Part shown: positions 1 to 64,000 of the stretch, one piece after another
How positions within the stretch are numbered: the stretch's first letter is position 1
Layout: each line of letters opens with the position of its first letter
Source of the DNA: Torpedo marmorata
Lineage: Eukaryota
Length of the DNA stretch: 64,000 bases
Reading direction: 5' to 3'
Assembly (NCBI GenBank): GCA_977017645.1
Contig: OZ360227.1
Span: 102,734,001 to 102,798,000, forward strand
The notes under the pieces: generated by a model
What the model was told of the DNA's origin: nothing
The model's input: only the letters and a program-made list of their open reading frames with translations
Database searches by the model: none
Translations under genes and position numbers: made by a program

Positions 1-825
1 ACTCAAGTGTCTCAATGCAACCTGCTGGGTTCTTCCGGTTTTACTCTGCACCAAAGAGGCAATTAAATCCCTGACGGTTATGATTTGGGGCTGGGGCAGA
101 GGTGATAAAGACAGACAGTCAAGTCTGCACCAGCAGCATTTTGCAGTCGCATGATGGAGCACTCCTGCTCCTGCCAACTCTAGTTTTCAGGCCAGTTTTG
201 AATGGCATCCAGTAACTCTTTAAGGTTTGCTAGAGAGGCAGCTTGAGACTTGAAAATGTCAACTAGATCTTATACATTGCAAGATCTGAATAGGGCAAAC
301 CAATTTGACAGTCCGGGCCTTAAAAGATGTCAGGACCTTACTGCAGGCCACTGCCCATACCACCCATATAAAAAAAAACTCTTTCCAGTTTCAATGCTCA
401 ACAGACAAGTCTTAGCCCTATGCTCTGCTTTATTAGTTATCACCAATTTAAGCCCATAAATTTAGACCAATCATCTCTCTAAATTTATCCAGAGAACCAG
501 GTAGTACAGAATAATGATGATGTTATGCAACTATTGCTAGTTCAAATTTATCCTCTTATTCCTATGTTATCCAAGGATATTTTCACCACAAAACCTACGG
601 AGCTCCCAAGCTCCAAATCCATTTTCTGGGAGGAAATTGAGAACTACATATTGCAAACATACAATCACTCTTAATGGAGTGGTGCATTTGGATCCCAAGG
701 ACCTGGTGTTTAATAATATTCTGGGAAAGGTAAAAAGTCATGAGTCATGCACACTTGTTAACTGGGCCAAACAGTTGAAATGTGAGCACCTTCCTGTAAA
801 GAAAAAGCTTATGTTGAATCTTATT

Positions 826-1940
826 TTCAAGTTCAAGTTTATGGTCATCTGATTGTACATATATATACAACATGATGAAACAATGCATCTCTGGACTATA
901 CTGCACACATGCAGACACACAGTACACCATACAGTCAAACGACATATAAACGTAGCAATCTTCTCAGTAGTTTTAATCACCCTCCGTACTGATCTTCAAT
1001 CTGATGCTTTGCAGCTATGATGCAGCCAGCCAGGACACCACTGTGCCCCTGTAGAATGTTGTTAGGATGGTAGCCTTGCCCACCTCAACCTCCTTAGGAA
1101 GTGTAGGCGCTGCTGTACTTTCCTGACTAATGAGGAGCTGTTGTGCGTCCAGGATAGTTCGTCCTTTAAATGGACACCAAGGAACTTCATGCTTCCCATT
1201 TTCTTCACGACAGAGCCATTGATAAGTAGTGGAGAGTGCTTTGTCCTCCTGAAGTTCATAATCATCTCCTTTGTCTTGTCCACATTGAGACTCAGGTTTT
1301 TTTTTAGATATACAGCACGGTAACAGGCCATTTCGGCCCACGAGTCCGTGCCGCCCAATTTACACCCAATTAACCTACACCCCCAGGATGTTTCGAACGG
1401 TGGGAGGAAACCAGAGCCCCCAGGGAAAACCCACGCAGACAAGGGGAGAACAGCGTGGGATTCGAACCCCGGTCCTGTAAAGGCGTTGCGCTAACCGCTT
1501 CGCCAACCGTGCCGCCACTGGTTGTTGCTCTTGCACCACTGTACAAGCTTTTAAACCTCCTCTCTGTAAGCCGACTCCTCATTGTTGACAACTACCGTTA
1601 TGTCATTCGCAAAGAATGATTCTGTTGGAGCTGAACCTGGCAGTACAGTCATGAATTAGCAGCATGAACAGTAGCGGGCTGAGCGTGCAGCCCTGAGGTG
1701 CGCCAGTGCTCAGTGAGATGGGGCTTGAGGTTTTGCTGCCAACCTGGACAGACTGTGGTCTTTCAATCAAGAAGTCCAGGATCCAGTTGCAGAGAGGGGT
1801 ACTGAGTCCCAGTGAGGACAGGTTATCCACCAGCCTCTGAGGTATGATTGTGTTGAACGCCGAGCTGAAGTCAATGAAAAACAGCCTGGCGTATGAGGCA
1901 TCGTTCTCCAGGTGGGTCTGAACGGAGTGGAGGTTCTTAA
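826..1940 (-). mobile_element. Rex1/Babar-clade LINE, 5'-truncated and degraded (RT C-terminal half plus 3' tail), interrupted by a SINE
   Basis: Minus ORFs give [18 protein letters not shown]...[13 protein letters not shown] and LNVDKTKEMIMNFRR...KFLGVHLKDELSW...QRLHFLRRL, typical Rex1-type RT motifs. A short (ACTTGA)n-like tail lies at ~826-840. Confidence 0.85.
1297..1516 (-). mobile_element. tRNA-derived V-SINE/HE1-like SINE nested in the Rex1 LINE
   Basis: The minus strand has a Pol III A box (TGGCGAAGCGG), a B box (GGTTCGAATCC), the V-domain-like GCGTGGGTTTTCCCTGGGGGCTCTGGTTTCCTCCCAC, a CR1-like 3' tail and an A-tail. The LINE sequence ctcaggtt|gttgctc resumes after it. Confidence 0.85.
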
Positions 1941-2519
1941 CATGGATATCAAAGTTTGAAGTCCAGTCCTTGGATGAAGTTCTGGGATTCTGCCTTTTAC
2001 TGAATAAGACTTCCAAGAGAAAGAGAGAAACAATCTATTTGCAAGAATCAAATCATACATTTTTATAAAAAAAAGACTGCCTGCAGTTAAGGATTTTTGT
2101 AAGTCATGGATGTATTGCGTGGAGCTGATCCAACTTTGACGATCCCAGAATAAAAGATTTTATTTAAAATATAATTTATACACTTCAACATACCACAATT
2201 CAATTTTTGCTGTGTCATATCAAAAAAGATCATGGTTTGAAAGAATAAGATATTTATAAAAAAAGTAAAAGACATGATGTCATCTTGCCCAATTCACAAG
2301 ATTTTGAATATATTTTTACCATTAAAAAGACTGAAATTTAACTTGTTGAGTTTGTAAATTTATGGCGTCAAAAATTATATTTAGGAATATTGAAAAAAAT
2401 GGGGACGTTGAAGAAGGATAATTTACATGATCGCAGGCTTGCAAACTGATAACAAAGACACTGTCTCTATGTTAACACTGCCGATTAGGTCAAGTTTTTA
2501 CCCTCTGAGCTCTTTTCCT

Positions 2520-2673
2520 NNNNNNNNNNNNNNNNNNNNNNNNNNNNNNNNNNNNNNNNNNNNNNNNNNNNNNNNNNNNNNNNNNNNNNNNNNNNNNNNN
2601 NNNNNNNNNNNNNNNNNNNNNNNNNNNNNNNNNNNNNNNNNNNNNNNNNNNNNNNNNNNNNNNNNNNNNNNNN
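2520..2673. other. Assembly gap (154 N)
   Basis: Run of N. Confidence 1.
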
Positions 2674-5234
2674 GATGGACAGAACTGGATGCTACTAATC
2701 AGCACTGTCTGTAGTTGGTGTCATATCACATGACACGGTAACCCATGGTTACTGAATAAAAGTTACCATTAGCAAGTCAATTTTTCCAATGTGTTCACTG
2801 TAAATATTGGACCACAGTCCAATAGACCCTTACAAAAGGTAATATATTTACAAGTAAGTATTTAAAATATATTAAATTGTAACAAAACAAATTCCTCCTT
2901 AAAAAAATTGAGCTTTTGTTTGGAAATCAATTACTGTATAATTGTAATATCCATTCATAATTTTAGTTTATGGCAGTCATTGTGATATATTAAAACTTGA
3001 TATGAAACATAAAACTGGAATTCAAATCAAGGATATAACTTATGGAGAGAATCGCGTTAAACAGTCACACCTCAAATTTATTGGATACTAAATTACAACA
3101 CACAAGAGAAACTTACAGAAGAATGAGAATTAAAAGTTTTCATATATTCCAAAATATACAATTATTTCATCAATCATTTGAAAAAAACCTGATGGCATTT
3201 TACATGCAATTTTTAAAGAACAATATAACAAGTATTTTATTTTTCATTTTGAGTACTCAGATGACAGATACTTCAATAAGGTATGCAAGTCAGTTCAGAT
3301 AAATGATCCATTTCCATAAATGTACATCATTAAAATTGAGATATTGTGCACAGCTTGGATAATTCCTAACCGCAATGCTCAGGAGTTAACATCCTAAAAT
3401 GCCATGGACGAAAGTGACTTCTGTTGTAAATTTTCCATACATTTGATTTTTATTATTAGACATAATATAGTTTGAAAACTGGCCTTGCTAAAATGTTGCA
3501 CAAAATAAGTTAATGAACAAAATGACATAAATGAAATTTTTTTACAATTCCAAAATTTGTAGAATTCTTTGTAAGTGATTTTCAAAATGATGCCTGCTAG
3601 AAAACACTAATGCAGTTCATTGAAATTAAAACAAACCAATATCAATGGTATATAATATTTTAAAAATGTAATGTTGGCATCTTATAATGTGTGCTTGAAA
3701 TAGTGTGTGATTATTACATATCATATGCTAATTGCAGTTCATTAATGTTAAACCTTAATGGCACCAGACCCCAGTTAATGGGCTGTAAAGCTTCTGCAGC
3801 GAGACACAACAAATAAAAACAAGTTAATGAAGTCACCCATTGAAACTTCATTGCATTACCAAAAAAACATGATTCCTTACAGCTTATTTGTGGTTACTAC
3901 AAACATCCCAAAACAATATACATGTAGTTAGTTATTTCTTCCATGAAAAAGTCACAAAATGTAGCTTTAAATTAACTTTATCAATATTACATTTTAAATA
4001 TTATGAAGATGCTTTAGGCAATTCTGCTTTTTGTGAGTTTTGTATAATCGCCACCTCATATTTAAAATACTATGGAAGATGTCTCCATTTTATTAACTTG
4101 GCACTGCTGATGAATATTGAACTATTGAGATATAGATCCCAATTGTCTCAATATTGTTAGCTGTTCCATCCATAATGTAAGATAATAGCTTACATTCATT
4201 TATGATTTCTATTCTTATTTACTTAAGCTAAAATGAATGGAATTTGGAGTGTATTTTCTATTTCCTTTCTATTGAGGGTCTATGCTGCTATGACTTCAAT
4301 GTGCAAGTTAAAAAAACACAATAAGAATCGAGTCCAGTTTTATTGTTGTACCATTAAATTTATGGGTGTCTTTCATCTTGAAATTAAACAACTCACAACA
4401 AAACAGCAGCTTGCTTAGATATTAAATAGCTTAAATGGTAATAAAATTTCAAAATGCTCCCGGATCATTTCTCTCCATGCAGATTCCTGACAGAGATATG
4501 CTGCTGAGATTGGCCTGTTGTTCTAATTCCAACAGTAAGCAGGAAGTCACTGCAGTCTAGAAAATGTAACATGTCTGAAAGGGGCCAGTTTGTGCAAGGT
4601 ACCCAAGTACATGTTACACATGGAGGACTGCATCCAATTTATGGAAATACACCATGAGCACACTAAGCCTCCAATCACACATAGGGGACTCTGACATGTA
4701 GCAGAAAGCAAAGACGAATCAAAATGTACATAAAATTTATATTACAAGAGTTGCAGTGTTGTAAAATAAAATTACATTATATAATTCTATTTATAATTTC
4801 CCACGAAAACTCCATTTTCATTTAATCTGTGGCTCAAAAAACTAATGTATTTGCTAGAAAATCAGTAGATCGCCTCAAAGTAGCACCAGCATTTATTTTA
4901 TATAAAAATGTGAACTAATTTGTTTTCACAATTTCTTTCTGAAGATAAAATTGTTGTATCCCATTACTGGTCTGTTACATAGAGCATATTTGAATGGAAA
5001 TCAATAATTTAGCCTTTCTGATACTACTCTGCCTTTCAACTATTTTGTTTTGTTCTTAGCTCAGCTGCATGCATGACCCTTAATACTCTAAACTAAAATA
5101 AATTTATTAATCTCTCAAAAAAGATTTTTGAGATAGGGTGTGTTGGCATATTGGGGTGGGGGAGGTAGGTGATTGGGGTAGGGATTGTTTACAATTCCAA
5201 ATTTCAAAATTTTTATGCAAAGGTTCATCTCCTA

Positions 5235-7497
5235 TCCAGAATTCATATCGTGGATCAAATTGATCTACCACTCCCCTCAGGCTTCAGTATCTACTAATAA
5301 TCTAAGATCTGATCCTTTTAGATTGTTTCGTGGCACGAGGCAAGGTTGCCCACTTAGCCCTTTATTATTTGACCTGGTATTAGAACCATTGGCTATTGCA
5401 TTTCGGGACTCAGTAAATATTTCAGGCATTCGAAGGGGGACAAAAATCATAAAGTTTCACTTTATGCTGATGATTTGTTATTATATATCTCACATCCGGA
5501 ATGTTCCATACCTGCTATGTTAAATTTATTATCAAACTTTGGTATCTTTTCAGGTTACAAGCTTAACTTGCACAAAAGTGAACTTTTTCCCTTGAATGGT
5601 TCTGTTCCTATCTATGATAATATTCCATTTAAAATAGTGAGGGGATCTTTCACCTGTTTAGGAGTTAAAGTTTCTAAAATATTTAAAGATCTTTTCAAAG
5701 AAAACTTCAGTCCTCTGTTTAGACAGGTGAAAGAGACCTTATCTAAATGGTCCCCCCTTTCTATGACACTTGTTGGTAGAATTAACGTCATTAAAATGAA
5801 TGTTCTGCCTACATTTTTATATTTATTCCAGGCAATTCCGATTTTTATACCAAATAAATTTTTTGACTCGGTTGAATCTATTATCTCTTCGTATGTTTGG
5901 AACAACAAGATTCCAAGGTTAAATAAATCTCATTTACAAAAATCAAAAATAGATGGGGGCTTTGCTTTGCCTAACCTGAGACATTATTATTGGGCTATTG
6001 ATATTAAATATATTATTTTCTGGATTCATTACATAGATAAATCGGACGGCCCAGAATGGACATCCATGGAGCTGAAAGGTTTTAACAAATTTGCTCTGGC
6101 TACATTACTTGGTGCTTCCCTTCCGTTTTCTTTGGTAAAGGCGAATAAATTAATAGGCAGTTCGGTGTCAAAAATTCATTATGAATTTGGTTTCAATTCA
6201 GGCGCTGTTTTGAACTGAAAATTTTTTCTTTATCCGCTCCGATTATTAATAATTTATTTTTTCCTCCATCTTGCCTTGATTGTGTTTTTCATAAATGGAA
6301 AGAAAAGGATATCACTTCATTTTTTGACTTATTTGTAGACGGCTGTTTTATGACTTTTAAGCATTTGTCACATAAATTTAATCTCCCTAATTTCCATTTT
6401 TTTTAGATACTTACAAGTTAGAGATTTTCTGAGAAACCAAGTTACTACTTTTCCGTTCTCCCATGATAGTAATTGTATTGACTTATTTTTTCGGTTAAAT
6501 CCTTGTCCAAATGGTTTAATAGGATTCATTTATGGATTAATTTCTAAAATACGTTGCTTTTCTATGAATAAAATTAAGAGTGCTTGGCAGAGCGATTTAC
6601 AAATGATTCTTTCCAAGGATATATGGACCAAGTGTTTAAAATTTGTCCATTCCTCTTCCATTTGTGCAAGTCATTCACTTATTCAATTCAAGATAGTACA
6701 TAGAGCACATTTATCCAAAGATAAATTAGCTAAGATTTTTCCCACTATCAACCCTTTATGTGACAGGTGTCGTAATGGGGTTGCTTCCTTATTTCATATG
6801 TTTTGGTCCTGTTCAGCATTAGATCACTATTGGAAGGAAAATTTTAATGCACTTTCCCATATTTTCTCGGTTACTATTCAACCTCATCCTATTACAGCTT
6901 TATTTGGTGTGGTGATAGATTATCGGTGTCGGATTGCCACGTGATAGCTTTTGCCACTTTAATGGTTAGAAGATCTATTTTGCTAAGATGGAAGGACTCT
7001 ATCCCTCCCAGTTATGCACAATGGATCACCCAAACCTTATCATGCTTGAACCTAGAGAAGATTAGATGTAATGTTTTGAAAACTGAAGTTAAGTTTGATA
7101 AAATGTGGCACACTTTTATGGAATATTTTAATGTTTAATGAATAATACAGTGGTTTACTATTTTGTATATAATATACAAAACGTTTATAATCTCTTCCTG
7201 AACGTACTTATTTACATATAAGGCAATTCTCCAACGTACTGTTACTGTTACCCTTTTGGTGGTTTAAGGCGTCCCAGCGGCTTTTTTCTTTTTAGTTTAG
7301 GGGCTATAGATTTAGGAATAGTTAGTTACAGTCTTTTTCTTTTGTTTATCATTAGTTGCGACGTTTATTTTTATTCTAGGATACATTGTATTTACTCTGT
7401 ACCTGTACAGTACATTTTTCTTGTTCTTACATTTTTTGTTGTATATATATATATATATATATAAAATTCAATAAAAAGAATATAAAAGAAAAAAAAA
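5235..7497 (+). mobile_element. L1-clade LINE, 5'-truncated ORF2 pseudogene with 3' UTR and A-tail
   Basis: Frameshifted ORFs contain GTRQGCPLSPLLF, GYKLNLHKSE, GRINVIKMNVLP and the C-terminal CDRC...HMFWSC. AATAAA and an A-rich tail lie at ~7470-7497. A 12-bp TSD GTTCATCTCCTA is at 5223-5234 and 7498-7509. Confidence 0.93.
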
Positions 7498-7599
7498 GTT
7501 CATCTCCTAAATGGTCTAGCTTTATTTTTTTCAAATATCCCCCTCAATCTTAGTTTCCTCGATCATGCCAATTGTGTGCCATTTAGGAACTTGCCTGAG

Positions 7600-8650
7600 C
7601 AGACAAAAAATTGCTGGAGGAACTCAGCAGGTCAGACAATATCCATGGGTACAAATGGTCGGTCAACTTTTCAGGTCTGAACCCTTTATCAAGTCTAAGA
7701 TTAAATCAGCAAAATTGCATACATAAAGGAAGAAAGGAGCAGGGGGAGGGTGTAAAGGTTCAAACTAGTGTTTTGACTCTTAGTTAATTAGTTCTGTCCG
7801 AGATTATCTCAGACAGAAGGCCTGGGAGTGGAGAGACAGGTTGAGGGAGAAACCATTAGAAGAGGGGAAGAAAAGTTAAATAGAAAAACATAAAGTAAGT
7901 ACAGGAGTAGCTAAAGGAAAGATGAAACAGTGGAGTCAGATATGCGTGGGAGCTACCTAAAATTAGAAAAATCATTGTTTATGCTGATAGGATAAAGGCT
8001 GACCAGGAGGAATATCACAAGATTACAAGATCACAAGATATAGGAGCAGAAGTAGGCCCATTGGCCCATCGAGTCTGCTTCGCCATTCTAATCATGAGCT
8101 GATCCATCCACTCACTCAGCCCCACTCCCCGGCTTTCTCCCCGCAACCCTTGATGCCCTGACTGTTCAAATACCTGTCAATCTCTGCCTTAAATACATCC
8201 AACAACCTTGCTTCCACAGCCACCTGTGGCAACAAGTTCCACAGACTCACGACCCTCTGACTAAAGAAATTTTTCCGCATCTCTGTTTTAAATTGACGCT
8301 CTTTTATCCTGAAATTATGCCCTCTTGTCCTAGAATCCCCAACCATGGGAAACATCCTTGCCACATCTACTCTGTCCAGGCCTTTCAGCATTCAAAATGC
8401 CTCTATGAGGTCCCCCCTCATCCTTCCGTACTCCAACAAGTACAGTCCAAGAGCCAACAATCGTTCCTCATATACTAACCCTTTCATTCCTGGTATCATT
8501 CTAGTAAATTTTCTCTAAATTCTCTCCAATGCCAGCACGTCTTTTCTCAAATACAGCACCCAAAACTGTACACTGTACTCCAAGTGAGATCTCACCAGTG
8601 CAATATGATGAGTTGTTCCTCTAGTTTACATTTGGCCTCACCCTGACAAA
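7600..8650 (-). mobile_element. Degraded Penelope-like 3' fragment, split by a CR1 insertion
   Basis: It shares TGCTGGAGGAACTCAGCAGGTC and the GGAATATGA..TTGTTCCTC segment with the Penelope copies at 17.7 kb and 20.6 kb. Confidence 0.65.
8016..8601 (-). mobile_element. CR1-clade LINE 3' fragment
   Basis: Minus ORF KGLDRVD...SRTRGHNFRIK...FFSQRVVSLWNLLP...FKAEIDRYL is the CR1 ORF2 C-terminus. It has a (TCTTGTGA)n-like microsatellite tail and an AATAT duplication at 8011-8015 and 8602-8606. Confidence 0.9.
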
Positions 8651-9299
8651 CCTGAGGAACAATGGATCATATTCCTCACCAGCTGCCCGCTTTTTGTTCA
8701 CAAAATAAAGGATTGACAAATACTCCCATTCCATCACTACTCTAATTACCTCAACTTGTTCATGAATCAATCATAAACAAACAGGTAACTCAAACAACTC
8801 CTCTTCCATTCGATATTGTGGTTTGGACTTTTTCTCATCTCTGGCATTTGTGAAAGTGGTCTTTTTAGGCCCTGTTTAGACATCTCCTTCTGCTAAACCC
8901 ATGGTTACAATGCCAAATTAAGTAACTTCTTTGAAGGTATTTAGACTATTCCTTTTCTTCATCCCAGCATACATGGTGTGTTTATTTTATTTCTCCAGAA
9001 GAAATACGTCAGGAGCACAAGCTGTTGATTTTAGAGCTCCACTCAAAAGCCACCTATTGAAGTTGTCCCAACATCCTTCTGTTCTTCCTTTAATTGCCTG
9101 CTTCACCATGGACTTCATTTTCATCACAGGGTTAAAATGGGAGATAGTCAATGCTTAAAGGAATGAAAGCTTAGGTTTAACGTACAAAATTATGACAAGG
9201 CTAGATAGACTGGATGGATGCAAGGAAAATGTTTTAGGGGTTGCAATTTCAGGGCAAGAGATTTAGGCCTGAGGTGAGGAGAAATATCTTCCTAGGTAG

Positions 9300-9860
9300 T
9301 CCCACAGAATCGAACATGACTTGATTCCACTCTAGTTTTGTGGATAGCTAATGTAGAAACTGCAAACCCCTCCACAGATGGGGCAGGAGGTAGCTGATGC
9401 AGTGGGATTTGTGGGATGATGATTTCCTTCTGCAGAGTAGGGCAGCTATGTACTCTTGCTGCATGTACTTGAGATTCTCAATGCCATTCTGAATGTTCCT
9501 TCTCCACTTTGAACAATCATGGGCCAGACATTTCTTTAGGAAGCTTTAAGAACATATTTAGATTTTTTTGCTCTGCATGGGAATCTTGAAATAGAGAGTC
9601 TGTTACAGAAATCTATAATCAGGCATGCAAACAAGAGGCCTGTCCAACATAGCCCACTGAGTGCATCTAGCACCTTCATGCTGCAGATGTTGGCCTGAGG
9701 AGGACACTGACATTGCTTCATTGCTTTTTTCTCCTAATAGAGACTTTGGAGGACTTTGCAGAGGCATTTTTTTCCAGTGCCATTCTGATGTAGCTATTCC
9801 AGGTCTGAGAAGCATAGAAATGGACAGGAATCATTGTTGTCTTATAAACCATGACTTTTA
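9300..9860 (-). mobile_element. Highly degraded RTE-like LINE fragment
   Basis: Minus frames contain QANICSM, VCMPDYRFL and KYVLKAS, resembling RTE ORF2 C-terminal motifs. Confidence 0.45.
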
Positions 9861-9864
9861 TAGA

Positions 9865-10020
9865 GAAACACATGAGAATGCAGATGCTGGAATCTTGAGT
9901 AAACAAAGAAAAGCTGTAGGGACTCAGGAGGTCAGGCTGCATTCTTGGAGAGAAATGGACAGTCAACATTTCGGGTCAGGACCCTTTATCAAGACCAGGG
10001 TAGGAAGGGGAGCAAGCAAG
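9865..10020 (-). mobile_element. Penelope-type 3' tail remnant with a degenerate hammerhead-like motif
   Basis: The minus strand reads GGTC TTGATAA AGGGTCCTGACCC GAAATGTT GACT. Confidence 0.55.
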
Positions 10021-11952
10021 CACAAAAATGAGGTCTGAGGATGGGCCACCAGATACTGGAGAAATCAGGTGGGGTATTTGCAGTGGGGAGGGTCTCCTCT
10101 CCTACCTGTCTCCTCATTCTACCACTCCCATCTTCATTTGTCCAGTGTTTTATTCCCTCCACAGCCTTCCTTTCCTCTCTAGGTTTCACACCATCCTGAC
10201 TTCAATATGTATTACCATTCTTTTATTGACACTAAGTCTAAATCCTAAGAACTCCTGCTCCAGGAGTAGAATGGAAATACCTTCACCAGAACTGCCAAGG
10301 TCCAAGAAAATAACTCACTGCCATCTTCCCAGGGGTAATATGGATACAATATAAATGCTGGCTTTGCTAGCAACACCTACATCACACATAATCATTAAAA
10401 AATAAAGAGATTAATTTATGTAGTGCATTTAAGCACTACAGGATGATTTTTTATCATTAAAATGATTGCAATGATTTGTAAATTTATAGCAAACATGATG
10501 AGTGCAGAAAAAGATTATTAATTGCTAATTTCTGTGCACTTTGTGTGCTTTTACACTATACACAAATGGGTGATGTTAGTCAGCATGCAGCACCCAATTG
10601 TGAAACTCTGAAACAGAATCAAGATTTGAATGCAGGAGATATGAGGATATGTATTTAACACTGCATTGACCATGCAACCATGCATAGAAAGGCAGGTCTG
10701 AATAGCAGGGGAAAGACTTGTACCAGAGCTGTTTAATTACTTTATGATTTGTTGGTGAATGACTTGGAAAATACTCATTACATTAAATTGGGCTAAAAGC
10801 TGCTGCTGGATGTCTTTTTCAGTGTTTCAGAGAAAGGTAGGCTAAACAATGAGTTTGCATTGCTGCATGATACAGTAGCCTTATTGGAGGAGGAGAGCCA
10901 GGGACAAGACCTAATTGGCAAAGGAGACTATGGAATGAGAGCAATTGAGCACTAGCTAGCATGGGCTTTCTCTCAAGAATTGTCTGAGAAGATTGCTCCT
11001 ACTTCCAATTGTTTGAGGATCAAAAGTAATAGAATAAATCATAAATGGCAGATCTGTTGCCTTCTGCAGGCAGAGCTCAGGCTATGCTTTTGCTGCTCCA
11101 CCTGCAGAGGTGATTGCCATCACAACCCCTCCCCAGGTTATGAACACCCGATTTACGGATACCCGGACACATAAACGAGCTGCAACAGTCAGGGGCTGGG
11201 TCAAGTTGAGCAGAGCTGGGAGCGCTGAGCAGACTTACTGCTCACTCACTGGATCAGTGAGGCCACCTGATGACCACTCTTTCATGCCTCCTGTCACAGT
11301 TGAATCTCTCCCAAACACTGTTTCTGTTCATTTACAACTTATAAAAGATTCAGGTTGCAAACAGTTTCAGGAACGGAACTCTTACATGACCTCAAGAGTG
11401 GGCCAGAAGTGTCAGAAGCTTCAAATGACCCAGTGAGGGCCATTCAACCATCTCTAAAACTCATGCCAGGGTTTCAAAAATGTCCTCAACCGGCGCAGAG
11501 CCACCAAACAATTCTTTCCAATTGCCGCAAATGCAAAGATGCAAAATATGTTTTAATTTTGCGCATGTGACGACAGTCCAGAAATCAATGAACAAAGCTT
11601 CACCCAATTCAGCACAAAGCAAACAATTGCACCCACAACCCCAAGAACCTCTCAAAATTTGCTCTTTGGTCCAACATTGGGTATGTTTTTCCATTTAGGT
11701 GGTAGCAACTCATGAGGAGTGTCACAAGGCAAGGCATCAGCAAGAAGCACCACAAAAAGCCAAGGACACTTATCACTTGAATAATGTAATATTATCCATG
11801 GTGGAACCTATTCTGTATTGACATTGGAAAATGTACTTCACTCCGCCTGTGTGCTCATTTATTTACTATTTAAGAGATGCTTCTTACCATACAAACAGCA
11901 GCAATATCAGAATTCCCTCACACAACTGCCAAATGATGAGATAACCACTCCT

Positions 11953-12094
11953 TTGAAGAAGGGCTCAAGCCCGAAACGTCGGTTATGTATTTCTTCCTTT
12001 GCTACATAAAGGACACTGTTTGACCTGCTGAGTTCTCCAGCTTTTGTGTTTTTTACTCTAACCACGGTGTCTACAGATTTTCGTGTTTACTTCT
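11953..12094 (+). mobile_element. 142-bp Penelope 3'-tail insertion beginning at a hammerhead-like core
   Basis: Near-identical to the reverse complement of 20551-20692. A 14-bp TSD AGATAACCACTCCT is at 11939-11952 and 12095-12108. Confidence 0.9.
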
Positions 12095-12440
12095 AGATAA
12101 CCACTCCTCATCATCCTCAATGGTAAATAAGGATGAACAATAAATCCAGATTGCTCAGCAACAGCCAACAATTATAAGTGATAATGGACAAAGAAAAACC
12201 ACCCAGATCCCCACTGTGACATTGTTCCCACCTCTCCATTACTTATCATCTGAGTGTTCTTCAGCATGAACCATTTCAGGCAAATCAACATCCAACCAAT
12301 ACAGTTGGTCAACGGACATCCAGATGCTTTACCTGACTGCCTGTCTCATGCATGCCTTTGATGGTTCTACTATTTCCACAAAGTGACTCCAAATAGCTGC
12401 AAGCAAGCTGCTGCAGTTACTATAGTTTGCAGATAGCTAT

Positions 12441-12657
12441 GGGGGCACCATGGTTAGTACAGCACCAGCGACCCGGGTTCAAATCCATCGTTGTCTGTAC
12501 ATTCTCCCCATGTCCGCATGAATTCCCTCTGGGTGCTCTGGTTTCCTCACAAATTGCAAAGATGTACGGAGTTATAGGTTAATTGGTCACATAGGTGTAT
12601 TTGGGCAGCACAGGCGGGAGGGGCCTGTTATCATGCTGTACATGTTAATTAAATAAA
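12441..12657 (+). mobile_element. V-SINE/HE1-like SINE, older copy
   Basis: B box GGTTCAAATCC, V-domain-like GGGTGCTCTGGTTTCCTC and the GGGCCTGTTATCATGCTGTA tail. Confidence 0.75.
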
Positions 12658-12734
12658 TGTTTAAGAATGAGATAAGGGTGGCCACAAGCAGGAGCCAGGA
12701 CAGTGGCAGAATGTCAGTATGGTGAGATGATGAA

Positions 12735-13293
12735 TGTGCTTTCCTGAGAAATGACACGGTTCATCCCTAGCAGAAGCGTGACAGAGGAGTCTTTGATTTA
12801 TGGGCTATTCCTGAAAACGGACACAGAGATAGACATCCAGTGCTGCAGGTAGATCATCAACTCAGTGAAAGATGCTCTTTGGTCTGACTGAAACTTGTTA
12901 GTCTTCCAGCACAGTGAGATGTCAGTGAAGGAATGCTGCCAACTGGTAAATTCTAGGCTGCAGGAGTATGTGCGGAGGGATGCATTGAGGATTGGGGCAG
13001 CCAATGCAAAGGCTTTGTGGGGAGAGACTATGGACCAGGATCCTTCTGCTACTGGGTATTGAGGGGCTGAGACTGGTGGGGAAGCCCCTCAAACAATTGA
13101 AGGGGGAGTAATCCCAGGGGGCCACATTAGTGGCAATGGTGCTATGTTGTATAATAATGGTTAATACTACAAAGTTGTTACTGTGCAGTAATGAAATGTA
13201 TAAACAAATATGATACTAAGAATGCAAAATGCTTAGCATTTTTGCTTAGTATATTTTTATTACTGTGAATAAAGTTTACTTTTGGAATAAAAA
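12735..13293 (+). mobile_element. Tx1-like (L1 clade) LINE 3' end
   Basis: One frame reads LIYGLF...IINSVKDALWS...LQEYVRRDALRIGAANAKALWG with stops, followed by a 3' UTR ending in AATAAA...AATAAAAA. Confidence 0.7.
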
Positions 13294-13319
13294 GCAGCTT
13301 CATTCTCCATGAAGCAACA

Positions 13320-13632
13320 CAGCTGCAAGAGCTTCTGCTTCACGCTCCAACCCGATTACATACCTGACCTTTGGAGCCATCCATGTGGAGTTTGCACATT
13401 CTCCCTATGATAGTGTGGGTTTCCTCCAGGTGCTCTGGTTTCTCCCACGTGATGTCCAGGTTGGTAGGTTGACCATGTAAATGTTCCATGGTGTATAGGT
13501 GAGTGGTAGAATCTTGGGAAGGGGAGTTGATGGTAGTATGAGGAGAATATGTTTGGAGATTAATAGGGGAATAGGATTGCTCTGAGAACCAACATTGACT
13601 CAATAGGCTCAATGGTCTCCTTCTACTGTATG
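13320..13632 (+). mobile_element. Old V-SINE-like copy
   Basis: GTGGAGTTTGCACATTCTCCC...GTGGGTTTCCTCCAGGTGCTCTGGTTTCTCCCAC central domain. Confidence 0.7.
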
Positions 13633-16600
13633 TGCAAGGAACTATGAAGCCAGTGTAAGTTACCCCCTAGGCTAAGCACCTTGACAAGCCTAGTTAACTA
13701 TTGGATAAAGCGCCACAAGACCACTGTGATTCCCTGTAAAAACTTCCATACATTGAGCTCTCATTGCATCATCTGCATCCACTGAACTACTGAGAGACTG
13801 GGTGGCTGCTGCTTGTGGAATGGAATACAAATAAAATGATTACATCATCCATCAGATGTTGCAAAATGCTCAATTACAAATGTGCAAACAGAATTAGCCT
13901 CCAATAGTGGGATTAATCTTCTCCAATCTCTGCACAAAGCCTTGTGTCATGATGATGCTGGACTCCTCCAACTTCTTTGACATTGCTTCTAGACTTTCTT
14001 CCAGATTGAGAGGGCAGCAAGTATTTCTCATGAATTCTCCTCATCTGATTTATTAAATTCCTCAAATAAGTTTTCCTCTGCGATTCAAGATTTGAATGAG
14101 GTCATCAAACTTATTGCAGCATTATTTCTGGATTCTTGGGTTATAATTTCTGCATCTTACCTGCAGGGCTATCTGCTTCCATCTGATTCTGTATCTAGAA
14201 TGCCATCCAGCCATTATAGATAAAAGACAACTTTCCACTCTTTTTTTTTTTACCTTCTGCACCAAGACCTACGGTTCAGCACCAGTAATTCATGGAGTCT
14301 GTAGTCTCCTACATCGATCCTTCTTTCCTTTAAGAGGTGTAGGTCTGCTTTTAACAGTGTTGGCTAGCTTTAATTGATGTAAGCTACTCATGCTATTGGC
14401 CCCGCTGAAACACAGCCAATGAATAGGAAAGCTGTCTGGGTTCTACAATTATGGGAGTGATCTGGCAACAAAAAACTGGCGTGGCACCTGCATTTCCACT
14501 TTATGGATATGGGTCAATCCTTCATCGTTGTTCACATGCCAGATTTCAGAAGTCATCAAAGTTAGCTGCCCTTGGTGACTAACAGGTGAACTAAAATTAG
14601 ATTGGGTGTCAAATTAGAAAAAAAATCAGATTCTTCAATAAAATACAGATTTGTTTTGCGCATTTTGTTTATTTCTAAAAACATCAACACTTGAGAAGAT
14701 CTGTGGTCCATTATGTCAGACAATGAGGTCTGAGTCAGGACTTGCTTTGAAATGTTGTCATTGTCAGGCTTGTTGTTGGTCAAGATCTAACTATATCACA
14801 CAGGTCATGTTCATGGTATGAATGCTTTTCCTTCCTGTGGTAAGCTATTGTACTTGCAACATTCATCACATGTCTGTCAGCAGGTTGGAGTGTCATATGC
14901 ACAGCACTTGAACCTGTGATCACAGAGGTGTGAAGTAAGCTCCATAACTCTGAGAACTGTAATATTAACATTCAAATAAAAACAGAAACATTATTTTGAT
15001 TTATTTAGTAATGTTTGGAAAATGCGTTTCTGTACATTTTCCAATCGCAATTTTACAGCAACTTTTACTGCATTCTGTGAACAGAAGGATTTGAATGCTA
15101 AGGTTGTTCAGAACACTGTGGGTTAACTCAATACTAATTATCTGGTTAACCTTTAGAGCACTGATATTCTTATAGCTCTTCAAATGTACCAGGAATCAAT
15201 GAAAAAGATAGCTTGCTCTAAATGTTAATGTAATGCCATTATTTTGATGCAAGATTAGGAAACCTTAATTTATCGTATACTCCTTAGAATGTAATTAATG
15301 CTACTTCGATACAGAAAGATGAATACACACTTTGAAGAATTTATATGTTGCTCCAAGCTGTAATCATTCTTTCAACGTAGAAATTGTATAATGAATTCTA
15401 ACACTGAAATTGGACTTCAAAAATGAGGACTAAACCGTTAAGCAATTCAGTGCCATTCCACCTTTTGCAATGTCTGATTTTTTTTCTATAAATTCTTCTA
15501 ACTTCTTGGTTTGTGGTATTATATTTACCCTTAATCAAAAATTAAAATCTTTAAAACAGATCTATTGCATGCAACAACTGACATGTGAAAATATCAACAG
15601 TTTTAATATCATCCAATAAAAATAGGCTTTGTTCCATTACTATGAGTAATTACATCCATCTTTCCTGAGTGAGTGTGCAGTAAGGGTGTTCATTGTATGA
15701 CTGTCCCTGAATGTTAAAGGTCGTATGTCAGTTTTATGGGAGTAGAGTAGGCTATGTCTAATGAACTGCTGTTACAATATGTTTTGAATATGAATACATT
15801 AATTTTTTAAATGTCTTTCAAATATCCTCATGCATCAGCCTTTTTAACACTGATAATTTGACAGAGGACCCTGGTTCTATCTGAGTGAGCTCATTGGTGC
15901 TTACTGCACACCTGCGCCTATCCATGCATTAAACTTTGATCATAAGGCTCTGCGCAAATGAACTGTCAGATCATTACTGCATTTGATGCAATATAATCTG
16001 TCTGGAAATTAGCATCACCCATCCACACAGGAATTTCACAGCACATAGGCCAATGCAGTGTTTGAATATGCATTTGTGGAGATTCATATCCATTCCTAAT
16101 CTCCAGAGAGTACAAGTTGAGAGCAGATTTGTGAATTAGCATGTCGAGTGGGAAGGATCCCTTCATTTCAGCTGCTGCATATGCCGTTCTCTCTTGTTCA
16201 TTATAGTTGCATTTCATCAGCTTTATGATGTCCACATGTCAATTGAGTGCGAGGATGTTGCACACAAAAGAGCCTCAGGGAAAACTACTTCACTAGCTAA
16301 TCAACTGATTATCATACCTCAAATGGGCCACAGTATGCCGCGTGAAAATAAAGGCTAGCAAGAGTAAAAACTGGAGAACATAGCAGCATCTACACATTAA
16401 GACAATACGCTAGCAGAAATGAAATGCAGTAATAGCAAAGAGAGGCTCTATTCACTTCACAGACCTTCTGCCTTATGTTGCATCAAAAGTGCCTAACACA
16501 CAGATGCACTATTTAACAATGCTCTCATTGAATGTGGGTAAGGTTGCTGAGCTAAGCCCTGAAGAATAAAGGGGAGCAGGTCCCCCGTGATAGGCAAAAG

Positions 16601-17194
16601 CTGAACATCGATGCCAGCTTCCATCTGTCATGATAGCCTATCTCTGAACCTTCAATCTGTCAGAAGCTTGCTGCCTTACTGAAGGATCCAGGAGATTTGG
16701 TGCACTAAACACATTTGACAACAGCATTATCACTGCAAGGAGCCAGGCAAAATGCCATCAATGTGTTAATTGAAGCTAGATGTGTAAACTGTCACTTCTC
16801 ATCTTTTTTAACACCACCAATGCCAATATAATGCACATAATTTCTGCATGTTATGCACACAGAATTATGTCATGGGTAGTGGTGTGCATTTCCCTTGTTT
16901 GTTAAAAGGTATGCATTTTACTGATGCTGTTTTGCATATCTCATAAAAAGATTAATTTTGTTTTTTAAAATATTATAGAGGTTGATCCAAAAACATCGAT
17001 ATTCGAGTTTTAACTTCACATTTACTTCTTTAAAATGTAGTGACTATATTGATTCAGCCTGCACATTTTCCCAGATTTTGTAAGATGTAAAGATATCTCA
17101 AGCACCCTCTTTAATGCTAACAGTTAAGTCTCTATTGACATGTCATATACATAAGCAGAATGCACAACATGCCTGCCCCTATTAACTATGGGGG

Positions 17195-17440
17195 TGGTGT
17201 TCACACTCTCACCTTGAAGTTAGGAGGTTTGATGTTCAAGTACCTCTCCAACCACTTCAGCAGAAAGATCACTGTTGACATTCCAGTGCAGTAATGTTGG
17301 AGTGCAGCAATATTAAGCATGCTGTATTTCAAATAAGAGATTAAACTAAGGCTCCCTGCTCATGACCCCTTGGCACTATTTCTAAAAATGAACAGGAGAG
17401 TTAACCCCTGTGCCCTAACCTAAATTTATTCCTAAATCCA
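17195..17440 (+). mobile_element. Deu-domain SINE (SacSINE1/AmnSINE1-like) remnant
   Basis: tRNA-like head followed by GACATTCCAGTGCAGTA...GAGTGC...TTAAAC...GGCACTATTT, matching my recollection of the Deu domain. Confidence 0.6.
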
Positions 17441-17677
17441 CATTTCTAGAATGCATACTCTCCTACATTCTTTTGTTTATATTCTCACTCTCTAAGTGCT
17501 CCCATTCACTCATTTAACCCCATCAGAGACAGCCACATCCCCCATCCTCTTTGCAGCTTAACAAACTTCTTTTCTCTCCTTCCTAGTTCTGGGTTATTCA
17601 TTTGTTTAAGAAGGGCAACAGGAACAGCCCTGGAAGTTTTAAGGTCTTACATCAGCAGTAGGGAAATTACTGTATTG

Positions 17678-19250
17678 GAGAGAAACATGAAAGTTTGCAG
17701 CCGTTGTGATTGTAGTCAAAACCCAGAAATGCTGGAGGAACTCAGCTCGTCTTGCAGCGTCCATAGGAAGTAAATATATATAACTGACGTTTTGGGCCTG
17801 AGCCTTTCTTCAAGGTATGTGAAAAAATACAGGCGTCTGAATTAAAGACTGGGTAAAGAAAGGGGGAAGTATGGGGGGGAAGTACAGACCAACAGATAAA
17901 ATGTGTTAATTGGATATGATAAGAGGAAAGGTGAGAATTGATTGTGGCTCTGTGAAAGGAAACAGAGGGAAATAGGAAGATAGAGAGTGAGAGACAGAGC
18001 TAAAGGAAAGGAGACAGGGGGAAGAGGCTAAGGGAGGGGAGTATCTAACAGAAACTGGAGAAGTCGAATGTTAATGCCATCCAATTGGAGGATGCCCAGA
18101 CGGAATATGAAGTGTTGTTCCTCCAATTTGCGTGTGGTCTCAGCCTGGCAGTGCATGAGACTATGGACAGACATGTCAGCAAGAGAATGGGGCAGGGAAT
18201 TGAAATGGGTGGCCACTGGGAGATCCACGCAATTGCGGCGGACAGAGCTGAGGTGCTCAATGAAGCAATCTCCCAGTCTGCGTCCAGTCTTTCCGATGTA
18301 GACCACAGCGGTAGCACCAGATGCAGTAGATGATCGCTGCAAATTCACAAGTGTTGCTTCACTTGGAAGGACTGCATGGGGCCCCCAATGGTAGTGAGGG
18401 AGGAGGTGTGGGCGCAAGTGAAGCATCTCCTGTGGTCACAGAGGTAGCTGCCAAGGGGGCGATTGGTGGGGAGGGAGGAGTGGACGAGGGAGTCACAGAG
18501 AGAGCAGTCCCTGCAGAAGGAGGAGAGGGGAGGAGAGGGGAATATGCGTCTGGTGGTGGGATCATGTAGTAGGTGGCGGAAATGACAGAAGATGCAGAGG
18601 CTGGTGGGGTGGTAGGTGAGGACAAGGGGAATCCTGTCATTGTTGTGTGTAGGGGTGGAGGGGGCAAGGGCAGATGTGCGGGCAGTGGAGGATATACGGG
18701 TGATGGCCATGTTGATGGTGGTAGAGGGGAAGCCACATTGTTTGAAGAAGAAGTACATCTCTAATGATCTGGCATGGAAGACCTCGTCCTGGGAGCAGAT
18801 GCAATGGGGATGGAGGAATTGAGAGAAAGGAATGGAATCCTTACAGGGGACAGAGTGTGAAGAGGTGTAGCGAGGTAGCTGTGGGAGTTGGTGGGTTTGT
18901 AGAAGATGTCTGTCTAGAGTTTGTCTCCCGAGATGGAGACAGAGAGAGATTAGGAAAAAAGAGTGTTGCTAGAGATGGACCAAGTCAATTTGAGGTCAGG
19001 ATGGAAGTTGGCAGCAAAGTGGATGAAGTTGACGAGCTCATCATGGGTGCATGAGGCAGCACCAAAGTAGTCATCGATGTAGCAGAGGAAGAGCTTGAAG
19101 GGTCTTGCCTGTGTAGGCTTGTAGCATGGATTGCTCCACGTTGCCAATGAAAAGGCAGGCATAGCTTAGGCCCATGCGGGTAACCATGGCTACCCCTTTG
19201 ACCTGGAGAAAGTGGGCTGAGTCAAAGGAGAAGTTATTGAGGGTGAGGAG
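17678..19250 (-). mobile_element. Penelope-like element, degraded (RT C-terminus, GIY-YIG endonuclease, 3' tail)
   Basis: Minus frames give LFLCYIDDYFG, NDRIPLVLTYHP and VYIGKTGRRLGDCFIEHL...RKLEEQHFIFRLG. Collinear with 20551-22100. Confidence 0.9.
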
Positions 19251-19251
19251 A

Positions 19252-19575
19252 AGATTCTTAGGGATAGATTTATCCTCATTTAGAAAAGCATGGGCTTATT
19301 AGGGATAGTCTGCATGACTGTGCAGGCTGTTCTGTCTCACAAATTTGATTCTGTTTTTTTGACAAAGCCAAGATGATTGGTGAGGGTCAGTCAGTGGATA
19401 TTGTTTACATGGACTTTAGTAAAGCATTTGATAAGTAGGTCATGGTAAGCTGGTCCATAAGATTAAGTCACATCGGGATCCACAATGAGTTGGGTAAGTT
19501 GGATACAAAATTGGCTTGTTCATAGAAGACTGAGGGTAGAGGTGGAGGGGAGTTTCTCCAACTAGAGGCTGTGCA
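19252..19575 (+). mobile_element. CR1 RT internal fragment
   Basis: Reads ..CLTNL.., VDIVYMDFSKAFDK and WIQNWL...LRVEVEG. Confidence 0.75.
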
Positions 19576-20244
19576 AACATGCTTGAATTAAGCAGATGAT
19601 GGTTTACTAAAACAAAGATTCTCACCATTATCTCTTTGGATCCCTGAAAACAACAAATTTTATTACTGGTCACACAGAGGTAGCAACTTACTCAGCACTT
19701 TATCTGATGGCAGAAATTATTTAACCTTGTGTTTTGTACTCACGAGCACCATTAATGACGATAGAATTTTTCATGGAACCTTCTCCTAAGATTAGGTGTG
19801 GCAGCACTGCAGTTTCAACCTAATCTGATGGCCCTTGAGTTGCTTAGATTAGAGAATTTATAACTTTATGAAATCCTAACATGAACTCTACATTCATTGT
19901 TGATGCAGGTTTATGCCTTAGCTTGGGGTAATGGCAGACTGAGGTTAAGTATTGCATTATAGTGCAAATCTGCTGTTGATTATGGGCCTCAGCACCCAAA
20001 TCTTCACAAGGAAGCTGTGTGAGTTATTGGTAAGATGAAGGTATTAGATACAATTTAATCACTATGTATGAAGTAATATTTTTGATGAAAACTAGAGTAT
20101 TTATATTTAATTGCTGATAGGCTCAATATAATGGCAGAGGAATTTGAAAATAGCTGAACAGTAGCACCTCGGAATGTGAAAAATATGAAAGGTAATTGAT
20201 CTTGAAATGTTATCACTGCTTCTTTTTCCATATCTGTGAATGTT

Positions 20245-20549
20245 CACATCCTTTTCCCAGGGTAGGTGATTCTAGAACTAGACGGCATAGGTTTAAGGTG
20301 AGAGGGGAGATATTTAAGAGGGATCCACAGGGCAACTCTTTCACTCAGAGGGTGGTCCTTATCTGGAATGAGCATCAAGAAACTGGAGAAACAGGCACAA
20401 TTTTGGCATTCAAAAGACATTTGGACAGATTTATGGATAGGAAGATATGGACCAAATGCAGACAAATGGGACTAGCCTAGAATGCCAACTTGGTCAGCCT
20501 GGATGAGTTGCAGTGAAGGGCCTGTTCCGTGCTGTATGACTCTATGACT
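20245..20549 (+). mobile_element. CR1 (HER1-like) 3' end
   Basis: ORF SRTRRHRFKVRG...FTQRVVLIWN...FKRHLDRFMD, ending in GGGCCTGTTCCGTGCTGTATGACTCTATGACT. Confidence 0.88.
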
Positions 20550-20550
20550 A

Positions 20551-22836
20551 AAGTAAAACACAAAAATCTGTAGACACCGTGGTTGAAGTTAAAAACACAA
20601 ATGCTGGAGAAACTCAGCAGGTCAAACAGTGTATTTTATGTTGCAAAGGTAGAAATACATAACCGATGTTTCGGGCTTGAGCCCTTCATCAAAGTATGAG
20701 AAAATGCCGGCAGGCGTCCGAACAAAAGAGGGGGGGAAGGGGGGAGGTGGCAAAGGCAGGAGATGATAGGTGGAGAAAGGAGGGAGGAGACAGAAGCAAA
20801 GAGGGGGAGGAGGGATGGCTGGGTGGGTGGAAAAAAACAGGAAGGACAGGTGAGGGGGGAGGGGAAGGAAAAGACAAGCAGGTTTAGTGGAAAGCAGAAA
20901 AGTCAATGTTAATGCCATCTGGCTGGAGAGTGCCCAGACGGAAAATGAGATGTTGTTCCTCCAATTTGCGGGTAGTCTGGGTGGGATAGTACATAAGGCC
21001 ATGGACAGACATGTGAGTGTGGGAGTGTGACTCGGAGTTGAAATGGCTGGCTACTGGGAGGTCGCTGTTGTTGCGGACGGAGAGGAGGTGCTCAGCAAAG
21101 CGATCTCCTAATCTACGACCGGTCTCTCCGATGTAGAGAAAGCCACAAAGGGAGCACCGGATGCAGTAAATAAGTTCTCTGGATGTACAAGTGAAGTGTA
21201 GTTTCACTTGAAAGGCCTGTTTGGGGCCCCGGACCGTGGTGAGGGGGGAGGTGTGGGCGCAGGTGTTGCACCTCCTGCAGGCACAGGGGAAGGGGCCGGG
21301 GGTGCGATGGGTGGGGAGGGATGAGTGCACGAGGGAATCATGGAGGGAGCGGTCCCTGCAGAAGGCCGAGTAGGGAGGAGAAGGAAAAATGTGTCTGATG
21401 GTGGGATCCTGTAGTAAGTGCCGGAAATTCCGGCGGATAATGTGTTGGATTCGGAGGCTGGTGGGGTGGTAGGTGAGGATGAGGGGGATTCTATGTTTGT
21501 TGCATCTGGGGGCAGAGGGGGCCAGGGCAGATGAGCGGGAAATGGAGGAGATGCGGGTAAGGGCTGAGTTGATGGTGGTGGAGGGGAAGCCACGTTTGTG
21601 GAAGAAAGCAGACATTTCAGAAGATCTGGACTGGAAGACCTCATCTTGGGAACAGATGCGGCGGAGACAGAGAAATTGAGAGAAGGGGATGTAATCCTTG
21701 CAGGGGACAGGGTGTGAGGAAGTGTAGTCCAGATAATTGTGGGAGTTGGAGGGTTTGTAGTAAATGTCGGTGGAAAGCTTGTCTCCTGAGATGGAGACAG
21801 AGAGATCCAGGAAGGGGAGAGTGTTATCAGAAATGGACCAGATGAATTTGAGATCGGGGTGGAAGTTGGATGCGAAGTGGATGAAGTTGACAAGCTCATC
21901 GCGGGTGCATGAGGCAGCCCCGATGTAGTCGTTGATATAACGGAGGAAGAGATGAGGGGTCTTGCCTGTGTAGGCTTGCAGCATGGATTGCTCCACAAAG
22001 CCCACAAACAGGCAGGCGTAGCTGGGACCCATGCGGGTACCCATGGCTACTCCTTTGATTTGGAGGAAGTGGGATGAGTTAAAGGAGAAGTTATTGAGAA
22101 TGAGGACAAGTTCTGCCAGGCGGAGGAGGGTGGTGGTAGAGGGAGAACTGGTCGGGTCTTTGGTCCAGGAAGAAGCGAAGTGCTTTCAGAACTTCTGTGT
22201 GAGGGATAGAGGTATAAAGGGATTGGACATCCATGGTGAAGATGATGCAGTCCGGTTCAGGGAATCTGAAGTCATTGAGGAGATGGAGGGCATGTGAGGT
22301 GTCGCGGATGTAGGTGGGGAGGGATTGGACCTGGGAGAAAAGATGGAGTCAAGGTAAGATGAAACTAGTTTGGTGGGGCAGGAGCAGGCAGAAACAATGG
22401 GTCTGCCCTGATGGTTGGGTTTGTGTATCTTGGGTAGAAGGTAGAAACGGGCAGTGCAGGGGTGGGAGAGAATGAAGTTGGTGGCCGTGGAGGGGAGGTG
22501 ACCGAAGGTGATGAGGTCGGAGATGGTGTTGGAGACAGTGGCTTGATGTGCAGTGGTGGGGTCCTGTGGGAGGGGTCGGTAGGAGGAGGTGTCTGAGAGC
22601 TGTCGACTGGCCTCGGCAAGGTAGAGGTTAGTGTGCCAGACCATAACCGCACCGCACTTGTCTGCGGGTTTGATGGTGAGGTTGGGATTGTTGTGGAGAG
22701 AGTGGAGGGCAGAGCGTTCTGAGGTATTTCTAGGGTAGAAGGTAGAAACGGGCAGTGCGGAGGTATTTCTTGGGTAGAAGGTAGAAACGGGCACTGCTGT
22801 TTGACTCTTAGTTTCAGTATTTTGTGTTTTTACTTT
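20551..22836 (-). mobile_element. Penelope-like retroelement, the most intact copy here (RT plus GIY-YIG endonuclease), with a rearranged 5' end
   Basis: ORF 22186-22794 has IKPADK...FYLLPKIHKP...GRPIVS. ORF 20884-22044 has MGTRMGPSYA, YIND (catalytic YIDD mutated), FLDL, a Cys cluster and LIYCIRC...YIGETGR (GIY-YIG). There is a frameshift between them. Confidence 0.95.
20658..20698 (-). ncRNA. Minimal hammerhead ribozyme-like motif in the Penelope 3' region
   Basis: The minus strand reads CAUACU-UUGAUGA-A-GGGC UCAA GCCC-GAAACAUC-GGUUAUG: a core-like UUGAUGA/GAAA, a stem II and a plausible stem I. Confidence 0.55.
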
Positions 22837-23433
22837 AAAAAATATAAAGTATAGGTTTTATCTCAAATTATAGAATACACCTATTATTAGATAGTTAAAC
22901 ATCCATTTTCATCTATGTTGCCCTGGTATCAGATGGATTCCTGTGAGCACAAATTATTCTATTTGGTCTTTCCACAAATACAACCCTGTATGATCTATCT
23001 GTTGCTACTTCTCATGCCAAAAGAGGGAAAAAGATTTTTTACCAGAACCCTCTTACAAGATACAGACATTGTACAGCCATGGCAAGTACTGTACTTTAAA
23101 ATATTTGACCTAATTAACATGATGATCAAATGGACCTGTGATTACAAACTCTACACTATGATTTCTGCACACTTTACCCTATGCAGAAGTATCATCTTTG
23201 GCTCACTGGTAGCACCTCAACTGAATTAGAAGGTTGTAGGCTCAAGCCCCATTTGAATGACTCACATAATTAAGGCTTCTGGTGTAGTAATGAATTGTTT
23301 CAGGTACTTGTTTTTAAGATGAGTGCTGTAGGGGAAAGAATAGTGATGGCTATAACTAGTAAAGAGGGATGTGAATTGTGCTAATGTGGTAACAGGGAAC
23401 TTGAAGACAGGCCCAAGAAAAAAGCCGTGGAAA

Positions 23434-23601
23434 TAGGGTGGCCATTCCAAAAGGACATGGTCATAAGTTACCAGTGTGTTTCAAAAAAAAATTATATGTT
23501 TTTTATAAGATTTAAACGGTATTGCAAAAACAACAAATGCAAACACACTGTATATATATGGTAACCTATGACCATGTCCTCCTTTTGGAATGGCCACCCT
23601 A
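23434..23601. mobile_element. hAT-superfamily MITE (Blackjack-like termini), 168 bp
   Basis: ~40-bp TIRs TAGGGTGGCCATTCCAAAAGGA..CATGGTCATA.GTTACCA. The 8-bp TSD is CGTGGAAA (23426-23433) / CATGGAAA (23602-23609). Confidence 0.9.
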
Positions 23602-24054
23602 CATGGAAAGCTGTGACGATATCCAAGTTTCAGGAACATCATTAATTATGTTATAGTGTGCACCTTTTGCTGTAATAGGAAATTGGATTGATGTTAAGTA
23701 AGTTACAATCATGACATGCACCTATTGTTGTAACAGAAACTTAGACTCATTGTTAACTAGTTAAACTTCTAGATAATTAAGCATTCTATTCTGTAATCAA
23801 CCTTCATCTTGCCAGTAACTAGATCTTTGTAACTCCATTCAGTAATCAAAACAGTTAATCTAAGTTAATCAAGTTTCTGTAATCATATCTATTGAGAGTA
23901 CAAAATCTGTACCAAAATCATGCTCAGGAGATCAGCTTTACTGGTCTTCAGATGTGCACAGTTTTAATAAATCGCCTGTTGTTTCGAACACCAACTCCGC
24001 ATGGTATTTCTTTTTGCTCCTACAATGGGGGATTAAATAAACCATCCATTTCAT

Positions 24055-24515
24055 CTTTCAGGTGGATTAAAAATATCTTTGTACTATTTGGAGGAGGCTG
24101 GGATCTTTCTCTTGGTACACAAGCCAACATTCATCCATTAGTCAATACCTAAAACAGATAACCTAGTCATTAATTTCAGTAAAAACACAATGCTGGAGAA
24201 ACTCAGCAGGTGTCCTTTATATAGCAAAGATAAAGATACACAACCGATGCTTCGGGCCCAGCCCTTCACCAAGAATCTTTATCTTTGCTATACAAAGGAC
24301 ACTATTTGACCTGCTCAGTTTCTCCAGCATTGTGTTTTTACTTCAACCACGGTGTCCACATACTTTGGTGTTTCACTTCTTTTCATTAATTTCACTGCTG
24401 TTTAGTGCTACTTGACTGCCATGTTACATAGGTAGATATACCGGTACTCCAAACGTGCTTTGCTGGCTATAAAGTGCTATAAAGATCATGCAGATATCAT
24501 AAAAGGTGCAAGTCC
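24055..24515 (+). mobile_element. Deu-SINE-like 3' half, interrupted by a Penelope-derived insert
   Basis: TCAGGTGGA..AAAA...TACTATTTGGAGGAG...GCCAACATTCATCC...AAAACAGAT...GTCATTA|...GCTGTTT...GGCTATAAAG...TGCAAGTCCTTC. Confidence 0.55.
24179..24382. mobile_element. Penelope-tail insert with internal inversion (foldback)
   Basis: The left arm ~24179-24237 is the reverse complement of the right arm ~24275-24341, apart from a small deletion. A 12-bp TSD TCATTAATTTCA is at 24167-24178 and 24383-24394. Confidence 0.88.
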
Positions 24516-24548
24516 TTCAGTTTTAGTTCAAGTCAAAACAGAGCATAT

Positions 24549-25227
24549 GTTTTAGATGCAATAATGAGGAAGGTTCTTTTGTTCATTCTACATGGTTTTG
24601 TCCAAAGATTCAAGATTTTTGGTTGAAAGTTAAAAAATTTTTAGATAAAGTATTTAATACTGTATTTCCAATGGATCCTGTTATTTTTATTTGGAGATAT
24701 TAAAAAAAAAATTTTAGTATTAAAAAGAAATTAAATATGTTTCAAGTAGAATTTTTACGAATTGCTTTAGCTGTTTCGAAAAAATGCATTGCTATTACTT
24801 GGAAATCTGATTTAGATTTAGGATTAGAAAGATGGCATGCAGAGCTTCGTTCGTGTATACCACTGGAAAAAATTACTTATAATTTACGTAATAAATATCA
24901 TTTCTTCTTTAAAATTTGGAGCCCATATATGAGAGCTGTGGGTTTAAGGATTTGAAGATCTCTGGATATCGGATCTACTGGCACATTTGACCTCCATAAT
25001 AGAATTAGTTTATAGATGGTATTCCCCTTATTCTATCTTTTTCTTTCTTTCTTTTTTCTATTTTTACTTTTATTTTAATTTTACTAGATTAGTGGGGATG
25101 GGGGGGGGGGGGTTGGGGAGGGGAGGGAGGGAGGGGGGGTGAAAATGTATCACATGTATTTTGATAATTTTATATTTTATTTTATGTATTTTGTGATTTA
25201 AAAGTTTAAATAAAATAATTTAAAAAA
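24549..25227 (+). mobile_element. L1 3' fragment, same family as 61113-63622
   Basis: Nearly identical to 62927-63600. It has a G-rich 3' UTR and an A-tail, and is flanked by a 57-bp direct repeat. Confidence 0.93.
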
Positions 25228-26439
25228 AGATATCATAAAAGGTGCAAGTCCTTCAGTTTTAGTTCAAGTCAAAACAGAGCATATTGTTGAAGTTGCAGTG
25301 AGGAATAACTGGTCACAAAAAAGCAGAGGGAATTGATCCTTCGGAAGTTGTAATTTTGTCAAAAGGCGAATGATTTATGGAACAGGACACCAGTGGAGAT
25401 AGTGAAGATTGATACTTGAACAAAATCATAGACTTCTTCAAAAAAAATTCAAGATTCAGCAAAATTAGTATACTCTTGAAAATAATTAAAATGTTTGGTA
25501 ACTCTTGGGATATGACTGCAAGAACAAAGAGTAGTGCTTGACAGATCACTCTTAAATCAAGATTCAGGTACTCAATTTTCTTATCCCTGGATTTAAGGGA
25601 AAAATAGGGCTTCCAGTCATTTGAAAGAAGTGAGGGGTTTTATACGGAGATGTTATCAGTTGAACGATGGGGGTCAAGCACAAGCATAACTGCTCCTGAA
25701 CTTATCAAAGAACAAAATATTTAGAATTCTCCAATTCATGAAAAAGTTCAAAACTGAATGGGTGCAGCCTTAGATACTCAGCACTTTTACTTGTTCTACC
25801 TGAAAATCTGTATGCTTTAATGCAGTCATTCTGACAAATGTGGAAATAAAGTAGCCTCGAAATGGAGCACACTAATGAGTTTCAACAAGTGTGCACCTGT
25901 ACAGGGAATTGACTTCTGGATGTCATGTTTCCTTTATCATACAATACCGCTAACAAGGTTACATTTTTAAAAAAATGTCCGTCAGGACTCACCATGACAA
26001 CGCCATCATCCATGTGCCAGCACAACTCCATAACAGACTCCTGTAGCAAAATTTTATCCCCACTAACCAAGTTGCAAAATGATGTTATCACCATGATATT
26101 GGCACTGACTATTCAATAGCAAACAACAGCTTGCATTAAAAGACTATTCCTCTCCTAGTGGCAATGCCAAGGGTACTTGTAGATTTTTTTTCCCACCATC
26201 CCATTTGGGATGTTGATTAGCAAAGACTTTTGCAGTACTGTACTATGTTACAGACAATGCCAGTAGTATTCATGAGCTTTGTCAGTTGTCAATGTCTCTG
26301 CTCTTGATTGGCAGCAGACTGGGAGCACACTATTCGGCCTGTTCCTTTTGGTCAAAGATAATACTCGCCTAGAAGAATAGTAACTAGTAAGTGAATATAC
26401 TTTGAGGGAATCTACAGAAAGCCCAGGTGCAGGAATCTT

Positions 26440-27090
26440 GAGCAAACAGAATGTGTTGAAAAGTCAGTCAATGTTTCAGGTCAGGATCCTTTATCAAGAC
26501 TAAGTTAAAAAGGATAAATTACATATATAAAGAGGGAGGGGCCCAGAGATGACAGAACATGTGAGAAGTGGAGCGAGAAGTGGAGAAGTAGAGGGAAAGA
26601 CCACTAGGAAAGGGGAGGGGGTAAGAAAAGTCAGAGGGGAATGAAGTAGGTAAAGAGTCAGAAACGGTGGAGTGTGATGGGGTTATGGATTACCTAAAAT
26701 TGGAAATACAATGTGCATGTCAGTAGGTTTAAGGTTGCCTAGGAGGAATATGATGTGCTGTTCCTCAAGTTTCTCTCTTGCCCCTGTGTTTGGTCTCACC
26801 AATGTAGAGAAGGCCACACCAAGTCCACTGATTGCAGTGGATTATGTTGAATGATCTCATCTGGAAGATCTGTTTGTAGCCTTGGATGGAGATGTAGGGA
26901 CAAATTTTGCACTCTCTGCAATTACATCGAGAAGTGCACAAGGGGGTGGAAGGGTGGGTGGGGAGGAAAGAACAGACTATGGAGTCTCAGAGAGACTTAC
27001 CCCTGTGAAAAGCAGATAGGATGGAGAGGGGAAGATGTGGTGGTAGTGGGATCGCAAAGAAGTTGGCGGATGTGTCGGAGGATAAAGTGT
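26440..27090 (-). mobile_element. Old Penelope-like remnant
   Basis: Hammerhead-like tail on the minus strand (TAGTC TTGATAA AGGATCCTGACCT GAAACATT GACTG), plus GGAATATGATGTGCTGTTCCTC and CCAATGTAGAGAAGGCCAC segments shared with other copies. Confidence 0.65.
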
Positions 27091-27354
27091 CAGGACCGAA
27101 GCCCTGCTGTAATCACAGAAAGTGGAAAACTTGTCCCTCCTTTGCTTTCTGCTAAAAAAGTGTTTGCTATAATGAGATCTTGTTCCAAGTAATTTATCAA
27201 GAGCAGCAACCTATTGGAGTTATTTTTCCTCTTCCTGATCCTTTTCCATAGGGTTGTCCTTTTCAACTCTGGCATTGCAGTTGCCCAGAGATATCCTCTG
27301 GAATACCAAATGCGTTTCCCTCCCCACCCCCCAAGTTTGGAGTGGACATTCTCC

Positions 27355-28884
27355 ATTTAAAAAAAAAATATTTTATTTGTATTTTTTAAAGCCAAACATA
27401 TTATCAATAACAAAAATAATACATCATCAAATATAATATTCGTCTGTTGACTATTATACTAAAAAACAACAACAAAATTACAAACAAAGGAAAACCCACC
27501 CACCCAATTCCCCCCTAAATGAAAGAAAAGAGAGGAATAGAATAAGAAAAGGTTGAAATAGAAAAGGAAAGAAGACGTTGGAGGCTCGTCGCCCACCCCG
27601 CAGGCTTAAATTACTTGGCATACTCGGATTTCTGAAGAGGAAATGGACATAGGTCCTGGGGGCAAAGGGGGGCCTGGTTATAGATTTACAGCCATGTGTT
27701 GTAAATATGGAGTGCAAATCTTTAAAAATATATCATCTATTTCTAAGATTATAGGTAATCTTCTCAAGGGGAACACAACTGTACATTACCTCATTCCATC
27801 TTGTCATATCTAGATGGGAATCAGACTTCCATGTGACCGCTATACATTTTCTGGCCACCGCTAATGCAATCTTCACAAATTTTATTTGAAATTTTGACAG
27901 CCTCATCTTAGGTCTTACTACGGAGATATTGCCCAATAGAAATAATTCTGGGCATTGTGGGAACTGAAATTCTGTAATTTGTTCTAAGTCTGTCCAGAAA
28001 GGTTTTACTTTGAGGCATGACCAGGTTAAATGCAAAAACGTTCCTATTCCTTTGCTGCATCTAAAACATTTATCTGATATTTCTGATTTAAATTTATTTA
28101 ATTTTTGTGGCGTGAGATACAACTGGTGCAAAAAATTGTATTGCACCAGTATCCCAAATTTATTGTGTTTTTCATACTGTCCTGACATAAGTCGGACCAG
28201 TTTTGTTCATTAATTATTATATCCAAGTCTGACTAGATCTAAGTAGCCCCTGTTTAGGGGTTCCTTTTTGTAGTAAAAGATAGGCTGCTGAAATAAACTT
28301 CTTTGTGATCCCCTTTCGAATCAAAGTCTCCATTTCACTGCATTCCGGTAGGGTCATTGATGGGCCCAATTTATCCCTTAAGTAAGATCTCAGCTGGAAA
28401 TAGCAGAAGAGTGTATTATTCATAATACCATACTTATTTTTTAATTGTTCAAATGACATAAGTTGTCCCTGCTCGTAGTAATCCTCGACACATCTGATCC
28501 CCTTCCGGGACCAGGTGTCCAGGATCTTATTATCCATTGTAAAAGGTACACACCTATTTTGAGCCGGGGCATTTTTGGAGATAACCTCCCCTTATTCCCA
28601 ATTTGATAATTTATTTTATACCAGGTATCAATTATGTGTTTCAACAGGGGGGTTTCTTTCACACCGGATATTAATTTTTTTATCCAATTTGTATATAAAG
28701 TCTTCTGCTATCTTCTCTCCCACCTTATGCAGTTCCATCTTTACCCAGGAAGGCTTGTCTTCCCCTTCAAAGAAGGTGACAAATTTCATTTGGACTGCCC
28801 AATAATATTTTTTTTAATCTGGAAGTTGTAAACCTCCCAGTTCATATCTCCATGTTAATTTTTCCGTGGAGACTCTGGCTACCT
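27355..28884 (-). mobile_element. L1-clade LINE, 5'-truncated
   Basis: Minus ORFs FEQLKNKYG...YFQLRSYL and QYNFLHQLYLTP...CFRC...HLTWSC. A 13-bp TSD GTGGACATTCTCC is at 27342-27354 and 28885-28897. Confidence 0.92.
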
Positions 28885-28989
28885 GTGGACATTCTCCTTG
28901 ACCAGTTTGTAGCCTCCAAGGTTGAGGCATATGTGGTAATGACTATATCGCACTGGTTTCAATTGCTGCTACAATTAAGCTTAATTTTC

Positions 28990-29125
28990 CAACTATTTCT
29001 TCAAAGAATTCCAATAAATTGGTCAAACATGATTTTTCTTTGACAAAGCCATGTAGAATTTGCCTGATTACCTTGAATTTTGTGTCTTACTATAATGTCT
29101 TCGACAACAGCTTCCAACATTTTCT
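28990..29125 (-). mobile_element. Small CR1 RT fragment
   Basis: The minus strand reads HGFVKEKSCLTNLLEFFE. Confidence 0.7.
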
Positions 29126-31516
29126 GAGACAAACATTATTCCCCCAACATTCAAATCCTGAAGATCATTTGACTTACTTTTTTATTTTGTTTAGCAATTA
29201 TTTTCACTAACATCCTTTAGGGAAACAAGTTACCATCAACTTACTACCAACATTTGTGCTCTAAAATTTGCTTGCTTTAATATGAAATATATTGAATTAA
29301 TGTAAATTTTGTTGGGTGTAAAAATAATGCCGTTTAAAATGCATTCCACGGAAAGCAGTTTCTATAAATTGTCCAATTATTATGTCAAGGTGACAAGAAA
29401 TGTAGACTGGCTTAATTACCAGGAAAATAGGTTCTTCACTGGGAATGATAAATAGCACAGTTCATATTTGAACTTCATTGTACAAATTTATAAAAACTAT
29501 ATCATGTAATATTTTTATTCACCTGATCATTCAGAAAGGAATAAGAAAAAACAATAATAGTAGAACGAAGTGAAATCTGACACACATTTCCTTTTTAAAT
29601 TCATATTTGTTATCAGCAAAATATTTTTGGAAGGAGAAGTATCTGGAACAATCCTTATCTGGTTTATGTGTGTGTTACATGCTTAGTTAAATACATTAAA
29701 TTATTTGGAGAATTAATATTCATCGGTACTACAAAAATTCAACATCCTGAGCACCCTGAGCCCCCTATAGGTAGAACCAGGCAGGAGCCAGTATCGGGAT
29801 TTGTTTACCGAGCCGACAAGAAATAACATCCAGTTTTGTTATTTTGCACCATCCTTAACATCTCAATATATCTGTAAATGTCAGTAAATTTAAATAATCA
29901 AGAACAAAGGAGATTTAGTTTTGGTCATTACCCTTAATATATCACGATTTTCTGGGAATATAAAATTCCCAAGTGCTTCATCAGCAGAAGGGGCAAAAAT
30001 AAAAAGAAAGAAACAAAATACATAGATTATGTTTAAAGCATCACTTAAGACAGCAAGGTCAAAGGGTTAAGCCAGTAAGCTGCCCTCAGCAGCAGGATAA
30101 CAAATTTTCTCATTCACATACAATCTCCACTAATGGTCACTTTATGCAGCAGGATTAGTGCAACATTGTGAACAGATCCAAAATACCAATTTCAGACTGC
30201 TGATCATCAGCCAAGTATCATTTAATGGAATCACAGTATTGTCAGGAACTACATGTAAATGACATTGCTGGTGCATTTTTGTGAAAATTATATTCCTCCC
30301 ACCAAGGTCTCAGAGGTCTGTTTATACTCAATGTAATAATGACAACAAATGTTTTAATTTTCACAGCAGTACACTTTAGGTTAGTGTTGATCAATAATTT
30401 AGTTAACTGACTAAAATAATATTTGAACCACTTGTAACCCATTTGAATCACTTATGATGCAATTGAATAAAAATTAAAAGATATAGAATGGGTACATTTT
30501 AGGTGGACACTACGTAAAGATGATTGGCAAGTGCTTGGCTGACAAAATATAGTGTGCTGAGTGATGCAAATCTAAATAATTGGAAAATTTTATGCTTGGA
30601 TGAGGATAGTGCCTTTAAATACTATATTCTGCCTGTGTGAGAAATATTATACAACTGGAAGGGTATGATGACATTTAAATTAAAAATTTGGGATAAATGC
30701 AAGTCTAACCAAAGAATATCTAAACTGAAAGAACATTTCTGGGAAGTACTCGAAAAAAAATGACATTCTGTGGCAACATCCATTATTTGAAGCATTAAAT
30801 TGAAGCATTAAACAGTCACTTGTACAGCAGGAAGAAAACAAATGTTGATTATTAAAAAATTCTGGTGAAGCACATAGAAAATTCAGCACGTGTCCATGTC
30901 AGGTAATTGTGTGCTTCTTTATTGTTCAATGGGTCCTGCTCTCACTGCATAATTTGTTTGACTTGAGACATGCAGTTCCAGGCACAATCAGGAAAACCAC
31001 ATCTCCATGAGCCACAACCCAATGGTCCTTGAAGACACCTGTACATGCTACATTCAATAGATGGATTTCCCAAATACACCTGCTTGAATCTTGGAAGAGC
31101 CCCACCTTCAAAATAAAATGCAGGTTGCTGCTGCCCATTGCTGCCTCCATCCCAGCTCTCTTCCCAATCTCCTTCCTTACTAACCCAATGGTCACTGCTG
31201 GCACTACACAACACAATCTTCAATTCTAATTTGGTGGCAAACAGTCTGTAGCTTACCTGCTCAATCGTAGTGAGGGCTATACCCTAATATCAGTTGCGCC
31301 GACAGACTCGTCTTTCAGGGTTAGACTGTTCCATGCGTCTAAATTGCTAGCCTCATATACCTAAAAGTGTTAACCGATACAGTTTGTTATTGGGAAGAAA
31401 TTACTTCAGACTGAGTTTTGTACTTAGAATGTTCACATGTTGGCTAATCCGGAAAAAAAATAGGGCATACTAGTTCCACTAATTTTGTTTTGACAGGACA
31501 GCAGGATGGAAGGACC

Positions 31517-32112
31517 TGTAAGAGCCATAGGCTTGGTTACTTACCTTGGTCGCGGCGCTCCGATGGTCTCGGCGGGTTTCGGAGGAGACGCGGAGGTTGG
31601 TGGGCCATGCTGAGCCTATTTAGTACTCTGCGCATGCGCGGGAGTGCCGACCGGTGCATGCGCAGTGGGGAAATGGTTGGAGCATGCGCAGTTGGGAATT
31701 GACGGCAGTATGCGCGGTGGAGTGTGTGCGGTGTAGTATGCGCGGTGGAGCATGCGAAGTGAGCATGCGCGAATCGGGGAAAAAAGAATAGAAAAAGATG
31801 GCGGATTAGAGGAGGGTGAGTGAGATCACCATATCTTTCATTGAACGTTTAAAGTCGTTTCATTGAATGTTTAAAGACATTTAAAGGACGTTTAAAGGAA
31901 TAATTTAAAGGAATATATTAAGCATCGTTATCAAGAATTGTTTATATTTTGTTTAAAGAAGATATTTAAGTCATTGAAGATTGCTACAAGTCACGTGTGT
32001 AAATAAAGTTTTTTGAACCTACTGGACTTGTTAGTAAATTAATTGAAACGCGTCAAGAACAAGTGTCTCACCTAGCCTCCAAGTGACTATTTGTTGGTTT
32101 GAAGTCACTATA
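31517..32112 (+). mobile_element. Probable solo LTR (596 bp) with a CpG-rich promoter-like core
   Basis: It starts TGTAAG and ends CTATA (TACA expected). GGACC flanks both sides (31512-31516, 32113-32117). AATAAA is at 32002-32007, about 105 bp before the end. The GC/CpG-rich 5' half contrasts with AT-rich flanks. Confidence 0.6.
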
Positions 32113-33263
32113 GGACCTGATCAAATAATATTTTAATGTTTAATCATTTGTTACTGAATACATTAGAGAGAAAAGTACTGTCAAATAAATGAAAAATATA
32201 TACTAGAGATTTGATGGAGAAAAAAATCTAGCTACTGTATTTGCATAAATGTAATTTTTATTACTGTTACCTGACCAGAAGAAAGCGTTTGACAAAAGCT
32301 AAAAAAAAGTACAACAATCAAGTCCAAATAGAAAATGAAAACACATGACAAATAGAGAATCTCAAGAATTTTATTAAACATGTAAAAACATTACACAGAC
32401 CATGTACAATATATTTAAACAGGACCATCCTTTAAGGCTTTGTGTTTCTGGGTCTGATTTGGTCACACATTACATATCATTAGCAAATTATGTTTATTTT
32501 TGGAAACAAACAAGTTTGAAGAAATTTCTTGATACAGGTAAAACACAGTAATAAGGCTTGACCAATGAGTTCTGCCTAAAGTTTTATAAAGTTACAATAA
32601 AGAAATTGTATCACGACACAAGAGCAGCATTCAAACAAAAGTTTTCTTTAGCAGCAACAATACAAAGTTATTTCACTCAGTTTGGTCTGTACTGAACAAT
32701 CAACTGTACAAGTGAAACACACTCTGTTGGTACATTACAGCTCACAAACACTGTTATATAAATATCTGCATGCATCCCTGATTTTTTTTAAAAATATTGA
32801 TGTTCCAGTAATAGGAATTTAGCAGGACATTAGCCTGTATCTTTCCTTGCCTGGCATCAAAAAATCTTAATGCTTCATTTGACAGAAGTAACTAGCTGCA
32901 TTAAACTGCCAACATTTAGATTGATTATGGATATGCATTTTAAAATTTCAAAATATTATACAACCCTGTGTACATCTAGAGAGAAAAGCTAAAGTAGGTT
33001 GATAATCAATATCCCTATTTTCTTCCTCTAAAATGCTCATGGGAGAGATCTTCTAAGCCAAATAGAAATGTTCAATCTAGTTTACTGGCTGACAGAGAAG
33101 GAATAAAATTAAAAACAAAAACACAAAATTACAGCTTTAGGTTTGCAAGCACATTTTTCATAAACATTGCATTGTCCCATCTTCATTAGAGTTTTCAGTG
33201 CAGTTAATGTTTAGGTGATGTATTTGGAGTGAAAAAACATGTAAATCTATATACCTGAAAAAG

Positions 33264-33293
33264 CATGTCCTGAACCATATGGTTCAGGACATG
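33264..33293. repeat. Perfect 30-bp palindrome CATGTCCTGAACCATATGGTTCAGGACATG
   Basis: The sequence equals its own reverse complement, with no spacer. Confidence 0.97.
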
Positions 33294-33994
33294 TGTAAAA
33301 TACTAGAAAACAATTGTGCAGTACATAATACACGATTTAGCTCTGTAAAATAGTTCAAAGAAACTCCAAAATGAGAACATGTCTGAACTTAGAGATTCAC
33401 ATAAATAAGTATTGTTGAAATGCTAACTTTAAAAAAATCAGTTCAAACAAGTTTAAAATACACATAGTACTTTAGAGCATTATGTAGTACAGAAATGCTT
33501 CTCGACAGAAATTTAAGGTAAATGGCATTATTACTTGGGAAAATATCCATTAAAGTCAGAGTAGAGATTTCAACACAACATAAAAACATCCTTTAATGCT
33601 AAAGTTAAAGATTAACTGAACAAATGAGATAAAATGCACATGGTATTCACTGATAACAGATGCACTCCTTGTCCAAGATACAATTACCTCAAAAATAACA
33701 AATTATAAAACACATTTTTCTCTTATCTGAACCAACATTTAAAAAAATGATTTATTGTTCATTTATTCTTGAGAGATCTTTATATGCATTAATTGGATGC
33801 TGATAATGCCAATGAGGTCTGTCAACACATTTCAAAAGATATGTATTGGCTGTGTAGTTTCTGAGATGAGATGTGTCCTCCACATCTCATTTAGCACTTA
33901 GTAAGAAATGAAACTTCCTTTCCAGCACACCCTCACTATAACACTTCAAAAGAGATTCCATGCAAAAATCTAGACTGCCTTATAAACTAGGTGC

Positions 33995-34420
33995 TAGCCT
34001 AGGTTCAATGGTAGCACACTTAACTGAATCGGAAGATTATGAATTCAAATCCAACCCCAGGGATTGAAATGCACAATCCAGGTAGATAGCTCAGTAGTGG
34101 TCGTGAGGGAGCACATTATTCTTAGGAATGCCATCGCCCCCATGTTTGTTTTAAATATTACCCATCTTTGTAAACAAGGGTGGGACTGTTTGAACAATGG
34201 GAACCTCTCACCAACATTCTGGCCAAGTTTTATCCCTCAAGCTACATCATTTCAAAACAAAAAGCATCAATTCAGTATCACATCATTTATTCAGGGTCTT
34301 TCCTACCCTATTTCTCAACATTACAACAGTAAATAAGATTTTCAAACATTCCCTCGTAACCTGTAATGAGCTTTGGGCCATCTGAAGTTGTAATACAGAC
34401 CTGATAAATTAATTCCTTCC
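33995..34420 (+). mobile_element. Deu-SINE-like remnant
   Basis: tRNA-like head GGTTCAATGGTAGCACACT...TTCAAATCC, then TGGCCAAGTTTTATCCCTCAA and ACATTACAACAGT segments. Confidence 0.6.
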
Positions 34421-34504
34421 TCAATTATTTTTCATTCATTACAACGATACCAACTCACCTAAATTACATACTTTAAAACAGTAAACACCCATAAGAGTGA
34501 TACA

Positions 34505-34655
34505 GAGGCAGAGTGAGTAGAACCACTGCGTCTCAGTGGCAGAGACCAAAGTTCAAACCTGACCTCCAGAGCAATATTGTGGAGTCAGCACATTTTTAGG
34601 CCATTTTTCTCCATGTGCTCTGGTTTCCTGCCACATCCCAAAGACATGCAGGATT
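34505..34655 (+). mobile_element. V-SINE-like fragment
   Basis: GTGCTCTGGTTTCCTGCCACATCCCAAAGACATGC V-domain. Confidence 0.6.
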
Positions 34656-35684
34656 TTCTTAAATTCTATTCCTCCTTTAAAGGATACAAGCACGGAACAT
34701 TTCCCAGAGATTATGATAACTACTGAAGTGTGCATTGGCTTTCCCTCCATTTTCTATATTTGGCATTTGTACAAATAGCAAGGGAACTTACCATGAAGAA
34801 AGCTGGTCTAGGATTTGATGGAAAGTTGCAATACATTAATCAACCAATTAATGCATTAATGAGCTGTATTGCCGGGATGTGAATGCCAGCTAGATACCTA
34901 AAATTCAAATATTACTTCAGTACTTCTTTCACAAAACAGTGGTTTTGGCATATTTTCAAGAGCAACTGAAGGAAAAATCAGTTCTGCTTGCGTGAACACT
35001 TCCTTTCTGCTTTTAAGGACTTGGTACCATAGATTTTCTAGGTCATACCTATTAGGTAATTGTGATGTTATGCTCAGTTCCAAACATAACACGAGTTGTC
35101 TTACTAGCAATAGATGTTAAAATATTAATCAGCAGTTTTTCAACAGCTAACTTAAGCTGTATAGTTCATGAAGTATTAGCACGTTTGTAATTGACAAATT
35201 GATAACACACACTGAATGAATTTGGTAACTCCTTTAAAAAAGCTACAAAATAAAATACTTTTGAATGCCTATTTATAAAAACCAACCAAGCTAAAGTGAT
35301 CTTTAGCAAGATTTAATCTATATTCTTGTCACTGCAAAATTAATCTTTCAAAATAAAATCTCATAAGAATGCTGACTTTTTTTCAATACATGTGTCTTTA
35401 TATGTAAAATTACAAAAAATATGAATAAAGTAATTATAAAGCATGAACTACATAAACTCTGTGATTTCATCATTTGTACCTGGAATTTTGCAAAGCACCC
35501 ATAGTACTCTACTCCAATTTCCAGAGACATGACTGGTTTGGCTTGCGAGGTCTGCTGCAGAAACAGGTAGCAATGGTGCACAGGCCCCAGAGGTGGCCAA
35601 GAGAGAGGCCAGAAACCCAGAAGTGAGAGGCCAAAGGCTCCAGGTGGGGTGGGGTGAGGGGAGGGGGGTGCTGGGAAAGAAAGA

Positions 35685-35870
35685 AGAACTGCAGATGCTG
35701 GAAATCTGAAATAAAAATAGAAAATGCTGTAAAAACTCAGTCAGCCCGCATCCGTGGAAAGAGAAACAGTTGATATTTCGGGTCTGCAAACCTTTGTCAG
35801 AACTGGGAAAGAGGGACAAGGGAAGGATGTGTAGAATAAAGGAAATGTCTGTGATAGGGTAGGTTGAGAT
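35685..35870 (-). mobile_element. Penelope-type tail remnant with a hammerhead-like motif
   Basis: The minus strand at 35767-35805 reads CAGTT CTGACAA AGGTTTGCAGACCC GAAATATC AACTG, with a perfect CAGTT/AACTG stem I. Confidence 0.6.
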
Positions 35871-36699
35871 GACTTAATGCTGACATTTACCCGGCACAAT
35901 AAGCTCCTTGGTATGTGTAATATGTTGTTAATTGTAAGGTTGTGGGAATTGCCCAACAGGCCAGACTTGTACATGTTCGACAAACAAAACTGAACCAACA
36001 TGATATAAAAATAGAAAACAGAAAATGTTTGAAAAAGTAAGCAGGGAGCATTGGTTAATATTTCAGATGAAGGGCCCTTCAAGTCTGAGAAAGAAAGAAA
36101 CCAGATAGCCTCAATAGCAGCAAATGTGGGGAGGGAGATGGGTGGAACAAAGGGAATTTCTCTGATAAAATGAAACCATATGACAGAGTGGATCAGATTA
36201 AGCTACAATCAATGTGTAATTTGTTGCTACGATTCCACAATATTGGGACATGCCCAGCAGAGTAGACTTAACAAAGAGAGGAAAAGAAGAAATGATGACA
36301 GGCAGAAATGATTCTTGCATGGACAAGGAAAAAAAAGAGACATTATCTGAAGTTGGAGAATTTGATATAGTCCCTGGACAAATGATGAGGTGTCGTTCCT
36401 TGAGCTCTGGGTTCATTGGGTCATTCCTGCAGAATGTCCATGTAATTGCTTTTGGCTTTTCCAATGTAGAAGAGAAAGTCACATTGAATCTCTCTCTTTC
36501 CCAGTTTTGACAAAGGGCGGCAGACCTTCTCTTTCAAAAGATGCCACCTGATCTACTGAGTTCTTCCAGCATTACCCCAGGAGGAGAGCTGCTGACATTC
36601 TGAAAAACATGGTTAATGGGTTAAATTAATATTTCTCAATCTGTGGTCTGTGGATTTGTTATTGATGGTCTGCAGTGATAAGGTAACACATTGGCAACA

Positions 36700-37270
36700 A
36701 TGTCCTCATTGGCAACAATGACGAGCCGGCTTACAGAGAGGAGGTTGGGTGGCTCGTAAAATGGTGCGAGAACAACAACCCGAGTCTCAACATGGACAAG
36801 GCAAAGAGATGATTGTGAACTTCAGGAGGACAAAGGTCGATCACTCTCCATTAGACATCTATGCTTCTGACGTGGAGAGCACAAAGTTCCTTGGTGTGCA
36901 TATAAAGGATGACGAATCCTGGACCCACAACACCTCCTCATTAATCAGGAAGTCGCAGCAGTGCTAACACTTCCTAAGGAGATTGAGAAGGCAAGGGCTA
37001 CCAGCCCCCATCCTGACAACATATTACAGGAGCACAATAAAGAGTGTCCTTTCTGGCTGTATCATGTGTGGTAATAAGATGCAAAGCTTCGGACCGGGGG
37101 TCAATAGAGGGGATCAACAAAACGGCTGAGAAGATCACTGGTTTCTCCCTTTCCTCTATTGACGACATTTACCAGGAGTGTTGCTTAAATAGGGCTCAAA
37201 GAATTGAAGGGCCCTTTCCATCCAGCACACAGCATATTTGACCCACTACCATCAAGGAGGAGGTACAGAA
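36700..37270 (+). mobile_element. Older Rex1-like LINE fragment (its 3' tail reappears at ~39431-39527)
   Basis: KEMIVNFRRTK...KFLGVHIKDDESW. Same family as 826-1940, whose AAACTTGAAC tail is seen at ~39518-39527. Confidence 0.75.
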
Positions 37271-39430
37271 CTTTGCTGAGAATCTGAACGAGTACATCGA
37301 GGCTATCACACACTTTATCAAAACAGCTGTGGATGAGTGTGTCCCCACCAAATCATTCAGGGTGTTCCCCAACTAGAAGCCCTGGATAAACAGTGAAATC
37401 CGGCACCTGCTGAGAGCCAGATCGCAGGCATTTAAGTCCGGAGATCCAGATCAGTACAGCAGGAGCAGCTATGACCTCCGGAAGGCTATCTCCCAGGCGA
37501 AGTGGAGATTCCAGATGAAAATGGAAACAATAAGGGACACCCAACTGCTGTGGCAGGGTCTGAATGCCATAACCTGCTACAATACCAAATCCGGTAAAGT
37601 AGCTGACGGCAAAGCTTCTCTCCTAGAGGAACTCAACGCCTTCTACGCCCGATTTGACGACAGTAACAGCGAAGAACCACCCCTCCGCACACCCACGTCC
37701 CATGACGATCCCACCCTGTCCATACCTGAGGATGAAGTGCGTGCTGACTTCAGGAGAGTGAATCCGAGGAAAGCATCTGGCCCGGATGGAGTATCTGGCC
37801 AAGTATTAAAGATCTGTGCTGATCAACCTACTAAGGTATTCACGGATATCTTCAATATCTCATTTCAGCAGGGCGTGGTACCCACCTGTTTCAAACAGGC
37901 GTCAATCATACCAGTGCCCAAGAAGAGTGCAGTAACCTGCCTTAATGACTATCGACCAGTAGCACTTACATCAACAGTGATGAAGTGTTTTGAAAGGCTG
38001 GTGATGAAGCATATCAGCTCCTGTCTGAGCGGTAACATGGATACGTTCCAGTTCGCCTATCGTAGAAACAGGTCAACGGTGGATGCCATCTCACTGGCTC
38101 TACACAAATCCCTGGAACACCTGGACAGCAAAGATGCATACATCAGGATGCTCTTTATTGACTACAGTTCGGCATTTAACACCATCATCCCCTCAAAACT
38201 GATCAGCAAACTTCAAGACCTGGGAGTTAACACCCCACTGCGTAATTGGATCATGGATTTCCTCACATCCAGACCACAATCAGTGAAGATTGGTAAGAAG
38301 TAAAAAACACAAATGCTGGAGAAACTCAGCAGGTCAAACAGTGTCTTTTATGTAGCAAAGGTAGAAAGATTGGTAAGAACCTCTCCTCCACAATCTCCAT
38401 CAGTACCGGAGCATCACAGGGCTGTGTTCTTAGCCCCCTGCTCCACTCACTTTACACCTACGACTGTGTAGCTCTGTATGACTATAACACCATCTACAAA
38501 TTTGCCGTCGATACCACGGTAGTAGGTTGTATAAAGGAAGGGGATGAGTCAGCATACAGGATGGAGATTGAAAACTTGGCTGAATGGTGCACCAACAACA
38601 ACCTTGCACTCAATGTCACCAACACTAAGGAGCTGATTGTTGACTTCAGGAAAGCCAGAGGTATACAATCCAGTGATCATTGGGGGATCAGAGCTGGAGA
38701 ATATGAGCAAATTTAGGTTCTTGGGAGTCACTATCTCGGAGGATCTTTCCTGGACCCAACGCACCAATGGCATCGTGAAGAAAGCACGTCAGCGCCTCTG
38801 CTTCCTCAGGAGTTTGCAGAGGTTTGGTATGTCACCAGAAACCCTGGCAAATTTCTACAGATGTGTGGTGGAAAGTATGCTGACCGGCTGCATCACAGTC
38901 TGGTATGGGAACACCAATACCCCTGAGCGTAAAGCCCTCCAAAAGGTAGTGGACACAGCCCAGAACATTACTGGCAAAACCCTCCCCACTATTGAGTACA
39001 TCTACAGGGAACGCTGCCGTCGGAGGGCAGCAGTAATCATCAAAGACCCACACCACCCAGCGCACGCTCTGTTCTCGCTGCTGCCATCAGGAGAGAGGTA
39101 CAGGTGCCACAACACTCACACCACCAGGTTTAGGAACAGCTGCTACCCCTCTACCATCAAAATCCTCAACGACAAAGTCAAATCAGAGACTCATTTAAGG
39201 ACTCTTGCTCGTGCACTTTATTGATTTTTCTTTGCCCTCTCTGTATTGCAGTCAGTTTCATTCATTACCTGTTAGCAGTTCTTTTGATTGTTTACATGTT
39301 TACACTGTGTACAGTTTACGTTTTGCACTACCAATTAGTGGTAATTCTGCTGCGCCCTCAGGAAAAAAGTATCTCAGGGTTGTATGTGACGTCATGTATA
39401 TACTCTGACAATAAATCTGATAAATCTGAA
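37271..39430 (+). mobile_element. Younger Rex1/Babar LINE with a near-complete RT region, 5'-truncated
   Basis: ORFs KASGPDGV...LNDYRPVALTSTVMKCFERLV...FIDYSSAFNTI and FLGVTISEDLSW...KARQRL...FYRCVVES. It ends in an (AAATCTG)n tail. Confidence 0.93.
38300..38365 (-). mobile_element. 66-bp Penelope tail fragment inserted into the Rex1 RT ORF
   Basis: Matches 20588-20655. A 14-bp TSD AAGATTGGTAAGAA is at 38286-38299 and 38366-38379. Confidence 0.9.
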
Positions 39431-39819
39431 ATCATGAGCTGTGAATTGTGTATGTTCATGCACTATGGTCCAGAGAAACAGTTTCGTCTGGTTATACATG
39501 TGCAGGCAAATGATAAGAAACTTGAACAAATATTACTGATATAATAAACAAGTAATATGTAAATAATACTGTGTCAGGCAGAGGAACTGCTGGGCTCCCA
39601 TGCAGCATCTGTAAAGTAGACAAATAATGTATATATTTTCCATTATATGAAAAACATTTTAACCATATTAAAATGCACAGAAATAATTGACTCAAAGCAA
39701 GACGAGTTACTTCTAGTGAACACAGCTAAAGTGAAGCTGAAATATTTGTATCCCTGTAAATACATTGTTTACTTTTGTAATTTAAGATTAACCCCTTACT
39801 GAACAACTGGATCTGGATT

Positions 39820-41150
39820 TAATAAAGAAACCAGCCGGGTAGCAGGTCTTTGCATTTCAACAAGTTCTGAAAGAACAAATACAATGAAGTAAAAGATGAC
39901 AGTGAGGAAGAATGATGAATATATAAAGTTTGGCTTTACTAGGAATCGAAATTGAACTTCGACCCCTTTGAAGTTTTGGCAAATAAAAGTATAAAATCTG
40001 CAAATTTGGGTCGACATTTGGAAATAAAGCACCTTCGAAAAAAGATCAGAAGATGAACATCAGAAAGCGAGAAAAATTGCTTCCTTAGTTAGACATCGAA
40101 ATAAAAAGTTGTTGGAAGTTTTACATTTAGTGAGTCTGTGAATTGCAAAATTAAGGAAACCCCATACATATGGTGAAAATTTAGTGCTTCCCACAGCAAA
40201 ATATATCAAGAGGATAATGACTGGTGAGAAAGCAACTAAAAGATTTTGATCTTCTTCCGCTTTCAATTCATATATATTCTTGGCATTTCAGTGATATGGC
40301 AACTGAGGTGAAAACTCAGGTGCGAAATAGCGTAAGAGCTAGTGACTTCACTGCAGTTGAATGAGACAACAAATGTAACATACATTTTGCTTTTTTAAGA
40401 AACATATTTGAAGGAAGTGCTCAAGAAGGTTTTTCCTTTTGCAAGTCATTACTCTCAAGGACTGCTGCCAAAGATATTTTTATGACTTGCATATAACTGA
40501 AAATAAAATTGACTAGAATCTATGCATTGGTATTTGTTCTGATAGTGCCAGAGCAATAAGAGAGTGTTAGGATGTGAAAGTTCAAAACTGAGAAATTGTT
40601 CCTAATGTTACTTGGGTACATTGCAAAATTCATAGACAAGCCTAACTTGTAAACATATGCTGAGCAAATTTAAAGATGTTTTCGATGTAGCAGTAAAAAT
40701 AAGCAATTTCATCAAATCAAGACCTACGAATAGCTGCTCTTTATGATGAGATTAGAAACAAACACAACTTCTTTTGCCTACTGAAGTTTGTTGGCTTTCT
40801 AGAAGTAAAACACTCAAGATTATTTAAACTTACTCAAGTAGTAGCATGATTCTTAACAAATTCAAATTTTGAGCACAGTAGCTGCCTTACAGATGGAAAA
40901 TGGCTTATTAAACTGACATACATCCCTGATATATTTTTGAAATTAACTTACCGTAAATCAAGAACTTCAAGGGCCATCAATAACTATATTAAGTACAAAT
41001 GATAAAGTCTAAGATTTCGTTAGAGAGCTTGCTTTGAGGACAGGGCATATTGAAAAACACAATGTTGAATCTTTTTTTCTGCAATTCTTTTTAGATGAAA
41101 ATAATTCAACTCTTCCTTTGGATATATCTGCAAAAATCTGATCTCATTCA
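39820..41150 (+). pseudogene. Fossil hAT (Charlie/Buster-type) transposase
   Basis: Collinear motifs across frameshifts: DEYIKFGFT, RHLEIKH, KPHTYGENLVLP, LQLNETT, CIGICSDSARA, WVHCKIHRQA, NFIKSRP, LLPTEVCWLSR and LTYIPDIF. Confidence 0.8.
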
Positions 41151-41374
41151 TCTTCACTGAAACAAGAATATGCAACCGAAGCTAACAAAAAAAACTTAAA
41201 TATAACTGAACTTTGTAAAAGAAAAACAGTGCAATCATCACATTGAATTAAGAATGGAACTCCAAGCAAGCCTCATCTTTTTTTCCACAAAAAAGATATA
41301 ATGCCAATATTTTGCTCTCAAAATTACCCATACTTTTTTCAAGTGATGCACCCGTAACATTTTTCTTTAAGTCA

Positions 41375-42500
41375 CTGAGAGGAATAGGTCTTTCAACCCA
41401 ATCGTTCATGCTGGCCAAGTTGCCTACCTAAACTAGTCCCATTTCCATGTATATGGCACATATCCCTCCATACCTTTCCTATCCATGTATTTGTCTAAAT
41501 GTCTTTTAAAAGTTGTCATCATACCTGCGTCTACAATTACCATTGGCAAATCGTTCCACACGAAATGTTGCTCCTCCTGTCCCTTTAAATCATTCCCCTT
41601 TACCTTAAGCCGATGCCCTCTAATTTTAGACTCTCCAACCATTGGAAAAAGACTGACTATTCACCTTGATCATGCCCCTCCTGATTTTATATACTTGTCA
41701 CCCTCCAATGCTCCAGAAAAAATGCCTCAGAATATCCAATCTTTCCCTATAACTCACATTCTCCTGTCCCGATAACATTTTCATGAATCGTTTCTGCACT
41801 TTTTCCAGCTTTTCACATAGTATGGACACAATACTCCAAGTGCAGCTCTCACTAACTCCCTCACAGCAATAACATGACAACTGCTAGACTCAATGCTCTG
41901 ACCAATGAAAGCCAGTGTGTCAAACATGTTCTTCACCACTGATTACCTGCATCAACAATTTTAGGAAACTATGTACTTTCATCCCTAGGTCTCTGTTCTA
42001 CTGCACTCTCGATGGCTCTGCTGTTAATCATTCAAGTCTTGCCCTGGCTTAACTTACCAAAATGCATCCCTTCACACTTGTTAAATTCCATCTACCACCT
42101 TTTGGTCCACTTTCCCAGTTGATAAAGATCCTATTGAACCTTGGATAAACTTCACTTTCCACTATACCAGCAATTTGGGCATCATCAGCAAACTTACTAA
42201 TCATGCCAACTACTTTCTCATCCAAATCTTATAGATAACGAAGAATAGTGGACCCAGCACCAAACCCTGCAGCACACCATTGGTCATAGGCAACCAATCT
42301 GAAAAAAACTTTCCACTACTACCCTCCAATTCCTACCACCAAACCAATTTTGTATCCAATTAGCCAGCTCATCCTGGATCCCACGTCATCTCGTCTTCCA
42401 ACCAGCCTACCATGCAGTACCTTGCCAAAGGTCTTTCTCAAGACCATGTAGACAACATCTACTGCCCTGCCCTCCTCAAAGCTATTGGTTACCTCTTAAA
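41375..42500 (-). mobile_element. CR1 LINE 3' portion, degraded
   Basis: Minus frames give SKFADD, LEKVQKRFMKML and SKIRGHRLKVKG...WNDLP...FKRHLDKYMD. Confidence 0.85.
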
Positions 42501-44809
42501 AAATAAATAAAATTGGGGGAGGCTGATTATAAGGGGGAAAGGTTGCAATTTTGATGGCAAAGTAAAGCAAACATTCTCAACAAATTCTCCCACTAAAAGA
42601 AATAAAAAATCCTGTCATCAGTCTAGGAAAGAGCTCAAGCTCACTAGTCATCCTCACCCCTTCTGGATGAGCCAGTATTTTGCCTTTGTGGTCTGTAGCA
42701 AGTAAAGGAATACTCAATGTGGACTGTGGATGAAATAAAGTTTGGGAATCACTAGGTTAGATTATCTGTCCCATTGCAGTGGAAGCCCAAAATAGTAGAA
42801 TTCAAAACATCTGCAATTTAAGTAGGGTGCTATTGATAACTTGATCAATGGGATAGTTTCCTATATTTTAGTCAATAGAAAAACAGGCATTTGTTTCCAG
42901 CAAGCAGCTTTTAACCTCATGCAAAGTAATAACAAAATCATACAGAAATATACCTTAACAATGTAATAACAAAATGTCCTTTGGACTACTTATTTTAAAA
43001 ACATTACTTAACAATAATTTGTGATTACATTTCAGGAATTGAAATTAAAATGAAGGTTTGGTTACACAACTATCAAATTGAAGGATTCACAATGCTTCAA
43101 AATACCTGCCTTATATCATGGAGCTCCGAAAAACACATGACATCAGCAATACAGACTATTTAGCTATAAAGCAGTGTAATTTTGGAATTATAGCCCTTGA
43201 AACTTGAATTGTATTCCTCAAAATTTGTTCAAAGGAATAAAACAAATTAACAGTATGCAGTAATATTGTTGGGAAGACAGCTGATATTACAATCTTTGAA
43301 AATAAATTGAAAAGTTATTCTGATTAATGTATTAAATTTAATTTTGCTCTTTAAAGAAAAGTAATGGATAATTTTAACACTTTAGGTCCTCTTTGTCAAC
43401 ATCAATTATCAAGTCAGGAGCATCATGCGCCAAATGCCATGAAGATTCTCTCTGCCAACCATCCTTACAGCCACCAAGTTAGATCAATCATAATTTGGCA
43501 TAAATTGGTACTAACTGGCAGTTTTGTGCTATGGATCCACAACAAAATTGGAACTGGCAATTTCTGTAATCAAAATTTAACATATTTATAGCTTGTACAT
43601 AACTAAACTTTGATTAGATAGGACAAGATTTAACCTGAATTTCTGATGTGAAATGCATGATCTAACAGGAGAAAATTACCCACAATGTAAAAAAACAATT
43701 AACAAACTATGAAAAATTGAAATTACATATATTTCAATAAGCAAAATAAAGGATGCTGGTATGGATAGTAAATGGTCATCACGGACTTTACCCATTAATT
43801 TTACAATTTTATAATTACAAGATTGTTTTCTCTGTACATGAAGAACAGAATGTATTTGAATTGGGGTTACGTATTTTTGGAATGACCTATTTAATGTCAT
43901 GCAGAAAATGAAAATTGACACAATGGTCACTTTTCAATGAGGTCCGATCCTCAAGCTATTTAAAACAACTAATATTTGCTGGTCTAATTAAATAAGAGAA
44001 AAGTATGTAATCTTTTCTAGCATCAAAGAAATATAGGGGTCACGAGACAAAGTTTCATATTGATTTTAACTCAATATTTGACTTCCTTTGCTATTGGTCC
44101 ATTGGGCATGAGTAATCAAACAAGATGTTATCGAACCTTGAAATACATCCTATGTCTTGTATATTTGTCTCCAAATCCACTTTCTTTGGATATCTGATGT
44201 CGAACTGTGATACGTCATTGAGGCGTGCTCTACATGTTTTAACACATCTTGGTGATGTCTGCTGCATAAAATACTTTTAAGCTATTACTGCCTCAGGAGG
44301 ATGCCAGGGTCAAGTGTGTCATGACAGGTGCTACAGTACAGCAGTAAAAATACTTTAGATACTGCAGGAATGGGTAGAAATAACCATGGTGTTTGTTTAG
44401 CTGTTATCTAATGCTATGAAATGATCTTCAACAATTTACATGGAACCACATATACCTATGTGACAACTTTCTGTTAATTTTCTTCAAAATGTAGTTTCAC
44501 TATTTATGTTATTCTTTCAGAGTTTCAATGCCCTTTCTTGCAAAGTTTCAAGAATGATCGATATAATAAAGGAAATTCAATGCCACCCTGCCCCACATCC
44601 GTTATTGGTGACAAAGACTGTTTGTTCAATGCTTCTTCCCCACAATTATACTGAAGCAGATATAATATCCGAGTGAATGCAGGAACTGTAATATATTTAG
44701 GTCATTAATCACATTAAATGAAGTATAATTTAGAGCTACAGGTTCAAATCTAAATTTAGATAATTAATCTATGCTCGTAAATGCATGTGTGCAATGACAC
44801 AACAACGCT

Positions 44810-45150
44810 GGGTGGCAGAGTGACACAGCAGTTAGAGCTGCTGTCACACAACTCCAGCAACCAGAGTTCAATCTGTTGATGCATGGTTTTCCTCTAGGTG
44901 CTCCAGTTTCCTCCCGTATGCCAAAGATGTGCTAGTAGGTTAATTAGCATCAGAAATTACCACCTAATGCAAGTGGGTGACAGGTGAATCAGGGAAGTTG
45001 ATGGCCATATGAGGGACGGGGGGGGGGGGACGGGGGGAGTGGGGGAAATAGGAAAATAAATGGGGGAATGGGACTGATAGGAATGATCTGAGAGCCAGCA
45101 TAGATTCAATGAGTTGAATGGCCTCCTTTATTGTGGGGAAATACAAAATG
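44810..45150 (+). mobile_element. Old V-SINE-like copy
   Basis: tRNA-like head plus GGTTTTCCTCTAGGTGCTCCAGTTTCCTCCC. Similar to 13320-13632. Confidence 0.65.
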
Positions 45151-45274
45151 AAACGTGAAATCATTCAAGTGCTAACTAACAATCAAGCAAAATGTAGAAA
45201 ATTTATTTAACAGCCAAAAATAGTTGAGCACATTTGTAGTTTGCATTGGGCTGCCATTATACATTATATAAAAA

Positions 45275-46130
45275 ATGACAGCGCTGCCAGAGCTGCTGTA
45301 ACTGCAGCGCTGCCACTGGTGCGGACCTGGTAGAGTGGGGAGCGGAAACACAGCTCTTCTCTGCAGGGTCCTACTGCCTGGTTCCAATGCTGATGGCTCC
45401 ATGCAGGCTTTAAACAGCCTGTTAAAGATGCCAACACTTTTTTTTAAATTCTGCAAACACGAGCTCTGTGCCCAAGAGAGCAGCACCTGCACTGGGCACT
45501 GTACCACGAGAGGTTGCAGACTCCAGGGAGCAGTGGACCGGCGCAGGGCATCAGAAATGGGGAGAACATCCCCCATTGGGAAGGAGAAGCCTGGGGGATG
45601 ATCCTACAGGGAAGGTGACTACAGTAGTGGACCAGTGGGGCCTCAGTGGCTGAAGGACCCACACAGGCTGCGGGCTATTGGCGACATGCAGTCGAAGGAT
45701 TCACACAGGCTGCAGGTGACTTGCAGTCGAAGGATTCACACAGGCTGCAGGTGACGAGGTTGAAGGATCCACACAAGCTGTGGGCTGCTGGAGACTGGCT
45801 CATGGGAACCAGGTATCAGAACTGGAGATTTGAGAGGGTACTGAGGGCAAGAAGGGCCTCAAGCGCTAAAGGCTTCCTGATTGTGTCGGAAGTTTGGATC
45901 TGGAGCTTGGGTTGCCAATGGTCTGTGCAGAGGCTGCGTGAGCGCTGGAGGCAAATCCACAGACACTCAGTGTCTCTGAAGTGACTCTCCTTTGTTTCTC
46001 TTTCTCCTATTGTTTGGGGCACCGGGCAATGCTCATGGCGATTCTTTGTTTGCCTTAAGGCAGACAAAAGTTAAAGTATATCATGTATATTATATTTTAA
46101 GGTATTATTACATGAAAATTAAAGGAAGCT
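45275..46130 (+). mobile_element. GC-rich unclassified repeat, probably a non-autonomous retroelement, with an internal minisatellite
   Basis: Sharp GC contrast with the flanks. Four ~35-bp units GAAGGATTCACACAGGCTGC... lie at 45652-45795. No coherent ORF. Confidence 0.45.
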
Positions 46131-47135
46131 TTGAATATCACATTAAATATCATAATGATTTAAATGGATGCAAACATTTACAACATAGGCAAAAATGTTC
46201 CAGAAATATAGATGTAATTTTAATCAATGTTTAAATATTTTATAAGAAATATTCATTCTTGGGAGGTGGGTATTGCAGGTAAAGCTGTCATTTATTGCCA
46301 ATCCCTCGATTGGTGCCATTTTTTTCCCTGATCTGGTAATGTTTGTGTTGCAAAGATGCTTCAATAAAACAAGTTAAAAAATAGTTCAGTTTTAGTTTTT
46401 CCTTTGTGGCAGTACAATAGCGATTCTCCATTTCATTTTTCTGGTTAAAATAAATCACTTTGGTGTGCGACTGGAACTACAAAAGGTCAATTGGTTAAAG
46501 ATCACAGGCTTTCTTTCCTAAAAGAGGACTTGAGTGATGATGGAGAATTTGTAACAATCCAACAACTTCATCACTCTACTCAATACCAGCATGTTCGAGA
46601 TTTATTTGTAAACCAAATTCTAAAACTGTCACAATGGTATTTGGTCATCCTTTCTATTATTAATCCAAATAATTAATCACTCATTATTCTTGCCTAAATA
46701 CTCAAGAAATAAATATTCAGTGGTTCTATATTTTACTATTTCTACTTGATCAGAATTTGGGAACATCAAAACAAATAAAAATATTTTGAAAACTGCAAAG
46801 AACATTCAAATAACCAAAGAAATCAAACCTGTACCTAAAGTTATTTGCACATTTAACAAAGAAAGTTTGGTAGTTTTTGCATCAAGCACAATTATTCTAG
46901 CCAATAAAAACTCAAAAAGCTTAATTTAATAGTCTGATGAAAGGCCATTAAAGCTAAAACATATATTTCTGAATATCTGATGGCAGGCCTGCAATTTCTC
47001 TTTCCATTGCATAAATACAAGAGGGCCATCTTGTATTTGGTGTATTTTGTCCCCTTAATTATTGAAAAGCTGGAATGTAACTAGAAAGTGATTACTTTCC
47101 TAAAAACTAGAAACACCTATCCACAAAGAAGGCTA

Positions 47136-47383
47136 GGGCGGCACGGTTGGCGTAGCGGTTAGCGCAATGCCTTTATAGTGCGAGCAATCGGGACTTGGGT
47201 TCGAATCCCACGCTGTCTATAAGGAGTTTGTACGTTCTCCCCGTGTCTGCGTGGGTTTTCCCTGGGGGCTGCAGTTTCCTCCCACCCTTCAAAATGTACC
47301 AGGGGTGTAGGTTAATTGGGTGTAAATTGTGCGGCACTGACTCGTGGGCCGACACGGCCTGTTACCGTGCTGTATGTCTAAAT
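47136..47383 (+). mobile_element. Full-length V-SINE/HE1-like SINE
   Basis: A box TGGCGTAGCGG, B box GGTTCGAATCC, V-domain and CR1-like tail GGCCTGTTACCGTGCTGTATG. Same family as 1297-1516. Confidence 0.9.
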
Positions 47384-47647
47384 CTACTGTTTCAGTGAAT
47401 TTATATTATCGTCATTCTGGGACCTGCCATTGTAATTGGAGATGTAATCCAAGAAACATCATTTGTTAAGCCTTGTGATTAATATATTTGAATTGGTTTT
47501 GTTTTAAAAGCACATTATATAAGATTCATTATGATCCATCTTCCCACATCCTCCCAAAATACTCATTTTTAAATCACAAGAAAGTGGCATTAAAAACTTA
47601 AAGATACATTATGCTATAAACAGCAATTTTGTGGAGAGATGACTACG

Positions 47648-47760
47648 TGAGCAAAGTGAAGCAAATAAATGAGAAAGGTGAGTGAACTAAGGCAAGTGAG
47701 TGAGATAAAGTGGGACAAATGAGGCAAGGGGGGCAAGTGAGCAAAATGAATGAGGCAAAG
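47648..47760. repeat. Purine-rich degenerate tandem repeat (GTGAG/GGCAAG units)
   Basis: Repeated GTGAG, TGAGGCAAG and GCAAA units. Confidence 0.6.
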
Positions 47761-50600
47761 ACCATCTGAAATATATTTCAAAACCAAAGTAACTACACTG
47801 GGTTATGGAGCTTCCCTAGCAAAAAGTAACCTTTACGAGAAAAAAACAGACGATAGTTTTCAACTCTGAACTTTAATAATTACCGTAGTTAAAATTGTTT
47901 ATCTTAATCATTACCCATATTGCTCATGTGATGTTAGTCCTCTGCTTGCTTTCTATTTGCAGTTGGAAGGATAATTGCCTGAGATGAAATGCAGGCTGGT
48001 AAGCAGTTCAATGGAACAAGAAAACAAAACTCAAGATATATGGATAATAGTAATGTAATAACAATGATATGAATATAATAAATCCTATTTTTCAAATGTT
48101 CAAATCTTTGCTATTAATGTTAATTTGGGAAGTTACTCCAGTAGCAATTTAGACAATATTTTACAGCAATTTTGGCCGCTATAAATTTAGGAGTCCTGCA
48201 CTTTTAAGCCATCTTTTGCTCAATACATATGCATATTCTTCTATTCAGGTAATACGGGCCATGTCAACTCATTTTATTCCTTGGAGGATACAGTTGTATT
48301 CTGGGACCAGAATTAACATTGAGATTTTAACAAGGCTAAATTATACAAAACATATATGCCAAAGATGTGTACATTTTTAAAGCTGTCTGAATTAATAAAC
48401 CTTTTGCTCAACTGTAATGTTTCACCTGACTGCATCTTTTCCCAATTTCTGTATAGCCTTTATTAAAGATATATATTTTCCAAGATAGAAAAAAGATTAC
48501 TTTTAGCATAGATGCAAACCAAAGTTCTCTGCAAGAACTTCTCAGTGACTGACTAGGAATTATAATTTAATAGCGATACTGACAGGATTTTAAAGTGATC
48601 TCACTATTTAATATGTATGATAGGAGGCTTCTTTTTGTTTAAATATCTTTCATCTTGTAAGTTAAAATGATAAATTGTGGCACATCTTCATTAAAGAGAA
48701 AACATAGGTTGCACTTTAAATAGAATACCTCAGTTCTTGTGTTTTGATACATATTAAAAATGACAGAATTGGAAAGAAATTTGGCTTTCTGCTTCAGGTA
48801 AAAGAAGCTGTTGAAGCCAAAAATCAGTTCTGAGGCTGCTTCAAACCCAGCTTTTGACTGTCTTTTGACCTCTGCTACCCTCTATGGGTGAGATTTGACA
48901 AATATTACAACATTGATTTCAAGCACTTTGCAGCAGTTGTGAATTCCATTCTGAGTATAGGAAGGAAGCCAAAAGATAAATATAGTTCCTATGAACTAAC
49001 ACGGAGTCACATTGATTGCATCCATAAAAGTACTGAATCTAAACAGTTATACTCTTCTCTATTGGAAAAGGTGAAAGGAAGGGAAGAATAGGCATCTTTA
49101 GACAGTGATTTACAGTATCCATGCAAAATAGTTGCTTGTGATAGTATTACAGTGTTTTCAAATCTGAGAAGCAGTTTTGACTTTTCTCAGATGCCTCAAT
49201 GAAATCTCACTATTGATCAAATGTTAGGCATTCACATGTAATATTGTAACTTGTAAAACCAAATTATACTGACAAGAACTGAATATATGCCTTTGCCAAT
49301 CTGAAGCTCTTAGTCCTTTTACATTAAAGGAGAGGAGAAAAGAAAGATTGGCCAAGTAAAGATCAATTCTCCAAAATAAATTAGGGTACAATTTTTTAAA
49401 ATTTCTCAAGTGCTGATACTGCATTATAAAAACCACAACTAGGTCAGGATTACACTTTAGGCAAGCATTCAATATGTAACCAAATTGCCATGACTTAACT
49501 TGCTGACAACATAATTTATTTTAATGCAACAGAACAATATTTAGTTGTAAATAGGAAAACCTTACATTGAAGCATATGGAGCACATGCTGCTTTAATTAA
49601 ACACACACTGATTTCACAGACTAAAGGCCAACATACGTCTCAAGAAATTAAGTACGGTATATTTTAACCTGGGAACATTGCATTTAGTTATGTACATCTT
49701 TATGAACCACTTAGCTTGTATGGTCATTCTTTTTTCTATTTTCATTACAAAAACCTCTAAAATTATTTCTTGTGTCAAAATTCCAGATCAAGAAAATCCA
49801 AGTTCCAATCTTAGATGCAAACATTAAATAATTCGATTTAATCCCATTTCAAATTTAAATTAAGATCTTTAAATATACCGGTACTTTTCTTCAAGATGAG
49901 GAAGATTAGTTTGGACCAGGGGCAACCTTGAAACAACTGTCAATGTGCTTAAGAACTGATGCAGATATTTTTTATTACAAGGTAAAAGGATTTCTTACGC
50001 ACTCCCCACCCCCAAAACAAATCTGGCATGGCACGACATTCAATCTAGAGGTACAGTATATGACAGAAGGATTGGTTGAGGTGATTCCCCACCAAAATAA
50101 GATGCTACTCTACAAATGATGATGCATGCAGCTTGCCTTTATTTATTCTACATTTGTAACATCTAGGTCTAAAGTGTAGCAGCACCTCAGCATACAACTG
50201 ACAATTATTTTTAAAATGTTCAGTAAAAAATAAAATTATTGTATCATCAATTTCAAGTTGTGACCTAAAATTGCATGTTGTAGTTTAATAAAGAAATAAA
50301 GTGCTTTTAGAAGCACTAATAATCAATTAAAGCACTTTCCCTGGAATTCAAAATTAATATTTAAAATACTGTATCTAATTTGTTAGCAGCATTTGATGCC
50401 ATTATGGGAACACAATTTTTCAACTTAAAAAAGTTTATTTTATACAGAAACGGTTCATTTAAAAAATAAAGAATTAAGAGAAATTTTTTCAAGATTTGTA
50501 ACAATTAGTTTTGAGGGAAAATTCATTCTCATCACTCACCCCTTTGAGCAGAACACTGAGTCTGCAATTAGCAGTTCAATCAGGTACGGGGGAAAATGCC

Positions 50601-50777
50601 TCACAACTGCATCTTTCTAAGCATATCAACTGACACTGGTGGATGAAAAGTGATGGTGTGGTGACGAAGCCCATGAGCAGTCTTGTAACTTTTCCCACAT
50701 CGGCACTTGAAAGGTTTCCGGACACGAGTTTGAGTGCGATGGCCATTCTTGGCATGGTACTTGATTCCATTAACATT
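50601..50777 (-). CDS. JAZF1: JAZF1-family zinc-finger protein, last coding exon (phase 0, with TGA stop)
   Basis: The acceptor ttctgttag is followed by NVNGIKYHAKNGHRTQTRVRKPFKCRCGKSYKTAHGLRHHTITFHPPVSVDMLRKMQL*, matching the JAZF1 C-terminal C2H2 fingers. This frame is missed by the ORF track. Confidence 0.95.
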   Translation of the reverse strand, partial: NVNGIKYHAKNGHRTQTRVRKPFKCRCGKSYKTAHGLRHHTITFHPPVSVDMLRKMQL

Positions 50778-53762
50778 CTAACAGAAATGAAGAATGTTTA
50801 ATATTATCCAGAAAAAATTGTTAGGCTGTTACACAAGTGAACATCTGATATAATTTGCATAATTACATATTTTAAGATGACTTTAATTGACATTGTCACT
50901 TTTAAGTTAATGTCTAAAGCTTACATTTAATAAACATCTTTTACATTAAACTAGAGATTTAAAAATTTGGTTACCTCTCCTGCACAGTACAAATACTTGG
51001 GTCTCATTAACAAAGTGTGATTAATCCTTTATTCTTGGCTACATTATAGGTATTAGCATTTAAAACATTTCTTTAAATATCACCAAATAACATCACCAAA
51101 CAAAGACATCATAAAATTCCTATTAATAATTCTACCATAATGAAACATGGACTCATAAGCAGCCAACTCAACAAGTACTTCCAATCTATAAAACATGATA
51201 AATAAACTCCACAAAATCAATCCAACTGAAACCTTTCTTTTGGTATAATAAAGTTAAATAGCATTAGTTTTAATACTATTTTATAAGAACACCTTAAAAC
51301 AACAATACTTCCCATACAATTACACTATCAAGGATGCAAAACTGATATTTGTGATCCTTTATTTTCCATCAATCTTCCTATCACACAATGAAGTAATCAT
51401 TTCCAACCTCACAGACAACAGCAAAACCAAGTTTACAAGAAAAAATATTAGACTTTATGAAAAAATGGCAACTATAATAACATTTGAACTCTGTACAATG
51501 GTTTTCAAGTTACAGTTCTGCCTTTTGATTTTCATTCATTTTTATTCTTTTTCACCCATTTCCTCCCCAGATATGTTTTGTGTTTCATATATTTAACGAG
51601 CAGTAACGCTGTCAACTCTGCAATACAGATTTCTAATAGATCTAGCTCCAGTTGTGGGTGGGCTACGCTCTGCTTCCAATTGCCATGAAATACTTGGAAT
51701 TCTAAGCACCTTTTAACAATTATATTGTCCAGGAACCAGACGAAAGGATCAAGTTACTTCGCTGTCAAAAGGCATACCAATTAACAAATTAATGAAAAAT
51801 TGTACTGGTTATGCTTTCTCTCCCCAACTAAGCATACATTAATCAATAGACAAAAAAGCAAAAATTGTTAGCAGAAACAACAAATTGATAAGATTATTTT
51901 TGTCAAAAATACAAAGAAATTAATCCAATTTTTTGTTTAAAAAGATGATGAATTCCAAGAAAGGATTTTCGAGTTTCAACTTCACAAATTATATTTTTTG
52001 TTCAGCTAAAAGATTACAAAAAGTAAACGATTTCTTTGCCACAATGACACTTCAAAATGTACAGATGAGGCAACTAGCTGGAAACAATTGGAGATGGACA
52101 TTGCAAATTCTGTTGCAATCAAGTTTTGAGCTGAATTATACAATTTATTACTGATACTGTTTTATCTCGACAGAATTATGTTCACATCCAACGATAGTGA
52201 AGCTACAGTCATTACATCAGAAAACTCCAGGGCTGCTACACATTCTGACAGGAATTATCTCTTTTCCAAATGGGTACACTATCACATCTTTATCAACCTC
52301 AAAAGTTTAATGCACAGTAACACACATATTCTAAAATATTAATATGGTAATTTTGGTTATTACCAGAGTAAGTGAGAAGAAAATTTAGGAATAAAATGAA
52401 AAAAAGGAAGTTAAAAAACATATTAGTTTTAATTATAGAATTTTAATTATACATAAAAAGCATTTGCAATCTTTTGTCAGTTTGGCCTTACTTTTTTTTG
52501 ATTGTCAAAGTAATTAAAGACATTTATGTCTTGTATTGTTTTAAGAAATTCTAACTCATGAAGAAATTTGTTTTGTATATTGAGTTCCAAGTTGCTGCTA
52601 CATTGATATTTTAGAAACCAATACTGTACAAACAAATCCAATTTGCTAGCAAATTGCGTGCATGAATGGCATTTCTGTTGGCGCTAGGACCTTTTCTAAA
52701 TGCCAGAAATAGTTTCAATTTGATACAAATAAAACCAAAATTCAAACTAATATTTACAACATAATCTGAAAAGTAATACAAGCTATGGCATTTAGTAATA
52801 ACTGCCACTACATGAAGGTCAGCCACCGCTGTCCATTAAACAAAGAAAAACACTGAAGCTGCGACTCAAGGAGCAGGTTATAAACGAAAATATCTAAAGA
52901 TAAAACTATTTTTCCAGGGGATCTCCTTAAATGTTTAAACTTAAAATTGGTAACAAATATTCCAAAATTTGATTTGACATTCAGTTATGACAAAAAATAA
53001 GTTTTTGAAATATAGTAACACAATTCATTTCTACAAATTTACAACCTTAACAACTTAATTTCAGCTTCTCTGGTTTATCAAAATAAAAACTTTATATTTA
53101 ACTAAAACCTCTGTGCAATTAATTAAACTTAGATTAATTCCAGGACATATTAGGAGCTCATCAAATAGAGTTCGTCTTGCATTTTCCCCTCCTGGGGATC
53201 TGGTTTAGGCGTCCATCTAAACCATTACCCTTTATTTGTTGTTCCTTCCATCGTACCAGGCATTCCAAAGACTATTAATCTGCCAAGTCTGCCTGCTCTT
53301 TCAATAATGTTTGAGCAATTCAGCTGGACGGCTCTCGTGCATCAGACATTGAGCCAGAGAGATTTCAAAGTAACATTGAATAGCTTTGTTATACTGGTAA
53401 TTAAGACAGGACTGACATTCAAACATGACCTGGACAGGATGTGGCAAATTACTGTATTCTTTGTGTGAAAAGCTGTTCCCACTATGGTTAGCCTGGCCTC
53501 CGGGGAACTCATCATCTTCACTAACAGTCAGAATGGGATTTTGTACCCTCTATTCCCTCTCCAAAACCTCATTCTAATGCATATTTACAACTCATTGCAA
53601 CTCAGTGAGCAAAAGCTTACTAATTTGTAAACTTCTGAAAAATAAAATCATTGGTCTTGTTATCTACTATTTGTTTTCTAGCAATGCAAACAGAAAGGCA
53701 CCACCTTTTGATCAAGTGCAATTTTATTGACATCTTGCTTGTTGGCTGGACACAATACATAC

Positions 53763-53932
53763 CTTGTACCTCTTTTTACAGCCAGGTACAGGGCAAGCAA
53801 ATGGCTTCTCATCATCCCCATTCAAGCACATTGAGCTTAGAATAGTCTCGGAGCTAATAGCATTTTCTGTTGTCCATGATTCATCACTGTCGGAATCTTC
53901 ACATTCAATTTCTTCTTCATCTAATTCACTGC
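53763..53932 (-). CDS. JAZF1: JAZF1-family zinc-finger protein, penultimate coding exon (170 nt, phase 1 to 0)
   Basis: cag|GC AGT GAA...TAC AAG|gtatgt encodes (G)SELDEEEIECEDSDSDESWTTENAISSETILSSMCLNGDDEKPFACPVPGCKKRYK. It splices in frame to the 50777 exon. Confidence 0.95.
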
Positions 53933-56014
53933 CTGAAGTTTCAGAGAAAATAAACATATAGAAACGGTTATATTTTTCTAAACTGATCCATATTTAGATG
54001 AATTGCTAAAAACAAGAATTTTGTTCACTTCACCTCCCTTTGAAACCATTATAAATAAATGACATTCACATCAACTCTCCAAATACCTATTGCAAACGCA
54101 CTTGTTTTGAACTGCCAAAGGCATCCTGGGTAATTACAGTTCTGACACAGAGGGTGCCACAGTCAATACAGAGATAATTTAGGCAATGGTGAATGACAGT
54201 GCCATCCACTTTTGGGATGATCAAGGACACATCCAGCTGTACCAGACATCTGTCAGGGCCACGAATCATTTCAACTAGAAGCACACTAACCAAGCAACTG
54301 AAGCAGGAATAAACGTTCAACAAGCAACAGTGTGCGTGAGTCTGTGTGTGCCTGCGTATATAAGAGAAATTCACAGTCTTGTACATCCAAAAGAGGTAAG
54401 AAAAATAGTAAAAGAACACACGCCAATCAACAGAAAATGGAGCAATTTTCATTTTAGACTACAAAATAGGAATGTGTGGGAGCATTTCACTTAGAAAAAT
54501 ACAATCTCCTTAAATTCTATAAAATGACAGAAAATTATGAGGCAGTCTATTTTTGGATTAAATTATCTGATTATTCAGAAGCAAAATGTAACAAAAACAG
54601 CCAACATAATTGCTTATGTAATAGAATAAAAATACAGAAACAATGGGAAAACCTTGTTTAACATTATAGTGCAGCCTGTAACCATTATTGTTCCAAATAG
54701 CCCATTTCTAACATAAATTTATGTAGATAGTTATTAAGGCCATACTGGCAGCCTGGCAGAGATTGCTTTTGAACACCAACCAAATACGAAACCAAATCAG
54801 TCACATAACTGTCCAAAGAGTCTGCTCATATTTTGTTTAATTAAAAGATATGTAGGAGCAGTTTCAGCTTTGCTATTCTGATGACAGAACATTGATACTC
54901 ATTATTTTCAGACTGTAAACATTGAAAGAGTGTCAAGAATGCTTCCATCAGAAGGATCGTAAATTTTTCAACAACATCAGCAAATTTCACATTTACATTT
55001 TCTGTAAGTGACGTGTTTTTCATCGGATAGAGATAATTTTCAAACAACAAGATCATGAGTCTGTTGCTTTGTTGTACCTCTTAGCAGCCAATCTAATGAC
55101 AGTAATTAACAGTCTGCAATTAGCATCCACTTCAGAAGACATTCAAATGTTAATTTGCTTTCTCTAATGTGCAGTACAGCTGTGCAACAAGATACATGCC
55201 ATGAATTGTACATGAAACAGGGAGCCCAAATTACTGTATTTCAGCTTGCATTTGCTTGGCAAAATGTAATGCTTGAGAATGTAAACAAGGCTTCCTTTAA
55301 CCAATAGAGATTTAACATAACCAGATATAATCATAATTATGGTCATGTTATTAGGTTATGCTGATGCTATATTTTCAATGAGAATGTTTTACACACTAGA
55401 ATTCTTTAAAAATAACTGGCTAGTTAACAAACTATATTCAATTAAGGATCACATAAATTTGCATCAGAAACTTCTCTGTTCAGAAAATGCTAAACCTTTA
55501 TCAGCTTGTGCGCAGCTTTGCAGGCAACCAACTAAAGTTGCAGCTTTCGGTATGGTCATCTGATTACAGCCTTATCAATCTACTATGGAGCAGTTCCCAG
55601 CTCCCACCTATACTACAGAGTGCATCTCCCTCTATTAAGGGCTCTTTGTGCCAAATCAAAATGATCTATTTTAAAATGATCACATTATATAAAACCAGTT
55701 TATCAAGATGTTTGTTTCATGCTTTAGCTGTTATGATCAATCAAGGAGGGCACACTGCGATCCACCAAGTATGCAGAGAATCTGAATGCATTTCATTTTA
55801 CTTGGATGGTTAATATCTTGGGTTTATGTTACGTTCTTCAAATAGCCAGCTGCACATTCACAGAAGCATTTTCTATGGAGAAGGAAGAAATCTTAAATTT
55901 GCATTGATTCTTCCCAAAGCTCATGACTTGTAGATTTTAAAAACAAGAATATTGCAGATCTAATAACATTTTTAAAAATCTATCAAAAGATACAATACAA
56001 GATATTGTTTTATG

Positions 56015-57069
56015 CCACAATCTCCATCAGTACCGGAGCATCACAGGGCTGTGTTCTTAGCCCCCTGCTCTACTCACTTTACACCTACGACTGTGTAGCT
56101 CGGTATGACTATAACACCATCTTCAAATTTGCCGAAAATACCACGGTAGTAGGTTGTATAAAGGAAGGAGATGAGTCAGCATACAGGATGGAGATTGAAA
56201 ACCTGGCTGAATGGTGCACCAAAAACAACCTTGCACTCAATGTCACCAAAACTAAGGAGCTGATTGTTGACCTCAGGAAAGGAAAGCCAGAGGTATACAA
56301 TCCAGCGACCATTGGGGGATCAGAGATGGAGAGGGTGAGCAAATTTAGGTTCTTGGGAGTCACTATCTCGGAGGATTTTTCCTGGACCCAACAGACCAAT
56401 GGCATTGTCAAGAAAGCACGTCAGCGCCTCTACTTCCTCAGGAGTTTGCAGAGGTTTGGTATGACACCAGAAACCCTGACAAATTTCTACAGATGTGTGG
56501 TGGAAAGTGTGCTGACTGGCTGCATCACGGTCTGGTATGGGAACACCAATACCCCTGAGCGTAAAGCCCTCCAAAAGGTAGTGGACATAGCTCAGGACAT
56601 TACTGGCAAAACCCTCCCCACTACTGAGTACATCTACAGGGAACGCTGGCGTCGGAGGGCAGCAGCAATCATCAAAGACCCACATCACCCAGTGCACGTT
56701 CTGTTCTCACTGCTGCCATCAGGAAAGAGGTATAGGTGCCACAAGACTCGCACACCAGGTTTAGGAACAGCTGCTACCCCGCTACCAGCAGAATCCTCAA
56801 TGACAAAGTCAAATCAGAGACTCATTTAAGGACTCTTACTCGTGCACTTTATTGATTTTTCTTGCTCTCTCTGTATTGCAGTCAGTTTCATTTTCAGTTT
56901 CATTCGTTACCTGTTAGCAGTTCTTTTGATTGTTTACATGTTTACGCTGTGTACAGTTTACTTTTTGCACTACCAATTAATGGTAATTCTGCCACGCCCA
57001 CAGGAAAAAGAATCTCAGGGCTGTATGTGACGTCATGTATGTACTCTGACAATAAATCTGAAATCTGAA
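56015..57069 (+). mobile_element. Rex1/Babar LINE 3' portion in the JAZF1 intron (antisense to the gene)
   Basis: Highly similar to 38388-39430. The 274-aa ORF is RT C-terminus with FADD mutated to FAEN, and there is an (AAATCTG)n tail. Confidence 0.93.
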
Positions 57070-57317
57070 AAATCACAATGCTATCACAACACCAAGAATC
57101 CAACAGGAATTTCTGTCATACACAGAAAAAGAATGAGTTGCCAACTTCATTTCTTATGCTTAGTAAAAGGAAACCTAAAAATGTGGTAACATTTCCATCT
57201 TCATAATTAGCTTTAGAACTGTGTCAATTTTGAGGACCAGTCTAATATGTACAAACACTTTCTTTTGGCATCACTCCCATCTTTTAAATATTGTACAACT
57301 AACATACTCATTCAATA

Positions 57318-58092
57318 CAGGTAGTCCTCGACTTAAGACCGTATTTGGGACCGAAGGAGTGGTCGTAACTTGGATTGGTTGTAAGTCGGATTCATCCTGC
57401 CGCGCATATCTGCTACCACCCCCACTACCACCACCATCAACATTATTTTCAGTTTAAAGTCTTGTTTCCAGCTCTAGTTGTTCTATTTACTTCGATTCTG
57501 GTCCTAGCTAATTCAAGGGAAACCCATCCTTATGGAACAGCTCTTCCTTTCTCCATTTCAACCATCAGTGATCCATAAACGGATACCTTTCACCCCCGCC
57601 CCCTATTTTTGACCCCAACCGCCCACCCATCCGAGCTCCCGATGCCCCGACCGCCTGCCCATCTGAGCTCCCGACGCACCAGCCACCCGCTCATCGGAGC
57701 TCCAGACGCCCCGACCGCCCACCCATGTGAGCTCCCGACGCCTGGGTCGCCCGTCCATCCGAGCTCCCGACGCCCCGAACTGTCTTCATTACCCATAATC
57801 CCCCACCCAGCTGGAACCGCTCTGCGTTTCCCTGGCACTGGCAGAGCGGTTCCAGCTGCATGGGGGATTATGGGTAACGAAGACGGCCATTGATCCTGCA
57901 TTGTAACAATGCTTTATTGAAACCCCGATTCAGCGCGAACCCGCTTTTCTCGCGATACGATTTTTATGAACTTCAAGTAAATACTGTAATAAAGAATCTC
58001 TACATATATACAGTAATTTTAATACAAAAACAATTTTGGTTGTATGTGCGGGTGGACGTAACTCACGTAGGTCGTAAGTTGAGGACTACCTG
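57318..58092. mobile_element. Non-autonomous Tc1/mariner (Tigger/pogo-like) DNA transposon
   Basis: TIRs CAGGTAGTCCTCGACTTAAGACC / GGTCGTAAGTTGAGGACTACCTG, with TA on both flanks (57316-57317, 58093-58094). Confidence 0.92.
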
Positions 58093-58299
58093 TAATCATT
58101 TAGTGTTTGTCATTTTTTTCGTACTTCCCATTTGATACCTCAATTATTCACCCAATTCTTCCACACTATAGTAATTACCACTCATTTGAAATTCTTAATC
58201 TTACACCTATGATCTTTCTGCTTCCTATCCCCAAATCTACTGCAATTATAAAATACTTGTTCAAACTTCAGCCTATTATTCAATTAATTGCCAAATACT

Positions 58300-58590
58300 A
58301 CCTGAAATCTGAAATGATCCAAAATCCAAAACTTTTTTCGTCCGTGGTCCCATAAGGTAATACGTAATAGAGTTCAGAAATCCCAATCGGAGAACGGGAT
58401 GTAGCGGACGCAAGTAGTGCATTATAGAGAGTAGATGCATACGTAAATATTTGTATTGTAATGTGAATGCATGTATCTTTAAGTCTGAGTGAATGAGTGC
58501 ATTTTTTAAATGGAGTTCCAAAATCTGAAAAAATCCAAATTCCGAAACACTTCTGGTCCCAGGCATTTCGGATAAGGGGTATTCAACCTG
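58300..58590. mobile_element. Tigger-type MITE remnant (MER46-like terminus)
   Basis: The right end, reverse-complemented, reads TA|CAGGTTGAATACCCCTTATCCGAAATGCCTGGGACCAGAAGTGTTTCGG. The left TIR is missing. Confidence 0.7.
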
Positions 58591-58699
58591 TACTTACATT
58601 CCCATTCTGAGTTTTCTCCCCAAATCCTTCCAACTGCTTCTCCTGCTTTAAGATCCTCCATAAAATCCATCTTTCACCTCAGCCTTAGTCTCATCTGTG

Positions 58700-58915
58700 G
58701 GAAGTGCATCAGTTAACATTTCAGGTTAAAGACACTTCATCAGAACTGGGAAGGAGAGATTAACAAGCTTATTTCCTCTCCTTCCAGGTTCTGACAAAGG
58801 ATCTTCTACATGAAATGTTAACTCTGTTGCTCTTCCTAGAGATGTGATCAATGCATTTCCAGCATTTTTGGTTTTTTTTTATTTTAGATTTCCAGCATTT
58901 GCAGATTTTAAAAAT
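58700..58915. mobile_element. Inverted pair of old Penelope-type tails, each with a hammerhead-like motif
   Basis: Minus 58710-58748 reads CAGTT CTGATGA A..GAAATGTT AACTG. Plus 58785-58825 reads GGTT CTGACAA AGG..GAAATGTT AAC. Confidence 0.6.
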
Positions 58916-58984
58916 TATTTTCAAGGTTTTGGTCTCTCTGTCCTAATTTCAATTTTTGCCTTAAGAAATGCAGAAATAGATAAT

Positions 58985-61112
58985 TTCATATACAAAAGGT
59001 ATTAAGAAGAAATACATGGCAGACATAGAAGAACTGGAAACAGAAATTCTGCAATTGGAAAAGGAGTTTCAACAGTCCAGCTCCAAAGAAACATATAAAG
59101 TGCTTGTAAACAAAAGACTTAAGTACAACACACTGCACACTTATAAAATTGAAAAAAACCATCCTAAGAACTAAACAAAGATATTATGAACTGGGAGAAA
59201 AAGCACATAAAGTCTTGTCCTTGCAATTGAGAGCAGAGGAGAGTTCGAGAACAATAAATTCAATACAGACTGAAATGGGCTCAGTTTCACATAACCCAAC
59301 AAAAATCAATGATACATTTAAACAGTTTTATACAAACCTATATAAATCAGAGTCCCCAGAAGACCTGACTAAGATTAATGAATTTTTATCCACTGTTGAA
59401 CTACCCAAACTTGACCAAGAAGATCAAGTAAATTTGGACCTTCCCTTTACTTCCAAAGAAATTGAAAAAGCATTGGGCTCACTACAGTCCAATAAATCAT
59501 CAGGGGAGGACGGCTTCCCGCCAGAATTTTACAGAGAATTTTAGGATTTACCTATACCCCTCATCATGGATGTAATTAACTTAGCATCTAAAACCCAAAC
59601 ACTCCCTGAATCATTTTCTACTACCATAATTACTGTGATTCTTAAAAGAAATAGGGATCCATTGAAATGCTCCTCATTTCGACCCATTTCATTACTAAAC
59701 TCAGATTACAAATTAATTTCTAAGGCCATGGCTAACAGGCTTGGCCAATACTTTCCGAAATTAATAAATCCAGACCAGAGCGGCTTTATTTTGAAATGTC
59801 GGTCAGCCAACAACCTATGTAGGCTCTTCAATATTATCCACTATGCAAAGTCTAAGGCTGAACCGAGTGTCGCTGTGGCCCTGGATGCTGAGAAAGCCTT
59901 TGACAGGCTGGAATGGCCGTATTTATTTAGAGACTTGGCCAAGCACGGATTTGGGCAACTGTTCATTAATTGGGTTAAAACTCTTTATTACAGACCCAAA
60001 GCTAGGGTCGCCACTAATGGACAGATCTCGGCAGCGTTCCCTTTGAGCAGATCGAGCCGACAGGGTGCCCCTTGTCTCCGGGACTTTTTGTCTTGGATGT
60101 TGAGCCCTTGGCAGAGGCAATTAGACAAGACCCGGAGATAAAGGGTTTTATGGTGGGTCAGACAAGCCACAAAATTAATCTTATGGCGGACAATGTAATC
60201 CTACATTTAACAGATCCGATCAATTCCCTTACTAAATTACAGATTCTACTAAAATCTTACGGCGAAGTTTCAGGATACAAGGTAAACTGGGGAAAAAGTG
60301 AAATCATTTCCATTAACAAATTTTGATCACACTGAGTATCAGCAAAAAAGTCCATTCAAATGGCACTCGGGTGGCATCAGATACCTTGGAATAATGGTGG
60401 ATAATGATCTCCAGAATTTATACAAACTCAATTACCTCCTGCTACTTGGTAAAATTGAAGAAGACTTGAGTAGGTAGATGATCTTACCCATCACTCTAAT
60501 TGGCAGGGTCAACTGTGTAAAGATGAATATATTGCCAAGATTGCAGTACCTTTTCCAGTCCTTGCCCATTCCACTACCTCAAACCTTTTTTAAAACCCTT
60601 AATAAGCATGTTGGGCAATTTATTTGGAACTGTAAGGTACCTAGAATATCCATGGAAAAGTTAACATGTTAGGAGTCATCCGGTTGCCTCGTTTCAAAAA
60701 GTATTATTTGGCGGCTCAAATGAGATTCATTTCTTCATTTTTTGAGAGGGTCGATACCCCCTCCTGGGTACAAATTGGATTGCACTCTCTAAAAGAGAAG
60801 GTGTATAATGATTTCATGTATAAATGGAATTCCAGAATTATAGCCAGCAGAACAGACAACCCCATTTTAAAACACTTGGTTAAAATATGGTGTGAGACCC
60901 GTGGAGGCTCTGGACTGAAAAGAGGATTTGTCATCGAAGACACCTTTAAGGCAAAATGAACTTATACCCATGACTTTGAACAATAAAATTTTGGAAACCT
61001 GGTATCATAAGGGGATACAACGTCTGGAGGATTGTTATGAAAAAGGACTTTTCATGTCATTTGAACAGTTGAAGAAGAAATATGATTTATCCAATAAGAC
61101 CTTTTTTTTTGT
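58985..61112 (+). mobile_element. L1-clade LINE A, ORF2 pseudogene (left part)
   Basis: KSSGEDGFPPEFY, FRPISLLNSDYK, ALDAEKAFDRLEW, RQG.P, GYKVNWGKSE and GRVNCVKMNILP, with stops and frameshifts. Confidence 0.93.
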
Positions 61113-63622
61113 AAAAACTGAATCATATAGACCTATTTCATTATTAAATGTAGATTATAAAATAATGGCAAAAATTTTAGCAAACAGAATGGCTAAATAT
61201 TTGCCAGATTTGATACATATAGACCAAGCTGGTTTTATTAAAAATAGATATTCAAAAGATAATATAGCTAGATTAATTAGTTTAATTAGTTTGCACAAAA
61301 AGAAACAACAAGATTTACCATTAGTTGTAACATTAGACGCTGAAAAGGCTTTTGATAGATTAGAATGGAATTTTTTATTTAAGGTATTAGAAAAATTTGG
61401 TTTTGGAAATACATTTATAAATTGGATTAAAACTATATATAAAGAACCATCAGCTAAAGTAATTACAAATGGGCAAATATCGCCAAAATTTTCTTTGACA
61501 CGTTCTACGAGACAGGGATGTCCCCTGTCACCAGCTTTATTTGTTTTGGCGATAGAACCCTTGGCTGAATTAGTTAGAAAAGATCCTAAGATAGTGGGTA
61601 TTAAAGTTGGTAGGAAGAACATAAGATTAGTTTGTTTGCAGATGATGTATTGATATATATGACAAAATCAATTACATCACTTCAACAACTATCTATTATA
61701 TTAAGAGAATATGGTGAAATATCTGGATATAAAATTAATTCTGATAAAAGTGAAATAATGGCTCTATCTCAAGGTGATTATACTAGATGTAAAGAAATTA
61801 CACAATTTAAATGGGCTAAAGAAGGAATTAAATATTTGGGGGTTAAGGTTGATACAAAATTGGAAAAATTTATATAAATTAAATAATCTACCATTATTTG
61901 TGAAAATAAAGAAAGATTTAGAGAATTGGAAAGATTTACCCATAACTTTAATGGGAAGGGTAAATTGTATTAAAATGAATATTTTTCCAAGAGTTCAGTA
62001 TCTTTTTCAATCAATTCCTTTTGGGATTCCTCAAAAATTTTTTAAAGATTTAAATTTTATTATTAGGAAATTTTTATGGAAAGGAAAGTTAGCAAGAGTA
62101 AGTATGGAAAAGTTAACCTGGAATTATGAGATGGGTGGATTGCAACTTCCTAATTTTCAAAATTATTATAAAGCAGCTCAATTAAAATTTGTCAATGAAT
62201 TTTTTGATTCAACTAAATCTTCTGCTTGGATTAAAATAGAATTAAATAATATAGGAGAAAATCTTAAAGAAGAAATTATTTATAAATGGGATTCTAAATT
62301 AATATCATTAAATAAGAAAAAATCACCGATTATTAAACATTTGTTAGAAATATGGGGTAAGACGGATAAAGAGATAGGTGGAAGAGGATTAATTTCTTCA
62401 AATATGCCATTATATCAAAATGGACTTATATCATTTACTGTTAATAATCAATTACTTAAAATTTGGTTTCAAAAAGGTATTAAGAAGATTAATGATTGTT
62501 TTGAAGCTGGAAGATTTATTACGTTTCAAAGAATGAAAGATAAATTTAATATACCAGATAATACATTTTTAGCTTATTATCAAGTTAAAGCTTTTTTGAC
62601 TGAGAAATTAGGTTATGCTTTGATTTTACCAAGACAAAATGAATTAGAATTATTAGTTACTAATGGAGATGTTAATAAATTTATTTCTCAAATGTATAAA
62701 TTGTTTCAGAGGAAATTGCCTAAAATAGGATTACATAAATCAAGATTAAAATGGGAATTAGATTTAAATGTAAATATAGATGAAAATCATTGGAAAGATT
62801 TATGTAAGTTAAGTATGACGAAGATTATCAATGTTAGATATAGATTAGTACAATATAATTTTTTTCATCAATTATATTTAACACCTAAAAAATTAAAGAA
62901 ATTTAATCCGACATTATCAGGTTTATGTTTTAGATGCAATAGTGAGGAGGGTTCTTTTGTTCATTCTACATGGTTTTGTCCAAAGATTCAAGATTTTTGG
63001 TTGAAAGTTAAAAATTTTTTAGATAAAGTATTTAATATTGTGTTTCCAATGGATCCTATGTTATTTTTATTTGGAGATATTAGAAAATTTAGTATTAAGA
63101 TGAAATTAAATATGTTTCAAGTAGAATTTTTGCAAATTGCTTTAGCTGTTTCAAAAAAATGCATTGCTATTACTTGAAAATCTGACTTAGATTTAGGATT
63201 AGAAAGATGGCATGCAGAGCTTCGTTTGTGTATACCACTGGAAAAAACTACTTATAATTTACGTAATAAATATCATTTTTTCTTGAAAATTTGGAGCCCA
63301 TATATGAGAGCTGTGGGTTTAAGGATTTGAAGATCTCTAGATATCAGATCTGCTGGCATACTTGACCTCCATAATAGAATTAGTTTAGAAGGTATTCCCC
63401 TCACTCTATTCTTTTTTTTTCTATTCTTTTCCTTCTTTTTCTATTTTACTTTAATTTTAATTTTTATTGTTTATTAGATTAGTGGGGATGGGGGGGTTGG
63501 GGAGGGGAGGGAGGGTGGGGGGGTGAAAATATATCACATGTATTTTGATAATTTTATATTTTATCTCATGTATTTTGTGATTTAAAAGTTTAAATAAAAT
63601 AAGAAAAAAAAAGAAAAAAAAA
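61113..63622 (+). mobile_element. L1-clade LINE B (younger, AT-rich), nested inside L1 A
   Basis: YRPISLLNVDYK...TRQGCPLSP...FADD...CFRC...HSTWFC, then a 3' UTR and poly(A). The TSD AAGACC(T)nGT is at 61096-61112 and 63623-63637. Confidence 0.95.
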
Positions 63623-64000
63623 AAGACCTTTTTTTGTTACCTTCAGTTGCGATCCTTCCTTAGGGCCAATTTGGGCCCGGAAATGACTCTACCGGGACTC
63701 TCTGAAAAGGAGAAACTACTCCATGAAGGAAATGTATATGTTTATTTCTAGAATGTACTTTTTATTGATGAGTGAGAGCCCAAAGCCAGGTTTGCATAAG
63801 TCTAGGGTGAGAGGGGAGTCAGACCTAGACACAACAATTGACGAACAACTCTGGTCAGATCTGTGTCAGGGAAGTTTGTTGGCTACTATCAATGCCAGAT
63901 ATAGATTGGTCCATTATAATTTTCTCCATCAACTGTACCTCACCCCACAGAAATTACACCAATATAAACCTGAATTATCAGAGATGTGTTTTAGGTGTGG
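63623..64000 (+). mobile_element. L1-clade LINE A, continuation after the nested insertion
   Basis: Resumes KTFF/CYLQLRSFLRANLGPEMTLP...HYNFLHQLYLTPQKL, homologous to the L1 at 27355-28884. Confidence 0.9.

Follow-up and report, generated by a model that had tools for sequence, protein, structure and literature searches.

In a 64-kb stretch of the Torpedo marmorata genome (hereafter the window), a 142-bp insert between two copies of a target site duplication (TSD) carries a minimal hammerhead ribozyme core and the tail of a Penelope-like element (PLE). The locus raises the question of whether such tail-only copies constitute a short family of non-autonomous elements, akin to retrozymes or SINEs and mobilised by a Penelope element, as the initial annotation suggested, or are truncated copies of a longer element, and of why a truncated copy should end at this point.

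The insert and its parent element

Element positions are counted from U3 of the hammerhead core (window 11953) as +1, with the preceding base as 0 and the predicted cut after +28; the features are collected in Table 1. The two TSD copies are identical over 14 bp, as first read, and exact direct repeats of at least 14 nt at a spacing of 100-250 occur only twice in the window, this TSD being one of the two. The insert had been taken to start exactly at TTGAAGA-A-GGGC TCAA GCCC-GAAACGTC (11953-11980); the sequence is as described, but the start is not base-exact. Alignment to the element begins at 11951, the closing CT of the TSD being the element's own bases -1 and 0, and the 5' junction is therefore ambiguous by 2 nt. 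TSD calls of at least 10 nt in our sample centre on 13-14 bp (15/22), pointing to a fairly fixed stagger. A search for an empty-site paralogue of the insert target found none.

Three further observations concern the surroundings of the insert. An 8-bp inverted repeat, ATGATGAG / CTCATCAT, flanks its target. Within the TSD, ATAACC (11941-11946) is the exact complement of GGTTAT in the 3' strand of stem I (11981-11986), and the two pair in the predicted fold, 6 nt from the core; since other TSDs generally lack such complementarity, the match is likely due to chance. A SINE-like repeat lies at approximately 12440-12600, which we take to resemble HE1/HER1 of sharks and rays. Six further related pieces (E 1e-5 or better) are present in the 64-kb window.

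Table 1. Coordinates of the insert, its parts and related copies in the window.
Feature	Position	Strand	Basis
TSD, left copy (14 bp, AGATAACCACTCCT)	11939-11952	+	exact repeat; closing CT (2 nt) shared with the element as microhomology
142-bp insert, 5'-truncated Neptune-type Penelope-like element: hammerhead core and tailed 3' end	11953-12094	+	alignment to L222 3' pLTR
Minimal type I hammerhead core: U3-UGAAGA, extra A, stem II, GAAA, ACGU palindrome	11953-11980	+	read from sequence; architecture as described in PMC4209133
Stem II hairpin GGGC-UCAA-GCCC	11961-11972	+	present in all three folds computed
ACGU palindrome of core	11976-11979	+	sequence
Predicted cleavage site	after C at 11980	+	sequence prediction
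Stem I 3' strand GGTTATG	11981-11987	+	native partner CATACT absent in insert save final CT
Optional tail of ~37 nt separating two 3'-end classes	12058-12094	+	bimodal 3' ends; continues in L222 and L135
TSD, right copy	12095-12108	+	exact 14-bp match to left copy
Diverged older copy from a related lineage: decayed ORF, U3 hammerhead, tail	17683-19258	-	similarity search
Longer 5'-truncated copy of the insert's family: partial RT and GIY-YIG (open frame 20884-22185); tail; hammerhead whose stem I is intact	20551-22797	-	93% amino acid identity to L222 ORF
Short inverted (head-to-head) insertion from an older subfamily; its arms join near the hammerhead	24181-24380	.	similarity search
Tail-only copy, 77 bp, without hammerhead; starts at +38, short 3' class, 14-bp TSD	38291-38367	-	similarity search

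The insert had been annotated as a Penelope-like tail carrying a minimal hammerhead, and both the architecture and the identification of the parent element bear this out. It aligns over 143 nt, at 99.3% identity and with one mismatch, to the 3' pLTR of the unit-length element L222, which belongs to the same subfamily. L222 and a second element, L135, are partial tandems that expose the unit, of 4089 bp in L222. The 845-residue frame of L222 joins a reverse transcriptase (RT) to an endonuclease (EN) of the GIY-YIG type, placed C-terminally, in one frame, as expected of an EN+ PLE (RVT_1, E 3e-6; GIY-YIG, E 3e-4, both just under the Pfam curated cut-offs), with a DKG motif and a CX4CxxC linker (CARRRCNTC) between RT and EN. 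A CX2-5CxxC linker at this position is given as a mark of Neptune and Nematis (PMC8557442). As judged from sequence, the insert is the 3' end of an abundant autonomous EN+ PLE of Neptune type, the linker mark being common to Neptune and Nematis. The DKG RT, the CX4CxxC linker and the GIY-YIG domain with its inner CxxC all match the accounts of these elements consulted (PMC8557442; PMC3846280), as do the pLTR partial tandems, the inverted 5'-truncated arms, the optional tail of 30-40 bp and the heavy 5' truncation found here. Inversion junctions within 250 nt end 57 of 197 sampled arms.

The element is numerous: in the 6.2-Gb genome the core pattern (29 nt, read from position 4) has 56,944 matches, the tail anchor 126,022, the diagnostic tail of the insert itself 3,167 and the tail-to-ORF junction 2,045. 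The 3' ends are bimodal, at approximately +100-113 and +137-150, and in unit-length L222 and L135 the tail sequence continues into the 5' portion of the unit that follows. These two classes agree with the 30-40-bp tail and with the two internal initiation sites described in PMC11167929. The 5' part of the unit (L222:4441-5620; L135:620-1800) contains a further open frame, upstream, that includes a tandem repeat of 57 bp. It lies in a different frame from the RT in both elements, which may reflect a frameshift, an intron or a second ORF, and it has no Pfam match.

The hammerhead core and its fold

The U in place of C3, noted initially as a feature of this copy, is present but is the state of the whole family: C3 is found in 226 genome matches, as against the 56,944 for the core read from position 4. 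In the intact element, too, the 3-8 pair is not Watson-Crick, and U3 stands opposite G8 as a wobble in nearly all copies. The ACGU palindrome is kept in the insert, as annotated. PLE hammerhead dimers are reportedly the subject of work by Lunse et al., which may describe U3 variants. The core otherwise resembles the minimal PLE hammerheads of PMC4209133 in being type I, in the extra base before stem II, in G10.1-C11.1, in the palindromic 15.2-16.2 and in occurring mostly as single motifs within truncated copies. Those hammerheads have C3-G8 or U3-A8 cores, and no U3-G8 family appears in the sections of PMC4209133 and PMC3088659 consulted, whereas the present family has the U3-G8 wobble and the insert lacks its stem I partner.

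Covariation of stems I and II, named in the initial annotation as a test, is seen in one stem and not in the other. In 19 rows hand-picked from the insert family and older lineages, which represent few lineage events, the stem I pair is C-G in nine, U-A in nine and U-G in one, switching from C-G to U-A between lineages; selection of the older rows relied solely on the stem I 3' strand, and a matching TC is present on the 5' strand in 14 of 20 such loci. The second stem I pair is A-U in seven rows and G-C in three, with eight unpaired. Stem II is 96% paired and shows no two-sided change, and the other core bases are invariant across the 19 rows. This pattern supports conservation of the hammerhead fold.

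The loss of the native 5' strand of stem I, also annotated, holds for CATAC, which is missing from the insert; two pairs nevertheless survive through the CT microhomology, so that stem I is incomplete rather than absent. With only two stem I pairs and no partner hammerhead nearby, the insert is likely, by prediction, to be unable to cleave itself. In the intact element, stem II has a pair probability of 0.99-1.0 and is the only part that folds reliably. The predicted hammerhead fold of the intact monomer has an energy of -8.4 kcal/mol versus -16.0 kcal/mol for the ground state, where an upstream GCCGGC forms pairs that span the cut site (L222:8337-8342 with 8380-8385); this pairing, in the modelled fold, could keep the ribozyme off. 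The upstream motif reads GCCGAC in older subfamilies. Cofolding of two core RNAs did not yield a double hammerhead, folding z-scores are unremarkable (-0.28 to -0.88), and a search against Rfam detected a hammerhead in neither the window nor the intact pLTR.

Two variants of the core were seen along the way. In the short copy L193 the core is tandemly duplicated (~46 nt), giving two cores in one stub. Several old C3-type copies (among L361-L380) have a pyrimidine tract and CAG just before stem I, resembling a 3' splice site, and in D. virilis the end of the Penelope intron maps to helix I (PMC4209133). A 3' splice site at the hammerhead edge, suggested by the CAG of the old C3 lineages, was rejected, as the insert's family has no AG there.

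Truncations accumulate at the 5' edge of the hammerhead

Truncation points were collected from arms anchored at +63, independently of the hammerhead. Contig C1 supplied its first 100 matches, and 98 more were selected by an arbitrary flank dinucleotide, giving 197 arms (one shared). The whole collection of loci comprises 352 raw matches, or 307 once duplicates and matches at locus edges are removed, and all samples derive from contig C1 save for 14 of the 20 old-lineage loci. The 5' breakpoints are not uniform, in line with the initial annotation's doubt that such copies are random truncations, and pile up at the 5' edge of the core. Within a 20-nt interval, +9 to -10, which was picked after inspection of the data, 30 of 171 arms at risk end, a rate of 9.6 per 1000 nt versus 1.3 for -61 to -1000 (approximately 7-fold); truncation hazard is generally higher early in the cDNA, at 2-4 per 1000 nt near the tail. 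The two halves of the sample agree (16/86 and 14/86).

The 30 arms comprise 18 inversion junctions, which are biased by the palindromes of the hammerhead, 11 simple junctions and one deletion, and as four insertions are counted twice they represent 26 insertions. The simple junctions, for part of which TSDs were found, end in the interval at 3.5 per 1000 nt against a background of 0.77. A scan test on simple junctions that allows for the choice of window gives p 0.002 against a uniform distribution and p 0.03 against a fitted exponential. The insert's own subfamily has the same hotspot (9/15; scan test p 0.004, with one segmental duplicate and the window copy excluded), and among the older C3 lineages 10 of 20 copies have no element sequence upstream of -12.

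Both 3' classes carry the peak (14/75 arms with the short 3' end, 16/96 with the long), so that the hotspot tracks sequence and not cDNA length; a fixed cDNA length was rejected as its cause on this ground. Inversions behave in a correlated manner, 15 of 27 hotspot inversions having both arms in the hotspot. A strict fold-back of one inverted arm on the other is unsupported, as either arm can be the longer.

Copies that read through the upstream hammerhead

In a partial tandem an identical hammerhead lies upstream, and copies that extend through it provide an internal comparison. From the first 100 copies with a tail-to-ORF junction, 95 were read and two duplicates removed, leaving 93. Their 5' ends are spread from +146 to beyond -580 at approximately 2 per 1000 nt; the common 5' end near -110 of the first two unit-length examples was dropped as a feature in the light of these 93 copies. 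Only 2 of 63 read-through copies at risk stop at the upstream hammerhead, versus 30/171 at the first (Fisher p 0.004), and when the element sequence downstream reaches 1.2 kb or more, the count is 0 of 51 (Fisher p 0.0003 versus 30/171). For simple junctions alone the contrast between the first and the upstream hammerhead (11/171 vs 0/51) reaches p 0.07, inversions being rarer among read-through copies. The hotspot is likely restricted to the tail-proximal hammerhead, the identical upstream one being without a peak.

The upstream cut site is passed by 51 of 56 long read-through copies at risk at +62. Taken with the 0 of 51 above, this indicates that long copies were made from RNA that had not been cut at the upstream hammerhead and did not begin there. 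At the first hammerhead, 4 of 197 arms end in +26 to +32, none of them by a simple junction, and together these observations led us to reject ends defined by the cut site.

Alternative origins of the hotspot

An RNA start at the hammerhead edge would produce a similar pile-up: a promoter in the pLTR would start short RNAs near -4, and priming at the tail would convert them into 140-nt run-off copies. TCATACT near -4 presumably fits the initiator consensus YYANWYY. The simple hotspot junctions of the insert's own subfamily all lie at -4 or downstream, but simple junctions overall are flat over -9 to +9, with at most two per position and without a single peak. In inverted insertions the ends of the two arms tend to coincide, as run-off would have it, yet RNAs from many dead 3' pLTRs would give arms with common private alleles, and across 19 inverted hotspot insertions no rare allele is common to both arms while 17 are arm-specific. 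A start site is placed within the pLTRs of Penelope and Chlamys (PMC8557442); the read-through copies described above do not begin at the corresponding place. We regard an RNA start as an unlikely origin of the hotspot.

We consider still less probable an intrinsic pause at the stem II hairpin and the AT-rich run that follows, combined with microhomology at palindromes, an account in which bound protein plays no part; the upstream hammerhead would then be passed because the late RT is more processive or because the template is unfolded, for example on a second pass round a circle. The reliable folding of stem II is in keeping with such a pause, but the ends fall beyond the hairpin and not at its entry. 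Hazard drops with cDNA length, and a poorly processive early RT could feel a plain sequence pause; the hotspot is nonetheless alike for the two 3' classes, which are 37 nt apart, and hazard in the upstream pLTR (~2 per 1000 nt) is no lower than elsewhere, yet peakless. Symmetric inversion junctions do sit on palindromes outside the hotspot as well (-19/-19, -33/-33, 17/17, 32/32), as microhomology of this kind would predict.

Relationship of short and long copies

Short copies are far commoner than uniform truncation predicts, and extrapolation of the simple edge junctions to all tail anchors (11/197 x 126,022) gives approximately 7,000 simple edge copies, numbers that could suggest a family in its own right. 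For 19 of 21 short copies, however, no other short copy is closer than the closest long one. Unit-length elements bear the same diagnostic bases as the short copies, which occur in every subfamily, and each simple junction has its own flank, with no exact junction or private alleles shared; the fixed 5' end and separate diagnostic-allele lineage of a SINE-like family are thus not seen. Rare alleles number 0.45 per hotspot copy and 0.50 per long copy. This lack of an allele excess, together with the absence of alleles common to both arms, indicates that the templates were master-like and not dead stubs.

Non-LTR retrozymes of animals resemble the insert in being short, PLE-related, hammerhead-bearing and non-coding, but as described (PMC7229834; bioRxiv 10.64898/2026.07.22.740005) they are tandem, with a complete hammerhead in each unit and circular expression. 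The insert is a single stub between TSDs, its stem I is disrupted and it belongs to no separate lineage; there is no tandem array at its locus, and hotspot ends fall away from the cut site, unlike those of retrozyme monomers.

One pair of loci shows that remobilisation can happen. L027 and L028 (contig C1, ~1.976 and 2.063 Mb) lie 87 kb apart and contain one and the same short composite, in which two head-to-head arms are accompanied by a foreign spacer of 16 nt, but their TSDs differ. Here a stub, or RNA derived from it, has inserted two times, a rare event; the composite is limited to two copies in the genome. The junction shared by L039 and L062 was rejected as a further case, as these loci share flank sequence too. 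The short non-autonomous family proposed at the outset is largely refuted and, in our judgement, highly improbable: by sequence relationships there is no separate short lineage, and annotation of stubs of this kind as SINEs or retrozymes should be avoided.

Proposed mechanism and implications

We hold with high confidence, as a joint statement, that the insert has the identity given above, that the hotspot exists and is restricted to the tail-proximal hammerhead, and that the short copies have no separate lineage. It is probable that the insert is a 5'-truncated copy ending in a truncation hotspot, with element protein bound there as a barrier the likely cause; for the barrier itself, a protein-bound structure at the hammerhead beside the priming tail, we would put the chances at about even.

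The in vitro system of the Anolis element Poseidon (Frangieh et al. 2024, PMC11167929) offers a framework. In the published account initiation is internal, at two sites in the tail, and the dominant substrate is uncut RNA; insertion does not need cleavage, the hammerhead cleaves only with protein added, and both strands are nicked and extended. The present element shares the two 3'-end classes bounding the tail and the uncut template, and priming on both strands would give its inverted arms; Poseidon belongs to a different clade from the Neptune-type element of the insert.

In the proposed mechanism, the RT-endonuclease protein would make a staggered cut of ~14 bp, and reverse transcription would start internally on the RNA, at either of two sites in the tail ~37 nt apart, with an uncut template of longer than unit length. 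In roughly one arm in six, synthesis would end just beyond the first hammerhead. Protein bound at the tail and the hammerhead may stall the RT at the bound structure, or may shield the RNA up to that edge, where 5' decay of the template would halt; the data fit both. The cDNA end would then be joined through short microhomology, such as the CT of the insert. The resulting stub, without ORF, stem I partner or neighbouring hammerhead, is a predicted dead end that would neither cut nor spread.

Much of this is already known: the element type, the hammerhead, the tail and truncated single motifs have all been described (PMC4209133, PMC8557442, PMC3846280). Truncation of EN+ PLEs is described in the passages of PMC8557442 and PMC3846280 consulted without a hotspot at the hammerhead edge, and a full-text literature search, judged on titles and abstract openings, found no truncation hotspot at PLE hammerheads. 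The function of the hammerhead in PLEs is called unclear in PMC8557442. Our results raise the tentative possibility that in these vertebrate Penelope elements the hammerhead serves mainly as a landmark on the RNA, bound by protein next to the priming tail, and not as a cutter; the family with its fixed U3-G8 wobble would then have reached more than 100,000 copies from uncut templates of longer than unit length, and the hotspot would be the footprint of the complex at the first hammerhead only.

The insert itself is ordinary; the population pattern to which it belongs is real and testable. Tens of thousands of genomic junctions constitute an in vivo record of the insertion reaction, in which simple ends are absent from the cut site, the upstream hammerhead is read through, and a stop is seen only at the hammerhead beside the priming tail. 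This junction pattern can be put to a direct test in the existing purified-protein assay.
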